IMG/VR virus record: IMGVR_UViG_3300032087_003621
Coordinates: 1 to 64,000 of that record
Strand: one strand, 5' to 3'
Length of the DNA: 64,000 nucleotides
Origin: a virus
The notes beneath the pieces were generated by a model. That model did no database searches and was not told the origin of the DNA. It was given only the letters and a program-made list of their open reading frames with translations. Shown piece after piece: positions 1 through 64,000 of this stretch (positions are counted from its first letter, which is position 1; each line of letters begins with the position of its first letter). The translations under genes and the position numbers were made by a program.

Positions 1-1
1 A

Positions 2-1357
2 AACAAAGAGGCATTCTTTACTTTTGGAAGGATGAATCCTCCTACTATTGGTCATGGAAAGTTGATGTCAGTTCTTGCCACTAAGGCTGGACGTAACCCC
101 TATTATGTGTATCTTTCCCAATCTTCAGACCCAAAGAAGAATCCATTATCTTACGAACAGAAAATAAAACATGTTCGTAAAATGTTCCCAAAACATGCTC
201 GTAATGTTATTCTTGATAAGAAAGTTAGGAACACTTTCGACATTGCTGTAGCCCTCCACAATCAAGGATTTAATAGAATCACTATGGTTGTTGGTGCTGA
301 CCGCATTACTGAGTTTCAAACATTATTGAACAAATACAATGGTACCAAAGCGAGACACGGATTCTACAACTTTGAAAAGATTAACGTAGTATCTGCGGGT
401 GACCGTGACCCCGATGCTGAAGGTGTTGAGGGTATGTCTGCCTCCAAACAACGTGCGAATGTTGCGAATAATGATTTTACTACATTCTCACAGGGCGTAC
501 CATCATCAATGTCTGACAGAGACGCTAAGCGTCTTTTCAATGACCTTCGTGTTGGAATGGGTTTGAAAGAAACCAAAGAATTTAAGAATCACGTCGATTT
601 AGGTGTTGTTTCTGAAACCAGAGAAAAGTATATCGCTGGTGAGTTATTCCAGCCTGGTGACAGAGTTCTTGTAAAAGATACGATGAAAGAAGGTGAGATT
701 TATCGTCTGGGCACAAACTATGTTATTGTAGCATTAGATGAAGGTAGAGTAACACGCCAATGGTTGGACGGTATTGAATTAATTGAATCGAATCAACCTG
801 AATGGGGAACTCCTGCATCTACTAAGAAGGCGAAGAAGATTACGCCTAACGAAGAAACCGATACTCCGCAAGACAAAGAGATTGGTAAGAGAAAGGGAAC
901 ACAACCTGCTCGTTATCACAAAGGTTTATCTAAGGCGCAGAAGATTGCTAGAGACCGTCAGTTTAAGAGACAGTCTAAGATGGACGATGATGACCCTAAC
1001 GCATACAAACCTGCGCCAGGCGATAAGACCACAGAAACCAAGCCTTCCAAGTATACCAAAGCATACAACAAAATGTTTGGTGAAAAATTCCGTAGAGACG
1101 ATGAAGTTTCTTCTGTTAGAAAAGTTATCAATCGTGAACTGGACGCTGATAAGATTCGTCACGATAGAATGATTGATAGGGCTAGGATTACCAAAGCAAG
1201 AAGACAGGCACGAGAAACGAATCCACGAAAAGAAAGTACGAAAAATCCTGTTGCTAAGTTTGCACACAAGTTTAATAAAGCGACTGTTCATACAGACAAG
1301 AAGAAAGCCACTAAAAAAGGTTATGTTAAACATAAGGGTAAAAACAATGAAGTTTAA
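2..1357 (+). CDS. Cytidyltransferase-like (HIGH-motif nucleotidyltransferase) phage protein, 5'-truncated by the window, with a basic C-terminal extension
   Basis: Frame is open from base 2 (..FTFGRMNPPTIGHGKL). HxGH motif, VVGADR, SAGDRDPDAEGVEGMSASKQR are typical of the T4-like marine phage cytidyltransferase. Confidence 0.8.
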   Translation, partial: NKEAFFTFGRMNPPTIGHGKLMSVLATKAGRNPYYVYLSQSSDPKKNPLSYEQKIKHVRKMFPKHARNVILDKKVRNTFDIAVALHNQGFNRITMVVGADRITEFQTLLNKYNGTKARHGFYNFEKINVVSAGDRDPDAEGVEGMSASKQRANVANNDFTTFSQGVPSSMSDRDAKRLFNDLRVGMGLKETKEFKNHVDLGVVSETREKYIAGELFQPGDRVLVKDTMKEGEIYRLGTNYVIVALDEGRVTRQWLDGIELIESNQPEWGTPASTKKAKKITPNEETDTPQDKEIGKRKGTQPARYHKGLSKAQKIARDRQFKRQSKMDDDDPNAYKPAPGDKTTETKPSKYTKAYNKMFGEKFRRDDEVSSVRKVINRELDADKIRHDRMIDRARITKARRQARETNPRKESTKNPVAKFAHKFNKATVHTDKKKATKKGYVKHKGKNNEV

Positions 1358-1574
1358 AGATTACGTGATTACCGAAGACGCTCTCGCAGACAAAGCTGCG
1401 AAGTCTGGTATTTCAAGGGCAACATTAAAAAAAGTTTATGACCGTGGTGTTGCTGCATGGAAAACGGGCCATCGTCCAGGCACTACTCCACAACAATGGG
1501 GATATGCTAGGGTCAATGCGTTTATTGTTAAAAAGAAGAAAGGTGGTCTCAATCACGATAAAGATTTGGCGTAA
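1347..1574 (+). CDS. DUF5824-like small protein with capsid-targeting-like N-terminus
   Basis: Likely start MKFKDYVITE at 1347. LKKVYDRGVAAWKTGHRPGTTPQQWGYARVNAF motif. Confidence 0.65.
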   Translation: MKFKDYVITEDALADKAAKSGISRATLKKVYDRGVAAWKTGHRPGTTPQQWGYARVNAFIVKKKKGGLNHDKDLA

Positions 1575-1582
1575 TATAAATA
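1575..1582 (+). promoter_or_regulatory. T4-type late promoter
   Basis: Exact TATAAATA in the intergenic gap before ORF 1589. Confidence 0.8.
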
Positions 1583-1588
1583 GAAGTT

Positions 1589-3208
1589 ATGAACATTAAA
1601 AAAGAATCTCTTAAAGTTAGACAAAAAGATTTTAAGAACGCAGCAAAACACGTTGCGGGAACTTATATCGAGAAAGGAAACTTTAAGAAAGTCATGGACC
1701 TTTTAAAATTTTTAGGGAAAAAAGTTACTGTGGATAAATCCGACATTTCAAAAGCGACCTACACATTTGAACAGTTTCGTGGAAAACTTGACGAGAAGTC
1801 AGTATCGAAACAACAGCAAAAGTTTATGGGTATGGTTCGTGCTGTGCAGAAAGGTGAAATGGACGCACCTTCTCCCGAAGTTGCTCAAGCAGCTAAGACG
1901 ATGAAGAAAAAGGATGTCAAAGATTTTGCAAAGACAAAACACAAAGGTCTTCCTGATAAAGTAAAAGAAGCAACCGACCAAGTAAATCAAGATTTTCCTA
2001 ACACGCTTGAGTCACTTGATGAAACAACCATCAAAGATATCAAAGACATTCTGACAACTATCGGTTCATCTAAGAACATGGACCAAGCAGTTCAGATGGT
2101 GATGAAGAAGTATAAGGTTCCTCAAGGTCAAGCAAAGGCGATGGTCAAGAAGGCAATCGATTCTGGTGTCACATACGACAAGATTAAGAAGAAGTATGCA
2201 AAAGAATCAGTCGAACTTGATGAAGCAACCAGAGTGTCTCGTAAAGATTTTGACAAGCTCAAGAAAGGTTCCATGATTACAATCGATTATGGTTCTGGCA
2301 TTAGAGGTAGCACTAAACGTACCTTCATGGTGAAAGGTAAATCACGCAGTGCAAAGTACAACGTTGATAAGGTCAATATGGTTGACCCCAATAAGCCTGG
2401 TGGAATGAAGTTCCATCTTTATAGTCGAGATGGTGAAGACGCAACCCTCGCATTGGGTGATATGGGAGCGACTATCAATTCCTACAGCATCAAAGAGTCA
2501 ATCGAAGAAAAAAGAGATGCTGGTAAGTCTGCGACTGGATATGACATCTATCACGATACGTATTCTGCGGCAATGCAACACGCATATGCCCATGCTAAGA
2601 AGAAACATGGTGTAACTGTTCGTCCTGATGAAATCGATAGTAAAGTCGCATCAGGCCCAAGAAAACCTTCGACTGGCAAAACCGTATCGCATATTCTCAA
2701 GACAGACAAGAAACAGAACCTTCACGTTCAAGTGTACAACACAGGTCGCAAGTACGAGTTGAATATGTACGTTGAGTCGGTCAACGAAGCATCGAAGGTT
2801 CCCGCAGGAATGAAATTTATTGCTTCCTATGTTTACAAGGATGCGAATGGTAAAGACCACACTCACACACATCTCCGTAAAGGCAAAAAGATGACTGACC
2901 CCGTTGTTGTGCACATTGACGGGAAAGAGTGGAAAACCTTTCAATCATTTACCAAAGCAAAGCAGGCTGCGATTAGTCATATCAAGTCAATGAATGAATC
3001 AGTCGAACTTGATGAAGCAAACGCTATTGACCTTGCACGTGATGTTGTTAAGAACAAAGGTGCAAAGAAAGGTCTGGACATGCAGACTGCTAACGCAATC
3101 TTGACTGTATATGATAAAGTCAATGATGCAAACAAAAAGAAAATGGAAAAGATGCCTGTTGCTAAGTTGGCATCAGCGGTATGGAAAATCTTAGGGAAAG
3201 CTAAGTGA
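1589..3208 (+). CDS. Putative head-internal modular polyprotein (includes a DUF3008-like domain)
   Basis: Lys-rich domains separated by ES(V/I)(E)(L)DE/EE linkers. SKQQQKFMGMV...KDFAKTKHKGLP module. Late promoter upstream. Confidence 0.6.
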   Translation: MNIKKESLKVRQKDFKNAAKHVAGTYIEKGNFKKVMDLLKFLGKKVTVDKSDISKATYTFEQFRGKLDEKSVSKQQQKFMGMVRAVQKGEMDAPSPEVAQAAKTMKKKDVKDFAKTKHKGLPDKVKEATDQVNQDFPNTLESLDETTIKDIKDILTTIGSSKNMDQAVQMVMKKYKVPQGQAKAMVKKAIDSGVTYDKIKKKYAKESVELDEATRVSRKDFDKLKKGSMITIDYGSGIRGSTKRTFMVKGKSRSAKYNVDKVNMVDPNKPGGMKFHLYSRDGEDATLALGDMGATINSYSIKESIEEKRDAGKSATGYDIYHDTYSAAMQHAYAHAKKKHGVTVRPDEIDSKVASGPRKPSTGKTVSHILKTDKKQNLHVQVYNTGRKYELNMYVESVNEASKVPAGMKFIASYVYKDANGKDHTHTHLRKGKKMTDPVVVHIDGKEWKTFQSFTKAKQAAISHIKSMNESVELDEANAIDLARDVVKNKGAKKGLDMQTANAILTVYDKVNDANKKKMEKMPVAKLASAVWKILGKAK

Positions 3209-3612
3209 AAACATTTAAGGCATTTATTAACGAAGCGTGTTGCGACGATTGTCGTGAACCCGACTTTGATGCCGAACCAGAGTTCGCTTTGTTCGAAGGT
3301 AGAAACGTTCCTCTTGAACGACCTATGTTTGAAGAGGCGCAACCTGAGTTGAACAAACCAAAGGCAGGTGGTCCTAAAAAGTATTACGTATATGTCAAGG
3401 ACCCCTCAACGGGTAACATTAAGAAAGTTACTTGGGGAGATACTACAGGGTTAAAGGTTAAGTTGAATGACCCTAAAGCCCGTAAGTCGTTTGCTGCGAG
3501 ACATAAGTGTTCGCAACAGAATGATAAGACAACGGCAGCCTATTGGGCGTGTCGTTTACCTCGTTATGCAAAACAATTAGGATTGAGTGGTGGTGGAAAC
3601 TACTTCTGGTAA
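3205..3612 (+). CDS. DUF6321-like phage protein with capsid-targeting-like N-terminus
   Basis: MKTFKAFINE start. VYVKDP..GNIKKVTWGD...RKSFAARHKC...AAYWAC motif. Confidence 0.65.
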   Translation: MKTFKAFINEACCDDCREPDFDAEPEFALFEGRNVPLERPMFEEAQPELNKPKAGGPKKYYVYVKDPSTGNIKKVTWGDTTGLKVKLNDPKARKSFAARHKCSQQNDKTTAAYWACRLPRYAKQLGLSGGGNYFW

Positions 3613-3850
3613 ACCTTATACTGATAACGAAAGTATAAGAACGATACACAATCAATCCGAAGAGTTTGAATGGCATCGTGATAGACAAGATAGAGTTATC
3701 ACGGTATTAGAAGGACAAGGTTGGCAGTTGCAGTACAATGGTGAATTGCCGATAGAGTTAATAGAAGGTGAACAATACCATATTCCTGCAATGATGTATC
3801 ATAGAGTCATTAAAGGAATGAACGATTTAGTAATAGACATTCAGGAATAA
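3587..3850 (+). CDS. Small cupin-like protein
   Basis: WHRD...VLEGQGW...IPAMMYHRVIKG cupin-like pattern. Confidence 0.55.
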   Translation: MVVETTSGKPYTDNESIRTIHNQSEEFEWHRDRQDRVITVLEGQGWQLQYNGELPIELIEGEQYHIPAMMYHRVIKGMNDLVIDIQE

Positions 3851-3856
3851 GGTAGA

Positions 3857-4153
3857 ATGGCAGAAACACAAGCAAAGCGTCTTGAACGCATTGAAGAGAA
3901 AATTGACAAGATTACAGACGCGGTGGGTGATTTAACCACAACCACTGCCGTAATGAGCACCAAGATAGAAGACCTTGAGATGCGAAGAGAGGAGTCTCAT
4001 CAGAGAGCAAACAAGTTTTCTGAGAAACTGGACCATGTACACGAATGTATGCACGATGTCAAAGCAAGAGTAGATATCGTTTCAAGGGTTACATGGGGTG
4101 TGGGTGCAGCAATTATTGTTGCATTAATTAACGAAGTTGTAAAATTAGTCTAG
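3857..4153 (+). CDS. Coiled-coil protein with C-terminal TM helix (XhlA/holin-like architecture)
   Basis: RLERIEEKIDKI heptads. Terminal hydrophobic segment VTWGVGAAIIVALI. Confidence 0.55.
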   Translation: MAETQAKRLERIEEKIDKITDAVGDLTTTTAVMSTKIEDLEMRREESHQRANKFSEKLDHVHECMHDVKARVDIVSRVTWGVGAAIIVALINEVVKLV

Positions 4154-4165
4154 GAGTAGTACGAC

Positions 4166-4999
4166 ATGGATCGTAAATTAATTGATAGTATCACAGCAGC
4201 TTGGCAGGAAGTTGTTGAGAAAAAAAATAAAAAACTTGATCCTGTCGATAAAGATGAATTGAAAGGCAAACACGCTGACCGTGATGACAAAGACATCGAC
4301 AATGATGGTGATGTCGATTCATCAGATGAGTATCTTCACAAGCGTCGTAAGGCAATTGCTAAGAGTGAAGAAGTCGAACAGGATATGGATAAGGATGGTA
4401 TGAAGAAGTGTGCTGAGTGTGGCGGTTCTTCAGAGAATCACGACCCCGAATGTTCTAAGTACGACTCTGCTGAAAAGAAGAAAATGTCTGAAGAAGATAT
4501 GGACGATAAGTCAGCAACTAAAGCTCTCAAGCACGATTGTGCATCACACGTAACATCTGAACAGTGGGGTTATGGTGAGTGTATTCCGGGCGAACATACA
4601 TTAGTAGAACAAGAAGACGGTACTGCCATCGTCACTCACTACGATGTAATGTTTGAACACGGTGTTGAGTTTGATGTTCCTGTCGAAGAACTCACGATTG
4701 TCTCAGAAAAGAATCATTCACACGCTTCTAAGAAAAAAATGAAAGAAGGTAAGACCTACGCAGAACGTTCTAAGGGTGCTGCAAAGGGTGAAACCATGCT
4801 TGACAAGTATAAGGGTAAAGCGGCAAAGGATATGGCGAAAGACCATGATATGGAGAATCCCGAAGTCGATGACACAGAAGAAAAAGGTCACGACGATGCT
4901 TCAAAGGCAGGTCGAGTTACTAAACTTTCCAAGTTGCGTCCAGGCGAAAAACGTGTAGGTCATCTTAATCCTGAGAAACCCAAAGACACAACAAAATGA
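4166..4999 (+). CDS. Putative virion internal protein with DxDxDG motif
   Basis: LDPV...DIDNDGDVDSSDEYLHKRRKAI motif seen in marine T4-like phage proteins. Modular and charged. Confidence 0.55.
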   Translation: MDRKLIDSITAAWQEVVEKKNKKLDPVDKDELKGKHADRDDKDIDNDGDVDSSDEYLHKRRKAIAKSEEVEQDMDKDGMKKCAECGGSSENHDPECSKYDSAEKKKMSEEDMDDKSATKALKHDCASHVTSEQWGYGECIPGEHTLVEQEDGTAIVTHYDVMFEHGVEFDVPVEELTIVSEKNHSHASKKKMKEGKTYAERSKGAAKGETMLDKYKGKAAKDMAKDHDMENPEVDDTEEKGHDDASKAGRVTKLSKLRPGEKRVGHLNPEKPKDTTK

Positions 5000-5131
5000 G
5001 TAACAAAGAATCTGATGTGAAAATGTTGCATGAGGCTCCCGTGAATGGTGTAGCCCCTCTTCATCATGATTGGACAAAACATTATTTTAATGATGATGCC
5101 GAACAATCAAACGACGAAGAGGTAAAGAAAG

Positions 5132-5473
5132 ATGGCAGCAAAGAAAACAGTTGATGAAAAATTAGCCGCAGCGGATGCTAACGGAGATGGACACATCTCT
5201 ATGGACGAACTCGAAGCACATATGGACTTAGAGTTTAAAAGGAAAGAACTAGAAGACCAAGATGCACAAAGAGACGCCATTCGTAAGATGGCTTGGTTTT
5301 CATTAATAGGATTGTTGTTATATCCTTTTGGTATTTTCTGCACATCATTGTTTGGTTTAGATACCGCAGCAAGTTTGATTGCTGATATTGCACCAACATA
5401 TTTTGCCTCTATTGCAGTGTTAGTGTCTGCATTCTTTGCGGCTGATGCGGTGGGTAATAAGAAGAAAGAGTAA
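5132..5473 (+). CDS. EF-hand plus two-TM membrane protein (holin-like)
   Basis: DANGDGHISMDE canonical EF loop followed by two hydrophobic helices. Confidence 0.6.
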   Translation: MAAKKTVDEKLAAADANGDGHISMDELEAHMDLEFKRKELEDQDAQRDAIRKMAWFSLIGLLLYPFGIFCTSLFGLDTAASLIADIAPTYFASIAVLVSAFFAADAVGNKKKE

Positions 5474-5611
5474 TGGAATACATTTTGATAGGTGTTCTAA
5501 TTACTTTTGGTTCATGGGTCGGTACTAAGATTGTTGATATTATCGAACCAAAAGAAACAATCGAAATTCGAGAAGAACATTTACAATGTGTTATTGTAGT
5601 TGAAGAAGAAG

Positions 5612-6127
5612 ATGAAGAATAAAAGTTTTGATGTAAGCGAAGACTCTGCTATCACTATACCGCTTCGTAATTTGATTGGATTAATTATCACAGCGGGCAT
5701 TGTTGTGATGGGTTATTTCCAACTGGTAGAACGCATCACTTTTCTCGAGCGAGACTTGACCTTGGCAAGTCAATATATTGAACAGAACTCTCATTTTAGA
5801 CAGAAGTGGCCTCTTGGAGAGTTAGGTGCATTGCCCGATGATATGATTCAGAACAGTAAGATTCAAGCACTCGAAAAAGTGGTTGAGGTTAATACTGAAT
5901 TCCGAAACAACTGGGCACCACCTGAAGAGGTACAACAATCAGTTAAGATAAATAATGAACAAGAGATAAAGATAAAGTATCTTGAAACTCGTATTCAGTT
6001 GTTAGAGACGCAGCTGAAAGATTTCAATAGAATGGAAATTACACAATCTCGTCACGAATCTGAGATTGAAACTCAAGCCGAGAAGATTGAAACATTATTC
6101 GATCTTTGGAACAATAAGAGCAACTAA
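5612..6127 (+). CDS. TM-anchored coiled-coil protein
   Basis: N-terminal TM (LIGLIITAGIVVMGYF) followed by heptads. Confidence 0.55.
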   Translation: MKNKSFDVSEDSAITIPLRNLIGLIITAGIVVMGYFQLVERITFLERDLTLASQYIEQNSHFRQKWPLGELGALPDDMIQNSKIQALEKVVEVNTEFRNNWAPPEEVQQSVKINNEQEIKIKYLETRIQLLETQLKDFNRMEITQSRHESEIETQAEKIETLFDLWNNKSN

Positions 6128-7680
6128 TGGCGCAGTTTGATACCAATAAACAGACGCTGAACCGAAATAACAATGTGTTATACGAAGTTCAGATGGTCGC
6201 AGACCAATATGGTCGTATTCACAACGAAGGTGCGACTTCACGATCTGCTTTTGGTGAGAATATTTCTATTCCGGTCAATCCAGTTTTTCAATTGGATGGA
6301 CTTTACGGATTAGATCCACAACTGTTTGAAACCTTTACCGGCACCTTTACCGGAAATCCAGGCACCGCAACTACCACTGACACATTGATGCAAGTGACAA
6401 CTGATGCGACCGGTATTGGTTCCTATGGGGTTATTCGTTCTCGACGTGCTGTTAGATATCGTCCCGGCCAAGGTGCACTGGGAAGATTCACCGCAAAGTT
6501 TAGTACTGGTGTTGCTGGGTATACACAACGTGCGGGTTTCTTTACACAAGAACAAGCAGTTCAGGTTGGTTATGATGGAACATCGTTTGGTGTTCTGAGA
6601 CAGAACGGCGGTAAAGCACATATTGAAATTCTCACTGTAACTGCCACTGCAACTGAAACTGTACAGGTAGAACTGGACGGTGTTAGCACTGGAGTAGCAA
6701 TTCTTTCTACTGATACTAATCAAGAAGCGGCAGTAAAAATTGCAGATGCTTTTGCGGGTAATGCTAGTTGGATTGTTGAAACTTACGACGATAAAGTTTG
6801 TTTCTTGGCAACAAGTGTTGGTCCCAAAGCAGGTGCTTTTAGTTACACTGGTACTTCTGCTACACTTACTACTCAACAAACAGGTGTGGCACACACGGAT
6901 CTATGGACTCCTCAAGCAGAATTTAATCAAGACACTTTAGATGGAAATGGTCCATCCAAAGTTACTATCGACCCACAGAAACTCAATGTGTATCAAATCA
7001 ACTTCCGTTGGTTGGGCGCTGGAGAGATTCGTTATGCTATCGAGAATCCCACCAATGGTGATATGATTCATTTTCATCACGAGCATTATAGTAACCGTAA
7101 CACTGATGTTCACATCGATAACCCTTCTCTGAAAATTGGTTATGTTGCCGCATCACTGGGTGGTGATGGTACAAGTATTGTGGTTGAAGGTGCGTCGATG
7201 ATGGGTGCTATCGAAGGACTGATCAATACTACAAAATTACCAACTGCAACTTTCCGAGAAAGTACTACTAACCTAAATGCCAACACTTGGTATCACGTTT
7301 TAACAGCGGCCAATAATAGAGTGTTTAGAAACAAAATCAACACAAGAGAAATAATATTAAAAAATATTAATTGCGCTTTTAGTGGTACTGGTCCTGTTAC
7401 AGTTGCTCTAATTCTAAACCCAACAGGAGTAGCAGACACCAGAGAGTTCAACTCTATAAACGAATTTTCTTCAGTATCCACCTCTAATACAACTTCCGTA
7501 GTGACATTGGGAGACCAAAGATTAATGTATATCTTTGATGTTGAAGCGGGTGGTTCAGGTACTCAAGTTCTAGAAGACCTTCGAATTGCAATCCCTCCAG
7601 GCAATGAAGTGTCTGTTCTGATTAGAAGTTCCCAGCAAATAACTCGTAATGCTATCTCTATGTCTTGGATTGAAGATTAA
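6127..7680 (+). CDS. Beta-rich putative virion structural protein
   Basis: 517 aa, Thr/Gly-rich. SAFGE..., RYRPGQG and WLGAGEIR motifs seen in phage structural proteins. Confidence 0.5.
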   Translation: MAQFDTNKQTLNRNNNVLYEVQMVADQYGRIHNEGATSRSAFGENISIPVNPVFQLDGLYGLDPQLFETFTGTFTGNPGTATTTDTLMQVTTDATGIGSYGVIRSRRAVRYRPGQGALGRFTAKFSTGVAGYTQRAGFFTQEQAVQVGYDGTSFGVLRQNGGKAHIEILTVTATATETVQVELDGVSTGVAILSTDTNQEAAVKIADAFAGNASWIVETYDDKVCFLATSVGPKAGAFSYTGTSATLTTQQTGVAHTDLWTPQAEFNQDTLDGNGPSKVTIDPQKLNVYQINFRWLGAGEIRYAIENPTNGDMIHFHHEHYSNRNTDVHIDNPSLKIGYVAASLGGDGTSIVVEGASMMGAIEGLINTTKLPTATFRESTTNLNANTWYHVLTAANNRVFRNKINTREIILKNINCAFSGTGPVTVALILNPTGVADTREFNSINEFSSVSTSNTTSVVTLGDQRLMYIFDVEAGGSGTQVLEDLRIAIPPGNEVSVLIRSSQQITRNAISMSWIED

Positions 7681-7684
7681 ATCT

Positions 7685-7692
7685 TATAAATA
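7685..7692 (+). promoter_or_regulatory. T4-type late promoter
   Basis: Exact TATAAATA upstream of the secreted-protein cluster. Confidence 0.8.
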
Positions 7693-7714
7693 TACCTGAC
7701 ATTATAACTAGGAT

Positions 7715-8278
7715 ATGGTAATGCGATACTTACTATTCTTTGTTATGGCTTTCTGTGCGAGTGTGACATTTGGACAAGAAGTGACACCCCCTGATGACAC
7801 GATTCGAACTGAATCAATCACAGATAGCAATGTGAATACAAACTCGACAACGACAACGACTTTAAAGTCGCCACCCGCGTCAGCTATTACTCCAACGATT
7901 AATACGTCAAACTCAGACTTATGTACGTTCGGAGTTGCTGGTGCAATTCAAACACAGATTCTAGGTATCTCGACTGGCACTCAGGTAACAGACGAGAACT
8001 GTGAACGACTCAAACTGTCTAAGACTTTGTACGATATGGGTATGAAAGTCGCAGCAGTTTCTACGATGTGTCAAGACCCAAGAGTCTTTGACGCGATGAT
8101 GATGGCTGGCACACCATGTCCGTATGACGGATTGATTGGGGAGCAAGCAAAAGCAGCATGGGTTACCAATGAAGAAGCTCAACCTGGCATGAAAGAAAAG
8201 GAAGGGATGAATGAAGGTACTAAGACGCTGCTTGGCGGTGCTGGTGTTGCTAGTTTACTCTTGTTACTCCTTATCTGA
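7715..8278 (+). CDS. Secreted Cys-containing protein with amphipathic beta-hairpin
   Basis: Signal peptide. C-TFGVAGAIQTQILGISTG-...-C hairpin, then helix, MCQD and GTPCP. Hydrophobic C-terminus. Confidence 0.65.
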   Translation: MVMRYLLFFVMAFCASVTFGQEVTPPDDTIRTESITDSNVNTNSTTTTTLKSPPASAITPTINTSNSDLCTFGVAGAIQTQILGISTGTQVTDENCERLKLSKTLYDMGMKVAAVSTMCQDPRVFDAMMMAGTPCPYDGLIGEQAKAAWVTNEEAQPGMKEKEGMNEGTKTLLGGAGVASLLLLLLI

Positions 8279-9101
8279 AGAGTTTGACACCTCACCTGTT
8301 TACGGGACAACGAACAATGCTGCACAGTTTGGTTTGAACTGGGTAATGACTCGTGTGCTCCCACAGCAGGCAGGGTTGCAGGTAAGCAATGTAGTGTATC
8401 GATACGAAGTTGAGAAGAACACTGAGGACGATATGTTGGTTCATGTGCAGAACGAAAATGCACGAGGGCCTGGTTATATTTTTCGTTCGACTGATGATTG
8501 GTCGGGTATACCAGGCAATTCAATTAACAAAGCGGTGCCTGTAGATTACATCGACATCTCTTACTGGGGTGCTGGGTCAATTGAGGTTGAGGGGTTTGGT
8601 ACGGTCAAAAATCCGGAAGTGTATTACACATATCAGTATGACCCTTGTTTTGACCCTCAGTCTAATCCTCAGTGTCCAGGCTATCAGGACCCTTTTGTGA
8701 TTGAATTAAACGAGGTCGAAGTTTATGATCCTCTTGAAGACGATGTGGTACAAGAAGAGTTGGATCGGAAAGCAAATAGGAAAGCACAAGAAGATGACGA
8801 GAAAGAAAAGGCTAGGCAAAAGGCTTTAGAGAAAGTAGAAGAAATTGAAAAGAGACTGGAGCAGTTACTCGGTATTGCTAATGAGACTGACATAGCAGGT
8901 GATGCACAACGCTTGCACGATATGTTGATGGCAATACGACAACTACCTCAGTCTTACCAAGCTCAACTGGTCGGAGGATCTTATCCGGATGGGGCAATGC
9001 CACCTGACGGAAAGATACCATCGAACAGCAGAGGATTGAGACAAGGGCTTGCTTCAGAAATGAAGCATCAAGAACTTGTCCGACTACAGTATGAAAAGTA
9101 G
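8211..9101 (+). CDS. Secreted protein: beta domain, DPC...CPGY motif and acidic coiled coil
   Basis: Signal peptide-like N-terminus. YDPCFDPQSNPQCPGY. Overlaps the upstream gene. Confidence 0.6.
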   Translation: MKVLRRCLAVLVLLVYSCYSLSEEFDTSPVYGTTNNAAQFGLNWVMTRVLPQQAGLQVSNVVYRYEVEKNTEDDMLVHVQNENARGPGYIFRSTDDWSGIPGNSINKAVPVDYIDISYWGAGSIEVEGFGTVKNPEVYYTYQYDPCFDPQSNPQCPGYQDPFVIELNEVEVYDPLEDDVVQEELDRKANRKAQEDDEKEKARQKALEKVEEIEKRLEQLLGIANETDIAGDAQRLHDMLMAIRQLPQSYQAQLVGGSYPDGAMPPDGKIPSNSRGLRQGLASEMKHQELVRLQYEK

Positions 9102-9128
9102 TAAACAAACCAAAAAGGGAGAACAGCA

Positions 9129-9632
9129 ATGTTCAATAAAACTTTTATATCATTGGCGGTACTTATGACCTTTTGTGCTAGTGCGTTTGCGGAAGAGATT
9201 CCCATTAGCGGTTCAGTGGAATCTAAGTGCATCGTAACGCAAGACACTGCGGGAGTTTACGGTAACGCATCACCCGAAGTACTCACTACGGCGAGTGCAT
9301 CTGGCGGTGTACATCCGGTTGTACGGTTTGATGTGATTCAGGCTGATTATTATATGGCTCGAATTTCTCATCCTACTTCCTTTACCGAATCTCCTGTCTT
9401 GAACGATGTCGTTACTTGGACTGGCAGCACGTCTGTTGACCAAGTTAGCGATGCCGGGATGTCTGCTTATGATACCAGTAAAGTAGAGTATGATAACGTA
9501 ACCGAAATTGACCTTTCAATCGCAGGTTCTACGTGGTTTAAAGTAGAATCAGAAGCTGATTATGGGTACAATAAGGCGTTTCCTGGCGGTCAGTACCAAG
9601 CGGTTGTAACTGCTGAGTGTATCGCAATTTAA
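9129..9632 (+). CDS. Fimbrial pilin-like protein (chaperone-usher/Csu-SCPU-like)
   Basis: Signal peptide ending ASAFA. Mature N-terminus IPISGSVESKC. C-terminus PGGQYQAVVTAEC, typical of the pilin last strand. Confidence 0.55.
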   Translation: MFNKTFISLAVLMTFCASAFAEEIPISGSVESKCIVTQDTAGVYGNASPEVLTTASASGGVHPVVRFDVIQADYYMARISHPTSFTESPVLNDVVTWTGSTSVDQVSDAGMSAYDTSKVEYDNVTEIDLSIAGSTWFKVESEADYGYNKAFPGGQYQAVVTAECIAI

Positions 9633-9642
9633 GGAAAATCAT

Positions 9643-10020
9643 ATGAAAAAGATCATGTTGTTGTTGACGTTACTAAGTGGGCAAGCCTCGCTTGCCCACG
9701 ACTTTACTCCGACGTACCCGAAGTTGGAAACAACTCATATTACGGGTGCGTTGAAGGCAAGTATGAAACTATTCAATAAGCGTGATGACATTAGGTATTA
9801 TAGGGTAAACGTTTATGACAGTGAGTGGAACAAGATTCCGTTTATTGTCCAAGGCGGGAAAGTTATTAATGTAGAGTATCTTGATACAAAGAGATTTGAT
9901 GTCTATATTCAGGAGAAGAACAGAGATAGAGTAACTTATATTTGCACTAAGTCTCTGACACTCCAAGACGGATCTACGAAATCAATTATGGCTTCGAGGA
10001 TTTGCTCGAAAGTGAAATGA
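9643..10020 (+). CDS. Single-domain fimbrial chaperone-like (PapD_N-like) secreted protein
   Basis: Signal peptide. P...MKLFNKRDDIRYYRVNVY...PFIV...INVEYLDTKRFDVYI parallels the PapD N-domain pattern. Terminal Cys pair. Confidence 0.5.
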   Translation: MKKIMLLLTLLSGQASLAHDFTPTYPKLETTHITGALKASMKLFNKRDDIRYYRVNVYDSEWNKIPFIVQGGKVINVEYLDTKRFDVYIQEKNRDRVTYICTKSLTLQDGSTKSIMASRICSKVK

Positions 10021-10469
10021 AACTTATGAGAATATTGTTATTTGTGTTGTTGTTGTTTGTATGTGACCGAGTGTATGCGGAGTCAAGTTCTTTGAACTTG
10101 GCATTACCGTCATCGCCGGGTTCATATGCATCAGACAGAGTAAGAGCGGGTAACTTAGAGTGCTCTAACGCTATCGGTGGTGCTACGGCACTAGAGTTTG
10201 GCGTTGTGGGTATTCTAAACCAAAATGGTCCGTACAATAATAGGTTCGGAAGTTCCTATACCATGCCGGACTATTACGACTCGAACGAACTTGTCAAAGA
10301 CGTTGGCGTCTATGCGAAGATTACGATTCCGCTAGACAAACCTAAAGAACGTCTTAACTGTAACACTCTCTATAAGCTGGAACTCGAAAGAAGAAGACTA
10401 GAGATACAAAGATTACAAGCAGAGGTCGCGCAGCTGCGTAATTTGCAGTTTGCTGACGATGAGGAGTAA
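10017..10469 (+). CDS. Secreted beta-hairpin/coiled-coil protein, candidate oligomeric outer-membrane pore
   Basis: Signal peptide. Strands ATALEFGVVG and DVGVYAKITIPL are bracketed by a Cys pair, followed by a C-terminal coiled coil. ATGA coupling to the upstream gene. Confidence 0.55.
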   Translation: MKLMRILLFVLLLFVCDRVYAESSSLNLALPSSPGSYASDRVRAGNLECSNAIGGATALEFGVVGILNQNGPYNNRFGSSYTMPDYYDSNELVKDVGVYAKITIPLDKPKERLNCNTLYKLELERRRLEIQRLQAEVAQLRNLQFADDEE

Positions 10470-10471
10470 AC

Positions 10472-10930
10472 ATGGCTGAAGTAGAATTTGCAGGAATGAC
10501 CTTCAAAGGTGGGAAGATGATGATTCTTCTCACAGCATTATCCACTGCGGGTGGTGCGCTTTGGGGTGGTTTCGAATTCTATAAGGACTACATGGACATG
10601 AAGGAGATAATCCAGAATATCGATGTGGGAGAGATAGAAGCACGAAACAATGTCATCGAAACAAAACTAGATGAAGCGATTGATTACTCAAGAAGCATTA
10701 AGAACGATCTGAGAGATGACTTCAATCGGATGGAGAAGAATGTGGACAGAATCGAAGACCAGAATCGGGAAATGGAAGATAAAGTCAAAGATATGATTGA
10801 CAAGGCGACTGAACGTTTTGACAATCGTAGGGAGAGTTTACAGACAGATACAGAACTGAAAATCAAAGCGGTTGAAGATCGCTTGAATAGTAAGATTCAA
10901 ACTGCACTGGACAACCCTCTCGCTGACTAG
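10472..10930 (+). CDS. Inner-membrane-anchored coiled-coil protein
   Basis: N-terminal TM (ILLTALSTAGGALWGGF) followed by long heptad repeats. Confidence 0.6.
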   Translation: MAEVEFAGMTFKGGKMMILLTALSTAGGALWGGFEFYKDYMDMKEIIQNIDVGEIEARNNVIETKLDEAIDYSRSIKNDLRDDFNRMEKNVDRIEDQNREMEDKVKDMIDKATERFDNRRESLQTDTELKIKAVEDRLNSKIQTALDNPLAD

Positions 10931-10948
10931 GATAGGGAGTACAGACTC

Positions 10949-11155
10949 ATGCGTGTTAAAGTAACGTTTGTTAATGGAAACACGATATATGGAAGATTGA
11001 CGGGTGAAGAAACTCACACGCTCAAATCTGAGGATGTCATTCCTTGGATTATGAACGATGATAGAATGTTCATACCTTTCATTCAACCAAGCGGTGCTGA
11101 GGTTCATTTGAACAAATCAAATATCGCTTATATCGTGTTAGATGAGGAGGAGTAA
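10949..11155 (+). CDS. DUF6812-like small protein (paralog of 12059..12256)
   Basis: V.VTFVNG..IYG...MNDDRMFIPF...HLNKSNI pattern. Confidence 0.55.
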   Translation: MRVKVTFVNGNTIYGRLTGEETHTLKSEDVIPWIMNDDRMFIPFIQPSGAEVHLNKSNIAYIVLDEEE

Positions 11156-11266
11156 ATGGGCTGCAGGGTTTTTGAAACCCGCGAAGTCCGATACAGTCAC
11201 CAGTTCCTTCTTATGTGCAGTATTGGACTGAACATAGGGTTGGTGTTGGGGTTTGTAGTATTCTGA
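11156..11266 (+). CDS. 36-aa membrane peptide (not in ORF track)
   Basis: GAGGAGGAG RBS. MGCRVFETREVRYSHQFLLMCSIGLNIGLVLGFVVF. Confidence 0.5.
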   Translation: MGCRVFETREVRYSHQFLLMCSIGLNIGLVLGFVVF

Positions 11267-11275
11267 CTCAGCGGG

Positions 11276-11302
11276 AGGGCACCTACGGGTGCCCTTTTTT
11301 TT
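11276..11302 (+). terminator. Rho-independent terminator
   Basis: AGGGCACC-TACG-GGTGCCCT followed by a T-run, between convergent genes. Confidence 0.85.
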
Positions 11303-11570
11303 ATACGTCCCGCTGTTCGGGTTGGCATTGCTTGAGAGTCTTAGCATACTCAGGATCATACTCCATCCAAACTTCACATTCTAATTTGTAATCAATACCA
11401 CCGTCTAGTGATTCAAGGTATCGCTTACGCTTGAGAGAGTTAAAGGGTTTCATGCGATACTCGCAGAACGATTCTCCGCGTTCCCAACAATCATCGATTT
11501 TGTTTTTGACTAACGCGTCCGCAACAATACCACCTGGAACTAAAAGCAAAAACACAAGTACTGCTTCCAT
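11301..11570 (-). CDS. Hypothetical membrane-anchored/secreted Cys-rich protein
   Basis: Fills a gap between + strand genes. Hydrophobic N-terminus and 4 Cys. Converges on the terminator. Confidence 0.5.
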   Translation of the reverse strand: MEAVLVFLLLVPGGIVADALVKNKIDDCWERGESFCEYRMKPFNSLKRKRYLESLDGGIDYKLECEVWMEYDPEYAKTLKQCQPEQRDV

Positions 11571-11644
11571 AGTTAAGACTCAGTTAAGGTTCGTCGTTAC
11601 TTATTAAAGAAACCGTTATTTTTTATTTAAGTTCGCTAAAACTT

Positions 11645-11663
11645 AATGAGAATTAATCTCATC
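11645..11663. promoter_or_regulatory. Fur-box-like inverted repeat
   Basis: AATGAGAAT-T-AATCTCATC, close to the TGA(T/G)AAT-N-ATT(A/C)TCA 7-1-7 consensus, 45 bp before the OMP gene. Confidence 0.45.
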
Positions 11664-11708
11664 TTTTCTATATAAAAAGGAATTTTAATAAATTTAAGGA
11701 ATCTTAAT

Positions 11709-12047
11709 ATGAGATACTTAATCATAGTAATTGGCGTCTTGTGTTTATTAGCTACTTGTTCAGTCAAAGCAAGTCCCTATATAGAAATCAAATCAGAACA
11801 TGTCTTCAAAGACTTTGCTTCTACTGACGCAGTACACCACACTCGTTTCGGTTATGAGAAAAAATCACTCACTGGCAACAAGATTTACTTTGAAGGTGGA
11901 CACATGACAGGTGGTTCGTCTTGGGAAGCAGGATATAAGACTCGTTTGTCTGACACGCTTATTGTCAAGGGTAAACTCGAAGGCAAACGTGAACGAGGTA
12001 AAGAAGCAAAGACTAAACTCGAAACTGAGATTCGATTTACTTGGTGA
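11709..12047 (+). CDS. Small outer-membrane beta-barrel protein
   Basis: Signal peptide, alternating amphipathic strands (RFGYE, IYFEGG, WEAGYK) and a C-terminal beta-signal ETEIRFTW. Confidence 0.65.
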   Translation: MRYLIIVIGVLCLLATCSVKASPYIEIKSEHVFKDFASTDAVHHTRFGYEKKSLTGNKIYFEGGHMTGGSSWEAGYKTRLSDTLIVKGKLEGKRERGKEAKTKLETEIRFTW

Positions 12048-12058
12048 CTATATAAAGT

Positions 12059-12256
12059 ATGGAAACCTTTAGAATAGTGAAAGTTATAGTATCGTTATCG
12101 GACGGGACTCGTTGGCTTGATTGTGAAATCTATTTACCAACGGGTTCACGTTTGTCTGATGTCATGAATGATGAAAGAAAATTCTTGCCTATTAAAAGAG
12201 AAGGTAAAGAAATTGTAGTGCATAAAGATAAAGTAGTATTTTTAACTGAATCTTAA
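12059..12256 (+). CDS. DUF6812-like small protein
   Basis: LSDG...IYLPTGSRLSDVMNDERKFLPI...VVHKDKV. Confidence 0.6.
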   Translation: METFRIVKVIVSLSDGTRWLDCEIYLPTGSRLSDVMNDERKFLPIKREGKEIVVHKDKVVFLTES

Positions 12257-12258
12257 AA

Positions 12259-12266
12259 TATAAATA
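12259..12266 (+). promoter_or_regulatory. T4-type late promoter
   Basis: Exact TATAAATA. Confidence 0.8.
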
Positions 12267-12293
12267 CTCCTAGAATTCATCTGGGAGTTTTAC

Positions 12294-12650
12294 ATGGAAA
12301 CCTTATCCGCTATGTTCGGTGATACGCTGTGGATATACACAGCTATCGCCGGTTCTGTTTTTGGCGCTGCGTTTTTGGCGTGGTTCAAAGACACTCATAT
12401 GGCACTCTGGTGTTATGCTAAATTCGACCTTTTCTTAGATTCACTCGTCGATAAATTTGGATGGGAATGGTTGCAGGATGACCCCACAGCGTGGCGAAAG
12501 AAATATCCTAAAGTCACCAAAAAAATTGATGAACTTGAATCTCGTATTGCACAGTTAGAAAAACACAGTCACCCGTGTAAAGAACTACACGAGTTTGACG
12601 TGTGGCCCGAACTTGATGCAAGAATCAAAAAACTGGAGAAAAAGAAATGA
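12294..12650 (+). CDS. Membrane protein with coiled coil
   Basis: N-terminal TM. GGAG RBS. Confidence 0.6.
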   Translation: METLSAMFGDTLWIYTAIAGSVFGAAFLAWFKDTHMALWCYAKFDLFLDSLVDKFGWEWLQDDPTAWRKKYPKVTKKIDELESRIAQLEKHSHPCKELHEFDVWPELDARIKKLEKKK

Positions 12651-13420
12651 TTAGTAAACTATCACATAAAGAAAGAAGTGTACTATTTGCAAATCTGAGC
12701 AGTATCGCATACCTTGATGAAAAAGAAGCGAAGAAAGCTGTTAAAGCATATGGTTTCACTCAAGTAGAGTTTTATAATCGAGATGGTGCTCAAGCATATC
12801 GTTTTCAAAACAAAAATGACATGGTAATTGCATGTCGTGGAACTCAACCCACAGAATTTAATGATATCAAAGCAGACCTAAGAGCAATTCCAGTTTTATC
12901 CGAGACGGTCAGTAGAGTGCACAAGGGATTCAAGGGTGAAGTTGATGAACTATGGCCTATGATTCTAGAAGACTTAAGTCCTAAAGCTGTTGGTAAGAGA
13001 AAGGTGTGGGTAACAGGTCACAGTCTTGGTGCTGCAATGGCGACAATCGTCGCTGCACGATGTTCTCTTGACAAGGAAAAGATTCCTGACGTTGAAGTGG
13101 AAGAACTATACACCTATGGTTCCCCACGTGTTGGTTGGAATAAGTATTGTAAAAGTTTACCTGTAACACATTATCGTTGGAGAAACAATAATGATATTGT
13201 GACCACTGTTCCTCCAGTCTTTATGGGTTATAAACATCACGGCGAATCTCGTTACATTAACGCACATGGTTTGGTCAGAAATTTGTCTGGTTGGCAATTG
13301 GTCAAAGATAAGTTGCGTGGTATGTGGATGGGTATTAAAAGTGGGCGTATAGATAATTTCAGTGACCATAGTATTCACGAATACATTCATCATTTAGAAC
13401 GATGGTGTAAAGAAGATTAA
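12647..13420 (+). CDS. Class 3 lipase (alpha/beta hydrolase)
   Basis: IACRGT, VHKGF, VTGHSLGAA nucleophile elbow, YTYGSPRVG, NNNDIV, DHSI. Confidence 0.9.
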   Translation: MISKLSHKERSVLFANLSSIAYLDEKEAKKAVKAYGFTQVEFYNRDGAQAYRFQNKNDMVIACRGTQPTEFNDIKADLRAIPVLSETVSRVHKGFKGEVDELWPMILEDLSPKAVGKRKVWVTGHSLGAAMATIVAARCSLDKEKIPDVEVEELYTYGSPRVGWNKYCKSLPVTHYRWRNNNDIVTTVPPVFMGYKHHGESRYINAHGLVRNLSGWQLVKDKLRGMWMGIKSGRIDNFSDHSIHEYIHHLERWCKED

Positions 13421-13830
13421 TGGCATATAGTGATAAAGTAATGGACCACTACGAAAACCCTCGTAACGTTGGTCGTTTTGACGAAGACGATGAAGATATC
13501 GGCACAGGTATGGTGGGAGCGCCTGCCTGTGGCGATGTAATGAGATTACAGATAAAGGTGAATGATGATGGAATTATCGAAGATGCTCGGTTTAAAACCT
13601 ACGGATGCGGAAGTGCTATCGCTTCTTCCTCCCTCCTTACCGAATGGGTTAAAGGTCGCAGTCTTGATGAAGCTGGGAATATTAAAAACACCGACATCGC
13701 AGAAGAACTCACACTCCCCCCAGTCAAAATCCACTGTAGTGTACTTGCCGAAGATGCGATAAAAGCAGCGATTAATGATTATAGGATGAAACATGAAGAC
13801 ACAACCAAACTCAAACAAAGCACAGAATAA
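13420..13830 (+). CDS. iscU: Fe-S cluster scaffold IscU
   Basis: MAYSDKVMDHYENPRNVG, GAPACGDVM, FKTYGCGSAIAS, LPPVKIHCS. Confidence 0.95.
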   Translation: MAYSDKVMDHYENPRNVGRFDEDDEDIGTGMVGAPACGDVMRLQIKVNDDGIIEDARFKTYGCGSAIASSSLLTEWVKGRSLDEAGNIKNTDIAEELTLPPVKIHCSVLAEDAIKAAINDYRMKHEDTTKLKQSTE

Positions 13831-14221
13831 ACTTTGGGGTGAAATTACGGGTTCGTTGCTCAAGGCACTTCCCAATCCAAGTAAAGGGTATGAACAAAGA
13901 ATTTCTATTCCAGAATTTACTTTTCTGGGAGTCAAAGGTCAACCAGATTTTGGGAACATCACCATTTGGTTTTATGGCGACAAAAAGACCATTGAACTCA
14001 AATCGTTAAAAGAATACATCTATCAGTATCGTGATATCATTGTAAGTTATGAACGATGTATTGATGTAATGTATCAACAACTTTATGCGATGTACACACC
14101 AGAACGATTGCGTATAGAGATTGAGTTTGCTCCGAGAGGAGGAATAAGTAGTAAGATGACCGCTGATTCTGATTGGGGTCATCTGGGCGGTTCCGATAAA
14201 CTTTGGCAGCATCATAAATGA
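13793..14221 (+). CDS. QueF-like T-fold protein lacking the catalytic Cys
   Basis: PEFT..., GQPDF, the QueF motif ELKSLKEY and PRGGIS are present. The usual SLCP is replaced by FLGV. Confidence 0.75.
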   Translation: MKTQPNSNKAQNKLWGEITGSLLKALPNPSKGYEQRISIPEFTFLGVKGQPDFGNITIWFYGDKKTIELKSLKEYIYQYRDIIVSYERCIDVMYQQLYAMYTPERLRIEIEFAPRGGISSKMTADSDWGHLGGSDKLWQHHK

Positions 14222-14589
14222 AACTATTCGAAACACTGAGTGAAGATGTATTTCCTATCTTTGCTGCTAGGCATTATTATAACCCCACTTGCATCGATGC
14301 AGATGAATTCCACGAAGACTTAAAACGTTTTAAATACGTTAAAAGATTAATCAACCGTTATGTTGAAGGTGGTAAGTTATCTGAACGACTGATTCTCAAT
14401 CATTTAATTGTCATATTCAATGTTTTCAGTGTTCCTGCTGGATTAAAGATGCTTGAGTACAAAATGGATATTAATCGGCACTGGCCTGTAATAAAACCAT
14501 TTTTAATATTTCTGAAAGTAATTGAAAATGATAAATACATAGGTGTCCGTATGGACGAGAATGTTGTTGAATCATTAAGGAACATATAG
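14218..14589 (+). CDS. Conserved T4-like phage hypothetical protein
   Basis: HYYNPTC...EFHEDLKRFKYVKRL...ERLILNH motif. Confidence 0.7.
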   Translation: MKLFETLSEDVFPIFAARHYYNPTCIDADEFHEDLKRFKYVKRLINRYVEGGKLSERLILNHLIVIFNVFSVPAGLKMLEYKMDINRHWPVIKPFLIFLKVIENDKYIGVRMDENVVESLRNI

Positions 14590-15176
14590 TGTCATTACTC
14601 ACAAAAGCAGGTGACTTGGTTTACACTTTTCGTTTTTTAAAACTACTGGTTACGAAGTGGGAAGATACTGACGCCTTTAAATTGGGTCTTATTGATGCGA
14701 AAGGTAAACGTATCAAATCAAAGGGACTAAACACTTCAGAAGAACGTGGCGCATACACAACCTTTCATCGATTAGTCTACAACATCAAACGATTATTAGA
14801 AAAGATTCCAGGCGGGTCATCTAGAATAGGTACTTACGCGGCTGCACTTTTTTTACTTAAAGAACATTTTGGTGTATCTGATAAAAATTTAGAAAAAATT
14901 ACCAAAGAAAGTGGCATTGATATTTTAGATATGTTGGAAGAACAACATGGATGGTATCTTTTAAATGATAATCAGATTTCACCAGGCATTTATCGAGTCA
15001 AGAACGAAAAATTAATTTCTGAAACCTTAGATGACATTGTAATTGCGAAAGATAAAGTAAAAGTTGAGGATAACTGTTTTCCAGTTGGGGACGTTTTTGG
15101 TATCAATGTTTATCAGGGAATTCACATCAACACCGGACAAAAAATTCATTTTACCTTGGGAGAAATCTACAAGTGA
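14589..15176 (+). CDS. Conserved T4-like phage hypothetical protein
   Basis: DLVYTFRFLKLL...AFKLGLID..G...YTTFHRLVYNIKRLL motif. Confidence 0.7.
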   Translation: MSLLTKAGDLVYTFRFLKLLVTKWEDTDAFKLGLIDAKGKRIKSKGLNTSEERGAYTTFHRLVYNIKRLLEKIPGGSSRIGTYAAALFLLKEHFGVSDKNLEKITKESGIDILDMLEEQHGWYLLNDNQISPGIYRVKNEKLISETLDDIVIAKDKVKVEDNCFPVGDVFGINVYQGIHINTGQKIHFTLGEIYK

Positions 15177-15337
15177 AGACATTTAAACAATTCACAGAAA
15201 CAATGACAACAAGTTCTGGTATTGCTGGACTTCCACCTGATGACCCACCCGGCCCTCGAAAGAAGAAGAAAAAATATAAAGTATTAACTCGTGGATATAT
15301 AGAAGTAGCAGGGAAAAGAAAAAGAGTTGTAAAATAA
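15173..15337 (+). CDS. 54-aa basic protein with capsid-targeting-like N-terminus (not in ORF track)
   Basis: GTG start after GGAG. MKTFKQFTE...IAGLPPDDPP...KKKKK. Confidence 0.6.
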   Translation: MKTFKQFTETMTTSSGIAGLPPDDPPGPRKKKKKYKVLTRGYIEVAGKRKRVVK

Positions 15338-15795
15338 TGCCATACATCATATTATTATTTGTTATTGTTCTTGGTGGAGGATTTGCTTATCACCAAGTGA
15401 CTGTTTCTAATCTAGAGGCAGCGAAAGCACAACTAGAGGCAAACAACCGCACCTTGAAAGAGAATCAGGTGCAGATGGAAAAAGCAGTGGAAACTGCACA
15501 AGCGTCACTTGCTGCAGCGGAAGCAAATGCAAAGAAATCAGAGGCGGCAATGTCTGCACTCACCGCAAGGAATAATGAGTTACAGCGAGAGAAAGATAAT
15601 GCTATGAAGATCTTTAAAGATCACAACTTAACGAGACTTGCTCGTGCGAAGCCAGGGATGATTGAAAAACGCATGAACGCTAAAACAGAACAAGTCTTTC
15701 GAGACCTAGAAAATGATACGAAAGAACTTATGGATGCTGATGATACTCCTGACCCTACAGGGGTGTCAGATGCTGAAGGCAGTGGGACCAGTTAA
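15337..15795 (+). CDS. Putative i-spanin (Rz-like)
   Basis: N-terminal TM plus long Ala-rich coiled coil, followed by lipoprotein genes. Confidence 0.65.
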   Translation: MPYIILLFVIVLGGGFAYHQVTVSNLEAAKAQLEANNRTLKENQVQMEKAVETAQASLAAAEANAKKSEAAMSALTARNNELQREKDNAMKIFKDHNLTRLARAKPGMIEKRMNAKTEQVFRDLENDTKELMDADDTPDPTGVSDAEGSGTS

Positions 15796-15898
15796 ATATA
15801 ATTCACCATGCGGAAGACAAGTCATGGTATGTGAACAGTGGGGAAGTAAAAAATTATGTACATGTGTAAACCGATCATCTATCTCTCGCTCGCTTTAA
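15713..15898 (+). CDS. Possible overlapping Cys-rich lipoprotein
   Basis: Basic N-terminus, hydrophobic core and LQGC lipobox. Overlaps both neighbours. Confidence 0.4.
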   Translation: MIRKNLWMLMILLTLQGCQMLKAVGPVKYNSPCGRQVMVCEQWGSKKLCTCVNRSSISRSL

Positions 15899-16308
15899 CA
15901 GCGGGATGTTCTTGGATGCCTCGCCTTGAGTGGGGACCAGAACCAGAAATTATTCCACCAGAACCCCAAATTATAACAGTGACGGAGAAGGTTCCTCTGC
16001 GAATCTATCAACCGCCGTTACCACAGGAGATTGACCTTCTTAACGTAAACTTCTTCGTCATCACTGAAGAGAACTATGAAGAGAAGAAGAAAGAAGTTGA
16101 GAAGATTCTTGACGGCAATTTCGTGGTGTTTGCTTTGACACCCGATGGCTATGAGAAAATGGCAGAGAACTTCCAAGAAGTTCGCCGTTATGTGAGGCAA
16201 CAGAAAGAACTCATCATTTACTATCGTGAAGCGACAACCGAATCAGAAGGTACTACTGCCGAAGATTGGTTAGAAAACAATGAGCCAAACAGTCAAACTT
16301 CTAATTGA
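15856..16308 (+). CDS. Putative o-spanin (Rz1-like lipoprotein)
   Basis: LTAGC lipobox, Pro-rich segment, ALTPDGYEKMAEN..EVRRYVRQQKELIIYY. Confidence 0.7.
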   Translation: MYMCKPIIYLSLALTAGCSWMPRLEWGPEPEIIPPEPQIITVTEKVPLRIYQPPLPQEIDLLNVNFFVITEENYEEKKKEVEKILDGNFVVFALTPDGYEKMAENFQEVRRYVRQQKELIIYYREATTESEGTTAEDWLENNEPNSQTSN

Positions 16309-16432
16309 TTTCATCGGTGAAGTTTTAAGTTTCATCATTGATTTCGCTCAAGCAAATCCCGACATAACATGGTTGACAGTTGTTGCAGTCTGTGCGGGTT
16401 TGATTAAAATTATGATAGAATTAATTGATTGA
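16280..16432 (+). CDS. 50-aa membrane protein (not in ORF track)
   Basis: MSQTVKLLIDFIGEVLSFIIDFAQANPDITWLTVVAVCAGLIKIMIELID. Confidence 0.4.
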   Translation: MSQTVKLLIDFIGEVLSFIIDFAQANPDITWLTVVAVCAGLIKIMIELID

Positions 16433-16514
16433 CTGGTTGTCAAACAACGAATAATACTATATAATATTTCCACCGATAACAATAACCCCTTGACGAATGA
16501 GGAGGCGCATTCTT

Positions 16515-18440
16515 ATGCCCAGTAATTACTTACCCACGAGTTACCAAGAATTTATCCACCTTTCCAGATACTCACGATGGTTACCTGAGAAAGGGAGACG
16601 AGAAACGTGGGAAGAAACTATTTCTAGATACTTTGACTTTTTTACTGAACATCTAGAAGAAACTTGTGATTATAAACTAACAAACAACCTTCGTAATGAA
16701 CTTGAAGAAGCGGTATTATCGCAAAAAATAATGCCGTCAATGCGTTGTCTTATGACCGCCGGTGAAGCATTGAAACGAGAAAATATTGCTGGGTACAACT
16801 GTTCTTACATTGCGGTAGATAAACCACACGCCTTCGATGAAATTCTTTATGTGCTAATGAATGGTACTGGTGTAGGTTTTTCTGTAGAACGTCAATACGT
16901 ATCACAACTACCTGTAGTTGCAGAGGAGTTTCATAGTACAGACACAACGATTATTGTAGCTGACTCTAAATTGGGTTGGGCGAAAGCCTTGAAAGAATTG
17001 ATTGGTTTATTATATGCTGGTCAAGTCCCAATGTGGGACCTGAGTAAAGTACGTCCCGCTGGTGCACCTCTCAAGACTTTTGGTGGGCGTGCATCTGGTC
17101 CCGAACCTCTCAATCAGTTGTTTGAGTTTTGTGTGTCTACATTTAAGAACGCTGCTGGTCGTAAACTTAACTCCGTTGAGTGTCATGATATCGTCTGTAA
17201 GATTGCAGAGATTGTTGTGGTGGGTGGTGTACGCCGTTCTGCGTTAATCTCGTTGTCAAACCTTTCTGATGACCGTATGCGTCATGCGAAAGCTGGACAA
17301 TGGTGGAATGATTTTGGACATCGTGCTCTTGCAAACAACTCTGCCTGTTACACTGAGAAACCCGACATCGGTATCTTTATGGACGAGTGGAAATCACTCT
17401 ATGATTCTAAGTCGGGTGAACGTGGTATCTTCAATCGTGCATCTGCTAACATGATGGCAGCCGCATCAGGCCGAAGGGAAATTGGGGACCATGAGTTTGG
17501 TACAAACCCTTGTTCAGAGATTATTCTGCGTTCACGTGAATTCTGTAACCTCTCAGAGGTTGTAGTACGTCCAAGTGACACTTGGGAAGACCTCGCAGAG
17601 AAAACCCGTCTGGCGACGATTCTGGGGACTTTCCAGAGTAGTTTGGTTAACTTCAAGTATGTTTCATCATCTTGGAAAAAGAACTGTGAGGAGGAACGCC
17701 TGTTGGGTGTTTCTATGACAGGTATTATGGACAACCCGTTAACCAATGGCAAGAAAGGTAAAAAAGACCTTGCTGACAACCTTGAAAAACTCAAGCAGAT
17801 TGCAGTTGAGACTAATGCACATATGTCTAAGTTATTAGGTATTAATCAGTCAGTCGCAATCACTTGTGTTAAACCATCAGGTACGGTATCTCAATTGGTT
17901 GATGCAGCCTCAGGTATTCACGCACGTCACAACCCTTACTACATTCGTACAGTACGTGGTGATAAGAAAGACCCATTGACTCAGATGATGGTTGATGCCG
18001 GATTTCCTGTAGAAGATGACCAAATGAATCCATCTCACACATCTGTATTTTCTTTTCCTATCAAGGTAGACAAGGGTGCGGTCTTTCGTACCGACATGAC
18101 CGCTATCGAACAGTTAGAGATGTGGTTGACCTATCAGATACACTGGTGCGAACACAAGCCTTCTATCACCGTCTCAGTGAAAGAGCACGAATGGTTAGAC
18201 GTGGGTGCATGGGTGTACAATCACTTTGATTTTATGAGTGGTGTATCGTTCTTACCATTCTCTGACCACACGTATGCACAAGCACCGTATCAAGATACTG
18301 ACGAAGCGGGTTACAAGGAGTTGCTCGCACAAATGCCCAAGGATGTGGACTGGAACAAACTTGCAGAATATGAGGCGTCCGATATGACAGTGGGTAGCCA
18401 AGAACTAGCTTGCGCTTCAGGATTCTGCGAGATAGCATAA
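16515..18440 (+). CDS. nrdJ: Ribonucleotide reductase, class II (adenosylcobalamin-dependent) type
   Basis: PSMR, YNCSY, GGVRRSA, TNPCSEI, CVKPSGT, C-terminal CASGFCE. No nrdB adjacent. Start chosen after GGAGG. Confidence 0.85.
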   Translation: MPSNYLPTSYQEFIHLSRYSRWLPEKGRRETWEETISRYFDFFTEHLEETCDYKLTNNLRNELEEAVLSQKIMPSMRCLMTAGEALKRENIAGYNCSYIAVDKPHAFDEILYVLMNGTGVGFSVERQYVSQLPVVAEEFHSTDTTIIVADSKLGWAKALKELIGLLYAGQVPMWDLSKVRPAGAPLKTFGGRASGPEPLNQLFEFCVSTFKNAAGRKLNSVECHDIVCKIAEIVVVGGVRRSALISLSNLSDDRMRHAKAGQWWNDFGHRALANNSACYTEKPDIGIFMDEWKSLYDSKSGERGIFNRASANMMAAASGRREIGDHEFGTNPCSEIILRSREFCNLSEVVVRPSDTWEDLAEKTRLATILGTFQSSLVNFKYVSSSWKKNCEEERLLGVSMTGIMDNPLTNGKKGKKDLADNLEKLKQIAVETNAHMSKLLGINQSVAITCVKPSGTVSQLVDAASGIHARHNPYYIRTVRGDKKDPLTQMMVDAGFPVEDDQMNPSHTSVFSFPIKVDKGAVFRTDMTAIEQLEMWLTYQIHWCEHKPSITVSVKEHEWLDVGAWVYNHFDFMSGVSFLPFSDHTYAQAPYQDTDEAGYKELLAQMPKDVDWNKLAEYEASDMTVGSQELACASGFCEIA

Positions 18441-18580
18441 TGGATGAGTATAATTACACATTAGAATGTCCTTCTTGTGAATGTGTATGTCATCTTGTCG
18501 TATATGGTGAAGATGAACTCCCCTGCAATTGTCCAATGTGTGGCGAAGATGTCAACGAAGAGTGGACAATAGCTGACTGA
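18440..18580 (+). CDS. Small Zn-ribbon protein (not in ORF track)
   Basis: CPSC...CPMCG, 46 aa, coupled to the nrdJ stop. Confidence 0.6.
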   Translation: MDEYNYTLECPSCECVCHLVVYGEDELPCNCPMCGEDVNEEWTIAD

Positions 18581-18592
18581 CTATATAATACC

Positions 18593-19009
18593 ATGACTTG
18601 GTATTATGAAGACAAAATATATGAACCCAGCGAAGAGGATTTGCGTTCTCTCGTTGGGTTTGTTTATTGTATTGAAGAAAAAACTACTGGTATGAAGTAT
18701 ATCGGTAAAAAGTTTTTTTGGAAGTCCAAGATACTCCCTATAACAAAAACCCGCAAGAGGCGCAAGAGAACCCTCGTAGAGAGTGATTGGCGCACATACT
18801 TTGGGTCAAACGAAGTTTTAAAAGAACGTGTTATCCAGAACGGGGAAAGTATATATAATAGAGTAATATTGAAATTATGTAAGACCAAAGGCGACTGTTC
18901 ATATTATGAAGCTAAGTTACAGTTTGAAAATGACGTTCTATTGGATGATAAGTATTACAATAGTTTCATTGGTTGTAAAATACATTCTAATCACTTAAGC
19001 AGATGTTAA
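18593..19009 (+). CDS. GIY-YIG-like nuclease-domain protein
   Basis: GFVYCI...KYIGKK...ESDWRTYFGS...YYN. Confidence 0.7.
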   Translation: MTWYYEDKIYEPSEEDLRSLVGFVYCIEEKTTGMKYIGKKFFWKSKILPITKTRKRRKRTLVESDWRTYFGSNEVLKERVIQNGESIYNRVILKLCKTKGDCSYYEAKLQFENDVLLDDKYYNSFIGCKIHSNHLSRC

Positions 19010-19668
19010 AATTTAAACAGTTTATTTCAGAAGGGGTCAATGACCCCGCAATCTTCAAAGCAATCTTCCTCGCAGGTGGGCCTGGTTCGGGCAAATCTTT
19101 TATCGTCGGTCAGACCGCACTCACGGCATTAGGTATGCGTGTAGTGAACTCCGACGATGCCTTCGAGAATGCTATGAAGAAGGCGGGTATGGAAATGAAT
19201 CCCGAAAACATCTTCTCTGTCAAAGGTCAAGAAATGCGTGGCCGGGCAAAAACTCTCACTGGTAAAAAACAAGAGCTCTACCTTAAAGGTCGTTTGGGTA
19301 TCGTCATTGATGGTACTGGTAGAGACTACGACAAGATTAAGAAACAGTCTGTGGAGTTGCAACGTCTTGGTTATGACACCGCAATGATATTCGTCAACAC
19401 CGATAAAGAAACCGCCTTGGCACGCAACAGGGCGCGTGCTAGGTCCCTTCCTGATGATGAAGTCTCAAAGATGTGGCAGGCAGTACAGAACAACATCGGT
19501 AAATTCCAAGGGCACTTTGGTAGAAATTTCATCGTCCTAGATAATAGTGATGGTGCGAATTGGAAGGCAGGAACTCAACAAGGTTATAAGTGGGCTAAAA
19601 AGTTTACTGAACAAGAACCGACCAAACCCGTTGCTAAAAAATGGATTGCAAAAGAAAAATCTAAATAA
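19003..19668 (+). CDS. P-loop kinase (AAA_33/zeta-toxin-like) with capsid-targeting-like N-terminus
   Basis: GGPGSGKS Walker A, VNSDD, VIDGTG, RNRARAR lid. Begins MLKFKQFISE. Confidence 0.8.
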   Translation: MLKFKQFISEGVNDPAIFKAIFLAGGPGSGKSFIVGQTALTALGMRVVNSDDAFENAMKKAGMEMNPENIFSVKGQEMRGRAKTLTGKKQELYLKGRLGIVIDGTGRDYDKIKKQSVELQRLGYDTAMIFVNTDKETALARNRARARSLPDDEVSKMWQAVQNNIGKFQGHFGRNFIVLDNSDGANWKAGTQQGYKWAKKFTEQEPTKPVAKKWIAKEKSK

Positions 19669-19669
19669 C

Positions 19670-19698
19670 TTGACAAGCACGTTTATGATGTGTATAAT
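19670..19698 (+). promoter_or_regulatory. sigma70-type promoter
   Basis: TTGACA-17-TATAAT, perfect consensus. Confidence 0.85.
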
Positions 19699-19727
19699 GA
19701 AGCTTAACACGCCAGGGATAATATTAT

Positions 19728-20165
19728 ATGGCAATCAGTATGAAAAAATTGGAAGTGTTTGAGATACTGAATAAAGTATCTTCTGCTAAAACACGAAAGG
19801 ACAAAATCAACGTTCTACAAGAAAACAACATCATGCCTGTAAGAGATGTTCTGCAAGGCACCTTTGATCCTAATATTCAATGGAATCTTCCAGCTGGAGA
19901 TGTACCTTACACTCCAAATAAAGAAGAATCATATCCCTCTACTTTACTCAAACAACATATGAAATTCAAGTATTTCGTAAAAGGTTTACGTGAAAGTGAA
20001 AACTTGAATTCAATTAAAAGAGAGAGAATGTTCATTGAAATTTGTGAATCAGTCCACCCAGAAGATGCTAGAGTACTAGTATCTATGATAAACAAAAAAC
20101 CACCTGTGAAAGGATTAACAGAAAAATTAGTTAAGGAGGCCTACCCAGATTTAATCCCGACTTGA
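19728..20165 (+). CDS. Conserved T4-like hypothetical protein (DUF6433-like)
   Basis: EIL.KVS...FDPNIQWNLP.G.VPY...KRERMFI...ESVHPEDA. Confidence 0.7.
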   Translation: MAISMKKLEVFEILNKVSSAKTRKDKINVLQENNIMPVRDVLQGTFDPNIQWNLPAGDVPYTPNKEESYPSTLLKQHMKFKYFVKGLRESENLNSIKRERMFIEICESVHPEDARVLVSMINKKPPVKGLTEKLVKEAYPDLIPT

Positions 20166-20200
20166 TTATGATTCCCATTAACTAGAACAGGAGTTTGCCT

Positions 20201-20359
20201 ATGGTAGCAAATCAAATTGAAAGACTTAAAAAAGATTCTAGAGAACTTGGACATTATATCCATAAGTTAAATAAAAAGGGGAAATCGGAGGCAGCATATA
20301 GAATGCAGAAAAAACAAGCATTCTTAGATGCCGCTATACAACAAGTTATAAGGGGGTGA
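20201..20359 (+). CDS. 52-aa hypothetical protein (not in ORF track)
   Basis: AGGAG RBS. MVANQIERLKKDSREL... Confidence 0.5.
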   Translation: MVANQIERLKKDSRELGHYIHKLNKKGKSEAAYRMQKKQAFLDAAIQQVIRG

Positions 20360-20407
20360 TCCTAATCTAACGGGCACCTCTAACGGGGTGCCTATTAGGA
20401 ATTTATT

Positions 20408-20641
20408 ATGCCTACATACGATATGAAAAATGTGAAGACCGGAGAAATCAAAGAAATGTTTTTGAAAATCTCTGAAAAAGAAAAACTAGTTGAATCAGGT
20501 GAATGGGAACAAGTGCATCTTGAAGCAATGAAAATTGTTCGCACAACAACCTCGTCTTTATCCAAAACATCAGATGGATGGAAAGACCACCTGAAAGCCA
20601 TTAAACAGGGTTCCGGTAAAAACAATACCATTAAAGTATGA
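20408..20641 (+). CDS. FmdB-like small regulatory protein
   Basis: MPTYD.KN..TGE N-terminus. Usual neighbour of phoH in T4-like phages. Confidence 0.6.
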   Translation: MPTYDMKNVKTGEIKEMFLKISEKEKLVESGEWEQVHLEAMKIVRTTTSSLSKTSDGWKDHLKAIKQGSGKNNTIKV

Positions 20642-21333
20642 AACAAAACAAACAAACGGAACAAATGAATATTCGATTGGATAATCTAATTACCGTAGAC
20701 CCAATCACCGACAAACAGAGAGAGGCCTTCTTATCTTGGAGAGATGGAGACCATCTTGCACTCACGGGTACAGCTGGAACAGGTAAAACTTTTCTTGCAT
20801 TGTATCTCGCACTAGAAGAGGTGATGGATAAATCCACGCCTTACGATAAAGTTCAAATCATTCGCAGCGTTGTCCCCACACGAGAAGTGGGATACTTGCC
20901 TGGAACATTAGAAGATAAACTCAATGCATTTACTGGACCTTATCGGGCAATATGTACTGAACTTTTTGATGATGTCAAGGCATACGAAAAATTAGTCCAC
21001 AATGGATATGTCGGTTTTGATTCGACCTCATATATTCGTGGTGTTACATATGATAACTGTATTATTGTTGTGGACGAAATGCAGAACTTAAATTTTCATG
21101 AACTAGATTCTGTAATCACTAGGATTGGACAGGCTACTAAAATTATTTTCTGTGGTGACTATCACCAATCAGATTTTAAACAAGAGAAAGACAAACAAGG
21201 CGTAAATACGTTTTTAGAAATACTTGACAATATGCGGCATTTCAGTATAATATCATTTGGTTGGGAAGATATTGTTCGCAGCGATTTTGTACGTGACTAT
21301 ATAATGACTAAAGAATGGATGGGGATAAAGTAA
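20638..21333 (+). CDS. phoH: PhoH-family ATPase
   Basis: GTAGTGKT, RSVVPTREVGYLPG, RGVT, VDEMQN, TRIG, GDYHQSD, DIVRS. Confidence 0.95.
   Translation: MKQNKQTEQMNIRLDNLITVDPITDKQREAFLSWRDGDHLALTGTAGTGKTFLALYLALEEVMDKSTPYDKVQIIRSVVPTREVGYLPGTLEDKLNAFTGPYRAICTELFDDVKAYEKLVHNGYVGFDSTSYIRGVTYDNCIIVVDEMQNLNFHELDSVITRIGQATKIIFCGDYHQSDFKQEKDKQGVNTFLEILDNMRHFSIISFGWEDIVRSDFVRDYIMTKEWMGIK
21224..21251 (+). promoter_or_regulatory. sigma70-type promoter within the 3' end of phoH
   Basis: TTGACA-16-TATAAT. Confidence 0.6.
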
Positions 21334-21572
21334 TGGAACATATTTCAAAAGCAATGAGAAGTTACCTTGAAGGACGATTGCAGTATCATATCGCAAACTG
21401 GAATACCTTTGTAAAAAATCCAGTAGGTGTTGCTGAACACGGCAATTTCATGGAAACTTTAGAAAAAGAATTAGAAGCTGTCGCTAAGTATAAAGAGTTG
21501 TTAGATGCTCTAGATTATGTTAGTGGTACGCCCGGTAATTTACCAGACATTTTAACTGAAGGTGATAAGTGA
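21333..21572 (+). CDS. Hypothetical phage protein
   Basis: NPVGVAEH motif common in marine phage small proteins. Confidence 0.6.
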   Translation: MEHISKAMRSYLEGRLQYHIANWNTFVKNPVGVAEHGNFMETLEKELEAVAKYKELLDALDYVSGTPGNLPDILTEGDK

Positions 21573-21732
21573 ACTATGTAGACCTCGGTACTATTAGTAA
21601 TGATGAAGATTTAATTACTGAGATTAAAAGGGTTTTTCCTCAGTGTCCAAATCCAAATCAGTATCCAAAGGTCTTTGATTGGTATTGTAGATTATATATA
21701 TTTTACCAACGTAGAAAACAAAGGTACGGAAC

Positions 21733-22173
21733 ATGAACAGAGAAGAAGTATTCGAAACACTTAAGATTGATGAAGGTGTAGAATATAAAGTATACGCTGA
21801 CCATCTTGGTCTTCATACATTTGGTGTTGGTCACTTGATTGTTGAAGGTGACCCAGAGTGGGGTCAACCCTTTGAAACCCCCGTGTCAGAAGAACGAGTA
21901 TGGGAAGCATTTGAAAAAGATTTAGATGTTGCTATTTCTGAATGCAACATTTTGTTTGATACGTTTGATGACTTTCCCGAAGAAGCACAACAAGTGATTG
22001 TCAACATGATGTTCAATATGGGCAGGCCTCGTTTATCGGGGTTCAAGAAATTCTGTGCGGCAGCAAAAGAAGGTGACTGGAAGACTGCAGCAGTAGAAGG
22101 TCGTGACTCAAAATGGTATCGTCAAGTAACTAACCGAGCAGAAAGACTAATGAGTCGATTGGAGGCAATATGA
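21733..22173 (+). CDS. T4-type lysozyme (GH24) endolysin
   Basis: DEG...YADHLGLHTFGVGHL catalytic E-D-T triad. NMMFNMG, DSKWYRQV.NRA. Confidence 0.9.
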   Translation: MNREEVFETLKIDEGVEYKVYADHLGLHTFGVGHLIVEGDPEWGQPFETPVSEERVWEAFEKDLDVAISECNILFDTFDDFPEEAQQVIVNMMFNMGRPRLSGFKKFCAAAKEGDWKTAAVEGRDSKWYRQVTNRAERLMSRLEAI

Positions 22174-22331
22174 AATATGTAGGTAAACTCTTAGGAGAAA
22201 GAACCACATTAGATGGCGCCATGTTGATTGGTGTTTGTGGTGCGGTAATTCTTTTTGGTGGTATTGCGAAAATGTTGGCGTGGGCTGGTTTAGCCTACGG
22301 TATTTGGACATTCTTGAAAACTGAGGATTAA
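22170..22331 (+). CDS. Two-TM holin candidate (not in ORF track)
   Basis: 53 aa with two hydrophobic helices. ATGA overlap with the lysozyme stop and GGAGG RBS. Confidence 0.5.
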   Translation: MKYVGKLLGERTTLDGAMLIGVCGAVILFGGIAKMLAWAGLAYGIWTFLKTED

Positions 22332-22334
22332 ATC

Positions 22335-22478
22335 ATGGCGAAGTCCCTTAATAGTAATTTAGTAAGACCTGAAACAAAACCAAAGGGAACGTCAATTGGT
22401 AATGGACATTTCAAACGGGCGTCAATGAATAAAAAGAAAAAGGCGTCTTTCAAAAAATACAGAGGACAAGGAAGGTAA
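22335..22478 (+). CDS. Small basic protein ending KKYRGQGR (not in ORF track)
   Basis: 47 aa. The motif is common in T4-like marine phages. Confidence 0.6.
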   Translation: MAKSLNSNLVRPETKPKGTSIGNGHFKRASMNKKKKASFKKYRGQGR

Positions 22479-22894
22479 TGGACAAGAACCAAGCAGTAGA
22501 AAAAGTAAATAGTCTCTTCGAATACGAGTATGATAAAGTACAATACAATGCTGCGGATTACTGGAGAGTTTTAGATGTTAGTGCTGAAAAAGATGAAGGC
22601 GATTGTGAAGACTACGCTTTGACTGTTGCTTGGTTACTTGCTGGCCAAAGTAGATTAAAATTTTTATGGATGTTACTAACAGGTAAATTTAAAATTTGTT
22701 ATGTAACAGTGAATGGTGGTGGTCACGCCATTCTTTATCATGATGGTATGTATGTGGATAATTGGAAACGTGAGTGGACACTAAAGACTGTTTATGAAAA
22801 AGATTATGCCAAATACAACTGGACCTTTAAGTACTATTATAATCCGTTCACGGTTATTTTAAAATTGACACAAGGAAAGTTTTGGAAAAAATAA
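22478..22894 (+). CDS. Transglutaminase-like cysteine protease (BTLCP/LapG-like)
   Basis: VN...Y..D......DYW, GDCEDYA, GHAIL, VDN give a Cys-His-Asp triad. Confidence 0.8.
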   Translation: MDKNQAVEKVNSLFEYEYDKVQYNAADYWRVLDVSAEKDEGDCEDYALTVAWLLAGQSRLKFLWMLLTGKFKICYVTVNGGGHAILYHDGMYVDNWKREWTLKTVYEKDYAKYNWTFKYYYNPFTVILKLTQGKFWKK

Positions 22895-23067
22895 TGGCTA
22901 AGTATTCGAGATTTGATCCGAAAAACAAGAAAAAGAAAAACGATAAGTACAGAGCAGAAAAGAAAAAAACTAATAAAAATGTTTCTTCATCTAAAAACGA
23001 TTGGAATGATGAAACCGAACGTTTATTAGAAAAATATAATTATCGTTAAAAACTAAAGACCTTCATC

Positions 23068-23856
23068 ATGAAAAGATTGATATATCAGGTTTACATAGGT
23101 AAAAAATCTAAGTTATATGATTTTTGCACAAATTCTGTAAAAGAATATTGTGAAAAATATGACATAGATTATATCTGTCAAAAGACACCTATTTTGAGAA
23201 TTAAACCTAATCCCTTTCTTACCAATAGACACCCTCGCGCTTGGGAACAACACGGTGGGTTTCTTCCTATTTTCGAAAAAGAAAACGCTTTCGATTATTT
23301 TGATAGATACGATCAAATATGTATTATCGATGCTGACATTTTTATTAGACCCGAATCACCAAATGTATTTGATCAGATAAACGCTGACCAAGATTTTGCG
23401 GCCTGCTGTGAAAGAGAAATGCCACTAAACAATCTTTTTAAAGGTAAGGTTGTTGAATATTCAGATGCGCAATTCTCGGATTTGAAAGATGTAGATTGGC
23501 GTTGGGAAAATGGTTCAGCTGAATATTATAACATGGGTCTCATGTTAATGAATAATAGTTTCTCAAAACATTTCAACGGTCAAACAGCTCGACAATTTTT
23601 AGGTCGTTCTGAATTTCAAAGATTTGTTGACGGTGTTGGGAAATGGAAATGGTCTACTGATCAAGTGTTATTGAATTGGTGGATTAAAAAGTGTAAAATG
23701 AATGTTAACAATTTAGAATGGAAATTCAATTGTATGTTTTCTGCAATTGAACCCGAAGTTTTATCTGAAGCTCATTTTATTCATTTCTTTAAACGAGACA
23801 GATTGCCCAACAAGGGCGAAGATGTTGTATCACTTAAAAAAATGATTCGAGTATAG
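23068..23856 (+). CDS. GT-A glycosyltransferase (GT8-like)
   Basis: IDADIF DxD, YNMGLML, DQVLLN, WKFN, FIHF. Confidence 0.75.
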   Translation: MKRLIYQVYIGKKSKLYDFCTNSVKEYCEKYDIDYICQKTPILRIKPNPFLTNRHPRAWEQHGGFLPIFEKENAFDYFDRYDQICIIDADIFIRPESPNVFDQINADQDFAACCEREMPLNNLFKGKVVEYSDAQFSDLKDVDWRWENGSAEYYNMGLMLMNNSFSKHFNGQTARQFLGRSEFQRFVDGVGKWKWSTDQVLLNWWIKKCKMNVNNLEWKFNCMFSAIEPEVLSEAHFIHFFKRDRLPNKGEDVVSLKKMIRV

Positions 23857-23859
23857 TAT

Positions 23860-24399
23860 ATGTCGGAAGAAGAAATAAATTTATTAAAAAAAATATCTAA
23901 TAAGGGTCACTTAACAGAGAAAGAGTATTTGTACATATCTGGATTTGTGCGAAATAAAAATTTATTAGTATTCGGAACAGGTAACGATACACCTTATTGG
24001 AAACTTTTAGGTTCGTTCGTTGTTTTTTTAGAAAATTCAAAAAGATGGTTCGATAAGACTGATCCTAATCAATACTTGGTACACTATCAAACAAAGAAAA
24101 AAGAATCGGATATTCTACTCAGTTGTTATCGTTCAGGCATAACAAAACGTTTAGAAATGGATTTGCCGAACATTGTATACGAAACCTCTTGGGATGCAAT
24201 TTTTGTCGATGGGCCTCAAGGTTGGGGCGACGATACGCCAGGAAGAATGCAAAGTCTCTATATGGCCAAAGTTCTATCTAATAAAAATACCGATGTGTTT
24301 GTACATGATTTCGATAGAGAAGTTGAAAGGGTGTGGTCGCTTGAATTGTTTTCGAATATGGTCAATCTTGTCGATAAAATTGTTCATCTGAGAGTATAA
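23860..24399 (+). CDS. DUF579/GXM-like polysaccharide O-methyltransferase
   Basis: NLLVFG.G.D..YW, VFLE, WDAIFVDGP.GW....PGRMQSLY, TDVFVHDFDREVE. Confidence 0.75.
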   Translation: MSEEEINLLKKISNKGHLTEKEYLYISGFVRNKNLLVFGTGNDTPYWKLLGSFVVFLENSKRWFDKTDPNQYLVHYQTKKKESDILLSCYRSGITKRLEMDLPNIVYETSWDAIFVDGPQGWGDDTPGRMQSLYMAKVLSNKNTDVFVHDFDREVERVWSLELFSNMVNLVDKIVHLRV

Positions 24400-25196
24400 T
24401 GAAAAGGTTAATATATCAGGTTTATGTCGGTAACAGAACAAAACTTTATGATTTCTGTACTAGTTCAGTAAAAAAGTATGCTGAAAGAATTGGTGCAGAT
24501 TATATCTGTCAAACAAAACCAATACTTAGAATAATACCGGACCCTTTTAATACCGGCCGTGTAGACAAATGTGGGGGTTGGAAAAAACACGGGTATATGC
24601 CCATCTTTGAAAAAGAAAACGTATTTAATTATTTTAAAGATTATGACCAGTGTTGCGTAATAGATGCTGACATTTATATTCATGATTCAGCACCTTCAAT
24701 ATTCGAAGAACTGAAAGGTACAGTGGCCTCAGTATACGAAGCTGAATTACCGTTAACAGAACAAGATAAACAAAAAATAATCGGTTATTCTCGAATGATG
24801 ATGAAACCGTTGAATGATGTTCAGTGGGAGTGGACAGAAAACGGCGGCATGTTTTTTAATTCGGGTGTCATGTTATACGACGCTAAAAAAATGTTAGAAG
24901 TGTTGAAAGGAAGAACACCCAAACAAGTTTTAGACCTTTGGTATTTGAAAGACTTAGTTGATGGCAAAGGTCCTTTTAAATGGCAATCAGACCAAATCAC
25001 GTTGAACTACTTTTTTAAAAAGAATAAAGTTAATGTTCAAAAATTGGATTGGAAATGGAACAGCCTTTACACCGCTATACCAAAAGATAGAGAAAAGGAA
25101 ACATATTTTCTACACTTTTTTTTGAAAGACCATCTTCCCGAAAAGGGTGAAAATGTTGAGAAATTGATTGAAGAAATTAATAAGATATATGTATAA
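24399..25196 (+). CDS. GT-A glycosyltransferase (paralog of 23068)
   Basis: MKRLIYQVY start, IDADIY, FNSGVML, DQITLN. Confidence 0.75.
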   Translation: MKRLIYQVYVGNRTKLYDFCTSSVKKYAERIGADYICQTKPILRIIPDPFNTGRVDKCGGWKKHGYMPIFEKENVFNYFKDYDQCCVIDADIYIHDSAPSIFEELKGTVASVYEAELPLTEQDKQKIIGYSRMMMKPLNDVQWEWTENGGMFFNSGVMLYDAKKMLEVLKGRTPKQVLDLWYLKDLVDGKGPFKWQSDQITLNYFFKKNKVNVQKLDWKWNSLYTAIPKDREKETYFLHFFLKDHLPEKGENVEKLIEEINKIYV

Positions 25197-25243
25197 TACA
25201 CTTTACAGTAGTCGAGACTAAAAAGTCTTGGAAATAATTTAAT

Positions 25244-26599
25244 ATGATAAAATTAGTTCTTTTTGATTTGGATGGTGTTTTAGTAGACGCTAAAAATATT
25301 CACTATGTGTCTTTGAACAAAGCTCTTCCTGAAGAATATGTTATCACTCCTGAAGAACATCGCAATGTTTATGATGGTAGGAAGACCAAAGAAAAACTCC
25401 AGATGTTAACGGAGTCTAAAGGTCTTCCAGTAGAACTCCACGAATCAATTTTCAACCGTAAACAAAAAGAGACGGTTGAGATGATGCATAACCTACCTAT
25501 CAACACTCATGCCCTAGACCTTTTCAAAGAGTTGGAAAATCTAGGGTATATTATTGGTGTGTGTTCTAATAGTATTCGTAGAACCGTCTTGACAGCTCTT
25601 GCAAAATCTGGTTTAATAGAATACTGTTCAGTTATACTATCTAATGAAGATGTAAAGAACTCAAAACCGCATCCAGAAATATACTGGAAAGCAATGTCTA
25701 TGATGAGTTGTCTTCCCGAAGAGACTGTGATTGTCGAGGACTCTCCGCCTGGTCTTCTAGCTGCTGAAAGATCTAGAGCTTCATATATAAGAGTACAGAG
25801 TCCTAAAGAAGTGACTAGAGAAAACATTATGCCTAAATTAAAATCAGAAAAAATTATAAACTGTTGGAGTGACGAGAAACTAAATGTACTCATACCGATG
25901 GCTGGTGCAGGTACTCGATTCCAACAAGCTGGATACACCTTTCCCAAACCATTGATTGATGTTAATGGTAAACCAATGATTCAAGTTGTGGTTGAGAACT
26001 TAGGCCTCGATGCAAACTATATCTTTGTGGTACAAAAAGAACATCGTGAAAAGTTTCATCTCGAAAACATGTTACCTCTGATCGCTCCTGATGGTCGAGA
26101 TTGCAAGGTTGTAGAAGTAGATGAGTTAACTCAAGGTGCTGCCTGTACTGCACTATTAGCGAAAGAATATATTAATAACGATTCACCGTTGTTCTTTGCT
26201 AATAGTGACCAGTGGGTGGATTGGGACCCTGTTCAGTTTATGTATGATATGCAAGAGTCTGATGCTGATGGTGGTATCGTTATATTTAAAGCAACGCATC
26301 CCAAATGGTCTTATGCTGCAGTAGATATGAAAACGGGTTTAGTAACAGAAGTCGCAGAGAAAAATCCTATCAGTGATTGTGCAACTGTAGGCTATTACTA
26401 TTGGAAACACGGTTCTGATTTTGTCAAGTATGCGGAACAGATGATCGAAAAAGATATTCGTGTTAATAACGAGTTTTATGTGTGCCCTGTGTTTAACGAA
26501 GCGATTGCAGACGGTAAAGAAATTAGAACGAGTATCGCTAAAGAAATGTGGGGATTGGGAACACCCGAAGATTTAGAATATTACCTGAAAGAAAAATAA
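25244..26599 (+). CDS. HAD phosphatase - sugar-phosphate nucleotidyltransferase fusion
   Basis: FDLDGVL, KPHP and EDS, then IPMAGAGTRF...PKPLI...EK...LGTPEDL. Confidence 0.85.
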   Translation: MIKLVLFDLDGVLVDAKNIHYVSLNKALPEEYVITPEEHRNVYDGRKTKEKLQMLTESKGLPVELHESIFNRKQKETVEMMHNLPINTHALDLFKELENLGYIIGVCSNSIRRTVLTALAKSGLIEYCSVILSNEDVKNSKPHPEIYWKAMSMMSCLPEETVIVEDSPPGLLAAERSRASYIRVQSPKEVTRENIMPKLKSEKIINCWSDEKLNVLIPMAGAGTRFQQAGYTFPKPLIDVNGKPMIQVVVENLGLDANYIFVVQKEHREKFHLENMLPLIAPDGRDCKVVEVDELTQGAACTALLAKEYINNDSPLFFANSDQWVDWDPVQFMYDMQESDADGGIVIFKATHPKWSYAAVDMKTGLVTEVAEKNPISDCATVGYYYWKHGSDFVKYAEQMIEKDIRVNNEFYVCPVFNEAIADGKEIRTSIAKEMWGLGTPEDLEYYLKEK

Positions 26600-26611
26600 A
26601 AGAAAACGAAA

Positions 26612-27358
26612 ATGAAAAAAAGTATTTTTATTCATATACCGAAATGTGGTGGAAGTAATTTTTGGTCGGATTTAAATAGAAAACAGTTAGATTCGAATAA
26701 TGAGGTATTATACCCAGATTGGAATCATCTTACATTTGATCAAAAATACTTAACAGAACAATTACGTTTAGTGGACAATGTGAGAGCTGACGAAAACATA
26801 GGTCACGTTAGACTTAGTGATTGGAAACAAGATTTAATTAACGAATATAAACCGTTTGGAATTGTAAGAAACCCTTGGTCTCGGGCCTTTGCACAATATA
26901 AAAATTTCATGAATGATTCTGGGCCCCATGCAAGGGGAGCCGATAGTAATAAACTTCGAGCCCAAGATATTCAGAATAGAAGAACAGTGAGAAAAAAATA
27001 TAATATCGAAAGTTTCGAAAAATGGATGAAAGTGACATTTGAATTATATAATGAAGTGCCTTATACGTGGTTGTCGGCCCATGAAAATTGGTGGTCACAA
27101 AAAAGTTATTTGGTTGATACAAATGATAACTTCGTCTCCGATGTTCTGAGACTTGAAAATTATGATAACGACGTGAAAAAATATTTTTCCGTACAATTTC
27201 ATAAAACTAATGTAGCTAAAGATTCTACTAAGTATACGGAAGTATATGACGATAGATTAATACAGTTTGTTGCAGATGTGATGAAAGAAGATATAGATTT
27301 TTTTGGTTTCGATTTTGATACCTCTGCAACTAAAAATTTGTGGAAAGAAATATTATGA
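26612..27358 (+). CDS. Sulfotransferase (Sulfotransfer_2-like)
   Basis: FIHIPKCGGS PAPS-binding motif, VRNPWSR, EDIDFFGF. Confidence 0.8.
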   Translation: MKKSIFIHIPKCGGSNFWSDLNRKQLDSNNEVLYPDWNHLTFDQKYLTEQLRLVDNVRADENIGHVRLSDWKQDLINEYKPFGIVRNPWSRAFAQYKNFMNDSGPHARGADSNKLRAQDIQNRRTVRKKYNIESFEKWMKVTFELYNEVPYTWLSAHENWWSQKSYLVDTNDNFVSDVLRLENYDNDVKKYFSVQFHKTNVAKDSTKYTEVYDDRLIQFVADVMKEDIDFFGFDFDTSATKNLWKEIL

Positions 27359-28092
27359 AAGTAGCAGTTTGTGTAAGTGGTTTAACATATCCCGATTCAC
27401 CAAAATTAATGAAAGAACTTGAAAATAGATTTCCACATTATTCTTTTTTCTATGGTGTGTGGAAAGGTCGAGAAGATGATATTTCAAGAAAGTTTAAAGC
27501 ATTCTCTTTTGATGAACCGGAAGCAACTTATCATCCTTATTTGGATATAGACAGAAAAACTTGGCCACCAAATATTGACCATATCGTAGGTTTGCTCGAA
27601 GAAAAACGCAGTAGAAACCCTCCAGAATTGGAATGGATTAATAAGAGTAAACATCAGACTAAACAAATCTTAATGCATTCTCATATGTTGGATAGTATTC
27701 CAGAAGAATACGATATGATAATTCGAGCTAGATGGGACCTGTGGTTATATGATAAAACCATACCTTATGAAGATTATGTAAAAGAATCTTACTATTTAAA
27801 CAAACCAATTGGTTGGGCTAGAAAAATGAGTAGAAACAACGGTTCTCATTGGTCGGCAAAAGGCACGCATAGAAATCATTGGTGGGAAGGATTTATATGT
27901 GATCTTATGATTATGCATCCAAGAAAACTTTTTAAGAAAGATAAAGTATGGAAATTGCACGAAGAACAAAAACTTTTGGCCGCCGAATTTGGTTGGTACC
28001 AATCTTTGTGTGATGATAGAAGTGAAAAACACGATTGTTACTTTGCTAATTTAAACATGACGAGTCGAGATAGATACCAGAGATGGGCGTGA
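27355..28092 (+). CDS. Glycosyltransferase-like hypothetical protein
   Basis: KVAVCVSG...YDMIIRARWD pattern within the glycan island. Confidence 0.5.
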   Translation: MKVAVCVSGLTYPDSPKLMKELENRFPHYSFFYGVWKGREDDISRKFKAFSFDEPEATYHPYLDIDRKTWPPNIDHIVGLLEEKRSRNPPELEWINKSKHQTKQILMHSHMLDSIPEEYDMIIRARWDLWLYDKTIPYEDYVKESYYLNKPIGWARKMSRNNGSHWSAKGTHRNHWWEGFICDLMIMHPRKLFKKDKVWKLHEEQKLLAAEFGWYQSLCDDRSEKHDCYFANLNMTSRDRYQRWA

Positions 28093-28103
28093 GGTGAAAC
28101 ATT

Positions 28104-28949
28104 ATGAGAAATTTAATCTACCAATATTGGGATACGTATCAAATCAAAGGAATTCCTTCTGCCGTACAAGTGTCAAGAGACAACATAAAGGCATATGCTG
28201 ATAAAATTGGTGCTGAATATTTATTCGAATTAAATCCAAAACGACTACATTATGATCCTTCAGCCGCTTACCACAGTGCATTGAATCCAGTATTCCGTGA
28301 AGAATTCCATGAGTATGACAACGTATTGTTTTTGGACGCCGATGTTTATGCGGTTGAAGGTCTAGAAGAAAATATATTCGAAAATTTTTCTGGTGAAATT
28401 GGAATTTGTGAAGAGATATTTGAACCCAAGGCTCAAATTATAGAAGATAAACGTCGATTGGGTAGACCTGTTTACGAAGCTTGGGCAAAAGCTGTCGAAA
28501 GTCGTTATCGAATGAAATTACCTAGAACTAAAGATGGTTTACTCAGAGCGTTTAATAGTGGTGTTGTCCTTTGGTCTAAAGAAGGACTAAAAAAAGCAAA
28601 AGAGAGTTTTATAGAATTCGAAGATTATATTACATGTGTTAGACTGAACAGATTGGAGAAATTTCTTGCAGCTGACCAACATTATCTTAACACGTGTATG
28701 TGGAAATCGAAAATGGATGTTCAAATTATGGATTGTAAATGGAACACTTTAATACTACCTTTTAATAAGAGTCCAACTGAAATTCTCTTTGACCGCAACG
28801 AAAACACCTGTTTTGTTCATGTTCAACTTCGTGGTATGAGATGGGAACAACCGCCGGAAGTCATTTGGAAAATTGTCAACCTGCCTGTTGAGGAATGGGG
28901 TTTTGGATTTACCAACATTACTGAAAGAGAAAGATCAAGACTACTATGA
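28104..28949 (+). CDS. GT-A glycosyltransferase
   Basis: LIYQY, FLDADVY, FNSGVVL, DQHYLN, WN. Confidence 0.75.
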   Translation: MRNLIYQYWDTYQIKGIPSAVQVSRDNIKAYADKIGAEYLFELNPKRLHYDPSAAYHSALNPVFREEFHEYDNVLFLDADVYAVEGLEENIFENFSGEIGICEEIFEPKAQIIEDKRRLGRPVYEAWAKAVESRYRMKLPRTKDGLLRAFNSGVVLWSKEGLKKAKESFIEFEDYITCVRLNRLEKFLAADQHYLNTCMWKSKMDVQIMDCKWNTLILPFNKSPTEILFDRNENTCFVHVQLRGMRWEQPPEVIWKIVNLPVEEWGFGFTNITERERSRLL

Positions 28950-29614
28950 ATATAATTTTACAACACTTTGATGGTGAACTTAGACCACTAGACAAATTGT
29001 CTATTGAAAATATTAAAACATATGCAGAAAAGGTTGGTGCTGAATATAAACTAATAACTGGGCGTCCCTTCAGAAAACACTTGACATCACCCTGTCAAAA
29101 AGTGTATCTTATAGACAAGGAGTTTGATGATTATGATGATGTCTTAATGTTAGACATCGATATGTTTGTTCCGAAAGACATGAATGAAAATGTATTTGAT
29201 GTTCCAGGCATAGGTCTTTATGCTGACACACAAAAAAGACTTCATTCTAGGTTAGCACAAATACACCCTCTTCAAGCTTCCTTGTTTAGTCCTTATTGGG
29301 GCGGTGCGATTTATAAACTGGATAGGGAATCTAGAATTAAACTCCGAAGTGGTTTAGGGGGAAATGAAAGTTGGATGGACGCTTATAACAAAGCGTATAC
29401 ATATGAAGATGAAGGTATCATGCATACACTGGCTTTTAAAACTGGGTTTAGTCCAAAAAACCCTTACATGGATAATAAATGGTGTCAGTGTAGTTTTTTA
29501 CCTAATCCAGAAAAGGCCGGTTTCATTCATATCAGAACTAAGATAACACCTACAGGACCCAAAAGGGAAAAAATAGAAAACTATAATGAGTTAGTGAATA
29601 AAGGTATTATATAA
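28946..29614 (+). CDS. GT-A glycosyltransferase
   Basis: YAEKVGAEY, MLDIDMF, DEGIMH. Confidence 0.65.
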   Translation: MNIILQHFDGELRPLDKLSIENIKTYAEKVGAEYKLITGRPFRKHLTSPCQKVYLIDKEFDDYDDVLMLDIDMFVPKDMNENVFDVPGIGLYADTQKRLHSRLAQIHPLQASLFSPYWGGAIYKLDRESRIKLRSGLGGNESWMDAYNKAYTYEDEGIMHTLAFKTGFSPKNPYMDNKWCQCSFLPNPEKAGFIHIRTKITPTGPKREKIENYNELVNKGII

Positions 29615-30526
29615 ATGAACGTTCTTATCACCGGACATTCCGGTTTTCTTGGAGACCATACAGCTAAATATTTTATCAGTAAGGGTCACAAAGTTTATGG
29701 TCTTTCAAGATCTATTCGACAAAACTGTGAATATCAACAATATGCTTGCGACATTCTAGATAAAAATAAAGTCTCACAAATTGTCAGTGAAAAATTCATT
29801 GGACAGATAATTCATATTGCAGGTAAACCTATTGTTGCTGATTGCGATAAAGACCCCTTCAATGCTTTTATGATTAATGGTTTAGGTACAGCATCAATCT
29901 TAGAAGCAGCAAAGTTCGCTGGGTGTGAAAAAACCATTGTAGTAGAAACTGATAAAGTTTATGGTTTTCAAGAAGAAGTTCCTACAAAAGAAGATGCGGA
30001 ATTAAAACCAAACTCACCTTATGAGTTATCTAAAGCGTTGTCTGCACAGTTCTGTGATTTCTATCGCAAGCATTATAGTATGGATATTGTTAGTGTAAGA
30101 CCTGTGAATCTTTTTGGTGAAGGTGACTATTCTTACAGTAGAGTTATTCCGGCATCGATGAGAAATGTTAATCAAGGTGTTGGTATTCCAGTACATGAAG
30201 ATGGTGATAAAATTTTTAGAGATTTTCTTTATGTGAAAGATGCAGCTGAAATGTTGTATATCCTATCAACAAATAAAACAAAACACAAGGTGTATAATTT
30301 TAGTTCCAATTCAGCTATCTCGATTACTCAACTGGCTAAAGACATTACTAGAATCTTGAACCATAACGTAAGTCCTGTTACAATTAAAAAACCTGGCAAT
30401 TATAGAGAGATACCTTATCAGTCTATCGATGGTTCTAGATTTATTGAAGAGTTCGATTATAAATTCACTCCTTTCGAAGTTGCAATAAAAGAAACTCATG
30501 AGGCATATAAAAAGGCGTTCGAATGA
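29615..30526 (+). CDS. NAD-dependent nucleotide-sugar epimerase/dehydratase (CDP-glucose 4,6-dehydratase-like)
   Basis: ITGHSGFLG, TDKVYG, YELSK, RPVNLFGEGD, RDFLYVKD. Confidence 0.9.
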   Translation: MNVLITGHSGFLGDHTAKYFISKGHKVYGLSRSIRQNCEYQQYACDILDKNKVSQIVSEKFIGQIIHIAGKPIVADCDKDPFNAFMINGLGTASILEAAKFAGCEKTIVVETDKVYGFQEEVPTKEDAELKPNSPYELSKALSAQFCDFYRKHYSMDIVSVRPVNLFGEGDYSYSRVIPASMRNVNQGVGIPVHEDGDKIFRDFLYVKDAAEMLYILSTNKTKHKVYNFSSNSAISITQLAKDITRILNHNVSPVTIKKPGNYREIPYQSIDGSRFIEEFDYKFTPFEVAIKETHEAYKKAFE

Positions 30527-31338
30527 AACATTTGATATATCAATATTATGACGGCGAAATTTTATCTGGTACAAAAGCTTCTGTCAAACTGATGAAAGAA
30601 TATGCCGGCAGAATCGGTGCAGACTATATTTTCGAAGAAAATCCCCAGTGGCTTTTAAAACAAAATCGAAGGGTTGGTAGATACACACCACATTACGGTC
30701 AATTTAAAGTTGTGTATGATCCTTTTTTTGAAAAATACGATAGCATTCTTTTTTTGGACACAGATATCTATCCGGTTGATGGACTAACTGAAAATATATT
30801 TGAAGTGCCTGTAAAACATTTAGGCATCTGTACCGAAGGATTACAACCGGATTTGCGTAAAAAAACTAGGGGAAATATAAACCACTATTCTGATGAAAGA
30901 TTTGCTTCCGTTATAAAAAACATCTATAATAAAGAATTACCCAGAAGACAAGATGGTCTACTGAAAGTTTATAATAGCGGTGTTGTTCTTTATACCAAAG
31001 AAGGTAGAGAACATTGCAGAAAAAATTTCATTAAGTTCGAACCATTCTATAAGATTGTGGTTTCTTCTGGCTTAGATTCTTTTTACGCTTCTGACCAAGG
31101 GTATCTTCATGCCATGTTAAAAATTGCTAAAATAGATTGGACGGAATTAGATTCAGGTTGGAATAGTTATGTGCACTATAAACCGGAAACTGACGGACCT
31201 AGAAGACCAGTTATAGATACTCGAACCGAAAACACTAAATTCGTCCACATTCAACTTAGGGCAGCTGACCATTATGATTATGATAAGTTATGGAGAATAA
31301 CAAATCTGGAAGAAAGTGCCTGGGGCATATATGAATGA
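30523..31338 (+). CDS. GT-A glycosyltransferase (paralog of 28104)
   Basis: LIYQYY, FLDTDIY, YNSGVVL, SDQGYLH, FVHIQLR. Confidence 0.75.
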   Translation: MKHLIYQYYDGEILSGTKASVKLMKEYAGRIGADYIFEENPQWLLKQNRRVGRYTPHYGQFKVVYDPFFEKYDSILFLDTDIYPVDGLTENIFEVPVKHLGICTEGLQPDLRKKTRGNINHYSDERFASVIKNIYNKELPRRQDGLLKVYNSGVVLYTKEGREHCRKNFIKFEPFYKIVVSSGLDSFYASDQGYLHAMLKIAKIDWTELDSGWNSYVHYKPETDGPRRPVIDTRTENTKFVHIQLRAADHYDYDKLWRITNLEESAWGIYE

Positions 31339-31895
31339 AAATTTATGAATATAAAAATTACGAAGATTATGTAGAATGGCAAACAAAGGTTAATAAAATT
31401 AAATTAGATTGGGTTTATGTTCGAGAAAATGTAATCAAAATTATCTGTAAAAAAACCCCCTTTGCGAGTTTTATTATATGTCATGGAACGAGAAATGGCG
31501 CTGAACAAAAATTCTTTAAGAAAAGGTTTCCTGAAGCATACATTATCGGAACAGAAATTAGTGATACGGCTTCACAGTTTGAAATGACAATTCAACATGA
31601 TTTTACTATTCCCAAAGAAGAATGGATAGGAAAAGCTGACATAGTGTATTCAAATTCTTTTGATCATACTATAGAACCAGAAAAAACTATAATGACATGG
31701 AAAGATCAATTATCGTCTTCAGGAGTACTTTATTTAGAATATAGTGAATCAGATTCGGTTTGTGAAGCAGGCGATCCACTTTTAGCTACTCAACATGAAA
31801 TTGAAAGTCTTATCACAAGTAAAGATATGACCATCACTGAAAAATTTTTAGGAAGTAAAACAAGCACAGTTTTAGTTTGTAGGAGAAACGATTAA
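31335..31895 (+). CDS. SAM-dependent methyltransferase-like protein
   Basis: ICHGTRNGAE, IGTEIS, DIVYSNSFDH, GVLYLE. Confidence 0.65.
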   Translation: MKIYEYKNYEDYVEWQTKVNKIKLDWVYVRENVIKIICKKTPFASFIICHGTRNGAEQKFFKKRFPEAYIIGTEISDTASQFEMTIQHDFTIPKEEWIGKADIVYSNSFDHTIEPEKTIMTWKDQLSSSGVLYLEYSESDSVCEAGDPLLATQHEIESLITSKDMTITEKFLGSKTSTVLVCRRND

Positions 31896-32482
31896 TGATA
31901 AATGCTAAATTGGACCATGTAAAAACCTTACCCGAATTTTATACTGAAATACGAAAACAACAAGAAGAGGCTCACGGTTCTGAATATTGTTGGCAACATG
32001 ATGCTATGCAAAAACTTATGCGGGAAGAATGTAACACCTATAAAGAGTTAGGAACTCATCAAGGTGCCAGTGCTGCAGCCGCGTGTTTAACAAATCCAAA
32101 ATCCGCTGAACTGATAGACATTAATCACGAGAAGATTCGTCCCTTCGAACACATATTCGTAGAATATTGCAAAGAAAATAATATTAAATTGAACATTCGT
32201 GAAATGTCTTCTATCGACCCTAAGTCGGTAAGTCCAGTAGATTTATTGTTAATTGATAGTAATCATCAACCCACGCATTTGATTAAAGAACTTCAATTAC
32301 ATAAAGATTATGTGAGAAAATATATTGTTTTGCACGATACTTCGAGGTTATTCGGAAAACAAGACGATAGGTTGTGGCAAGTTGCTCAGGGCTTTTGTTC
32401 TGGTATTACTCCTTGGGTAATACATTATAGAGAAACAATTAATGTTGGTTATACAGTTTTGAGAAATACGATTAATACATAA
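31895..32482 (+). CDS. Class I SAM methyltransferase (Methyltransf_24-like)
   Basis: ELGTHQGAS, DLLLIDSNH, YIVLHDT. Confidence 0.75.
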   Translation: MINAKLDHVKTLPEFYTEIRKQQEEAHGSEYCWQHDAMQKLMREECNTYKELGTHQGASAAAACLTNPKSAELIDINHEKIRPFEHIFVEYCKENNIKLNIREMSSIDPKSVSPVDLLLIDSNHQPTHLIKELQLHKDYVRKYIVLHDTSRLFGKQDDRLWQVAQGFCSGITPWVIHYRETINVGYTVLRNTINT

Positions 32483-33129
32483 TGAAATCATTTGTTATAA
32501 CAATCAAATCAAACCCCAAGTCTGTAGAGGCCGCGTCTCGTTGTGTAAAGTCGATGCCTGAACACAATGTACAAATGTTCGATGCGATTACACCAAAAGA
32601 CAATCCTGAAAAATTGTTTGAGGAAAAGGGCATCAACCCCGAAGGTTTTATTGAAAAGTATTCTTATCTTGAATCGTGTATGTCTGCCTTTCTTTCTCAC
32701 CATACGCTATGGGAGAAGTGTGTACAGGATAATCAAGAATACCAAATCTTTGAACACGATGCTGTGGCGGTAAATAATGTCCCTTTGTTCATTAACTATG
32801 ACAAAGTAATCTCTTTGGGTCAACCTAGTTATGGAAAGTATAATACCCCAATGCACATTGGTGCTGGACCACTAGTGTCGAAGAGATATTTTCCAGGCGC
32901 CCATGCATACAGACTAAAACCTGCCGGTGCGAAGATTCTTATTGAGTCTGCAAAAACCAAAGGTGGCCCAACAGACGTTTACCTTAACTTGGTTCACTTT
33001 CCTTGGTTAGAGGAGTTCTATCCTTGGCCTGTTGTTGCAAAAGATTATTTCACAACCATTCAAAAAACCGAAGGGTGCTTAGCGAAACATAATTGGAAAG
33101 GTGGTCAGAATTATGAAATCGTTCGATAA
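32482..33129 (+). CDS. GT25-like glycosyltransferase
   Basis: FVITI, FDAI, FLSHHTLWEKC, IFEHDA, GAHAY. Confidence 0.8.
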   Translation: MKSFVITIKSNPKSVEAASRCVKSMPEHNVQMFDAITPKDNPEKLFEEKGINPEGFIEKYSYLESCMSAFLSHHTLWEKCVQDNQEYQIFEHDAVAVNNVPLFINYDKVISLGQPSYGKYNTPMHIGAGPLVSKRYFPGAHAYRLKPAGAKILIESAKTKGGPTDVYLNLVHFPWLEEFYPWPVVAKDYFTTIQKTEGCLAKHNWKGGQNYEIVR

Positions 33130-33772
33130 GTGTTTCGTCACTGGATGTGACCAAAACACCGAATGGATGTTGCCATGGTTCATGAAGAACTACCTGAAAC
33201 ACAATAAAACTCCCATAGTGTTCGCTGACTTTGGAGTCAGTGATGCGACTCGTGCCTGGGCATATCAGATTGGTGGTTTCGCTGAAATGTTCCAAGTTGA
33301 TAAACAGAGAACGGGTGGGTGGTTCTATAAACCACAAGCGTTAAGAAAAACTAACGGAAAATATGTTTGCTGGTTAGATACAGATATTCATATCCTTGGT
33401 GATATGTCTGGCGTCTTCGATCATTTCGAACCTAACAAATTAGCTATGGTGGAAGATGTTGGGTGGAGTAAACGAAGAGGAGAAACATGGCACAACTCTG
33501 GTGTTGTAGGAATAATTGATAAACCAAACATCTTGACACAGTGGGAACAACAGTGTAAAATAAACCCTTCAGTCGGAGATCAGGAAGTTCTTCACGAAAT
33601 GGTTAGAGTTAGTCCTTTAGCGAGAATGTCAAACATTACTTCTTTACCTAATATATACAACTGGATGCGTCTTCAAATATTGGATGGACAAGACAATCCA
33701 AATAAACTGGCTATGCATTGGACGGGTTTTAGGGGTAAAGAACAGATTAGGAAGATAATGTATAATGAATAA
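33113..33772 (+). CDS. GT-A glycosyltransferase
   Basis: ADFG, WFYKP, WLDTDI, HNSGVV, GDQEVL, HWTG. Confidence 0.75.
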   Translation: MKSFDKCFVTGCDQNTEWMLPWFMKNYLKHNKTPIVFADFGVSDATRAWAYQIGGFAEMFQVDKQRTGGWFYKPQALRKTNGKYVCWLDTDIHILGDMSGVFDHFEPNKLAMVEDVGWSKRRGETWHNSGVVGIIDKPNILTQWEQQCKINPSVGDQEVLHEMVRVSPLARMSNITSLPNIYNWMRLQILDGQDNPNKLAMHWTGFRGKEQIRKIMYNE

Positions 33773-34559
33773 GAATGACGTTGTTCACATTATTGGTAAC
33801 GGAGACAAAAGTGTTTTCTGGAATGAAATGAATGAACCAGAAGGTGTTCGTTTAGTCTGTAATATGCCACCGTTTCACGTCGAAGACGTATATGCAACCG
33901 TGATGGTTGATTTTAAAATGATGATGGCGTTGACCGAAGGTCACGTGAATCTGGATATGTACCGTTGGGTTTTAGGTAATCGTCCTAAAATATGGATGAA
34001 TGACCCTAGACAATCTTCCTTTTATTTGAAGTATGCACAAAACATTAGAGAATTTTATTTACATGTTCCTGAATATTGTGGACCAGTAGGTGAACCACAA
34101 TCCGCTACAAACTTTAACTGTGGTCACATGGCGACTCACTTCGCTGCGACTAAGTTCAAACCCAAAGAAATTCATATGTATGGTTTTGATACCATCATGG
34201 ATTTTAATATGAGATCTATTACCGATGTATATTTGAATAGTGACCGTTCAAATACAAATAATTATAGGCTGTTGAATAACTGGCGCCCAATATGGTATCA
34301 TTTATTTAAGGAGTTTGAAGGTCAGACTCGATTTATTCTTCATCACGATCATGATGAGATGAAAATTCCTCAAGGAAAAAATGTCGAAGTTGTGACACAC
34401 AAAACACGCAAACAAGAAAAACTTGATAAAAAAGAAGCCGTTAAGGCAATGGAATCACGAGAGATTCTAACTGAAGAACAACTATCAAAACTCAACCGTA
34501 AACAAAGAAGGGTGTACGAAGCTAAGTTGCGTAAAGGTAAACTCAAGGCACGAAAATAA
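33765..34559 (+). CDS. Conserved hypothetical protein (glycosyltransferase-like, IIGNG motif)
   Basis: HIIGNG, CN, FNCGHMA, IHMYGFD. Confidence 0.55.
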   Translation: MNKNDVVHIIGNGDKSVFWNEMNEPEGVRLVCNMPPFHVEDVYATVMVDFKMMMALTEGHVNLDMYRWVLGNRPKIWMNDPRQSSFYLKYAQNIREFYLHVPEYCGPVGEPQSATNFNCGHMATHFAATKFKPKEIHMYGFDTIMDFNMRSITDVYLNSDRSNTNNYRLLNNWRPIWYHLFKEFEGQTRFILHHDHDEMKIPQGKNVEVVTHKTRKQEKLDKKEAVKAMESREILTEEQLSKLNRKQRRVYEAKLRKGKLKARK

Positions 34560-34562
34560 ATT

Positions 34563-35228
34563 ATGTTCGAACATGTGAAAATTGATTTGGGGTATGATGA
34601 CCTCCAATCTGTTACAGAAGAATCTGGCCGTAGATACGCTACACCGACTGGAACAAAATATCCATCTATCACTACGGTACTCAGTATTCTGTCTAAGGAT
34701 TCAATTGCGAAATGGCGAAAAAGAATAGGCGAAGACAAAGCCGACCAAATTACTTTTCGTGCTTCTCAAAGAGGTACAAGTGTTCACGAATTAATCGAAA
34801 AATACATAAATAACGATTCGAAATATTTGTCTGGTTACATGCCAAACATTGTTGCTAACTTCTTATCTGTTAAGGATATCTTAGATGAACGAATCGGAAA
34901 AGTATACGGCCAGGAACTTCCTCTTTATAGCGACCATCTACGTCTTGCTGGGCGTGTCGATTGTGTTGCTGAATTTGACGGAAAGATATCGATCATTGAC
35001 TTCAAAACTTCCCGAAAACTCAAGCGTCGAGAGTACATCGAAAACTACTTCTGCCAAGAAGCTGGGTACGCTGTCATGTGGGAAGAACGAACTGGAATGC
35101 CAATTGAACAACTCGTTACTATAATCGCTGTAGATGATGAAGACCCCCAAATCTTTATCGAAACGAGAGATAAGTGGATTGGTAAACTTATCGAAACTGT
35201 AGAACTCTACGAGAACACCCCCAACTGA
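34563..35228 (+). CDS. PD-(D/E)XK exonuclease (Cas4-like phage exonuclease)
   Basis: YPSITTVL, RGTSVH, LAGRVDCV, IIDFKTS, YFCQ...Y. Confidence 0.85.
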   Translation: MFEHVKIDLGYDDLQSVTEESGRRYATPTGTKYPSITTVLSILSKDSIAKWRKRIGEDKADQITFRASQRGTSVHELIEKYINNDSKYLSGYMPNIVANFLSVKDILDERIGKVYGQELPLYSDHLRLAGRVDCVAEFDGKISIIDFKTSRKLKRREYIENYFCQEAGYAVMWEERTGMPIEQLVTIIAVDDEDPQIFIETRDKWIGKLIETVELYENTPN

Positions 35229-35264
35229 TGAAAATCTGGAATATAATGTATTCCTAAATTTCAT
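35228..35264. repeat. 37-bp imperfect palindrome, copy 1
   Basis: ATGAAAATCTGGAATA-TAATG-TATTCCTAAATTTCAT. Confidence 0.8.
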
Positions 35265-35275
35265 GCTTTTTTCTG

Positions 35276-35304
35276 TTGACAAACTTGTCGTTACGTGAGA
35301 TCAT
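35276..35304 (+). promoter_or_regulatory. sigma70-type early promoter
   Basis: TTGACA-17-GATCAT, followed by an AAGGAG RBS. Confidence 0.6.
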
Positions 35305-35328
35305 TACCACGTAATTAAGGAGATTGAT

Positions 35329-35520
35329 ATGGAATTAGTCGGTAAACGAGTTGACGCATTCTTCGGTGCTCTAGAACCTACCGTTGGTGGTAAGATATGG
35401 GCTGTTCAATGGGGTCATGCTTACATCGAGACCGACATCGGTGAGAAGTATAAAATCGCTATCGAGGACTTAAAAACTGGTCCGTTCGGTAAGGTTGGTA
35501 TCTACTTGGAGGAGTTGTAA
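35329..35520 (+). CDS. Hypothetical early protein
   Basis: AAGGAG RBS, 63 aa. Confidence 0.6.
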   Translation: MELVGKRVDAFFGALEPTVGGKIWAVQWGHAYIETDIGEKYKIAIEDLKTGPFGKVGIYLEEL

Positions 35521-35623
35521 TGGACGAAACTGTTAAAGAAATCGTTGCTGGTGTTGTGGGTCTTTTGGGTATTTTCGCTTTTATGGTAGCACTCGCTATA
35601 TTACCTTGGGGAGTGATTTAACT

Positions 35624-35845
35624 GTGGCAGTAAAACTTAAGCAAGAAATCACTGTTTGGGACAAGTGTGAATATGAGGTTCCGAATCATATCTATTTGAT
35701 AGAAAATCGTCAATTGGTCGGATATATTCCTGTGGGGACTACAAAGGCACAGTATTTCAAACAACCAAAAAAACAGTGGGCCACCACTCGTCGCAAGTTT
35801 CGAGACATCACGAGTAAAAAAGAACTCGCAATGTATGAATTTTAG
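35624..35845 (+). CDS. Hypothetical early protein
   Basis: QEITVWD....PNHIY...RRKF motif. GTG start after GGAG. Confidence 0.6.
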   Translation: MAVKLKQEITVWDKCEYEVPNHIYLIENRQLVGYIPVGTTKAQYFKQPKKQWATTRRKFRDITSKKELAMYEF

Positions 35846-35871
35846 GAATATAACGTATTCCCAAATTTCAT
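35835..35871. repeat. 37-bp imperfect palindrome, copy 2
   Basis: ATGAATTTTAGGAATA-TAACG-TATTCCCAAATTTCAT. Confidence 0.8.
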
Positions 35872-35882
35872 GGTTCAAACCC

Positions 35883-35911
35883 TTGACTTTTACAGCGAAA
35901 TGACCGATAAT
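35883..35911 (+). promoter_or_regulatory. sigma70-type early promoter
   Basis: TTGACT-17-GATAAT. Confidence 0.7.
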
Positions 35912-36064
35912 ACCTGTATTGAATGAGAGAACGGAGAGATTAGAAACCAACTGAATCGAGATAGAAAACAACTGAATGCTACTGGAGTCTACGGACTAGA
36001 ATTTAACTGAAAGCAACTGGAACTCGAACTGGAATCTCTCCCCCCACTTTAAAAAGGAAATGAA

Positions 36065-36352
36065 ATGTTAAAGTTTGAAAATACTGCTGAAATTGGTGAC
36101 ATGATTCGTGCTTATGACTTCGAACCCATTCCGGGCCGTCCTGAGTTCTATGTCACGGGTCGTGTTGTGGCAAAAGGTCCTATCTATCATGAAGCTGGTC
36201 GATACATCTGCGATGGTTACACCATCATCTGCCACTATGACTGTGATGATGACCGTCGCCATGGGGAAACGATTTATGTGCCCTTTGAAATGAGTCTCAC
36301 AGACTTTGACAACCGTATTGAAAATATCACTAAAATGGTGGAGGTAGCGTAA
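36065..36352 (+). CDS. Hypothetical early protein
   Basis: AAGGA RBS. IGDMIRAYDF...G.V pattern. Confidence 0.65.
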   Translation: MLKFENTAEIGDMIRAYDFEPIPGRPEFYVTGRVVAKGPIYHEAGRYICDGYTIICHYDCDDDRRHGETIYVPFEMSLTDFDNRIENITKMVEVA

Positions 36353-36606
36353 TGGTAGCAGCAAACTTGAAGATGCAGAAAATCCCTGTAGCAGTAACTC
36401 GGGTGGATGTGATTCGTGAGATGAAGCGTATGCTTGACAAGAAGATTGCCAAAACTATGACGCAGTTGCACAAGTATGAACAAGATGGCAATGAAGAGAT
36501 GGCGAACTGTATGGATTGGTACGCCGAGGGCATGGAGTATGCTGTCGCCTGCATCTTGTCGCTTGACGAAGAGTACAAGAAAGTGTATACTGTAAAGGTG
36601 TCGTAA
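36352..36606 (+). CDS. Hypothetical protein
   Basis: GGAGG RBS, coupled to the upstream stop. Confidence 0.55.
   Translation: MVAANLKMQKIPVAVTRVDVIREMKRMLDKKIAKTMTQLHKYEQDGNEEMANCMDWYAEGMEYAVACILSLDEEYKKVYTVKVS
36563..36591 (+). promoter_or_regulatory. sigma70-type promoter for the tRNA/ncRNA cluster
   Basis: TTGACG-17-TATACT. Confidence 0.6.
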
Positions 36607-36815
36607 AAATATCTCCTTGGGGGTGGTTCCCCGTTGCGGGGAGGGTAATGCCTCCCCCATATATAATATTTCTTGGTAAGATAGTCTTTCTTGTTCTCCT
36701 CTCAACTTAGGACTATCGGATACAGTGCGGGGCGGAGTATGTCTCACTAAAGAGGTGGAGGGGCAACTGTATCACTTTAACTATTAAGGAAACGAAAATA
36801 AGAAAACACTTAAAA

Positions 36816-36891
36816 GCCGCTATAGCTCAGCAGGTAGAGCAACTGATTTGTAATCAGTAGGTCCCGAGTTCGATTCTTGGTGGCGGCACCA
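36816..36891 (+). tRNA. tRNA-Thr(TGT)
   Basis: 76-nt cloverleaf, anticodon loop TTTGTAA, GTTCGA T-loop, encoded CCA. Confidence 0.95.
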
Positions 36892-36895
36892 TTAT

Positions 36896-36971
36896 TCCCT
36901 GTTAGCTCAGTTGGTAGAGCAAATGACTGTTAATCATTGGGTCCGTGGTTCGAGCCCACGACAGGGAGCCA
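36896..36971 (+). tRNA. tRNA-Asn(GTT)
   Basis: 76-nt cloverleaf TCCCTGT...ACAGGGA-G-CCA, anticodon GTT. Confidence 0.95.
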
Positions 36972-36973
36972 AT

Positions 36974-37033
36974 TCCGGAGAGTATCCCAACAACTCTGAT
37001 AGTGGGTGAGGAAAGGCTGGCAGGCCCGGACCA
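36974..37033 (+). ncRNA. Candidate CCA-ended small structured RNA
   Basis: TCCGG/CCGGA closing stem plus CCA. Internal AGAGT/ACTCT stem with CCCA/TGGG pseudoknot. GGC-TGGCAG-GCC hairpin. Confidence 0.45.
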
Positions 37034-37279
37034 ACACACAACAATGGAGACAACGACGGTTGCTCTCAGGTCTGCCATTTAATATTATGTTAGAACAATA
37101 CGCACATGAAATCGTTGTTTTGTTTTTGTTCGGATTGGGCATACTGTTGTTTTATCTTGGACTGAAAGATGTTAATGCCAAAAAAGATTAATGGACAATG
37201 GTTTCAGGGAGATACTCTGGTTGGTGAACCACAAATTGTTAGTAATGAGGAAAAAGAACAATATGTCCAATCTCAACTT

Positions 37280-37364
37280 GGAAGGGTGGGTGAGTGGTTA
37301 AAACCATCAGACTGTAAATCTGACGCCGATGGCTACGCTGGTTCGAATCCAGCCCCTTCCACCA
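37280..37364 (+). tRNA. tRNA-Tyr(GTA)
   Basis: 85 nt with long variable arm, anticodon loop CTGTAAA, GTTCGAATC, CCA. Confidence 0.95.
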
Positions 37365-37387
37365 ATGACTTGCCGAGGATGTAAAAA

Positions 37388-37630
37388 ATGTTTAATAGAA
37401 TCCATAAAATTGAAGAGTATTTCGAAGGACAAATCTATGACTCCGCTGTACAAATGGTTGAAGAACTATTTGAGTGTGATGTTCCCGATTTGACGAAAGA
37501 ACAGATTGACATGTTGGGAGAATGGATTGAGAATAACGAGTACAGTGTAATGTGTTCGGGTTTCAATCAAGTGATTCATTGGTGGGAAGATGCCAACATG
37601 TTCGATGAAGAATACGATGATGAAACTTAA
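37388..37630 (+). CDS. Acidic hypothetical protein
   Basis: GAGG RBS, 80 aa. Confidence 0.55.
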   Translation: MFNRIHKIEEYFEGQIYDSAVQMVEELFECDVPDLTKEQIDMLGEWIENNEYSVMCSGFNQVIHWWEDANMFDEEYDDET

Positions 37631-37847
37631 TTTGACTTTACTGGATTTATTTGGTATTCTATATCTAATCTTTTTGATGCTTCTATTAATGGGGAGTGAT
37701 AATAGTGATTGATGAAATTCTAAATCTGTTTGGTCTGTTTTTGTTTCTATTGGTTGGAATTTGTGGTTGCGTATACGCATTGAACCCTAGCGACAAATAT
37801 GAACTTTATAAGAAAAGTGATGAACATTACAATGATGAGGATTGTAC

Positions 37848-38042
37848 ATGATAACCCGAAGTGATTTGAACGAACATGCATTTGAGCAATTGATACGTAA
37901 TGAATTAATTGAGCAACTTGCAGATGTAGAAGATACTATGAACGATGATAGTATTCGTGATACTAAATTGGTTGAAGCGTTTAAACGTGTAATTGCATAC
38001 AACAGTGTGCCTGGAACTTATGAGGACGGAAAGTATGACTAG
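37848..38042 (+). CDS. Hypothetical protein
   Basis: GAGG RBS. Overlaps the thyX start. Confidence 0.55.
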   Translation: MITRSDLNEHAFEQLIRNELIEQLADVEDTMNDDSIRDTKLVEAFKRVIAYNSVPGTYEDGKYD

Positions 38043-38718
38043 TGAAGTGAGTCTTGTTGGTATGACGCAACCCAGTGCAACTACTGGTTGTCATACAGCA
38101 AATGAATTGATTGCCTATGCGGCTCGTGTAAGCAATCCTAGTAATCAAAACAATGAGAAAACTGCACCCAAGTTGTTGCGGTATCTTATCAAAGAAGGTC
38201 ACTGGTCGCCGTTTGAAATGGTGAGTGTCACGATGGAAATCAAAACGACTCGGGACATCTCGCGCCAAATTCTTCGTCACCGTTCGTTTTCGTTTCAAGA
38301 GTTTTCTCAACGTTATGCGGTCAGTGAAGGGTTTAACACTAATCGAGAGGCACGTAAACAACATCCTACAAATCGTCAGCTGTCAATGATAGACGAGGAC
38401 ATCGAGAAACAACGCAAGGCTCAAGAAGTGTTCAGTGAAATGCAGGCAGAGGTTTGTAAAGTCGCCAAAGATTACTATGAAATGGCACTGAACACTGGTA
38501 TCGCAAAAGAACAGGCACGTGCTCTACTACCCGAAGGTTTGACAGAGACAACTGTCTATATGGCAGGAACATTACGTTCATGGATTCACTACTGTGAATT
38601 GCGTAGAGGTCATGGAACGCAAGCCGAACACATTGAAGTTGCGGATAAGTGTTGGGATGTTCTTGGAACACATTTTCCTGATGTCATTAAAGCTGTGGAG
38701 ATGTTACATGAAGATTAA
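38035..38718 (+). CDS. thyX: Flavin-dependent thymidylate synthase
   Basis: AARVS, HWSPFE, RHRSFSFQEFSQRY ThyX motif, EQARALLP, LR..HGTQAEH. Confidence 0.95.
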   Translation: MTSEVSLVGMTQPSATTGCHTANELIAYAARVSNPSNQNNEKTAPKLLRYLIKEGHWSPFEMVSVTMEIKTTRDISRQILRHRSFSFQEFSQRYAVSEGFNTNREARKQHPTNRQLSMIDEDIEKQRKAQEVFSEMQAEVCKVAKDYYEMALNTGIAKEQARALLPEGLTETTVYMAGTLRSWIHYCELRRGHGTQAEHIEVADKCWDVLGTHFPDVIKAVEMLHED

Positions 38719-38884
38719 AATAACCAAAGGTCATGCTAAAGGTAGGAAAGGTACCGTAGCAGAAAAAACTGACGATGGTGTATTGGTGTTGATGGACCGT
38801 AAGCGAGACAAAAACTACAAACATCACAAAACTGAATACTATGTGTTTATTGAGGAAGGTTCCTATGAAGTTCGAAATCGGTAA
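38708..38884 (+). CDS. Small KOW/SH3-like protein
   Basis: IKITKGHAKGRKGTV. GGAG RBS. Confidence 0.45.
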   Translation: MKIKITKGHAKGRKGTVAEKTDDGVLVLMDRKRDKNYKHHKTEYYVFIEEGSYEVRNR

Positions 38885-39284
38885 AGAATACGTTATCGGC
38901 AACAAGTATAAAAAATCTGTCGAAGAATTTTCTTTTCTTAACAGAGAAAAGGACAGAATGGTTATCGAAATCTTGTGGCGAAGTGGTGAGTGGTTGGTCA
39001 CTCCGCAAGATGAAGATGAGTGTGAAATACTTCAAGACGCTTATGACAATGAATCAGACATGGAGGTTTGTTTTCAAGAGATGGAGTTCTTGTATACCGA
39101 TGACGGTATCTACGAAGAGTTCAAATTCTATGGTGACGTTGAATTTAACGAAGATGAGCAAGAGCGCCTTAAAGAAGGATATTACGACGAAGGGTATTGT
39201 TTCCTCGAAGAAGAAGGTTTTATCGAACTAGACCCCGAGGTGTATATCATTGGAGGTATTCGAGCTGAGGAGAAAACAGTATGA
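38865..39284 (+). CDS. Acidic hypothetical protein
   Basis: GAGG RBS. KKSVEE...WRSGE motif. Confidence 0.6.
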   Translation: MKFEIGKEYVIGNKYKKSVEEFSFLNREKDRMVIEILWRSGEWLVTPQDEDECEILQDAYDNESDMEVCFQEMEFLYTDDGIYEEFKFYGDVEFNEDEQERLKEGYYDEGYCFLEEEGFIELDPEVYIIGGIRAEEKTV

Positions 39285-39329
39285 ACGGTAAGAAGGCAAA
39301 ACTTTTAAGAAAAAATACTGATGGAGGGG

Positions 39330-39358
39330 TTGACAAGAAAGTTAAAAGGATGTATAAT
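39330..39358 (+). promoter_or_regulatory. sigma70-type promoter
   Basis: TTGACA-17-TATAAT, perfect consensus. Confidence 0.8.
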
Positions 39359-39434
39359 CAACTTTCACATCACGACAAAAACGTGTTAACTCAGGTTTTT
39401 GATTTCGCCAAATCTATCAAAAAAGAAGAGGACG

Positions 39435-40052
39435 ATGAACGTATTCGTACTGAATAGAGACCCAGTACAATGTGCTAAGGAACATATCGACAAACATGTT
39501 GTAAAAATGTGTACCGAATATGCTCAATTACTTAGCACTTGCCATCGAACAGTTGACGGCACATATTGGAGAGGAACAACCCAGAATGGTCGTTCCGTTG
39601 CAAGATACTATCTTGACGATTCCTATATGAATATTACTTTGTATAAAGCCTGTCATATCAATCACCCATGTAATATTTGGTTACGAGAGTCAGCCGAAAA
39701 TTATAAGTGGTTATACAAGTTATGGGTTCATCTCGGTAAGGAGTATACATATCGGTATGGTAAAATTCATAAGTCTCTATTTGACCTACGTAAGGTCCTA
39801 TTAGAACCACCAGAAAATTTAGAGTCTAAGGGTTTTACAGAACCACCTCCTGCAATGAGTGAGTTTCCTCAGTGCATCGTTGAAAATAATATTGTCGCTT
39901 CTTATCGCAATTACTACTGGGAAGCTAAACGAAGTTTTTCTTCATGGACTCGAAGAAACCCTCCAACGTGGTGGAAAGAATTTGAAAAGAGAGAAAAGGA
40001 AGGTACTCTTGGAATGTTAAACGATAATAACAATGGTTTAATTTTGGAGTAA
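39435..40052 (+). CDS. Pyrimidine-dimer DNA glycosylase / endonuclease V-like protein
   Basis: MNVFVL..DP..CA..H.DKHVVKM..EYAQLLST, YKACHINHPCNIW, EYTYRYGKIH, YRNYY. Confidence 0.75.
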   Translation: MNVFVLNRDPVQCAKEHIDKHVVKMCTEYAQLLSTCHRTVDGTYWRGTTQNGRSVARYYLDDSYMNITLYKACHINHPCNIWLRESAENYKWLYKLWVHLGKEYTYRYGKIHKSLFDLRKVLLEPPENLESKGFTEPPPAMSEFPQCIVENNIVASYRNYYWEAKRSFSSWTRRNPPTWWKEFEKREKEGTLGMLNDNNNGLILE

Positions 40053-40054
40053 AA

Positions 40055-40363
40055 ATGTCTGGTAAAGGTTCAAAACGCAGGCCAACATTAGTCGAACAAG
40101 AACTAGTTGACCGTAATTGGGATATAATTTTTGGTGGAAAAAATATGAAACACGAACACAAACGTGGTGTCATCTCTGAAGAAATTTCAAAGTACATGTC
40201 TGAAAACGGTAAAAAGGAGGCCATCGTAATCAGAACTGAAAAGGGTTATATGGTCGAACTGTACGAAAGAAGTCGTTACATTCGTACAGTGGATGTATCA
40301 GAACACAATTTGACTTACGCAGAAGATACTGCTGAGAATTACGTACTGGATGTGTTCGAATAA
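40055..40363 (+). CDS. Hypothetical protein
   Basis: MSGKGSKRRP...NWD.IF and YAEDTAENYV motifs. Confidence 0.55.
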   Translation: MSGKGSKRRPTLVEQELVDRNWDIIFGGKNMKHEHKRGVISEEISKYMSENGKKEAIVIRTEKGYMVELYERSRYIRTVDVSEHNLTYAEDTAENYVLDVFE

Positions 40364-40617
40364 ATCCCTTGAATATAATCCTCAAATTGTTCGACCTTCT
40401 GTAATCTGTTAGGCCAATAAATATAGTCTTTCTCAGGATTCTTTTTGAGATTCGACAACAACGGTTGAATTGCATTGTATAATTTATCTAGTTTTTGTTG
40501 AGTAGTACTCACATCAGCAGATACAGATTGTATGGTTTGGTTCGCTTGTTGAACCGCATCCAATTCATCTTCTGTGACCGCTGTAAAACCGAAATCGAAA
40601 ATATCACTACTTGACAT
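40339..40617 (-). CDS. Conserved T4-like hypothetical protein
   Basis: FDFGFTAVTEDEL...LYNAIQPLLSNLKKNPEKDYIYWPNR. Start trimmed to 40617. Confidence 0.65.
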   Translation of the reverse strand: MSSSDIFDFGFTAVTEDELDAVQQANQTIQSVSADVSTTQQKLDKLYNAIQPLLSNLKKNPEKDYIYWPNRLQKVEQFEDYIQGIYSNTSST

Positions 40618-40675
40618 CTGAAAACCTTTATGGTAAGCTTGTACAGTATTTAGGGTTAATAAGGAATTAACATTT

Positions 40676-41173
40676 ATGAACAAATGGGAAGAACCCGAAA
40701 AAGAGATTAAGCGAAAAAAGATTCGTCGTAAAAGAAAACCTATGACGGAAGAACAAAAGAAGGCTGCAGCTGAAAGACTGGCACTCGCACGTGCTGCGAA
40801 AGGTCCGGTCAAGAATCTCTCACTTCCTGAGAACATTCGTAACTTAACAGATGACCATTATCTTTCACCCAAGAAAGTTAAACAATGGTTAAAGGTGTGG
40901 AAAGCTAAACTAACTGGAATCAAGTATTGGAAAGATTCCAAAGACCGAAAAGAAAGACTAGAATATCAGATTGCTGAAACGTATGTGAAGAATATGCAAA
41001 GCTATCTGACCACTGGTATCTGGTCTGACTTTCGTTACGGAGAAAACAGAGAACACAAAATCGTCTGGAAGGTTGTTGCCCCTGCATATGAATCCAATGG
41101 TGAAATGAAAAGAACGCAGGGTTACTTCTATGACGATATTGGTTTTTACGGTAACCAAGGAGGGGAAGAATAA
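40676..41173 (+). CDS. Conserved hypothetical protein upstream of gp33
   Basis: RKPMTEEQKKAAAERLALARA...YL.TGIW.D.RYG. Confidence 0.6.
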   Translation: MNKWEEPEKEIKRKKIRRKRKPMTEEQKKAAAERLALARAAKGPVKNLSLPENIRNLTDDHYLSPKKVKQWLKVWKAKLTGIKYWKDSKDRKERLEYQIAETYVKNMQSYLTTGIWSDFRYGENREHKIVWKVVAPAYESNGEMKRTQGYFYDDIGFYGNQGGEE

Positions 41174-41421
41174 TGACAATCGGGTTGGATGGTCTAATGT
41201 TAACTAAGAACAAATTTTCTAAGATGGTTGAAGATGTGGTGAAAACTAGCAACAGTTCCTATATGGATGCTATCATTCACTTGTGTGAAAAGAACAACAT
41301 CGAGATTGAAGATATCAAAAAATATATCTCACCGACCATCAAAAACAAACTTGAGGTTGAGGCTCAAAACCTGAACTTCATGGTAGAACCTAAAGGCAAT
41401 ACCTTGCCATTGGGTGAATAA
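41173..41421 (+). CDS. gp33: Late transcription coactivator gp33
   Basis: FSKMVE..V.....SYMDAIIHLCEKNNIEIE.IKKYIS..IK.KLEVEA.NLNF. Confidence 0.85.
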   Translation: MTIGLDGLMLTKNKFSKMVEDVVKTSNSSYMDAIIHLCEKNNIEIEDIKKYISPTIKNKLEVEAQNLNFMVEPKGNTLPLGE

Positions 41422-41429
41422 TGTGGTAT

Positions 41430-41437
41430 TATAAATA
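41430..41437 (+). promoter_or_regulatory. T4-type late promoter before gp32
   Basis: Exact TATAAATA. Confidence 0.75.
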
Positions 41438-41512
41438 CTTCATATATTATGTGAATAAAGTGGATACGCTGAAATACAAAAAAACATACACTGAACATAC
41501 GAGGAAATACAT

Positions 41513-42406
41513 ATGTCTTTTGCAAATCTAAAGCGCAATCGCGCTAACTCTATCGCTAAACTTGTCGCCGCAGCTGGTGATAGTGGCGAACAAAAAAAAT
41601 CAACAAAATCCTATGTCGATGAACGCCAATGGAAACCTACTGTCGATAAGGCAGGCAATGGTTACGCCGTTCTTCGATTCCTTCCTGCTGCGGAAGGTAA
41701 CGACCTACCTTGGGTTCGTTATTGGGACCACGGGTTCAAAGGTCCAACTGGACAATGGTATATCGAGAAGTCTCTGACATCCATTGGTCAACAAGACCCT
41801 GTTTCAGAAATGAACAGCAAGTTGTGGAACTCTGGTGTTGAATCCGACAAAGAACTTGCGAGAGAACGCAAGCGTCGATTGCACTATGTTGCGAACGTTC
41901 TTGTTGAACAAGACGCAAGCAACCCTGAAAACGAAGGTAAGGTTATGCTCTTTACTTTCGGTAAGAAAATCTTTGACAAGATTATGGATGTGATGCAACC
42001 TCAGTTTGCAGACGAAGAACCAATGAACCCCTTTGATTTCTGGGATGGTGCTTCATTCAAATTGAAGATTCGCAATGTCGAAGGTTATCGTAACTATGAT
42101 AAGTCTGAGTTCTCTTCTCCATCTCCTCTTTCGGAGAATGAAGCTGAACTAGAAGAGGTTTACGACCAACTTCATGACCTGAATGAATTCACTGATGCCG
42201 CAAACTACAAGTCTTATGATGAGTTGTATGCAAGGTTGATGTTGGTTCTAGGTGAAGCGACTAACAATAGTTATCGTCCCGAACTGGAAGAGGTTGAAGA
42301 ACCTGTTGAACGTAAAACTTCTCCAGCGCCAGAGATTGCTTCTGCGAGTGACGAGGATGACGATGACACTATGTCATACTTCGCCAAGTTGGCCGCTGAA
42401 GAATAG
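41513..42406 (+). CDS. gp32: Single-stranded DNA-binding protein gp32
   Basis: MSFANLK, DKAGNGYAVLRFLP, GKKIFDKI, NYDKSEF, acidic tail SYFAKLA. Confidence 0.95.
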   Translation: MSFANLKRNRANSIAKLVAAAGDSGEQKKSTKSYVDERQWKPTVDKAGNGYAVLRFLPAAEGNDLPWVRYWDHGFKGPTGQWYIEKSLTSIGQQDPVSEMNSKLWNSGVESDKELARERKRRLHYVANVLVEQDASNPENEGKVMLFTFGKKIFDKIMDVMQPQFADEEPMNPFDFWDGASFKLKIRNVEGYRNYDKSEFSSPSPLSENEAELEEVYDQLHDLNEFTDAANYKSYDELYARLMLVLGEATNNSYRPELEEVEEPVERKTSPAPEIASASDEDDDDTMSYFAKLAAEE

Positions 42407-42482
42407 GGTTGATTACCTTGGGTATCCTGCAGCGACTTTACCTAAGTCACAAATAAGACGGGACATCACCAAAACAATTACT

Positions 42483-42504
42483 AGGGGACTGCGGTCCCCT
42501 TTTT
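42483..42504 (+). terminator. Rho-independent terminator
   Basis: AGGGGAC-TGCG-GTCCCCT-TTTT between convergent genes. Confidence 0.85.
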
Positions 42505-42507
42505 ATT

Positions 42508-44382
42508 TTAGTAACTCATTGAAAGACCATCGACAGCAGATGGTGTGTCGAAGTATGCAGAAGATTGACTAACGTTACTTACGTTAGACGTTGGTGCATT
42601 CACTACGTTGACAGCTTGTTGACTTTGTTGGTCCGCTTTCGCCTCTTCACGAGCTGTTGTCTGAGTACCCAATTCCTGAGTAATACTCGCTCTCTTTGTT
42701 TCTGCTGGTGCAACCTCAACTGGTGAGGTTTCCGCTGGAGATGAGAAGAAATCTCCAATCTTATCCAAAACAGATTTCTGTTTATTTTCTAAAAACATTC
42801 TAACTTCATCTGGTGACGCACCGTCAGCAATCAATCGTCTCACTTGACCAAAAGTAATACCTGTAACCTTATATTCTTGCATAATGTTGTTAAGTTCATT
42901 ATCAGCATCTCTAGTTTGATACACAATGGTGCCTTCACCCGTTTCTGTGTCGAACTGACCAATTATTTCTTTATTTTTACTTGTTGTCATTTCTTCACCT
43001 AGAAATGCAGTCCGGGCGCCACGTCCAGTCTGTTCACCTTCAATAGAGGTAATCATACTTTTTGTTGTTGTCTGAGTATCAACACTACCGTCGCTTGACT
43101 GGGTTGATACGGTATCAACACTTTGACCAGCTGATATATCCGAAGTATTTGCATCAGGCATAAAAGGATAGAAAGGACCAAACCCAACTTTGCCGATAAC
43201 AGGTACATCGAACTCGATACGAGGTACACCAATCTCAGCGAACATATTAGTGAGCATAGACTTTATCTTACTCAAGTCGAACATTTCTCCCATATCAGTG
43301 AAGAAATCACCGATACCTGTTAACGTCTCATCGAACCATGTTGATATAGCGTCGATGGTTTCATTAAACCACGCTGTGATTCTATCTGGGATACCTGTAA
43401 TCCAAGTTTCGAAGGTATCCATCAACTCAGCGAACCCTTCTTGGAAACTGAACGAATCTAGGAAACTTTCTATCTCAGTGAAACCAAGTGCTCCTGCAAG
43501 CCAGGATACCATGTCTTTAATTAAATCGGCTGGCCACATGATGATTGCACTAATAACTTGTTCTATACCTCTAGAGATGCCTCGAAGAAATCTTTCGGCT
43601 AAATTATCATCTTCGTTTGCAGTGAAACCTTCAATAAAACCATCTATGACGTTATAAAGCGCATAAAGAGGTAAAAGTATTCTTCCAAATACTCGTAACA
43701 GGTTTTTACCTATTTTAATGATTGCTGGAAGTAGTGTCTTCGTTATAAAAGTTGCTGCGGCGGTAACGGAAGTTATAATCCCCTTAACTAATAACACTAT
43801 TCCTGTACCAATCGTTTTAAAAACTGGAATCAATAAAGGAACGACACGTGCTACAGTCGCTATGACACCACTAATCACACCACCTACGCCCATTAAATCA
43901 GCGACATATTTTAGAAATCCTTTTTCTTCTAATTCTTTTTGTGCATCACCGACATCTTTAAGAAAAGTTGAAGTAAACCCTTTGGAACCTTCTCTTTTCT
44001 CTTCAGACTCTCCAAGAGCCTCTCTTTTGGCCTTTTGTTCTTCGTTTTCCGCCTGTTCACGATTTAAAAGAAGTTGTTCCTCTTCGTTTTCTAAAGATTC
44101 TTTTTGTATAGTAATTGATTGAATATGATTCTGATTGATTGAATCAAACATTTTAGAAATGTTTTTTGTGAAGTCTTTAATATCGTTAGAAATACGAATT
44201 AACGTTTTATCCATTGACATAAAGATTGAACGGATTTCGACTGTAGGGTCATCAGAAGAAGAACCACCTCCACCACCCATCATTGCGGCATTTTGGGCTT
44301 GTAAGGAACGTGTAACTTCTACTAGGTTAGCAGTAGCTGGTAAAAGTTCACCTGAGATTGTTTGTATGTCGTTATCCGCCAT
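42508..44382 (-). CDS. Tape-measure/baseplate hub protein (gp29-like)
   Basis: 624 aa, helical with hydrophobic stretches and W/F-periodic repeats, ending VNVVNAPT. Position in the tail module. Confidence 0.6.
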   Translation of the reverse strand: MADNDIQTISGELLPATANLVEVTRSLQAQNAAMMGGGGGSSSDDPTVEIRSIFMSMDKTLIRISNDIKDFTKNISKMFDSINQNHIQSITIQKESLENEEEQLLLNREQAENEEQKAKREALGESEEKREGSKGFTSTFLKDVGDAQKELEEKGFLKYVADLMGVGGVISGVIATVARVVPLLIPVFKTIGTGIVLLVKGIITSVTAAATFITKTLLPAIIKIGKNLLRVFGRILLPLYALYNVIDGFIEGFTANEDDNLAERFLRGISRGIEQVISAIIMWPADLIKDMVSWLAGALGFTEIESFLDSFSFQEGFAELMDTFETWITGIPDRITAWFNETIDAISTWFDETLTGIGDFFTDMGEMFDLSKIKSMLTNMFAEIGVPRIEFDVPVIGKVGFGPFYPFMPDANTSDISAGQSVDTVSTQSSDGSVDTQTTTKSMITSIEGEQTGRGARTAFLGEEMTTSKNKEIIGQFDTETGEGTIVYQTRDADNELNNIMQEYKVTGITFGQVRRLIADGASPDEVRMFLENKQKSVLDKIGDFFSSPAETSPVEVAPAETKRASITQELGTQTTAREEAKADQQSQQAVNVVNAPTSNVSNVSQSSAYFDTPSAVDGLSMSY

Positions 44383-44503
44383 TTCTTTGCCTGATTCGTT
44401 CGTTTTCTTCTTTAACGTGTTGAATTAACATCATGACATAAATTTCCCTCTCCCAAGGCAACATCTCATTCAATTCCGTCAAAGAGTATTTATGATGTTG
44501 CAT
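44372..44503 (-). CDS. gp51: gp51-like baseplate hub assembly segment (probably reached by -1 frameshift from gp26)
   Basis: MQHHKYSLTELNEMLPWEREIYV motif. The frame stays open upstream to the gp26 stop. No RBS. Confidence 0.7.
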   Translation of the reverse strand: MQHHKYSLTELNEMLPWEREIYVMMLIQHVKEENERIRQRNGG

Positions 44504-44556
44504 CAACTGAAAATTCAGTTGGTAATGATTAACTAAGTTATCATGAGAGAGGCATA

Positions 44557-45264
44557 TCAGAAAAAATTCTGCATACCCTCAACAATTCTATCGTTTTCCT
44601 CGTTACAGTCTGTACATGTAAATTGTAAGTGATAGGTTGTCTTAGGCATATCTTGTAGAAATGCAGCAACCTTTGCAAATTGTCCTGAAGTCATTGATTC
44701 TAAAAACTCGTCAATCGCCTCTTGTGGTTCATCGTCCAAAGAAACACGTTCTTCTGATGTGCGAATAGCTTCCATACACTTTGAGATTAACATGAACGCA
44801 TTCTTAGACGAATCTTCTAAGTCTACTTGACCTTCAGATAAATGTTTATAAGAAGGGTACCGCATCTCAACACTGATATCATCGTTCAGTTTAATAATAT
44901 TATCAATCTTCTCAGGCATATTAACCTTCACCTGTTCAAGGTCAATTTCTACCTCGTTTTGAATATTACAGTGTTCGCATTTGACAGCAACTTTAGTCTT
45001 TTCACCAACCGACTTTGCTCTAATCTGAGTGAACATGTACTCAACGTCAAAGGTAGTTAGTTTGTTCTGATTGAACGAATCTTCAACACAAGATTCGATG
45101 GTATCGAGTACAGCTCTTAATGTTGCTTTTTCATCACCAGATTCGAACGCCATCAAAAGTATTTTTTCTTCTTTTACAAGATAGGGTCTAAATCTTACCG
45201 TCTTTTGAGTTGACGGGATTGTCAACTCATATTTTGGTGCGGAATTAAGTTTAGGTAACGCCAT
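44557..45264 (-). CDS. gp26: Baseplate hub assembly protein gp26
   Basis: MALPKL..P.YEL.IPST...RPYLVKEEKILL, RAKSVGE, CxxC pairs, ends GMQNFF. Confidence 0.85.
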   Translation of the reverse strand: MALPKLNSAPKYELTIPSTQKTVRFRPYLVKEEKILLMAFESGDEKATLRAVLDTIESCVEDSFNQNKLTTFDVEYMFTQIRAKSVGEKTKVAVKCEHCNIQNEVEIDLEQVKVNMPEKIDNIIKLNDDISVEMRYPSYKHLSEGQVDLEDSSKNAFMLISKCMEAIRTSEERVSLDDEPQEAIDEFLESMTSGQFAKVAAFLQDMPKTTYHLQFTCTDCNEENDRIVEGMQNFF

Positions 45265-45303
45265 TTCATGATTCTCCGTTTAATATAGGCATAAAAAATA
45301 TAT

Positions 45304-45990
45304 TTAAGCACCGCCAGGAGTCTGGGGTGGTTTGCTATTTTCCAATAAGATTTTTTGTTGATTCTTTTGTAAATCAAAAGATTGTCCACTAGACCTTTTA
45401 GTTTCTCTCCAGTTTTTATACACAAAGTCAACAGATATTTCTACTAACTGGTCCGGAGCATCATTATACTGAGGGCCTGTCATTGTTACTGGATATGCAT
45501 CTTCAAGCAAACAGTCATAAACAACCTCATAAGGTATATCGAGGTCTTGTTTATTACCCGATGTTGTTGATGTTGGGTCACTAGGCGAAGTTACATTTGC
45601 TTGTAATTTGTCTATGGTTGTGGTTGGTTTTAATTGTTGAATATTAATATTCCTAGTATAGTCATTGAAATAACCAATTTGGTATGTAGTATTATCAACA
45701 ATTAAGTTCATCCATTCTTCGAAGAAATATCTAACATAGGGGTCGTTCAAAACCAAAAACGTCATAGTAACATTTGGTTTTTCATAACCATACGCAACTG
45801 TTTGTTTAGAAACACCTATCAACCTTTCGTTTGTAAGAATCTGTCTGCCAGGCATGTTTGTAGAACGACAGAGAAGGTCTATGTTTTGTGCCTGTTCCTG
45901 AGCAGGTAAAATCACACGAAATAGATTTCCGGAAGCGACACCTCCACCTGAACCTACTGCATTTTTTATCTGTTCTATACTATAAGCCAC
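45304..45990 (-). CDS. Baseplate-tail tube initiator (gp54-like)
   Basis: GGVA..NLFRV, LLC...NMPG, FFEEWM..I, LEDAYPV, tube-protein fold pattern. Confidence 0.65.
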   Translation of the reverse strand: MAYSIEQIKNAVGSGGGVASGNLFRVILPAQEQAQNIDLLCRSTNMPGRQILTNERLIGVSKQTVAYGYEKPNVTMTFLVLNDPYVRYFFEEWMNLIVDNTTYQIGYFNDYTRNINIQQLKPTTTIDKLQANVTSPSDPTSTTSGNKQDLDIPYEVVYDCLLEDAYPVTMTGPQYNDAPDQLVEISVDFVYKNWRETKRSSGQSFDLQKNQQKILLENSKPPQTPGGA

Positions 45991-46588
45991 TTATAATTTC
46001 CCTTGTGTTTTTGTATGCAGCGGATTGACCTCCACCTCTCCATTGAGCGGTGGGTAAAAATGTCGCTATTTCCCATTCTGGTGCTGACACAAATGCTATG
46101 TTCTGTTCTACCTGGCTAGTCAAGTAGTGTTTAAAACACGGTTGAAAATATCTTAACCTTGAGGTATTCTTTAACATTCTATATGTAATACCTAACCGTG
46201 TGTCTTCATCATAGTTATTATCAGTTGTATAGTTCATTAACGAATCAAGAAACTTCGCTCTCAATGCGATTGGCAGATAATGTAGATTCAACCCATAGAA
46301 ACCTTTGGGCGCTGGGCCTGCAATAATCACCAGAGGAAACGCATCCCAATACGGTAATGTGTCTCTATGTTTTGCATCATAAAAGAACATCGCCATCTTA
46401 CCAATCACTGCTTTATTTCTTCCAGCACTTGCGGCTCTCGAATCTATGGGGTCTTCTTTCATCAATGCACGTCGATTGACTTGCATATTCTGAACCTTTT
46501 TTCTAAACCACTCACGAGATTCACGTGAACGTGGTGTGATACCTGCTCGGAACGCTTCCTGTTCGACTCTTTGGAATAGATTACTCAT
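45980..46588 (-). CDS. gp2: DNA end protector gp2
   Basis: FFYDAKHRDTLPYWDAFPL, GLNLHYL, PCFKHYL. Confidence 0.9.
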   Translation of the reverse strand: MSNLFQRVEQEAFRAGITPRSRESREWFRKKVQNMQVNRRALMKEDPIDSRAASAGRNKAVIGKMAMFFYDAKHRDTLPYWDAFPLVIIAGPAPKGFYGLNLHYLPIALRAKFLDSLMNYTTDNNYDEDTRLGITYRMLKNTSRLRYFQPCFKHYLTSQVEQNIAFVSAPEWEIATFLPTAQWRGGGQSAAYKNTREIISGL

Positions 46589-46593
46589 GCAAA

Positions 46594-47082
46594 CTATTTA
46601 GTCTTTTTTCTAGAGTATTTTGGAAGTGGTTTTAGTTTTTTGAGTGGTTTCGGCAAAATCCCCATCAACCTCAATTCAATTTCAGTCCATACTTCAAACT
46701 TCCATTTATGGTCTTTACAATATTCTTCAGCCGCCTCCCATTTGTTCTGATTCTTAATGTAAGTATAGGCTTCCGTAATATATCGTTTGGTACGTTTGTT
46801 ACCTTTGGGTGGTTCAGTTTCCTTATGTGGTTTCACCTCAATTAATGATGTTGAACCATTTTTCCACGTGACCGTAAAGTCAGGATAGTAACGATGGTAT
46901 TTTTTGTCAGCCTCGTAGTAGTAAGGTATGATAATTTCTTCACTTGACCAAGAGATAACCTCTTTGGAGGTGTCGAAGTACATCATACAATATTTCTCCC
47001 ACATACTGCGGTAAACAACGTTTGTAGGGTCGCCTTTATATTTCTTTGGATTTTTAACCTTGTATTTACCCGAATATGTCAT
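46594..47082 (-). CDS. gp4: Head completion nuclease gp4
   Basis: YSGKY...NPKKYKGDPTNVVYRS.WE, WSSEE, HRYYPDF, IEVKP, NQNKW.AA. Confidence 0.9.
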   Translation of the reverse strand: MTYSGKYKVKNPKKYKGDPTNVVYRSMWEKYCMMYFDTSKEVISWSSEEIIIPYYYEADKKYHRYYPDFTVTWKNGSTSLIEVKPHKETEPPKGNKRTKRYITEAYTYIKNQNKWEAAEEYCKDHKWKFEVWTEIELRLMGILPKPLKKLKPLPKYSRKKTK

Positions 47083-47091
47083 GGCATCACT

Positions 47092-47099
47092 TATAAATA
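47092..47099 (+). promoter_or_regulatory. T4-type late promoter (divergent gp4/gp48 gap)
   Basis: TATAAATA on the + strand. An AATAAATA variant lies on the - strand near 47104-47111. Confidence 0.75.
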
Positions 47100-47124
47100 A
47101 AATTATTTATTAGAGTTTCAAATA

Positions 47125-48198
47125 ATGGCTGAAACACAATTAGAAACAACCTCAACCTCTCTAGTCGCGGGAAAAGTCATTGCAGATGCCACTTTTTCTG
47201 AAGATGAGAAAGATAATCTCGTTTTTCCAATATCCTATAGACAAGATTATTTGGGTAAAGTTATTTTTTCTGTAATCGAAGAAGAAGAGACAAATATAGA
47301 AGAAATAAAACAGGCAATGAAAACTAAACAAGAGTCGTTGTCAGAAAATAGTAACGCATTCGATGAACGTGGGGAAAAACTGAAAAAAAATGCACAGGAA
47401 AATGCTGAAGAATTAAAAAGACGAGCTGAAGCTAAATCCCAGTCGTATCGAAAAAGTACTGTTAATAAATCCGCTTTACAAAATGAACCAACACCCACAT
47501 TAAAAAATGCAACTTTGTTCTTGCCGCAGGCGATAACGTTTGCAGATGGTGTGCAATATGAAAATGTTGACTTAGGTACTTTGGGTGGTTTAGGTCAACA
47601 AGCTGCTAGGGGTGCGATTGCGGGGGATGGTTTCTTAGGTTCTACTGGTGGAGCTATTACGTCTTTGGTTGATTCATTCAAAGGGCCCACTGGTGAAGGT
47701 GCTGGACGTTTAGCTGCAAACACAACATCTAAAATTTTTGGAGACGGGTTTTCGGCTGGTGTTCGAGCTGAGACAAAAGTGACACTAAACCCTAACACAC
47801 GCTCGTTGTTCAAATCAGTCAATTTACGTTCTTTTAGTTTCACCTTTAAAATGATTCCACTGTCAATCGATGAAAGTGTTGCTATTAAGAAAATAGTCAA
47901 ATTTTTTAGAACTGAACTGTACCCTGAACATATTCTTCTGGGAGAAGACCAAGACCAAGCTGGACAGGTTCCATTGGGATATAGATTTCCAAACAAATTT
48001 TTAATTGAAATGTTCTATAACGAAAAACAAATAGCGACAAAAATTTTACCTTGTTATCTTCAAAGTATGCAAACAGTCTATAATGGTACTTCGATGGGTA
48101 TACACGAAGACGGTAGTTTCCAAGAAGTTGATATTACACTTAACTTTACAGAATCCAGAACACTAAACCGAAAAGATGTTCTTGACAACGGATATTAA
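47125..48198 (+). CDS. gp48: Baseplate tail tube cap gp48
   Basis: LFLPQ.I...D...Y, NPN...LF..VNLRSFSFTFKM.P....E, L.F.E. Confidence 0.8.
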   Translation: MAETQLETTSTSLVAGKVIADATFSEDEKDNLVFPISYRQDYLGKVIFSVIEEEETNIEEIKQAMKTKQESLSENSNAFDERGEKLKKNAQENAEELKRRAEAKSQSYRKSTVNKSALQNEPTPTLKNATLFLPQAITFADGVQYENVDLGTLGGLGQQAARGAIAGDGFLGSTGGAITSLVDSFKGPTGEGAGRLAANTTSKIFGDGFSAGVRAETKVTLNPNTRSLFKSVNLRSFSFTFKMIPLSIDESVAIKKIVKFFRTELYPEHILLGEDQDQAGQVPLGYRFPNKFLIEMFYNEKQIATKILPCYLQSMQTVYNGTSMGIHEDGSFQEVDITLNFTESRTLNRKDVLDNGY

Positions 48199-48200
48199 AA

Positions 48201-49019
48201 ATGACACAATACTATTTTAGAAATTTCCCTTTCATAAAATATTCTTTCGGTGATAATGAACCAGAAGTATATTTTCAGAAAATGTCATCTGCCATTGATT
48301 TATTCGATAACATAAAACAAGATGTTGCATTTGTGACCACAAAAGAAATTGTTGATTTTGAGAGACCTGATACATTCTCCTATAAACTTTATAAAACGCC
48401 AGATTATTACTGGACTTTCTTTTTGATGAATGATAAGTTAAGAGAATCTGGTTGGCCTCTCGATGTTGACCGAGAGTTTGAAGTGATAAAGGAAAGATAT
48501 CCTTACTGGTCTTTCATCACGGCCGATTTTTTCGCAGGACTCTTACAAGTGGGACAAGAACTTCTTCTCGGGGGTGTCGGTGCTGCTGGATTCTTTGGTA
48601 AGGTTGTTAGAGCGGACCCTTCATTTGGTCAAATCATTTTTGAACCTACGTTTAAAAGGCAGAATCCATTAGACCTTACAGCTCCACCTGTTGACGTGGA
48701 TGCTGGAACAGTTGAGAATTCTTTTCCTGCAATTCAAGGTATACAGTTTGAAACTAATGATGTAACTTATACTTTGGCTGGTGCTTTCGGAAATTCGTCA
48801 ACCACAAAAGAATATCTTGGTGTGCATCACTGGGAAAATACGGATGGTGAATATCAAGACGTTAATCCTTTGACACAAGATACGACAGGTGTAAAAAGAG
48901 TAACGTTCAAAGATAATTTTCAAGCTAGGAATCAGTCTTTGAGAGAAATATCTGTTTTAAGACCAGGCATCGCCAATCAGGTGGTGGGTGAGTTCCAAAA
49001 CCTAATAGCATCGTCATGA
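48201..49019 (+). CDS. gp53: Baseplate wedge gp53
   Basis: YFRNFP.I.Y, ERPD..SYKLY....YYW.FFLMN, GWP, R.I.VL.P. Confidence 0.85.
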   Translation: MTQYYFRNFPFIKYSFGDNEPEVYFQKMSSAIDLFDNIKQDVAFVTTKEIVDFERPDTFSYKLYKTPDYYWTFFLMNDKLRESGWPLDVDREFEVIKERYPYWSFITADFFAGLLQVGQELLLGGVGAAGFFGKVVRADPSFGQIIFEPTFKRQNPLDLTAPPVDVDAGTVENSFPAIQGIQFETNDVTYTLAGAFGNSSTTKEYLGVHHWENTDGEYQDVNPLTQDTTGVKRVTFKDNFQARNQSLREISVLRPGIANQVVGEFQNLIASS

Positions 49020-50395
49020 CACAAACTCGTTCGCAACAGTATAAGATACTAAAGGCAGAAATATCTGCTGAAAAATTGGGAGACCGAACCGTCGATGTTC
49101 GTTCACTTATTCCCGAATTGGTGTTTTATGAAAATTTAGAATACCCTTACATCACTGGTAAGATGTTGTTGGTTGATGATAATTCGGTTTTTGAATCTAT
49201 AAATTTTAGAGGCACAGAAAAGATAACCTTTGAGATTGCAGGTGTTGGTAATGATTCCGAACCTATTATCGGTGGTTCGGAGGGTAAAGAAAAAAGTTTT
49301 ATTATGACTAAGGTAGAAAAAACTGTTCGAACCAATGACCGAACAGATGTTTTATTAATATCTTTGGTCGAAGAACATTTTCTATTGAGTAAATTGACAA
49401 AGGTTAGTAAAGCTTTCACCACTAACCTAGAAACTATGATAACAGAAATTATCGTAGGTTATCTAAAAAAGAATGTAGACCAGTCTTATCTAACAAAGTC
49501 GGCACAAGGTGTTAGAAAAATTAATGTACCGTATATGACTCCATTGGATGCTATTGATTGGATACGTGACAGAATGACTACCGAGATAGGTGCACCTTAC
49601 TTTGTTCATTCGTCACTATACGATAACAACATTCGAATTTCAAGCCTTGAGGGATTTTTAATACAAACTCCCTTCAATAAGAAAGTGCCCTTTGTTTATT
49701 CTTCGAGTTTTTCTGGAAATGCAGAAGCTATCTCCGAAGATAAAAAATATTTTATGATAGAAAACTATAAGAAAGAATCTTCTGAAGATTCTTTAATGAT
49801 GGTAAGTAAAGGAGCACTAGGCGCATCTTACACTAATACGGACATTGGAAACGGTATAACCACACGTGACAGTTTCAAAATTAGAGACATTCTATTAGAT
49901 ATGAAGAGTAAAGAACTTTTGCCTGACACTTCAACTCAAAGTGTTTTTGATGAGAGTAAAGTGATAGAAAACAATTTCATTGATAATTATCAGTCTAAAA
50001 ATTATCATCAGATAAGTTCTTTCGGCACTTATGATACCTTTTTAGGATACCATGATGTTGTTGATTCTCTTGATAATACTTTGAAACTTAAAAACATTTC
50101 GTTGAGAAACTCTCTGTATCGAAATATGGTTAATATAATTGCACCCGGCGTGGCCTTTATGCACTCTAAAGCAAGTGTCGGTGACATAATGAAATGTACA
50201 TTTAATTCCAGTGCAGCTGACCCCAAAAATTTAAGTTCAAATGATATAATAGATAAACAAAAATCAGGTGATTACTTGATATACGCTATTCGACATACCT
50301 TTAAAGAATCACGTCACAGTGTATCTGTTAATGCTACCAAGATAACCAGAGAATTCCCTGAACGAGTGAATACAGGAGAAAGTGGTTTTGCTTAA
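49016..50395 (+). CDS. Baseplate hub protein (gp27-like)
   Basis: YENL..PYITG, G.EKI.F, PYMTPLDAI.W, D..KSG.YLI..IRH. Lies between gp53 and gp5. Confidence 0.65.
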   Translation: MTQTRSQQYKILKAEISAEKLGDRTVDVRSLIPELVFYENLEYPYITGKMLLVDDNSVFESINFRGTEKITFEIAGVGNDSEPIIGGSEGKEKSFIMTKVEKTVRTNDRTDVLLISLVEEHFLLSKLTKVSKAFTTNLETMITEIIVGYLKKNVDQSYLTKSAQGVRKINVPYMTPLDAIDWIRDRMTTEIGAPYFVHSSLYDNNIRISSLEGFLIQTPFNKKVPFVYSSSFSGNAEAISEDKKYFMIENYKKESSEDSLMMVSKGALGASYTNTDIGNGITTRDSFKIRDILLDMKSKELLPDTSTQSVFDESKVIENNFIDNYQSKNYHQISSFGTYDTFLGYHDVVDSLDNTLKLKNISLRNSLYRNMVNIIAPGVAFMHSKASVGDIMKCTFNSSAADPKNLSSNDIIDKQKSGDYLIYAIRHTFKESRHSVSVNATKITREFPERVNTGESGFA

Positions 50396-51320
50396 ATCTA
50401 TACAAACAGAATATTATGGTGACCAACTTAGATGGTTTGTTGCTACTGTTATCAACTCTTCACCACCTGCTGGGTTAGAGGGTAGAGTTCGTATTCGTAT
50501 TCACGGAATTCATGACCCATACACTGGAAACGTTTTAGAGTCTGATTTACCTTGGGCGACAACTATGATACCATTAACCGAAGGAGGTAGTTCTGGTTTT
50601 GGAAGAGTGCCTCAAGTTCTTCCGGGCGCATTGGTGTATGGTTTTTTTATGGATGGTAAATCGTCACAAACACCTTTGATACTAGGTTCTTTAAATAAAA
50701 CTGAGTTTCCAACTGATGTTCAGGCTAGGTCTTCTAAAGACAAGACGTTAAGTCGTTTTAAAAATGAATATGACCCAGATAGAAAAATCGATATTGCTTC
50801 GCAAGAAATTTTAGATGATAGAATACCAGACGCTAATGTTGCAACCAGAAGAAGTCAAGCGATGCGTTTTTTCATTGATAATGGATATACACCTAGACAA
50901 GCCGCTGGAATCGTCGGATGTCTTGAAGCAATTTCTAGGTTTGTAACCTTCAACCCAGATAATCCCGATTTACAATTTTTCGGTATCGCTCAATGGGATA
51001 AGAACGGAACAAGATATAAAAATCTGATTAAGTTCGCAACACAAATCGAGAAACGTTCATCTATTAATCTGTTTTCGATTCAATTACAATATGTTTTATC
51101 AGAACTTAGAACAAGATTCGCCAACGTCAATGCGAAACTTTTAAAAACCGAACTGATTGACGGAACAGGTGGGTCAGTCGATATTATCAGTCGATTATAC
51201 TTAAAGGACCGATTTATTGCTGGTGGTAACACAACATCGTTTGAAATGAGAAACAATAGGAAAGTTAACTTAGCGATATCGAACGCAACAAAGGCCTATA
51301 ATGAAGTTACGGTGAGTTAA
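50382..51320 (+). CDS. gp5 N-terminal OB-fold fused to a phage tail lysozyme (lysozyme2-like) domain
   Basis: GRVRIRIHGIH, LPWA, VYGFFMDG...QTPLILG, then NGYTPRQAAGIVG...GIAQW...QLQYV..EL. Confidence 0.8.
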   Translation: MVLLKSIQTEYYGDQLRWFVATVINSSPPAGLEGRVRIRIHGIHDPYTGNVLESDLPWATTMIPLTEGGSSGFGRVPQVLPGALVYGFFMDGKSSQTPLILGSLNKTEFPTDVQARSSKDKTLSRFKNEYDPDRKIDIASQEILDDRIPDANVATRRSQAMRFFIDNGYTPRQAAGIVGCLEAISRFVTFNPDNPDLQFFGIAQWDKNGTRYKNLIKFATQIEKRSSINLFSIQLQYVLSELRTRFANVNAKLLKTELIDGTGGSVDIISRLYLKDRFIAGGNTTSFEMRNNRKVNLAISNATKAYNEVTVS

Positions 51321-53063
51321 ATGACAATAACAAAAGAACAATTAGATAAAGCATTAAATTCGACTAAAACCACTTTGTCTTACGGTGGTGTAGACGAAGC
51401 ATCAACCAATGTCAAAGAAACATTCGATACTGTCAAAGTAACTGAAGTAGGTAAAGAAGTAAATCAGATTATAGGTGGTGTTAAATCCGTCACAAGTAAA
51501 ACTGATATTATTGGTGCAGAAAATTTTACTCCAACTGAAGGGGTTTTAACATCTGGAGCTTTGAACGGTTCTATTAATCCAGCACTTAATACAGATATTA
51601 GTAGTCTATCTTCCGAGATTGGTGTTGGTGTTTCAATAACATATAACGATAGTGGACGTAACACTGGAATAACATATGACAAAAAAACAAGTGGTTCGTT
51701 ATCTTCAATCTTGAGTGGAATCACTGGCCTGGGCGTTGCGCCTGGTTATCTGCAAAATATGATTTCAAATGCTAATTCGAAAGGGCTGAACACATCGATT
51801 AATTCTGTTGCTGGAAATGTTGGAGCTTTTTCTAGTATTGGTGCAGTGAACAATCTGTCATCGAGGACTCAAAGTATTATTAACGATGTTGTAACTAATG
51901 CAGTTACGGATGGTAAAACAGGTTCGACCACTAGGTTAACAGCTTTTCAAAACGAAGGAAATGACGCTATTACTGATGTTGCAAATACTGTGGTTAGTGC
52001 AATATCTCCTGATGTTGGCAGTGTGTTGGGTGCGGTTACTGGCAGAAAAGGTCAAGACGTTATACCTTTAGTTAGAAAATATAAAAATACTAGAGCGGGT
52101 GTTGTGAATGAGAAGAATAAATTCATATCATCATTAGAAAGAACCTTTCCTATCGGTCAGTTGGGTTTTGTTCAAAATCTGGTCAGGAAACTGGACACCA
52201 AAAGTTTAGACACTGTTTTTATAGCGAACGGGATAAGGTTAGAGGAAAAGGACCGTAGTGAAATTATTCGTTTGTCGCAAGGGACAGAAGTCCAAAAAGC
52301 TGAGGCCCGAAGAATCTTACAGGAAAAACATGGAAAGTCACCCAAAGAAGTGACTGACCTGTTAGCTGAACTAGATTCGACTATTGCTGGTTCAGTTGTT
52401 GTTGATACATCTAATAGTGTATTTGATGACCCCTTTAATGTGGGTGATGCTCAACGTTGGAACAATGGTGTTGGTGCTGAAGATTTTACGTTTACTTTTA
52501 TTTCTTCTGTGGAAGAGTTGGACGCCGAATTTCGTTCAATCACTAGGGACGTAACTGAAATTGTGGTTCACTGGACAGAATCGTTTTCTAATGTCAACAT
52601 TGGAAGTGAAGAAATAAATAAAACCCAGATTAGATTGGGTTTAAATAGTATTGGTTATCATTATGTAATTCGTAGGGATGGTTCTGTACAAAGAGGAAGG
52701 CCTGTAAATATTCAAGGAGACCATGCAAACATCAATGGTCACAACGAGAGAAGTATAGGGGTTGTTTTCGTTGGAGGTATTAATGCGCCCACTGGGACAC
52801 CAGACCCCTTAGAATATAAATCTGTTACTTCTTTAACACGAAGTCAGTTTACATCATTTCAAGAGATTTGTAAAGCGTTTTATAGAACTTTTCCAGGCGG
52901 ACAAGTATTAGGACACAATGACCTAGACCCCCTAGAAGATGACCCCGGCTTTGACGTGAGAGATTTTTGTGAAGATGTGTTTGGTAAAAAATCGTTGTTT
53001 ACTGACCCATCAACCCAACCACCTTTCACCAGCCAACAGATAAACGAAAGTAAGATATTATGA
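51321..53063 (+). CDS. Virion protein with C-terminal N-acetylmuramoyl-L-alanine amidase (Amidase_2)
   Basis: IVVHWT, IGYHYVIRRDGSVQRGRP, NERSIGV.FVGG, GHND...DPGFDV. Confidence 0.8.
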   Translation: MTITKEQLDKALNSTKTTLSYGGVDEASTNVKETFDTVKVTEVGKEVNQIIGGVKSVTSKTDIIGAENFTPTEGVLTSGALNGSINPALNTDISSLSSEIGVGVSITYNDSGRNTGITYDKKTSGSLSSILSGITGLGVAPGYLQNMISNANSKGLNTSINSVAGNVGAFSSIGAVNNLSSRTQSIINDVVTNAVTDGKTGSTTRLTAFQNEGNDAITDVANTVVSAISPDVGSVLGAVTGRKGQDVIPLVRKYKNTRAGVVNEKNKFISSLERTFPIGQLGFVQNLVRKLDTKSLDTVFIANGIRLEEKDRSEIIRLSQGTEVQKAEARRILQEKHGKSPKEVTDLLAELDSTIAGSVVVDTSNSVFDDPFNVGDAQRWNNGVGAEDFTFTFISSVEELDAEFRSITRDVTEIVVHWTESFSNVNIGSEEINKTQIRLGLNSIGYHYVIRRDGSVQRGRPVNIQGDHANINGHNERSIGVVFVGGINAPTGTPDPLEYKSVTSLTRSQFTSFQEICKAFYRTFPGGQVLGHNDLDPLEDDPGFDVRDFCEDVFGKKSLFTDPSTQPPFTSQQINESKIL

Positions 53064-54514
53064 CAACAATTTTAGACAATTTTCGAAACCGAATAAAAGA
53101 ACTGGGTGCTGGTCAGGAAAACACTGAAGGTGTTCCCCGAGAAGGTTTTAATGAAGCATCAGGCGAATTTCCTAGACGAGATTATTTTTTCGGTTCGTCT
53201 ATAAACAAGTCGGCTCGAGGAGAGACCATAGAATCCTTGTTTGCAGGTGGTGGTGATTATGGGGTTTCTGTAGAATTCTCTGACCAAAAACCTTCTACAT
53301 TTCCATATAATCAGGCACAAGAAACTACCTCTGGTCATGCTATTCATGTAGATGATACACCTGGCGGTGAAAGGATTCTAATCAAACATCGAACGGGTGC
53401 TGGACTAGAATTAAGAGCCGATGGAAGTGTTCTATTTTCCTCCGTCAATAAAAAGGTTTCTGTAACAGGTGGTGATGATGTTGTGATTGTGGAAGGTCAA
53501 GCAGACCTTGTATACAAAGGCAACGTCAATGTTAAAATTGCTGGAGATTATAATTTAGAAGTCGAAGGTAATATTAACGTTACTACCGCTGGTAATAAAA
53601 CTGAAAAGATACATCGTAATCACACTAAGACTGTAGACGAAAATCAAAACCATGTGGTGAAAGGTTCTAGGTCTCTTCGAGTGGTTGATGTTAATACTGA
53701 AACTATGTTATCAGACAGAAACGTATTTGTCAAGGGAGAACAAAATAATTTTGTTGAAGGTAATGTTGAATTCACTAGTGGTGATAAACTGATTACCACA
53801 GCTGTCAATGAATGGGTCGCTTCATCCCAAATCGCAAATATATCGGGAGACACGGTTTCTATTATTGGTGTGACAGGAACAATTGGTGGACAGTTAATTG
53901 ACCACTATGGTAAAGTCTTCTCAGGACCACCTGGCGGTTCTGGTTTGGGTGGTACAACACATTACGGAACATTTATTGGTAAAGCCACAGAAGCAATCAC
54001 ATCAGACTTTGCAAACAAGGCAGGGGAAGCTTCCTTCGCACAATCAGCACCTGCTGAAGTAGGAACAGCAACAGGTGCGTCGAAGGTAAGGAATCCTAAA
54101 ACATATCCTACGGAAATGCCTTACGTTCAAATTGAACCCACAGCGGATATGCCAACCACCGCAATCATAACACCTTTATTGTCATCTGGCAACTATGGTA
54201 TACGAAATGTAAATGTTGACCCAGGCGATGAATTGAAACTAGAAATTCTAAAGACCGACGATTATGATGGTTTATTTAACAGAGAACCCAGTATTCACGA
54301 AATACGTTCTAAATTAAGAGACCCTGCAAATCTTCAGAACGCAACGTTGATTGGTGCATTGATTGGGGAAGGTAGACTTTCAAGTAAGTATGCGGATGTA
54401 AGACCACCCTTTATTGGCCGAGCATACAACAAGAAACCAAGTTTACAATTTGGTCGAACACTATTGGGTAACAACCCAGCTGAAAATAGAAGTAAGAGGT
54501 TCACTCCGTCATGA
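53060..54514 (+). CDS. gp5 C-terminal beta-helix spike protein
   Basis: PYN...ET.SGH...DDTPGGERI...HRTG followed by V.G.. repeats. Confidence 0.8.
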   Translation: MTTILDNFRNRIKELGAGQENTEGVPREGFNEASGEFPRRDYFFGSSINKSARGETIESLFAGGGDYGVSVEFSDQKPSTFPYNQAQETTSGHAIHVDDTPGGERILIKHRTGAGLELRADGSVLFSSVNKKVSVTGGDDVVIVEGQADLVYKGNVNVKIAGDYNLEVEGNINVTTAGNKTEKIHRNHTKTVDENQNHVVKGSRSLRVVDVNTETMLSDRNVFVKGEQNNFVEGNVEFTSGDKLITTAVNEWVASSQIANISGDTVSIIGVTGTIGGQLIDHYGKVFSGPPGGSGLGGTTHYGTFIGKATEAITSDFANKAGEASFAQSAPAEVGTATGASKVRNPKTYPTEMPYVQIEPTADMPTTAIITPLLSSGNYGIRNVNVDPGDELKLEILKTDDYDGLFNREPSIHEIRSKLRDPANLQNATLIGALIGEGRLSSKYADVRPPFIGRAYNKKPSLQFGRTLLGNNPAENRSKRFTPS

Positions 54515-55101
54515 TATATCTTGTTGACCCAGTATACAATCCAAACTTTCAATCGGACATCACTTCCGCAACTCCTCTTGCGCCTGGAATTACCGTTGCT
54601 AAATTTCTAGGTTCTAAGGGTTCTCGTTTACAGTTTGAACAATTGAGTGGAGATAAAAAACTTATTGCACGTCAACTTTATCTTCAAGCTGAATCGATGC
54701 GAACTGTCATCACCAACAAAACTTTCGAAAAGAACCGATTAATTGTGTCAGAAGGTTTATATAAACCATCGCCTGGTGAAACCCCCACCAAAGATTCTAT
54801 CAATGACTATAAGCAGACTGGACGAGCGATTGTTTATCAGTTGTTAGGTGAGGATGGTAAGATTGATTTCGAAAACACTTTTGAGTTAGCCGTTTACTGG
54901 AAAGACTTCTTGAAGTATCAAGAGTTGATTCTCGATTATGATACATACGACCCTTCTGGTGAACTTAGTTGTCAGATAGTACTCGTAATGCCAGTTGCAA
55001 ATGAGAATTTTGACCTTAATTTCAGTAAAAGTCTTAAAACAACTTTTAATGGTAGTACTTTATCACTAAATGAAGTAGTCGAAGTGTTCGTTCCCATATA
55101 A
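54511..55101 (+). CDS. Hypothetical baseplate-region protein
   Basis: Coupled ORF between gp5C and gp25. Confidence 0.55.
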   Translation: MIYLVDPVYNPNFQSDITSATPLAPGITVAKFLGSKGSRLQFEQLSGDKKLIARQLYLQAESMRTVITNKTFEKNRLIVSEGLYKPSPGETPTKDSINDYKQTGRAIVYQLLGEDGKIDFENTFELAVYWKDFLKYQELILDYDTYDPSGELSCQIVLVMPVANENFDLNFSKSLKTTFNGSTLSLNEVVEVFVPI

Positions 55102-55104
55102 ATA
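55097..55104 (+). promoter_or_regulatory. T4-type late promoter
   Basis: Exact TATAAATA. Confidence 0.75.
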
Positions 55105-55128
55105 AAAATAATGTTTTGAGTACTAAAA

Positions 55129-55572
55129 ATGGCAACCAGAGTTTTTTCACAAGAAGATGCTGATATCTCTAAAATCAGCGTAACCAGTACAAGAACAAGA
55201 CCGTATTTGGACCTCGACCTAAGTTTTTTGGCGAGCAATACTGGAAGTGTTTTTAAAAAAACTGAAGGTGCGGCTGTCAAACAAGCCGTTAAAACTCTAC
55301 TTAACAGTAATAAGTTCGATAAACCTTTCGACCCTAATTTTGGTATTGACCTTCAGAGGTTTTTCTTTGAATTGGCAGATGACCAAACTGGTGGTAGAAT
55401 TGTAGAAAGAATTAAAAGTATTATAGAAACATATGAACCCAGAGCGTCAGTAAGGTCTGTAAAAGTTGGTGTGCAAGAAGATATCAATGCAATCAACATA
55501 CTTTTAACTTTTTCGATTAGAAATACGGACCAAACTATAACATTAGAAACCACAATTTCGAGGTTAAGATAA
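55129..55572 (+). CDS. gp25: Baseplate wedge gp25
   Basis: YLDLDLSF, AVKQAVK.LL, KPFDPNFG, YEPR. Confidence 0.9.
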   Translation: MATRVFSQEDADISKISVTSTRTRPYLDLDLSFLASNTGSVFKKTEGAAVKQAVKTLLNSNKFDKPFDPNFGIDLQRFFFELADDQTGGRIVERIKSIIETYEPRASVRSVKVGVQEDINAINILLTFSIRNTDQTITLETTISRLR

Positions 55573-57441
55573 ATGGCAACCACAGTTAAGTCAACAGCTT
55601 TAGATTTTGATGCGATAAAAAACAATCTAAAGACTTTCTTTGAAGCTCAGAGTGAGTTTACTGATTATGATTTTGAGGCCTCTGGTTTATCAAATTTACT
55701 TGATGTACTTGCATATAACACTCACTATAACGCTTTGGTTGCGAACTACGCTCTTAACGAATCTTTTTTGGGAACCGCTCAGCTTCGAAGTTCTATCGTA
55801 TCATTATCTGAAGCTATTGGATATATTCCAGGCTCTAGGGTAACATCGAAAGCTAAGGTACAGCTTACCGCTTCTATTGGTACAGGTAACGAACCACCCT
55901 CTATTACGATACCAAAGGGTTTTAAATTCAATTCGACAATCAATGATGTGTCTTATTCCTTTATTACTACTGATGCTGTAACCGCTACTAATAATCAGGG
56001 AAACTATTCCTTTGAATTACCTTCAGGTGATAATCCAGATAGAATTCAAATTTCTGAAGGAACTTTAAAAACTAAAACCTTCATTGTAGGTTCAACGGAC
56101 ACTGATGAATTGTATGTAATACCAGACAAAAATCTTGACAGGTCTACCGTGACAGTTCGGGTTTTTGATACACCATCTTCTACCGATTTTCAGATTTACA
56201 CTGCGTTACCGGAAGCGACTACCATTAACGAAAATTCGTTAATATATGTTCTTAAAGAATCACCTAATGGATTCTTTGAACTTAGTTTCGGAAACGGAAA
56301 CACTCTGGGCCCAACTCCGGAAGCTGGTAACAAAATAACGGTTGAGTATATTAGTTGCAGTGGAAGCATCGCTAACGGTGGTAAAGTTTTCACTGCTGCA
56401 GAACAGTTGTCAGTGACTTTGACCAATAATGATATTGAAAACGTTGATATTATTGCTTCGACGTTTTCCAACTCTGCCGGAGGCGCTGAAAAGGAAACTA
56501 ATAATTCGATTAAGAGAAACGCTCCTTTTCAATATACCACCCAAAATAGAATGGTTGTTGCGAACGATTATTCGACACTTGTATTTGCAAGGTTCAGAGA
56601 ATACATTGAAGAAATTAATGCTTGGGGTGGTGAGGATAACGACCCACCGGAATATGGTGCGGTTTATCTCAGTATAAGATGGAATGATGGTTTAACCGAT
56701 GACCAAAAAGATGATTTAAAAATTGAAATCGAAACTTATGTTAATCAATTGGCCATCGTATCTTGGAAACTTAGATTCTTAGACCCAATCACAACTTTTG
56801 TCGAAACTTTAGTTTATTATCAGTATAACCCACGATTCACAACTTTAGGTCTGAATACAATTAAGACTCTTGTTGGGAATGCTGTGAGTAATTATTTTAC
56901 GAATAGTATTGGTCAATTTGGACAATCGTTTCGTAGGTCTAATCTACTTACAGAGATAGATGCAGTAGACCCTTCGATTCTTTCCAGTAGAGCTGATATA
57001 AAAATGCAACAGAGATTAGTACCAACGGGTCTTAACGGTGCTGGTCAGAGTATAAGTTTACTTGGAATAAGTTCTAACTATAATTTTTATTTCCCTCAAG
57101 ACATTGCTCGACCAAATAGTGTCGATTATCGTCTGACTTCTACATTGTTTAGACTTAACGGTAAAACGTGTTTCTTAAGGAACAAACTAAATAGTCGAAA
57201 CATACAGGTCATCGAACAGGGTTCCGGTAACGCCATTGTTGATAACATAGGAGAATACTTTCTAGATGGTAGAGTTAGAATAATAGGGTTTGCACCAGAA
57301 TCTATTTTAGGTGGAAACAATTTTATAAAAATTTCAGTAACGCCAGGTAATCAGAGTGCAATTTCTCCAGCTAGAAACAACATCTTATTGTTCGATGATG
57401 ATGTTTCTTTTGAAACTCCAGTAGAAGTGTCAAGTATTTAA
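55573..57441 (+). CDS. gp6: Baseplate wedge gp6
   Basis: LDFDAIKNNLK, FTDYDFEASGLS.LLDVLAYNTHY, QNRMV...DY, WGGEDNDPP.YG.V. Confidence 0.95.
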   Translation: MATTVKSTALDFDAIKNNLKTFFEAQSEFTDYDFEASGLSNLLDVLAYNTHYNALVANYALNESFLGTAQLRSSIVSLSEAIGYIPGSRVTSKAKVQLTASIGTGNEPPSITIPKGFKFNSTINDVSYSFITTDAVTATNNQGNYSFELPSGDNPDRIQISEGTLKTKTFIVGSTDTDELYVIPDKNLDRSTVTVRVFDTPSSTDFQIYTALPEATTINENSLIYVLKESPNGFFELSFGNGNTLGPTPEAGNKITVEYISCSGSIANGGKVFTAAEQLSVTLTNNDIENVDIIASTFSNSAGGAEKETNNSIKRNAPFQYTTQNRMVVANDYSTLVFARFREYIEEINAWGGEDNDPPEYGAVYLSIRWNDGLTDDQKDDLKIEIETYVNQLAIVSWKLRFLDPITTFVETLVYYQYNPRFTTLGLNTIKTLVGNAVSNYFTNSIGQFGQSFRRSNLLTEIDAVDPSILSSRADIKMQQRLVPTGLNGAGQSISLLGISSNYNFYFPQDIARPNSVDYRLTSTLFRLNGKTCFLRNKLNSRNIQVIEQGSGNAIVDNIGEYFLDGRVRIIGFAPESILGGNNFIKISVTPGNQSAISPARNNILLFDDDVSFETPVEVSSI

Positions 57442-57442
57442 C

Positions 57443-58546
57443 ATGCATAGTGGAAACAAAGAAAGAAATAGACGAGAACTTGTTCTATATGACAGGAAAA
57501 TTGAAGAAGTACTTCCTGATCATTTTAGACAAGACTATCCTCAGTTTATTACCTTTCTAGAAAAATATTACGAGTGGGCCTCGAGCGAAGAGTCTCCAGC
57601 TGAGTTAGTCGAACATCTTTTCGAAACTAAAGATGTTGTGGAGACGGACGAAGACCTTTTATCTTTTCTAGAAGATGAATTACTTTTAGGTGAAAGTTAT
57701 TTTCAGGGGTTTGCTGATAAGAGGGGTGCTGCACAGATAGCTGGGAATTTGTATAAAACAAAAGGTTCCGAACTATCTATTCAACAGTTCTTTCGTTCAT
57801 TTTTTGGAGAGGACCCAGACGTTGAATATACTAGTGAAAAGATTTTCAAATTAAACAATTCAGAAATTGGCGCACTCAGTAACAGATTTTTAACGGACGA
57901 TAAACTATATCAGACCTTTGCGATATTAATTAAAATAGGTATTCCTATTTCAGTATGGCGAGAAGTTTATAAGCTGTTCGTTCATCCGGCTGGATTTTAT
58001 CTTGCTGGACAAATTCAAGCAGTTGGTGAAGCTGGGTTTGGTGGTTTACCGTTTGATGGTTATGATGTTATGGATAGTGCTGGTCCGAAGAGGTCGCCTC
58101 TCGTACTCATTGTCGATTCTGCTACAGTATCACCTTTGGTTGCAAATCAGGGAGAACTCAGTCACTATGCTATTTACGATTCTGAATACACAGGTGGTCT
58201 TGGTAAGGTTAAAGTTTCATTGGATAGATATCATATAGAACAATTTGAAGATTATACACTCAACCCTCTGGCAACATTCTCACCGACCACACTAAAACTA
58301 TTGGGCGGATTTGTAGTTCCAGGCGAAAGAGATGCTTTCTCTGGTGTTGATGGTAATAACGCTCTTGTCGGAACGATTGGTGTTGATTATGACTCTTCAT
58401 ATGTCACACCGAAACTTTCGTCTTTTGATATGGATAGTAGTGCGGATGCTGACCAAATCCTTGGTAGTACAATTGACTTCTCAATGGATTCAGACCCATC
58501 ACTTACAACGTTTATGGGTACTTTCTCAACATTCGATAGAAAATAA
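57443..58546 (+). CDS. Baseplate wedge protein (gp7-like, short)
   Basis: LP..F..DYP.F..FLEKYYEW, LYKTKGS..S...FFR.FFG, YKLFVHPAGF. Confidence 0.7.
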   Translation: MHSGNKERNRRELVLYDRKIEEVLPDHFRQDYPQFITFLEKYYEWASSEESPAELVEHLFETKDVVETDEDLLSFLEDELLLGESYFQGFADKRGAAQIAGNLYKTKGSELSIQQFFRSFFGEDPDVEYTSEKIFKLNNSEIGALSNRFLTDDKLYQTFAILIKIGIPISVWREVYKLFVHPAGFYLAGQIQAVGEAGFGGLPFDGYDVMDSAGPKRSPLVLIVDSATVSPLVANQGELSHYAIYDSEYTGGLGKVKVSLDRYHIEQFEDYTLNPLATFSPTTLKLLGGFVVPGERDAFSGVDGNNALVGTIGVDYDSSYVTPKLSSFDMDSSADADQILGSTIDFSMDSDPSLTTFMGTFSTFDRK

Positions 58547-58548
58547 CA

Positions 58549-58556
58549 TATAAATA
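58549..58556 (+). promoter_or_regulatory. T4-type late promoter
   Basis: Exact TATAAATA. Confidence 0.75.
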
Positions 58557-58582
58557 AAAACTAAGGCAAATTGGATTAAAAA

Positions 58583-59617
58583 ATGACAAGGCAAATTATT
58601 TTTACTGGCACAACAGCGAACGATGGAACAGGAGACACTCTCCGTGACGGCGCTGCTAAAATAAATGCCAATTTCCGAGAAATTTATGAGACTTTTGGGC
58701 CTGATGGATTAATCATTGGAACACAGGTAGATTTTGATAGTGCGACTATCAATTTTATTGATACTACGTTAACGTTTAAAACGAATGTTGGTGCTGTTGG
58801 GCCCACAGCAGACCGAACAATTAGATTTCCTGATTATTCTGCTTTGGTTGTTCTTGATTCAGCAACACAAACATTAACAAATAAAACTTTAGATTCTTGT
58901 TCTTATGGTGCATTATTAATTAATGACCTTAGTGCCGACCATCAATATAAAGTTTTACCATCTGAACTTGCAGCTAACACGACAATTACTCTGCCTGTGT
59001 TAACGAATAATGATACGTTTGTCTTCGCTGATGCGTCACAATCCTTGAAAAACAAATCGTTAGATTCGGATACTATAAGCAACGCCATTATTACTGATAC
59101 TGTTTGGGTAGATACAAATGGTAATGGTATATTAGAATTTTCGAAAGTAACTGGTTCACCAGTTAACTATTTGCAGTTAAGAAATTCTTTAACAAACAGT
59201 CCGGTAGATATTACGGCGGATGGTACAGATACCGATGTTAGTATACGTCTTTTACCAAAGGGTGCGGGTGCTGTAGAACTCAGTGGAAAAGTTATGTTTG
59301 GTGATGGACAGTTCAACACCCTAACGGCTGATGGTGGGGCTTTGCCTAGTAGCCAACCTGCTATATTTTTAAACACTACAACTGGAACTCCTCCTCATGC
59401 TTGGACATTGAGTGACGGAGATGAGAAGGGTGAAGTAATATACATAACAAATATATCTGGTGCCAACAATGTAGAAATCACTCCAACCAATTTCGGTCAG
59501 GGTACTAAGTTTACGTTGACTGGAGGAACAGGTTCGAGTCCGACAGTTGCTCACCTGATTTGGGACGGTAGCAATTGGTATGTAATCAACAAAAGTGATG
59601 TAACCATAACAGTATAA
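58583..59617 (+). CDS. Baseplate wedge / tail-fibre connector (gp9-like N-terminus)
   Basis: GTTANDGTGDTLRDGAAKINANFREIY, QTLTNKTL repeats, LIWDGSNWY. Confidence 0.75.
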   Translation: MTRQIIFTGTTANDGTGDTLRDGAAKINANFREIYETFGPDGLIIGTQVDFDSATINFIDTTLTFKTNVGAVGPTADRTIRFPDYSALVVLDSATQTLTNKTLDSCSYGALLINDLSADHQYKVLPSELAANTTITLPVLTNNDTFVFADASQSLKNKSLDSDTISNAIITDTVWVDTNGNGILEFSKVTGSPVNYLQLRNSLTNSPVDITADGTDTDVSIRLLPKGAGAVELSGKVMFGDGQFNTLTADGGALPSSQPAIFLNTTTGTPPHAWTLSDGDEKGEVIYITNISGANNVEITPTNFGQGTKFTLTGGTGSSPTVAHLIWDGSNWYVINKSDVTITV

Positions 59618-59634
59618 AATAAGGTTAAAAAGAA

Positions 59635-61077
59635 ATGACAGCAACAATAACTGATCAATTCAAACGAGAACTAACGGAAGAACTCCGACGAGATTATGAT
59701 TCTGGCGATAACTACTATATTGTTATTGGTAGGTCAGAACAATGGAATGCTACCGACACGGTTCCAGATGCTTCTCAAATTGATTATCTGCAATCACCCT
59801 CTTGGTCCAAATTAACCAGAAATGCTTTTCAAGCTTCGAAACTGGTTACCAAATTAAGTTATGTTATTCCCAGATACAACTGGACTTCAGGAACAATATA
59901 TCAGGGTTACAACGATAATCACACTGACCATGATGATGATTCAAGAAGATACTATGTTTTGAATGACCAGAATCAGGTTTATATGTGTCTAAGAGCTGGT
60001 GTTGCTGGTGGTGTTTTCGTTGACCCCAATACAGGGAAAGCATTGCCTAATGCTTCAATTTCAACTGTTCAACCTACTGGTGGATTAAACGGTGTTCCTT
60101 TTCAAACTGCTGATGGATATTTTTGGAAGTTCATGTATACCATTAGTGTTGCGGATACTGACAACTATGTCACATCAAAATTTATTCCCGTAAAGTTTAT
60201 TGACTCAGCTGGTCCAGATGATGCTGCAACGGATATTCAGCAAAAGGCAGTACAAGACCAGGCCAATCCAAAGGCAATCGTAGGTTTTCAGGTTTTGGAT
60301 GCTGGGGATGGTAGTTACACTTCACCACCCACAGTTCAGATTATAGGTAATGGTTCTGGTGCTGCGGGACGAGCACAAATAGATAACAACGGTTATTTAA
60401 TTAGTGTACAAATTGATAGTAATGGTGCTGGTACGGGTTGGCAATTTGGTACAGACTACGACTATGCGAACGTTTTGATTAACGGTGAAAAAAATGTTGT
60501 TCGTCCAATTTTTTCTCCTAAAAACGGGATTGGTGCTGACCCAACCGTTGATTTACGTGCTACTCAATTAATGTTCAATGTTCAGTTGGATGGTAATGAA
60601 AATGATACAATTATACCATTAAGGCCTGGATATACCACTTATTTTAGACAAATCTCTCTATTAAAAGACCCTACAACTACACTTAACGATAGTGATTATT
60701 TCACCGACCTATCGGGTAACAATCTTAGAGGGTTTACTTTAAGCAGCCCAAGTGGTGGTTCTTTTGGACCAAACGATTTTATCACTGGAGGAACAAGTGG
60801 TGCCTCTGCGGTTGTTGACCACTACTATGATAGTAGCGATGGTATTACTACCACAGGATATCTTTATTATCACCAAAACGATTCTACTGGATATGGTGCA
60901 TTTGTATTAAACGATACCATTACAAGAACTCAGGGTGGTCCTAATGGCGACATAGCCACCTTTATTACACCAGACATAGATAATTACTCCGGTGAGCTTT
61001 TGTATGTTGATAATCGTGGAGAAATCCCAAGAGACGATGAATCACGTCAAGATTTAAAGATAGTAATAACATTCTAA
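59635..61077 (+). CDS. gp8: Baseplate wedge gp8
   Basis: VIPRYNWTSGTIY, YYVLN....VYMCL, DGYFWKFMYTI, YSGELLYVDNR..I.R.....DLKIVI.F. Confidence 0.85.
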   Translation: MTATITDQFKRELTEELRRDYDSGDNYYIVIGRSEQWNATDTVPDASQIDYLQSPSWSKLTRNAFQASKLVTKLSYVIPRYNWTSGTIYQGYNDNHTDHDDDSRRYYVLNDQNQVYMCLRAGVAGGVFVDPNTGKALPNASISTVQPTGGLNGVPFQTADGYFWKFMYTISVADTDNYVTSKFIPVKFIDSAGPDDAATDIQQKAVQDQANPKAIVGFQVLDAGDGSYTSPPTVQIIGNGSGAAGRAQIDNNGYLISVQIDSNGAGTGWQFGTDYDYANVLINGEKNVVRPIFSPKNGIGADPTVDLRATQLMFNVQLDGNENDTIIPLRPGYTTYFRQISLLKDPTTTLNDSDYFTDLSGNNLRGFTLSSPSGGSFGPNDFITGGTSGASAVVDHYYDSSDGITTTGYLYYHQNDSTGYGAFVLNDTITRTQGGPNGDIATFITPDIDNYSGELLYVDNRGEIPRDDESRQDLKIVITF

Positions 61078-61089
61078 GGATTATTAAAA

Positions 61090-64000
61090 ATGCCAACTAC
61101 TTATAATAGTAACATTGAGTATACCACGTATAAAGACGATTACGATGCTAAACGTGGTTATCATAAGGTATTGTTTAATTCTGGTAGAGCACTACAAGCT
61201 AGGGAATTAAATGAATTACAAACGATAATCCAGAAAGAAATCTCTAGACTGGGTGGGCATCTTTTCAAATCCGGTGCAGCAGTTAAGCCTGGCGGTATCA
61301 CCGTTAACAATAATTACGAATATGTTCGATTGGTTTCGTCTGCAAATACGACCAGTTCAAACCTAGTTGGCAAAACAATAACAGGTTTTACTTCACAAAT
61401 CACTGCTCAGGTTGTTCAGTTCGTTCCTGGCACAGATGATGTTGGGGACACGACTAACGTACCTACTATTTTCGTAAGATACAAAGACACCAATCCTACA
61501 ACTGACACATCAATTACCGCAACAGATAATTCAGGTAAAGGGGCTGTCAGATTTACTCCTGGCGAACCACTTGTTGTTACAGGTGGCGATGATGTTATTG
61601 TTGAGGCGTCTAATACTAATCCACTTATTTGGCCGGTAGGTTCAGGTAGTAAGGTTGGTGTTGGTGCTGGTCATTACTTTGTTTTGGGACACTTTGTAGA
61701 GGTTCCCAAACAAGCCGTAATTTTATCTAAGTACTTTACCGGATATACAGGTGAAATCGGTTTCGTTGTTTATCAAGATATTCTTACTTCGTCTGACAGT
61801 AATCTTCTATTCGATAATCAGGGTTCCACACCTAATCTAACATCACCTGGCGCTGACCGATATCGCATACGATTAAAGTTGGTGAAGAGAGAGGACACTT
61901 TACCTTCTGAAAATTACATATTCTTAGCACGTATTGCTAACGGTAAAGTTGCACAGGCCACTACTGGTTTAAACGAATATAATAAAATTAATGATGTTCT
62001 TGCACAAAGAACTTATGAAGAATCGGGTAATTACATTGCAGAACCTTACAAGATTCGTTTCGTCGAAATTGATTCTGCGGCAGCTGAAGATAGATTGTAT
62101 CTGGAAGTTTCTAAGGGTGTTGCGTATATTAATGGTTACAGAGCAGAAAACCCTGCACTGAAAAAATTAGTAATCCCCAAACCAACTGCTGCCGAATTAG
62201 TAGCGGGTGAAAATGTACCTGTAATTTATGACCGATATCTAAACGGTAATTCTACGGATAAGACAACTCATAGGGGTACACTGACTCTTAATTCTACGGT
62301 AAATCTCTACGATGGTACTGGCGGTACAGGTAACATCGTAGGTAAAGTGAAAGTGCGTTCAATCGAAAGGACCACGGGTTCTATCGGAAGTGTTAACTCG
62401 GTTACTAGAATTTATATTTCTAGTTCAGGTGATATTTCAGAGAGTATTAGAAACGCTAGAAGTATTGGCACTGGTCCAACTAATTATTTTCAATTAGTTC
62501 TGGAAGGTAATCCAGCACGTGCCCTAATCAAAGGTAATCAGAGAAATAAAGACCTTCTCTTTTCTTTGCCTAGGTCAAGACCATCTAACGTTGACCCACT
62601 TGATTACGATTATATTTTCCAACAAACATTTACAGCTGATGCTAGTGGAACAACCGTTGTAACTACTACAGACAACGATTACACTGATACATCTAGTTGG
62701 ATTATTACAAGTGAGGATTCGGGTTCAGTATCTTTTAACGCTGCACTAAACGTTAATGCTGACCAAGTAACAATCACTGGTTTAGACCTTGCTGGTACGT
62801 CATATACTATTACTGGTTATAAATCTATCACCAACGCCACTCCCAAAGAGAAAAAACCAGTTGAAACAACATCGACTGGTACAGTAGTTTCTGGTACACC
62901 TTATAATTTGGGACAGTATGATATTAAAACAGTTTCAGAGATTAAAGATAGTGCTAACGGTAATAGTATCTTTTCATATTTTACTTTGGATAATGGTCAG
63001 AGAGACAATCATTATGTTAAAGGAAGACTCTTACAGACCTTCCCTTACTCTGGTCCAATTTACGTAAAATATGAATATTGGAAGAGGGGTAGTACTGGTA
63101 ATTATTACTCAAAGAATTCTTATGTAGATAATACAACCATAGCTCCATTTATCAACATCACTTATAATGATATTCCATCATATAAGCCTAACTATGATGC
63201 GACTACTCGTTTATATAACGTTTTAGATTTTAGACCAGATTTTGATAGTGCTTCTGGTGTCTTAGAAAATGGAACAGAAAATTTCTACCTACCCAAGCGT
63301 TCAACACAAATCACGGGTGATATCAGTTACTACTTGCCTAGAGCAGATAAGTTGGTGATGTCACAAGAAGGTAAGTTGATGTACATTCGTGGTGTTCCCG
63401 ATAAAAATCCACAGTACAAGAAAACGCCTGATAAGTCATTAGAATTGTATAAGATTCTAATGAATGCAAACACTTTAACACCCGAAGATTTGTCGATTAC
63501 CAAAGTTGAATCGAAAAGATACACGATGAAAGACATTGGTAAGTTGGAAAAGAAACTTGATAGACTTGAAGAAGTAACGACTTTAAGTTTGTTAGAACTT
63601 GACACCAAAAATTTAAATCTTTTGGATGCTAATGGAAATGTTAGAACTAAGTCTGGTTTCTTTGTAGAGAATTTTAAAGACCAAACTCTTTCAGCTACTA
63701 AATCACAAGAGTATCGTGCTGCTTTAGATTTTCAGAGTAATACCGTTCGACCTACTTTTTCTTCTGACAATATTCGTTTGATTTGGGATAGTGTTAATTC
63801 TAGTGGCATTGTTAAAAAAGGTGACATGTTATATTTGGATTATACTGAAGTTGATTGGAAGTCTGTTGAAATTGCTTCACGTAACGAACCCGTTAACCCA
63901 TTCATTATTCAAATATTCAATGGACAAATGACTCTTTCTCCGAGTTCGGACGAGTGGAAAGATACAAAGTACAAAGCTCCAAAAATCATTCCTAATGGTA
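61090..64000 (+). CDS. Large virion structural protein (DUF4815/VrlC-like), 3'-truncated and absent from the ORF track
   Basis: MPTTYN...YKDDYD...YHKVLFNSGRALQARELNELQ, PGADRYRI, RTYEESGNY, YYLPRADKL, RYTMKDIG.LEK, KSGFFV.NF. Appears open to the window end. Confidence 0.85.
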   Translation, partial: MPTTYNSNIEYTTYKDDYDAKRGYHKVLFNSGRALQARELNELQTIIQKEISRLGGHLFKSGAAVKPGGITVNNNYEYVRLVSSANTTSSNLVGKTITGFTSQITAQVVQFVPGTDDVGDTTNVPTIFVRYKDTNPTTDTSITATDNSGKGAVRFTPGEPLVVTGGDDVIVEASNTNPLIWPVGSGSKVGVGAGHYFVLGHFVEVPKQAVILSKYFTGYTGEIGFVVYQDILTSSDSNLLFDNQGSTPNLTSPGADRYRIRLKLVKREDTLPSENYIFLARIANGKVAQATTGLNEYNKINDVLAQRTYEESGNYIAEPYKIRFVEIDSAAAEDRLYLEVSKGVAYINGYRAENPALKKLVIPKPTAAELVAGENVPVIYDRYLNGNSTDKTTHRGTLTLNSTVNLYDGTGGTGNIVGKVKVRSIERTTGSIGSVNSVTRIYISSSGDISESIRNARSIGTGPTNYFQLVLEGNPARALIKGNQRNKDLLFSLPRSRPSNVDPLDYDYIFQQTFTADASGTTVVTTTDNDYTDTSSWIITSEDSGSVSFNAALNVNADQVTITGLDLAGTSYTITGYKSITNATPKEKKPVETTSTGTVVSGTPYNLGQYDIKTVSEIKDSANGNSIFSYFTLDNGQRDNHYVKGRLLQTFPYSGPIYVKYEYWKRGSTGNYYSKNSYVDNTTIAPFINITYNDIPSYKPNYDATTRLYNVLDFRPDFDSASGVLENGTENFYLPKRSTQITGDISYYLPRADKLVMSQEGKLMYIRGVPDKNPQYKKTPDKSLELYKILMNANTLTPEDLSITKVESKRYTMKDIGKLEKKLDRLEEVTTLSLLELDTKNLNLLDANGNVRTKSGFFVENFKDQTLSATKSQEYRAALDFQSNTVRPTFSSDNIRLIWDSVNSSGIVKKGDMLYLDYTEVDWKSVEIASRNEPVNPFIIQIFNGQMTLSPSSDEWKDTKYKAPKIIPNG

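Follow-up and report, generated by a model that had tools for sequence, protein, structure and literature searches.

The window analysed here, a stretch of 64,000 nucleotides from a marine T4-like phage (positions 1 to 64,000 of the IMG/VR record IMGVR_UViG_3300032087_003621), carries six tightly coupled genes on the + strand between positions 7715 and 10930: g1 (7715..8278; 187 aa), g2 (8211..9101; 296 aa), g3 (9129..9632; 167 aa), g4 (9643..10020; 125 aa), g5 (10026..10469; 147 aa) and g6 (10472..10930; 152 aa). The reading frames of g1 and g2 have 68 nt in common, and the remaining intergenic gaps are 27, 10, 5 and 2 nt long; Shine-Dalgarno spacing and the homologues indicate that translation of g1 probably starts at 7721 (MRY...). 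The group is headed by the T4-type late promoter motif TATAAATA (7685..7692, +), which can be read directly in the 34-nt gap between g1 and the stop codon (7680) of the gene directly upstream, which encodes a 517-aa virion structural protein. As in T4-type late units, the motif stands shortly 5' of the first gene and on the coding strand. Across the 146-kb genome, the + strand carries 20 copies of it and the - strand a single one, where about 11 would be expected on each, and six related loci (L001, L005, L007, L009, L011, L013) have retained the motif 30-46 nt ahead of g1. Downstream of g6, a gene for a 68-aa protein without a signal peptide (g7; 10949..11155, +) appears to be co-transcribed with g1 to g6, and the unit is closed by a strong intrinsic terminator (11273..11298, +) with an 11-bp stem, including six G-C pairs, that is followed by a run of T. 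The promoter motif, the coupling of the genes and the terminator together mark the cassette, at the level of the DNA sequence, as a late-type transcription unit. The late promoter and the tightly coupled six-gene operon described in the initial annotation are thus borne out by the motif, by its strand bias and by the synteny of the six genes in 159 of 192 loci. Membership of g7 in the module is doubtful; of the 125 loci that have enough flanking DNA, only 27 have this gene behind the module. Other envelope proteins are encoded by neighbouring genes, among them a Phage_OMP barrel at 11709-12047.

The proteins encoded by g1 to g5 each begin with a basic n-region and a hydrophobic core (9-residue Kyte-Doolittle means of 2.4-4.1), and a small-x-small cleavage site is present just ahead of a conserved mature N-terminus. 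These calls were made with a heuristic of our own on 13 sequences per protein, and the export features are retained in 12 diverse homologues of each of the five proteins. Invariant cysteines accompany the predicted signal peptides (g1: C70, C96, C119, C135; g2: C146, C155; g3: C34, C164; g4: C101, C121; g5: C46, C112), and both characteristics persist across homologues at 35-95% identity. Hence, the five Sec-type signal peptides with paired cysteines noted initially are present and conserved under this heuristic, and the sixth protein, g6, does possess the membrane span at its N-terminus that was taken to anchor it in the inner membrane. Direction of the operon products to the host cell envelope is therefore supported by the protein sequences. 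One could alternatively regard the six products as proteins of the virion or of its assembly, with hydrophobic N-termini that do not act as export signals; the cassette adjoins structural genes, g6 has a weak match (E 0.018) to a PHROG annotated as a virion structural protein, and the homologues of the phage HTVC115P are located within its structural gene block. Tailed-phage virions are assembled in the cytoplasm, however, and the invariant cysteine pairs suit an oxidising periplasm. Five independently conserved signal peptides, each followed by a cleavage motif and a conserved mature N-terminus, render this explanation extremely unlikely.

None of the six proteins has a significant match in Pfam, NCBIfam or PADLOC, and the PHROGs collection returned families of unknown function only. 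Profile searches of PDB sequences with A1 to A5 gave nothing below E 0.2, a cluster look-up of the homologues held at NCBI yielded no names, and we found no description of the module in the literature.

Three of the genes (g1, g2 and g6; set A) can be considered together. The g1 protein consists of a signal peptide, a Thr/Ser-rich linker, a domain with four invariant cysteines and a hydrophobic C-terminal tail; it matches phrog_20531 at 2e-13. Exported proteins from phages of Pelagibacter and Roseobacter share its four-Cys domain, a Ralstonia phage has a weaker, partial match, and longer fused forms of this domain contain no consistent additional Pfam domain (two of the 120 listed carry any, from unrelated families). 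The g2 protein has a signal peptide whose core ends in a conserved Cys, a beta-rich N-terminal half with a loop between C146 and C155, an acidic coiled region, and a conserved C-terminal block; its C-terminal half matches gp53 of HTVC115P (E 2e-5). In many homologues, the residues around the Cys that ends the signal core resemble a lipobox (LLAC, LLGC), but those in the window depart from the canonical form, and g2 was thus not accepted as a clear lipoprotein. A search of the ESM Atlas with g2 and g5 produced either no hit or just viral hypothetical clusters. The g6 protein begins with an N-in membrane anchor, continues with a coiled coil that is predicted to be periplasmic and has a C-terminal LDNPL motif that is conserved; its homologues include HTVC115P gp49 (E 8e-32) and CRP-810 gp51. 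We envision that the exported four-Cys protein g1, the exported and possibly lipidated g2 and the inner-membrane coiled-coil protein g6 may form a membrane-tethered periplasmic scaffold.

The mature g3 protein is acidic (pI of about 4.1) and is predicted to fold into an Ig-like beta-sandwich that is preceded by a conserved N-terminal arm in which G28 and V30 are invariant. In the AF2 model (pLDDT 85), which like that of g4 was computed from a shallow alignment of 13 sequences, the arm is unstructured in the monomer, residues 21-30 having a pLDDT of 53. Its best structural matches (Z 7.5) are an amylase domain and staphylococcal domains of the SdrD/SdrG type. Foldseek did return the pilins CfaB, FimG and the PapG pilin domain, with TM-scores of about 0.35-0.48, mostly 0.4-0.46; upon re-alignment with VIA, these matches fall outside the top 50 and below Z 5.7. 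The Pfam fimbrial, SCPU and PapD models gave nothing at E<=1 with either g3 or g4, and a search of BFVD with the g3 fold gave no informative match. More than 1600 homologues of g3 were found, none of them named; tblastn against 50,697 phage records found no match, even at E 1 or with a divergent family member as the query. As modelled, g3 is only a generic Ig-like sandwich among whose structural matches the chaperone-usher pilins are not prominent. A disulfide between C34 and C164 would join its first and last strands, which would suit a complete fold better than the open groove of a pilin. For the view of g3 as a pilin put forward in the initial annotation, there is no specific support: the two quoted strand motifs, IPISGSVESKC and PGGQYQAVVTAEC, and an Ig-like sandwich are present, but neither a pilin-specific fold nor a match to a Pfam fimbrial or SCPU profile accompanies them. 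Since no specific fold is matched, the role of g3 as a subunit is just one reading of a common sandwich.

The product of g4 is a basic protein (mature pI of about 9.5) with a mature length of about 105 aa, in which the pattern KLFNKRDDIRYYRVNVYD...PFIV is present. Its AF2 model (pLDDT 80) is matched by Foldseek with a probability of 1.00 and E values of 5e-4 to 4e-3 to FaeE, VAP-A, PapD, DraB, Caf1M and FimC. Re-alignment with VIA gave Z scores of 8.0-9.2 for the N-domains of the chaperones FimC, SafB, YadV, CfaA, CupB2, CsuC, PapD and FaeE; for MOSPD2 (9.2), FimC (9.2) and SafB (9.1), 98-102 residues were aligned. The MSP domains score equally well (Z 8.3-9.2, nearly the entire mature length aligned), and MSP, ASH and glycosidase Ig domains match g4 as well as or better than the chaperones do (CsxA, Z 10.2). 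The model thus assigns g4, at the level of the fold only, to the PapD-like/MSP superfamily with its seven-strand s-type Ig sandwich, with which it shares no match at the sequence level. Chaperone N-domains are among its best matches, and the proposal that g4 is chaperone-like is upheld with respect to its fold. The functions of this superfamily are diverse, and the fold alone is consequently no demonstration of chaperone activity. To our knowledge, every known pilus chaperone consists of two domains (PapD_N and PapD_C); g4 has one, and what it shares with them is the fold of the N-domain alone. Longer relatives of g4 were looked for and none was found, which is weak evidence. The idea that the His at the N-terminus of mature g4 forms a metal site was considered and dismissed; this His is invariant in the T4-like set and missing from the homologue of the T5-like Vibrio phage pVp-1, so that even conserved features vary by lineage.

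The third protein of this group, g5, has a signal peptide, a conserved mature N-terminus (SSSLNLALP), a beta-hairpin located within the C46/C112 pair and, at its C-terminus, a coiled coil about 30 residues long. The strands of the hairpin are amphipathic, and we read the coil that follows them as oligomerising. The homologue of g5 in pVp-1, gp079, was recognised with an hhalign probability of 97.8% (E 7e-13).

How far, then, does the cassette resemble chaperone-usher fimbriae, be they of type 1/P, class 5 (CFA/I) or the archaic Csu type? As in these systems, Ig-like proteins are predicted to be Sec-exported and disulfide-bonded, the gene for a basic PapD-fold protein (g4) adjoins that for an acidic, subunit-like protein (g3), and the strand motifs at both ends of g3 recall those of pilins. 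In contrast to them, the cassette is encoded by lytic phages, lacks an usher, has a one-domain g4 in place of a two-domain chaperone, matches no Pfam fimbrial, SCPU or PapD profile, and contains a g3 whose fold is not specific for pilins and whose Cys pair joins the first and last strands. That the window contains no usher had already been stated in the initial annotation, and the same applies to the 146,377-bp genome, estimated to be 85% complete, in which PF00577, the model of this outer-membrane protein of about 800 aa, has no match while it does match an E. coli control. Moreover, no open reading frame longer than 296 aa lies inside the cassette in any of the 192 loci. The cassette is not a classical fimbria system. 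A true surface fimbria could still be envisioned if g3 polymerised by donor-strand exchange and reached the outside through a novel channel, formed by g5 or g2, that replaces the usher. The g3 arm, with its alternating hydrophobic residues, invariant Gly and subsequent Cys, resembles the N-termini of type 1 and P pilins, and the fold of g4, the amphipathic hairpin and coil of g5 and the weak Foldseek matches of g3 are in keeping with such a fimbria. Nevertheless, there is no protein of beta-barrel size in the cassette, the first hairpin strand of the pVp-1 homologue of g5 is too polar to cross a membrane, and the missing usher, the poor rank of pilins in the re-alignment and the silent Pfam models all speak against it; we regard a surface fimbria as very unlikely.

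The distribution of the genes is informative with respect to their origin. Of 192 phage loci from IMG/VR, 159 contain all six with their order unchanged, at identities down to about 35% and with flanking genes that differ between loci, and a conserved gene neighbourhood in phages is therefore confirmed. The other loci are all but one cut by contig ends, the exception (L212) having retained g1 and g6 only; in another locus, L052, g6 lies between g2 and g3 (g1, g2, g6, g3, g4, g5). The family comprises just 110 clusters at 50% identity. No copy on a bacterial chromosome was found; a scan of a genome collection gave eight short MAG contigs of mixed taxonomy that are mis-binned. The module is real, common in uncultured phages and phage-specific. 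T5-like Vibrio phages carry g3, g4 and g5 alone, in the same order (pVp-1 gp077, gp078 and gp079), a connection that was reached through g5 and that is reflected in hhalign probabilities of 92, 92 and 98%, respectively; g1 and g6 were searched for in pVp-1 and are absent. Conversely, g1 and g6 are present without g3 to g5 in the Pelagibacter podovirus HTVC115P, which in addition has the C-terminal half of g2, and in CRP-810, Mosig and L212, among which are a phage of Roseobacter and a myovirus of Pelagibacter. Judged by gene content and order, the cassette arose by the joining of two trios, g1/g2/g6 and g3/g4/g5, that are older than the combination and have separate histories, and this is a new finding. 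The original reading of the locus in terms of a fimbria did not anticipate such a fusion. A role of the cassette in polysaccharide export, connected with the glycan island, was also considered and abandoned, as the cassette is present in phages without such an island.

In pVp-1, the trio directly follows the large tail-type genes gp074-076 and precedes the genes for a holin and an endolysin. This position might suggest an accessory function in lysis that tunes or assists the breakdown of the envelope, for instance through periplasmic control of holin, endolysin or spanin, or by loosening links to the outer membrane. The late timing would suit such a function, 15 of 125 loci have a spanin pair no more than 7 kb downstream of the module, and g6, like the product of an upstream gene (5600-6127), has the layout of an i-spanin (Rz/Rz1, T4 PseT.3/PseT.2), in which an N-in anchor precedes a coiled coil in the periplasm. 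Unlike spanins, however, g6 matches no spanin PHROG and has no small lipoprotein partner of the o-spanin type. The sole ORF in the genome with a good lipobox (130745-131167) contains a CxxCH haem c motif and is, from its sequence, read as a cytochrome c-type protein. A canonical pair of i- and o-spanins is encoded elsewhere in the window (15337-16308; phrog_739, 1.7e-11; phrog_812, 2e-12), so a spanin identity of the module was rejected, and pVp-1 likewise has its own pair (gp071/072). The six proteins match no lysis family. We consider a lysis accessory quite unlikely.

Phages commonly export exclusion proteins, and known examples such as T5 Llp, T4 Sp/Imm and lambda Lom/Bor are sent to the host envelope and are often encoded near tail or lysis genes. 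Llp acts on the receptor FhuA, and the proteins of the cassette might similarly bind or cover a host receptor late in infection, sparing the progeny from binding to debris and blocking superinfection. The location of the pVp-1 trio between tail-type genes and holin/endolysin, that of the cassette in the window behind a virion structural protein gene and its envelope-protein neighbours, including the Phage_OMP barrel, are all compatible with receptor masking. On the other hand, known exclusion proteins are single, small and mostly expressed early, while the cassette comprises six late partners, seemingly an excess for one receptor, and lacks any sequence or fold link to them (PADLOC gave weak, non-significant coiled-coil matches only). 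The same trio furthermore occurs in phages that probably use different receptors. Receptor masking is, in our opinion, unlikely.

We tentatively favor, with somewhat less than even confidence, a late, phage-specific cassette that exports six proteins and in which g4 escorts g3 in the periplasm. What we infer here are the contacts between the proteins, where each of them resides and what the module is for. In the version that we envision, g3, g4 and g5 (set B) would form the working core of the cassette. Following Sec export and the formation of disulfide bonds, the basic g4 would cap the acidic g3 by beta-strand complementation, in a manner comparable to that of pilus chaperones and their subunits. 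Subsequently, g3 would be passed on to oligomeric g5, where it would either self-associate or bind a target in the host envelope, and these events may take place shortly before lysis, either in the periplasm or on the inner side of the outer membrane. The contrasting isoelectric points of g3 (4.1) and g4 (9.5), the PapD/MSP fold of g4 and the conserved arm of g3 argue for this sequence of events, whereas the use of PapD-like folds for other purposes, as in the Ig domains of MSP, ASH and glycosidase proteins, argues against it; in this specific form, the mechanism is possible but rather doubtful. A bolder proposal would see in these genes an usher-independent, minimal chaperone-subunit system that two or more unrelated families of lytic phages possess (T4-like marine myoviruses, T5-like vibriophages). 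A PapD-fold protein of one domain, together with an oligomeric hairpin-coiled-coil protein, would polymerise an Ig-like subunit as the host dies, either within its periplasm or on its surface. We deem this extension decidedly unlikely.

Tailed phages are thought to affect the envelope of their hosts mainly through lysis and exclusion proteins, and a cassette of six exported proteins lies outside this list. Marine metagenomes contain more than 1600 clusters of its homologues. Parts of it are common to phages of SAR11, Roseobacter and Vibrio and to uncultured T4-like phages; as pVp-1 and its relatives are cultured, the trio g3 to g5 is open to experiment. If strand complementation between g3 and g4 does proceed without an usher, the chaperone-subunit principle would extend to viruses and to a one-domain chaperone. 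Should the usher-independent polymer exist, it would represent a new route for the assembly of a fibre or lattice by strand complementation.

The six genes studied here (g1 to g6) belong to a compact plus-strand unit at positions 7685-11298 of the window. A TATAAATA motif (7685-7692, + strand) stands at its head and is followed, likewise on the + strand, by g1 (7715-8278, with the likely start at 7721), g2 (8211-9101), g3 (9129-9632), g4 (9643-10020), g5 (10026-10469), g6 (10472-10930), the 68-aa gene g7 (10949-11155), whose product is devoid of a signal peptide, and a strong intrinsic terminator (11273-11298) that ends the unit. The g1 and g2 reading frames overlap by 68 nt, and the remaining intergenic gaps measure 2-27 nt; the tightly coupled, TATAAATA-headed run of six genes described in the initial annotation is thus borne out. 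The source genome (a viral record in IMG/VR; 146,377 bp, 39.6% G+C, about 85% complete) has genes of the T4 type for baseplate, ribonucleotide reductase and tail lysozyme. In this genome, TATAAATA occurs 20 times on the plus strand and once on the minus strand, with most sites immediately 5' of genes; judged from this promoter motif, expression of the unit would be late.

Export of the gene products had been proposed on the basis of five signal-peptide proteins with cysteine pairs and one membrane-anchored protein, and this layout is recovered in our analysis. The N-termini of g1 to g5, assessed with our own heuristic and not with SignalP, open with a basic n-region and continue with a core of strong hydrophobicity and a small-x-small site; a conserved mature N-terminus follows directly (QE/EE in g1, EE in g2 and g3, H-[DEQ] in g4, and [EQD]SSSLNL in g5). 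For each protein, 12 diverse homologues retain this pattern. The mature proteins contain invariant cysteines, four in g1 and two each in g2, g3, g4 and g5, and the last 17 or so residues of g1 form a hydrophobic tail. The g6 protein has a short cytoplasmic N-terminus and crosses the membrane once; a coiled coil follows, and the C-terminal LDNPL motif is invariant.

An initial scan of IMG/VR with g3 as the query yielded 35 loci, and all six genes are found in the same order in every locus uncut by contig ends, down to identities of 34-50%. Two more scans of IMG/VR, one with g5 and one with g1, raised this number to 192; g1 to g6 occur in order in 159 of these loci, so that the gene-neighbourhood conservation put forward as a check on the cassette is indeed present in phages. 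The other 33 loci are cut by contig ends, except for phage contig L212, in which g1 and g6 are present and g3-g5 are absent. The virion protein gene that precedes the cassette in the window is present in 16 of the 122 loci whose upstream flank is long enough; g7 lies downstream in 27 of the 125 whose downstream flank suffices. Since the flanking genes differ among the loci, the cassette behaves as a discrete unit; that its products are parts of the virion, as an upstream virion protein gene might suggest, is extremely improbable. Homologues of g3 form more than 1600 unnamed clusters at 90% identity, on contigs reaching 197 kb, and 110 clusters at 50% identity, which marks the family as abundant yet narrow. 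A scan of 185,579 species genomes recovered no more than eight short MAG contigs, which are taxonomically mixed and have the appearance of mis-binned phage DNA. In one branch of the family (e.g., L012, 7329-7805; also L015 and L019), an extra protein of about 155 aa, helical and with a C-terminal membrane span, is encoded between g5 and g6; it lies within the module in 22 loci.

Several genes outside the cassette deserve mention. The window encodes a 517-aa virion structural protein (6127-7680; phrog_1645) whose gene is about 72% identical in nucleotide sequence to Synechococcus phages S-B05 and S-B43 over some 800 nt, an unusual degree of similarity for genomes that are otherwise distant. A 112-aa exported protein (11709-12047) matches Pfam PF24653, a cyanophage outer-membrane-protein-like beta-barrel, above the family cut-off (E 5e-8), and a further 16-18 loci have related small barrel-like genes on the downstream side of the cassette. 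The g7 protein and a 65-aa protein (12059-12256) are small paralogues without signal peptides that have a motif in common (IMNDDRMFIPF in one, VMNDERKFLPI in the other); neither matched a family. Outside the window, at 130745-131167 of the source genome, a protein with a lipoprotein signal (LVSGC) and a CxxCH haem motif is encoded; the adjacent genes resemble those for peroxiredoxin and serine hydroxymethyltransferase, and the group has the look of an auxiliary metabolic cluster.

The cassette is a composite of two older three-gene sets, g1, g2 and g6 (set A) and g3, g4 and g5 (set B). A tblastn search with g5 gave weak matches (E 0.2) in 64 T5-like Vibrio phages; in one of these, pVp-1, gp077 and gp078 stand ahead of the matching gene, gp079. 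Profile comparisons aligned g3 with gp077 over its full length (probability 92%, E 6e-7), g4 with gp078 (probability 92%, E 6e-7) and g5 with gp079 (probability 97.8%, E 7e-13), and the collinearity of these three matches makes the homology of set B with the pVp-1 trio secure; g1 and g6 have no counterpart in pVp-1. Conversely, the Pelagibacter podovirus HTVC115P possesses a g1 homologue (gp54), an overlapping gene (gp53) whose product resembles in its C-terminal part the C-terminal half of g2 (E 2e-5), and a clear g6 homologue (gp49, E 8e-32). Homologues of g1 and g6 are also found in Roseobacter phage CRP-810 and Pelagibacter myovirus Mosig, and g3-g5 are absent from all three phages. Contig L052 contains all six genes in the order g1, g2, g6, g3, g4, g5, so that each trio stands together. 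A match to phrog_20984 was obtained for a 175-aa protein (5600-6127 of the window) that combines an N-terminal membrane span with a coiled coil. The family also includes gp52 of HTVC115P, which adjoins the g1- and g2-like genes of that phage, and the 175-aa protein is a possible seventh member, loosely attached, of set A. CRP-810 gp51 (L038, 5219-5641) is recorded as a lysozyme, an annotation that looks wrong, as the protein is of the g6 type, a coiled coil with a membrane anchor and NPLGR at its end.

In pVp-1, the trio has large tail-type genes on one side and the holin and endolysin genes on the other, a location that could point to an accessory role in lysis; pVp-1 has a separate spanin pair of its own, and we consider such a role quite unlikely. 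The cassette itself is not a spanin, as a canonical pair is encoded 4.4 kb downstream: an i-spanin (15337-15795; phrog_739, E 1.7e-11) and an o-spanin with the lipobox LTAGC (15856-16308; phrog_812, E 2e-12), their genes being 60 nt apart without overlap.

The structures of g3 and g4 were predicted as monomers from 13-sequence alignments. The g3 model (pLDDT 85, core above 90) shows an all-beta sandwich that includes a single short helix. Residues 22-33 of the mature protein are conserved, with invariant G28 and V30, and are modelled with low confidence. Foldseek matched it weakly to CfaB, the PapG pilin domain and FimG (E >1e-3, TM-score about 0.35-0.48), and CBM3 and SdrE scored comparably. 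An exhaustive structural search gave a best Z of 7.5, within the tool's 'common arrangement' range, with an amylase domain, SdrD and plant-virus capsid domains. After re-alignment of g3 to Foldseek's top 1000 chains, no chaperone-usher pilin ranked among the top 50. Hence, of the pilin fold initially suggested for g3, the model supports an Ig-like sandwich, and these searches give no support for a specific relationship to pilins. For g4 (pLDDT 80), the best Foldseek matches, with a probability of 1.00, are the pilus chaperones FaeE, PapD, DraB, Caf1M and FimC together with MSP/VAP domains. The exhaustive search returned FimC (Z 9.2), SafB (9.1), YadV (8.5), CfaA (8.2), CupB2 (8.2), CsuC (8.0) and PapD (8.0) on the chaperone side and MOSPD2 (9.2) on the MSP side, with generic Ig domains listed beside them (e.g., CsxA, 10.2). 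The models therefore support the PapD-like character ascribed to g4 as a predicted PapD/MSP fold, but one limited to a single domain.

A chaperone-usher system is rejected, as the genome contains no usher, the cassette encodes no two-domain chaperone and no profile match was obtained; the lack of an usher noted for the window extends to all of the 146,377 bp available, about 85% of the complete genome. A true surface fimbria would need to exit through a new pore, for which g5 might be considered; this idea is weakened by the polar first hairpin strand of the pVp-1 g5 homologue, and we regard such a fimbria as decidedly unlikely. Receptor masking or exclusion by the exported proteins appears unlikely. 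No known defence or exclusion family was found in the cassette.

We tentatively read g3-g4-g5 as a core of the chaperone-subunit type, a possibility rather than a probability, and an actual usher-free polymer is unlikely. Of the six proteins, only mature g4 is basic (pI about 9.5); the lowest pI, about 4.1, is that of g3. In the mechanism that we propose, in which we infer every contact and location, basic g4 would cap acidic g3 through strand complementation, after which self-association or docking would be mediated by the g3 N-terminal arm, which is conserved and free. The g5 protein, a disulfide-clamped hairpin with a short coiled coil, might serve as an oligomeric platform, with g1, g2 and g6 as a putative scaffold in the periplasm that is tethered to the membrane. 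What is new for this family is the composite origin of the cassette, its homologues in cultured vibriophages, and the predicted PapD/MSP fold of g4.

Follow-up and report, generated by a model that had tools for sequence, protein, structure and literature searches.

What does a small exported protein do when its gene is translationally coupled to the gene of a pilus-type chaperone-like protein, and no usher goes with the pair? The question is raised by a plus-strand ORF of 150 codons in a viral DNA (ATG at 10017, TAA at 10467–10469; hereafter the target protein). Its start codon overlaps the TGA stop codon of the chaperone-like ORF in the sequence ATGA (10017–10020), and the next ORF begins only 2 nt past its own stop codon, preceded by GAGGAG. 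The original prediction had proposed that the target protein forms a CsgG-like outer-membrane channel, in which many copies each donate a β-hairpin and the assembled pore replaces the usher for pilin export. The ORF and the elements on which this was based, namely the coupling, a signal peptide, two amphipathic strands bracketed by a Cys pair, and a C-terminal coiled coil, were all found at the locus. As described below, the target protein looks more like a tie to the cell wall or the inner membrane than an outer-membrane pore.

The window (the whole 64-kb stretch of DNA that was analysed) is the first part of a 146-kb viral record with an estimated completeness of 85%. The virus is a marine T4-like myophage; a 517-aa protein encoded at 6127–7680 shows 44% identity to virion proteins of the Synechococcus phages S-T4 and S-B43. 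As listed in Table 1, seven tightly packed plus-strand genes (7715–11155) lie between a T4-type late-promoter motif and a strong terminator-like hairpin, and the target gene is the fifth. The motif, TATAAATA, occurs seven times in the window, only on the plus strand and each time close upstream of an ORF start. The number of copies by itself does not exceed chance, as 18 of 100 shuffles reached the same count. I infer from the motif that the block is expressed late, and the hairpin likely ends the late transcript.

Table 1. Features of the seven-gene block and of the target protein encoded by its fifth gene
Feature	Position	Strand	Basis or remark
T4-type late-promoter motif, TATAAATA	7685–7692	+	23 nt 5′ of the first gene of the block
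Block gene 1, exported 187-aa protein with a hydrophobic C-terminal tail	7715–8278	+	Sequence; phrog_20531, E 2e-13
Block gene 2, exported 296-aa protein	8211–9101	+	Sequence
Pilin-like exported β-rich protein	9129–9632	+	644 homologues; first and last strands each contain Cys
Single-domain PapD-like (chaperone domain 1) exported protein	9643–10020	+	AlphaFold2 model, pLDDT 85.6, pTM 0.72
Target, signal peptide, residues 1–21	10017–10079	+	Sequence; in all full-length relatives
Target, N-terminal hydrophobic-x-hydrophobic-Pro motif, LNLALP	10092–10109	+	Conserved in the alignment; coil in the monomer model
Target, short polar hairpin, strands 39–44 and 47–52, with D40, R43, and C49 (10161–10163)	10131–10172	+	Model and alignment
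Target, long hairpin, strands 58–67 and 93–106	10188–10334	+	AlphaFold2 model; E60, G62, Y99, and R/K101 conserved
Target, hypervariable tip loop, residues 68–92	10218–10292	+	Rich in Asn, Gly, Tyr, Asp, and Pro
Target, C115 (10359–10361) followed by helix 115–149 with coiled-coil heptads	10359–10463	+	Model and alignment
N-terminal transmembrane helix and coiled coil of about 110 aa	10472–10930	+	Sequence
Small 68-aa protein, last gene of the block before the terminator-like hairpin	10949–11155	+	Sequence
Terminator-like GC-rich hairpin followed by a T run	11273–11298	+	11 pairs, 6 of them G-C

The first gene of the block is the only one in it with DNA similarity to Pelagibacter podophages, which is confined to its middle part (73% to HTVC115P over 216 nt). 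Its product ends in a Gly-Gly-Ala-Gly sequence and a Leu-rich tail with no basic residues after it. Since both proteins have a Cys-bracketed hairpin, it was considered as a paralogue of the target protein, an idea that was rejected at an hhalign probability of 1.6%. The second gene has no Pfam family, and a gene matching it in size and position occurs in related phage contigs. The last gene of the block is a paralogue of another small gene at 12059–12256 (E 2e-6), which matches DUF6812; neither product has a signal peptide, and the pair flanks a small Phage_OMP gene (PF24653, E 5e-8; 11709–12047) adjoining the block. In another marine phage contig (L028), a Phage_OMP gene (7006–7329) lies directly 3′ of the gene for the transmembrane coiled-coil protein. 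If the cassette has any role in the outer membrane, the conventional candidate for it is the Phage_OMP gene. Farther downstream, about 1.3 kb past the terminator-like hairpin, the window encodes a class 3 lipase/esterase with a GHSLG motif (12647–13420; Lipase_3, E 6e-19; phrog_21992 esterase/lipase, E 2e-26), which lies 3′ of a 118-aa ORF (12294–12650) and of a separate TATAAATA at 12259. A NifU/IscU-like gene (13420–13830) shares its final stretch with a gene for a QueF-like protein (13793–14221; PF14489, E 4e-18).

How well is the target protein conserved, and which parts of it? A word-indexed search collected 1333 homologous clusters, nearly all of them unnamed metagenomic proteins on contigs of up to 161 kb, and an exhaustive HMMER search gave 196 family representatives at 50% identity. 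Judged by these numbers, the target is far beyond a chance ORF. The same kind of search found 644 clusters for the pilin-like protein and 78 for the chaperone-like protein; among the components of this unnamed and very common envelope cassette, the target protein is the best conserved. The family is carried by 183 cultured phage records, including 60-kb and 83-kb vibriophages and an rV5-like Erwinia phage, and, of 401 genomes sampled from the phylum of Hansschlegelia quercus, 10 have a homologue. The signal peptide is of the Sec type, with a basic n-region, a Leu/Val/Phe core, and a VYA sequence followed by Glu. In an alignment of 70 diverse relatives, down to about 25% identity, C49, C115, and G62 are invariant, and P31 (the Pro of the LNLALP motif; 68 of 70), D40, Y99, and E129 are nearly so. 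The Cys pair that had been noticed around the hairpin is a family trait; exactly two Cys residues after residue 22 occur in 185 of 192 relatives of near full length. In contrast to these positions, the tip loop varies greatly in sequence and length, the spacing from G62 to Y99 ranging from 15 to 42 residues. The alignment indicates that the conserved elements are under strong selection. The LNLALP motif might serve in strand donation.

The family is nearly nameless in databases. The target protein has no match in Pfam (none at E≤1), NCBIfam, or the PDB sequences; among PHROGs it matches only phrog_37374, of unknown function, and in the ESM Atlas only unnamed viral clusters. No Pfam family recurs among the 70 relatives. 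One relative is annotated in an IMG record as "Type IV pilus biogenesis protein CpaD/CtpE", a name that was rejected because no Pfam match supports it. Literature searches did not find the family or the module.

The AlphaFold2 model of the target protein, built from the 70-sequence alignment, has a mean pLDDT of 79 and a pTM of 0.47. It contains four strands (39–44, 47–52, 58–67, and 93–103) and a helix (115–149) with pLDDT values of 85–98. In fold searches with this model, only the helix was matched: the best hit had an E value of 4.9 with Foldseek against the PDB, a Z score of 2.4 with VIA-align against 48,161 chains, and an E value of 0.045 in BFVD, the last to unnamed phage proteins. Both strands of the proposed amphipathic hairpin exist in the model. 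Strand 93–106 is cleanly amphipathic, whereas strand 57–67 is so only in part. L59, F61, V63, V98, A100, I102, I104, and L106 make up the hydrophobic face, and the conserved E60, G62, Y99, and R/K101 are on the polar face, which also carries the hydrophobic V64 and T/V103. In distant relatives, the distal half of strand 58–67 is polar. In the phage subfamily, the distal hairpin (GVVGIL and VKDVGV) is hydrophobic on both faces, so that some membrane insertion may be possible. The other hairpin has only six residues per strand and many conserved charges.

The C-terminal helix has the heptads of a coiled coil, as had been predicted, with hydrophobic residues at the a and d positions (Y119, L123, L/R126, I130, L133, V137, and L140). 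The g positions carry Glu122 (61 of 70 relatives) and Glu129 (64 of 70), and the e positions 127 and 134 are basic. Such heptads would fit a parallel coiled coil of two to four strands, not a ring of 8–16 chains. A second conserved hydrophobic seam (L118, L121, and L128) runs along the outward face of the first three turns of the helix. Together with the C49–C115 disulfide, this seam suggests that the sheet may turn its hydrophobic face to the helix of the same chain and not to lipid. A non-globular model, with its pTM of 0.47 and no fold match in the PDB, is what is expected of an oligomerising stalk protein.

What are the partners of the target protein? The product of the gene coupled to it had been called chaperone-like, and its model indeed has the fold of PapD domain 1. 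The top Foldseek match was DraB (E 5e-5), followed by FaeE, PapD, Caf1M, FimC, and SafB, while VIA-align gave FimC (Z 10.6, rmsd 2.5 over 98 residues), SafB (10.4), YadV (9.6), CfaA (9.5), PapD (9.4), and CsuC (9.0). Eukaryotic MSP domains, which share the PapD-like fold, score similarly (Z up to 9.7). The protein aligns solely to chaperone residues 1 to about 125. With 125 aa in all, signal peptide included, it lacks the second Ig-like domain, which forms the subunit-binding cleft. The pilin-like protein, encoded just upstream, matches no Pfam family and no PDB sequence, also when an 18-member profile is used. Its C34 and C164 are nearly invariant and join the first and last strands, a pairing that may indicate a complete fold that does not depend on a donor strand.

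Is this trio found elsewhere? The order pilin-like, PapD-like, and target gene is present in the window phage and in other marine T4-like phages, in the T5-like Vibrio phage pVp-1 (gp077–079; hhalign probability of the target relative 99.4%, E 5e-21), and in an 83-kb vibriophage. Bacterial chromosomes show this gene order as well. Among the marine T4-like contigs, the same six-gene block recurs amid different surroundings. In the rV5-like Erwinia phage, three small genes lie within a tRNA island in a different order, with the target gene in the middle. In pVp-1 (L027), a lipoprotein gene with an ISGC lipobox (3221–3424) is located between the trio and the holin and endolysin genes, and its product may be this phage's own spanin component.

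In the eight bacterial loci examined, the target gene and one or two pilin-like genes form a small operon of their own, and a small two-Cys gene is also present in at least five of the eight. These operons are flanked by nadABC, rpsI, and genes for a pfkB kinase, an amidase, or a PEP-synthase regulator; these flanks indicate that they are not prophages. The window pilin-like protein matches its bacterial operon partner with 26% identity (E 1e-9), and the small PapD-like protein matches its bacterial counterpart at E 0.002. On these matches, the partners in phages and bacteria are homologous. Some bacterial relatives of the target protein carry a C-terminal peptidoglycan-binding domain, either OmpA (P0198, E 1e-14) or SPOR (P0264, E 5e-7). 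In Vibrio pectenicida, the relative has an OmpA_C domain after the helix (E 1e-14). The module of this species (L002, 5715–8792) is expanded: two pilin-like genes (172 and 305 aa) and two small two-Cys genes of PapD-like size (167 and 115 aa) precede the target–OmpA_C fusion. By Pfam, the window protein itself has no OmpA_C or SPOR domain. OmpA_C and SPOR-type domains are the wall-binding ends of envelope tethers such as OmpA, Pal, MotB, and RlpA. Thus, the fusions after the helix suggest that the C-terminus faces the cell wall and that the N-terminal module is membrane-side.

The claim that no usher accompanies the module was borne out by a search for PF00577, which has no match anywhere in the 146-kb phage record and none in 8 of 10 bacterial genomes carrying the module. 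In the other two, an usher lies about 440 kb away in one, and the match is below the threshold in the other. The absence of ushers from the phage record and from these eight genomes implies that the module works without one. The target protein, with 150 aa and no match to the family, does not resemble a fimbrial usher, which is a protein of about 800 aa with a 24-stranded barrel, a plug, and N- and C-terminal domains.

Another possible partner is encoded directly 3′ of the target gene. Homologues of this inner-membrane coiled-coil protein follow the target gene in other phage contigs (33% identity, E 5e-28; 77% identity, E 1e-86), and in the marine phages examined the gene always does so. No homologue was found beside the bacterial operons. 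From gene order, I propose that the protein is a partner of the target protein in marine T4-like phages only. It has no spanin PHROG. A separate pair of genes in the window likely encodes a two-component spanin: the product of 15337–15795 has a transmembrane helix and a coiled coil and matches phrog_739 (Rz-like spanin, E 2e-11) as well as, weakly, DivIC, and the product of 15856–16308 is a lipoprotein with the lipobox LTAGC that matches phrog_812 (Rz-like spanin, E 2e-12).

Could many target hairpins together form a homo-oligomeric β-barrel in the outer membrane, with the helices in the periplasm, that replaces the usher for pilin-like subunits delivered by the PapD-like protein? The target protein would then be the outer-membrane exit of a minimal usher-less fibre pathway of three genes, consisting of a half-size chaperone, a subunit, and a hairpin-barrel oligomer. 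Without an usher in cis, and mostly also in trans, anything that leaves the cell needs a new exit, and the target protein is the sole core component that is not Ig-like. The two faces of its hairpin, with E60, Y99, and R/K101 conserved on the polar one, would suit a barrel, and the hypervariable loop rich in Asn, Gly, Tyr, and Asp resembles surface loops. The peptidoglycan-binding fusions locate the C-terminus to the periplasm, which implies that anchoring on the membrane side falls to the N-terminal part. A few relatives also match outer-membrane barrel families weakly in Pfam (OMP_b-brl_3 in 2 of the 70, best E 9e-4). However, each chain has a single hairpin of membrane length, and at least 12 chains would be needed for a folded Ig-like subunit, while the heptads look like those of a coiled coil with two to four strands. 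A strand that spans the outer membrane has about 9–12 residues. In the shortest relatives, which have 15 residues between G62 and Y99 and a distal half made polar by Ser, Gln, Asp, and Arg, about seven hydrophobic-face pairs are left, which is short for such a span. The polar face is spoiled by V64 and T/V103. The family has neither a C-terminal aromatic β-signal nor a conserved lipobox; a lipobox-like pattern appears in only 17 of 270 relatives, and in the window protein LFVC is followed by a signal peptidase I-type site, VYA before Glu. The domains at the ends of bacterial relatives fit a tether, and the canonical small Phage_OMP protein encoded nearby could serve in the outer membrane instead. 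No sequence or fold likeness of the target protein to CsgG, secretins, ushers, or any solved structure was found. Thus, what stands of the original interpretation is the export, the disulfide, a build suited to oligomerisation through a coiled coil, the chaperone-like neighbour, and the missing usher, but not the pore, and both the barrel and the three-gene fibre pathway built on it seem very unlikely. If they were true after all, marine and enteric phages and about 2–3% of the sampled genomes of one bacterial phylum would have in common a new secretion route through a small oligomeric channel of the outer membrane that belongs to a new class.

Two further readings concern what a phage might gain from the module. 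The target protein on the outer side and the inner-membrane coiled-coil protein might form a spanin-like periplasmic bridge that helps to break the outer membrane at lysis. The latter does have the topology of an i-spanin, with an N-terminal transmembrane helix and a periplasmic coiled coil, a late-promoter motif is present upstream of the block, and the pVp-1 trio lies just 5′ of a small lipoprotein gene, a holin, and an endolysin. On the other hand, the phage owns a recognisable Rz-like pair 5 kb downstream of the block, and the trio is also present in bacterial loci outside prophages (beside nadABC, rpsI, pfkB-kinase, and amidase genes). In other phages, it follows tail-fibre-sized genes or sits in the tRNA island, away from lysis genes. 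A lysis device is therefore highly improbable, and the target protein itself was rejected as a spanin because it has no conserved lipobox and no spanin PHROG and because of the separate pair at 15337–16308. Alternatively, the trio may build a layer, in the periplasm or on the cell surface, by which a receptor is masked or removed, with the target protein as a structural piece of this layer and not as an anchor or a pore; the layer would exclude other phages or keep progeny off debris. The widely differing contexts of the cassette (a late operon, the 3′ side of tail-fibre-sized genes, and a tRNA island) would suit such a cargo, as would its travelling with Phage_OMP in marine phages, and the fast evolution of the tip loop would be in keeping with an arms race. 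However, late expression fits the exclusion of incoming phages poorly, and the chromosomal copies in free-living bacteria require another rationale. This reading, its proposed purposes included, is on the unlikely side.

The reading that I tentatively prefer, although it falls a little short of being probable, is that the target protein is the coiled-coil anchor, or stalk, subunit of a self-contained usher-less module. It is based on the constant gene linkage, the wall-binding fusions, the heptads, the second seam, the non-globular model, and the conserved gene for the inner-membrane coiled-coil protein. The core of the module would have three parts: the pilin-like β protein, the single-domain PapD-like protein, and the target protein. 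After Sec export, the C49–C115 disulfide would staple a small four-stranded β head to the start of the long helix, and the helices of two to four chains would come together as a parallel coiled coil. The head, with its hairpin and its N-terminal strand motif, would hold the Ig-like partners, lean on the inner face of the outer membrane, or both. The far end of the stalk would be fixed to another layer of the envelope. In bacteria, this might be the task of a basic tail or of the peptidoglycan-binding domain (OmpA-like or SPOR) fused to the protein, and in marine T4-like phages that of the co-translated inner-membrane coiled-coil protein. In the window phage, the module would presumably act late in infection. 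Some points count against the anchor: the phage protein has no peptidoglycan-binding domain of its own, its distal hairpin may insert into a membrane, 2 of the 70 relatives weakly match a barrel family, and, if the pilin-like protein has a complete, non-polymerising fold, nothing is left to anchor.

The new findings are that the trio is present in ordinary bacterial chromosomes without an usher in the genome, some copies being fused to peptidoglycan-binding domains, that the length of the hairpin argues against a pore, and that a separate spanin pair weakens the idea of a lysis device. Cultured vibriophages and an Erwinia phage carry the cassette and, together with the bacterial copies, make the system approachable at the bench. 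Any outcome would show what it is that many marine phages export to the envelope of their host late in infection, and the PapD fold would gain a new use beyond chaperone-usher pili.

How does the module compare with known systems? The chaperone-usher systems (PapD, FimC, Caf1M, or CsuC with PapC or FimD) share with it the domain-1 fold of the chaperone, an exported β-rich protein with pilin-like termini encoded before the chaperone-like protein, and Sec export and disulfide bonds in all parts. In contrast, the chaperone-like protein of the module has one domain instead of two, the usher is missing, and the target protein has no counterpart there and does not resemble the usher barrel with its 24 strands. 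CsgG, the curli channel, is a nonameric lipoprotein in which each protomer gives four strands, as two transmembrane hairpins, to a 36-stranded barrel. The target protein is likewise a small exported protein for which a barrel of hairpins from many protomers had been proposed. However, it has no sequence match to CsgG (PF03783) and no conserved lipobox, and its model has one long hairpin, not two, beside the short polar one, as well as a coiled-coil tail, which CsgG lacks. CsgG chains were absent from the Foldseek and VIA-align lists. Moreover, CsgG exports unfolded subunits, whereas the PapD-like partner in the module implies folded ones.

The resemblance to spanins (Rz/Rz1) lies in an exported coiled-coil protein that adjoins an inner-membrane-anchored coiled-coil protein, with a late-promoter motif. 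Unlike them, the target protein has no lipobox or spanin PHROG, and its family extends to bacterial loci that are not prophages. The tethers between the outer membrane and peptidoglycan (Lpp; OmpA, Pal, and YiaD with OmpA_C; RlpA with SPOR) offer a parallel coiled-coil stalk, and some bacterial relatives of the target protein share their arrangement of a membrane-side head and a wall-side binder, ending in OmpA_C or SPOR. By contrast, the phage target protein is paired with an inner-membrane coiled-coil protein instead of having a wall-binding domain of its own, and it is accompanied by Ig-like partners. Thus, its likeness to the tethers is a functional analogy and not membership, and its head would be a new disulfide-stapled β module in place of a lipid anchor or an eight-stranded barrel.
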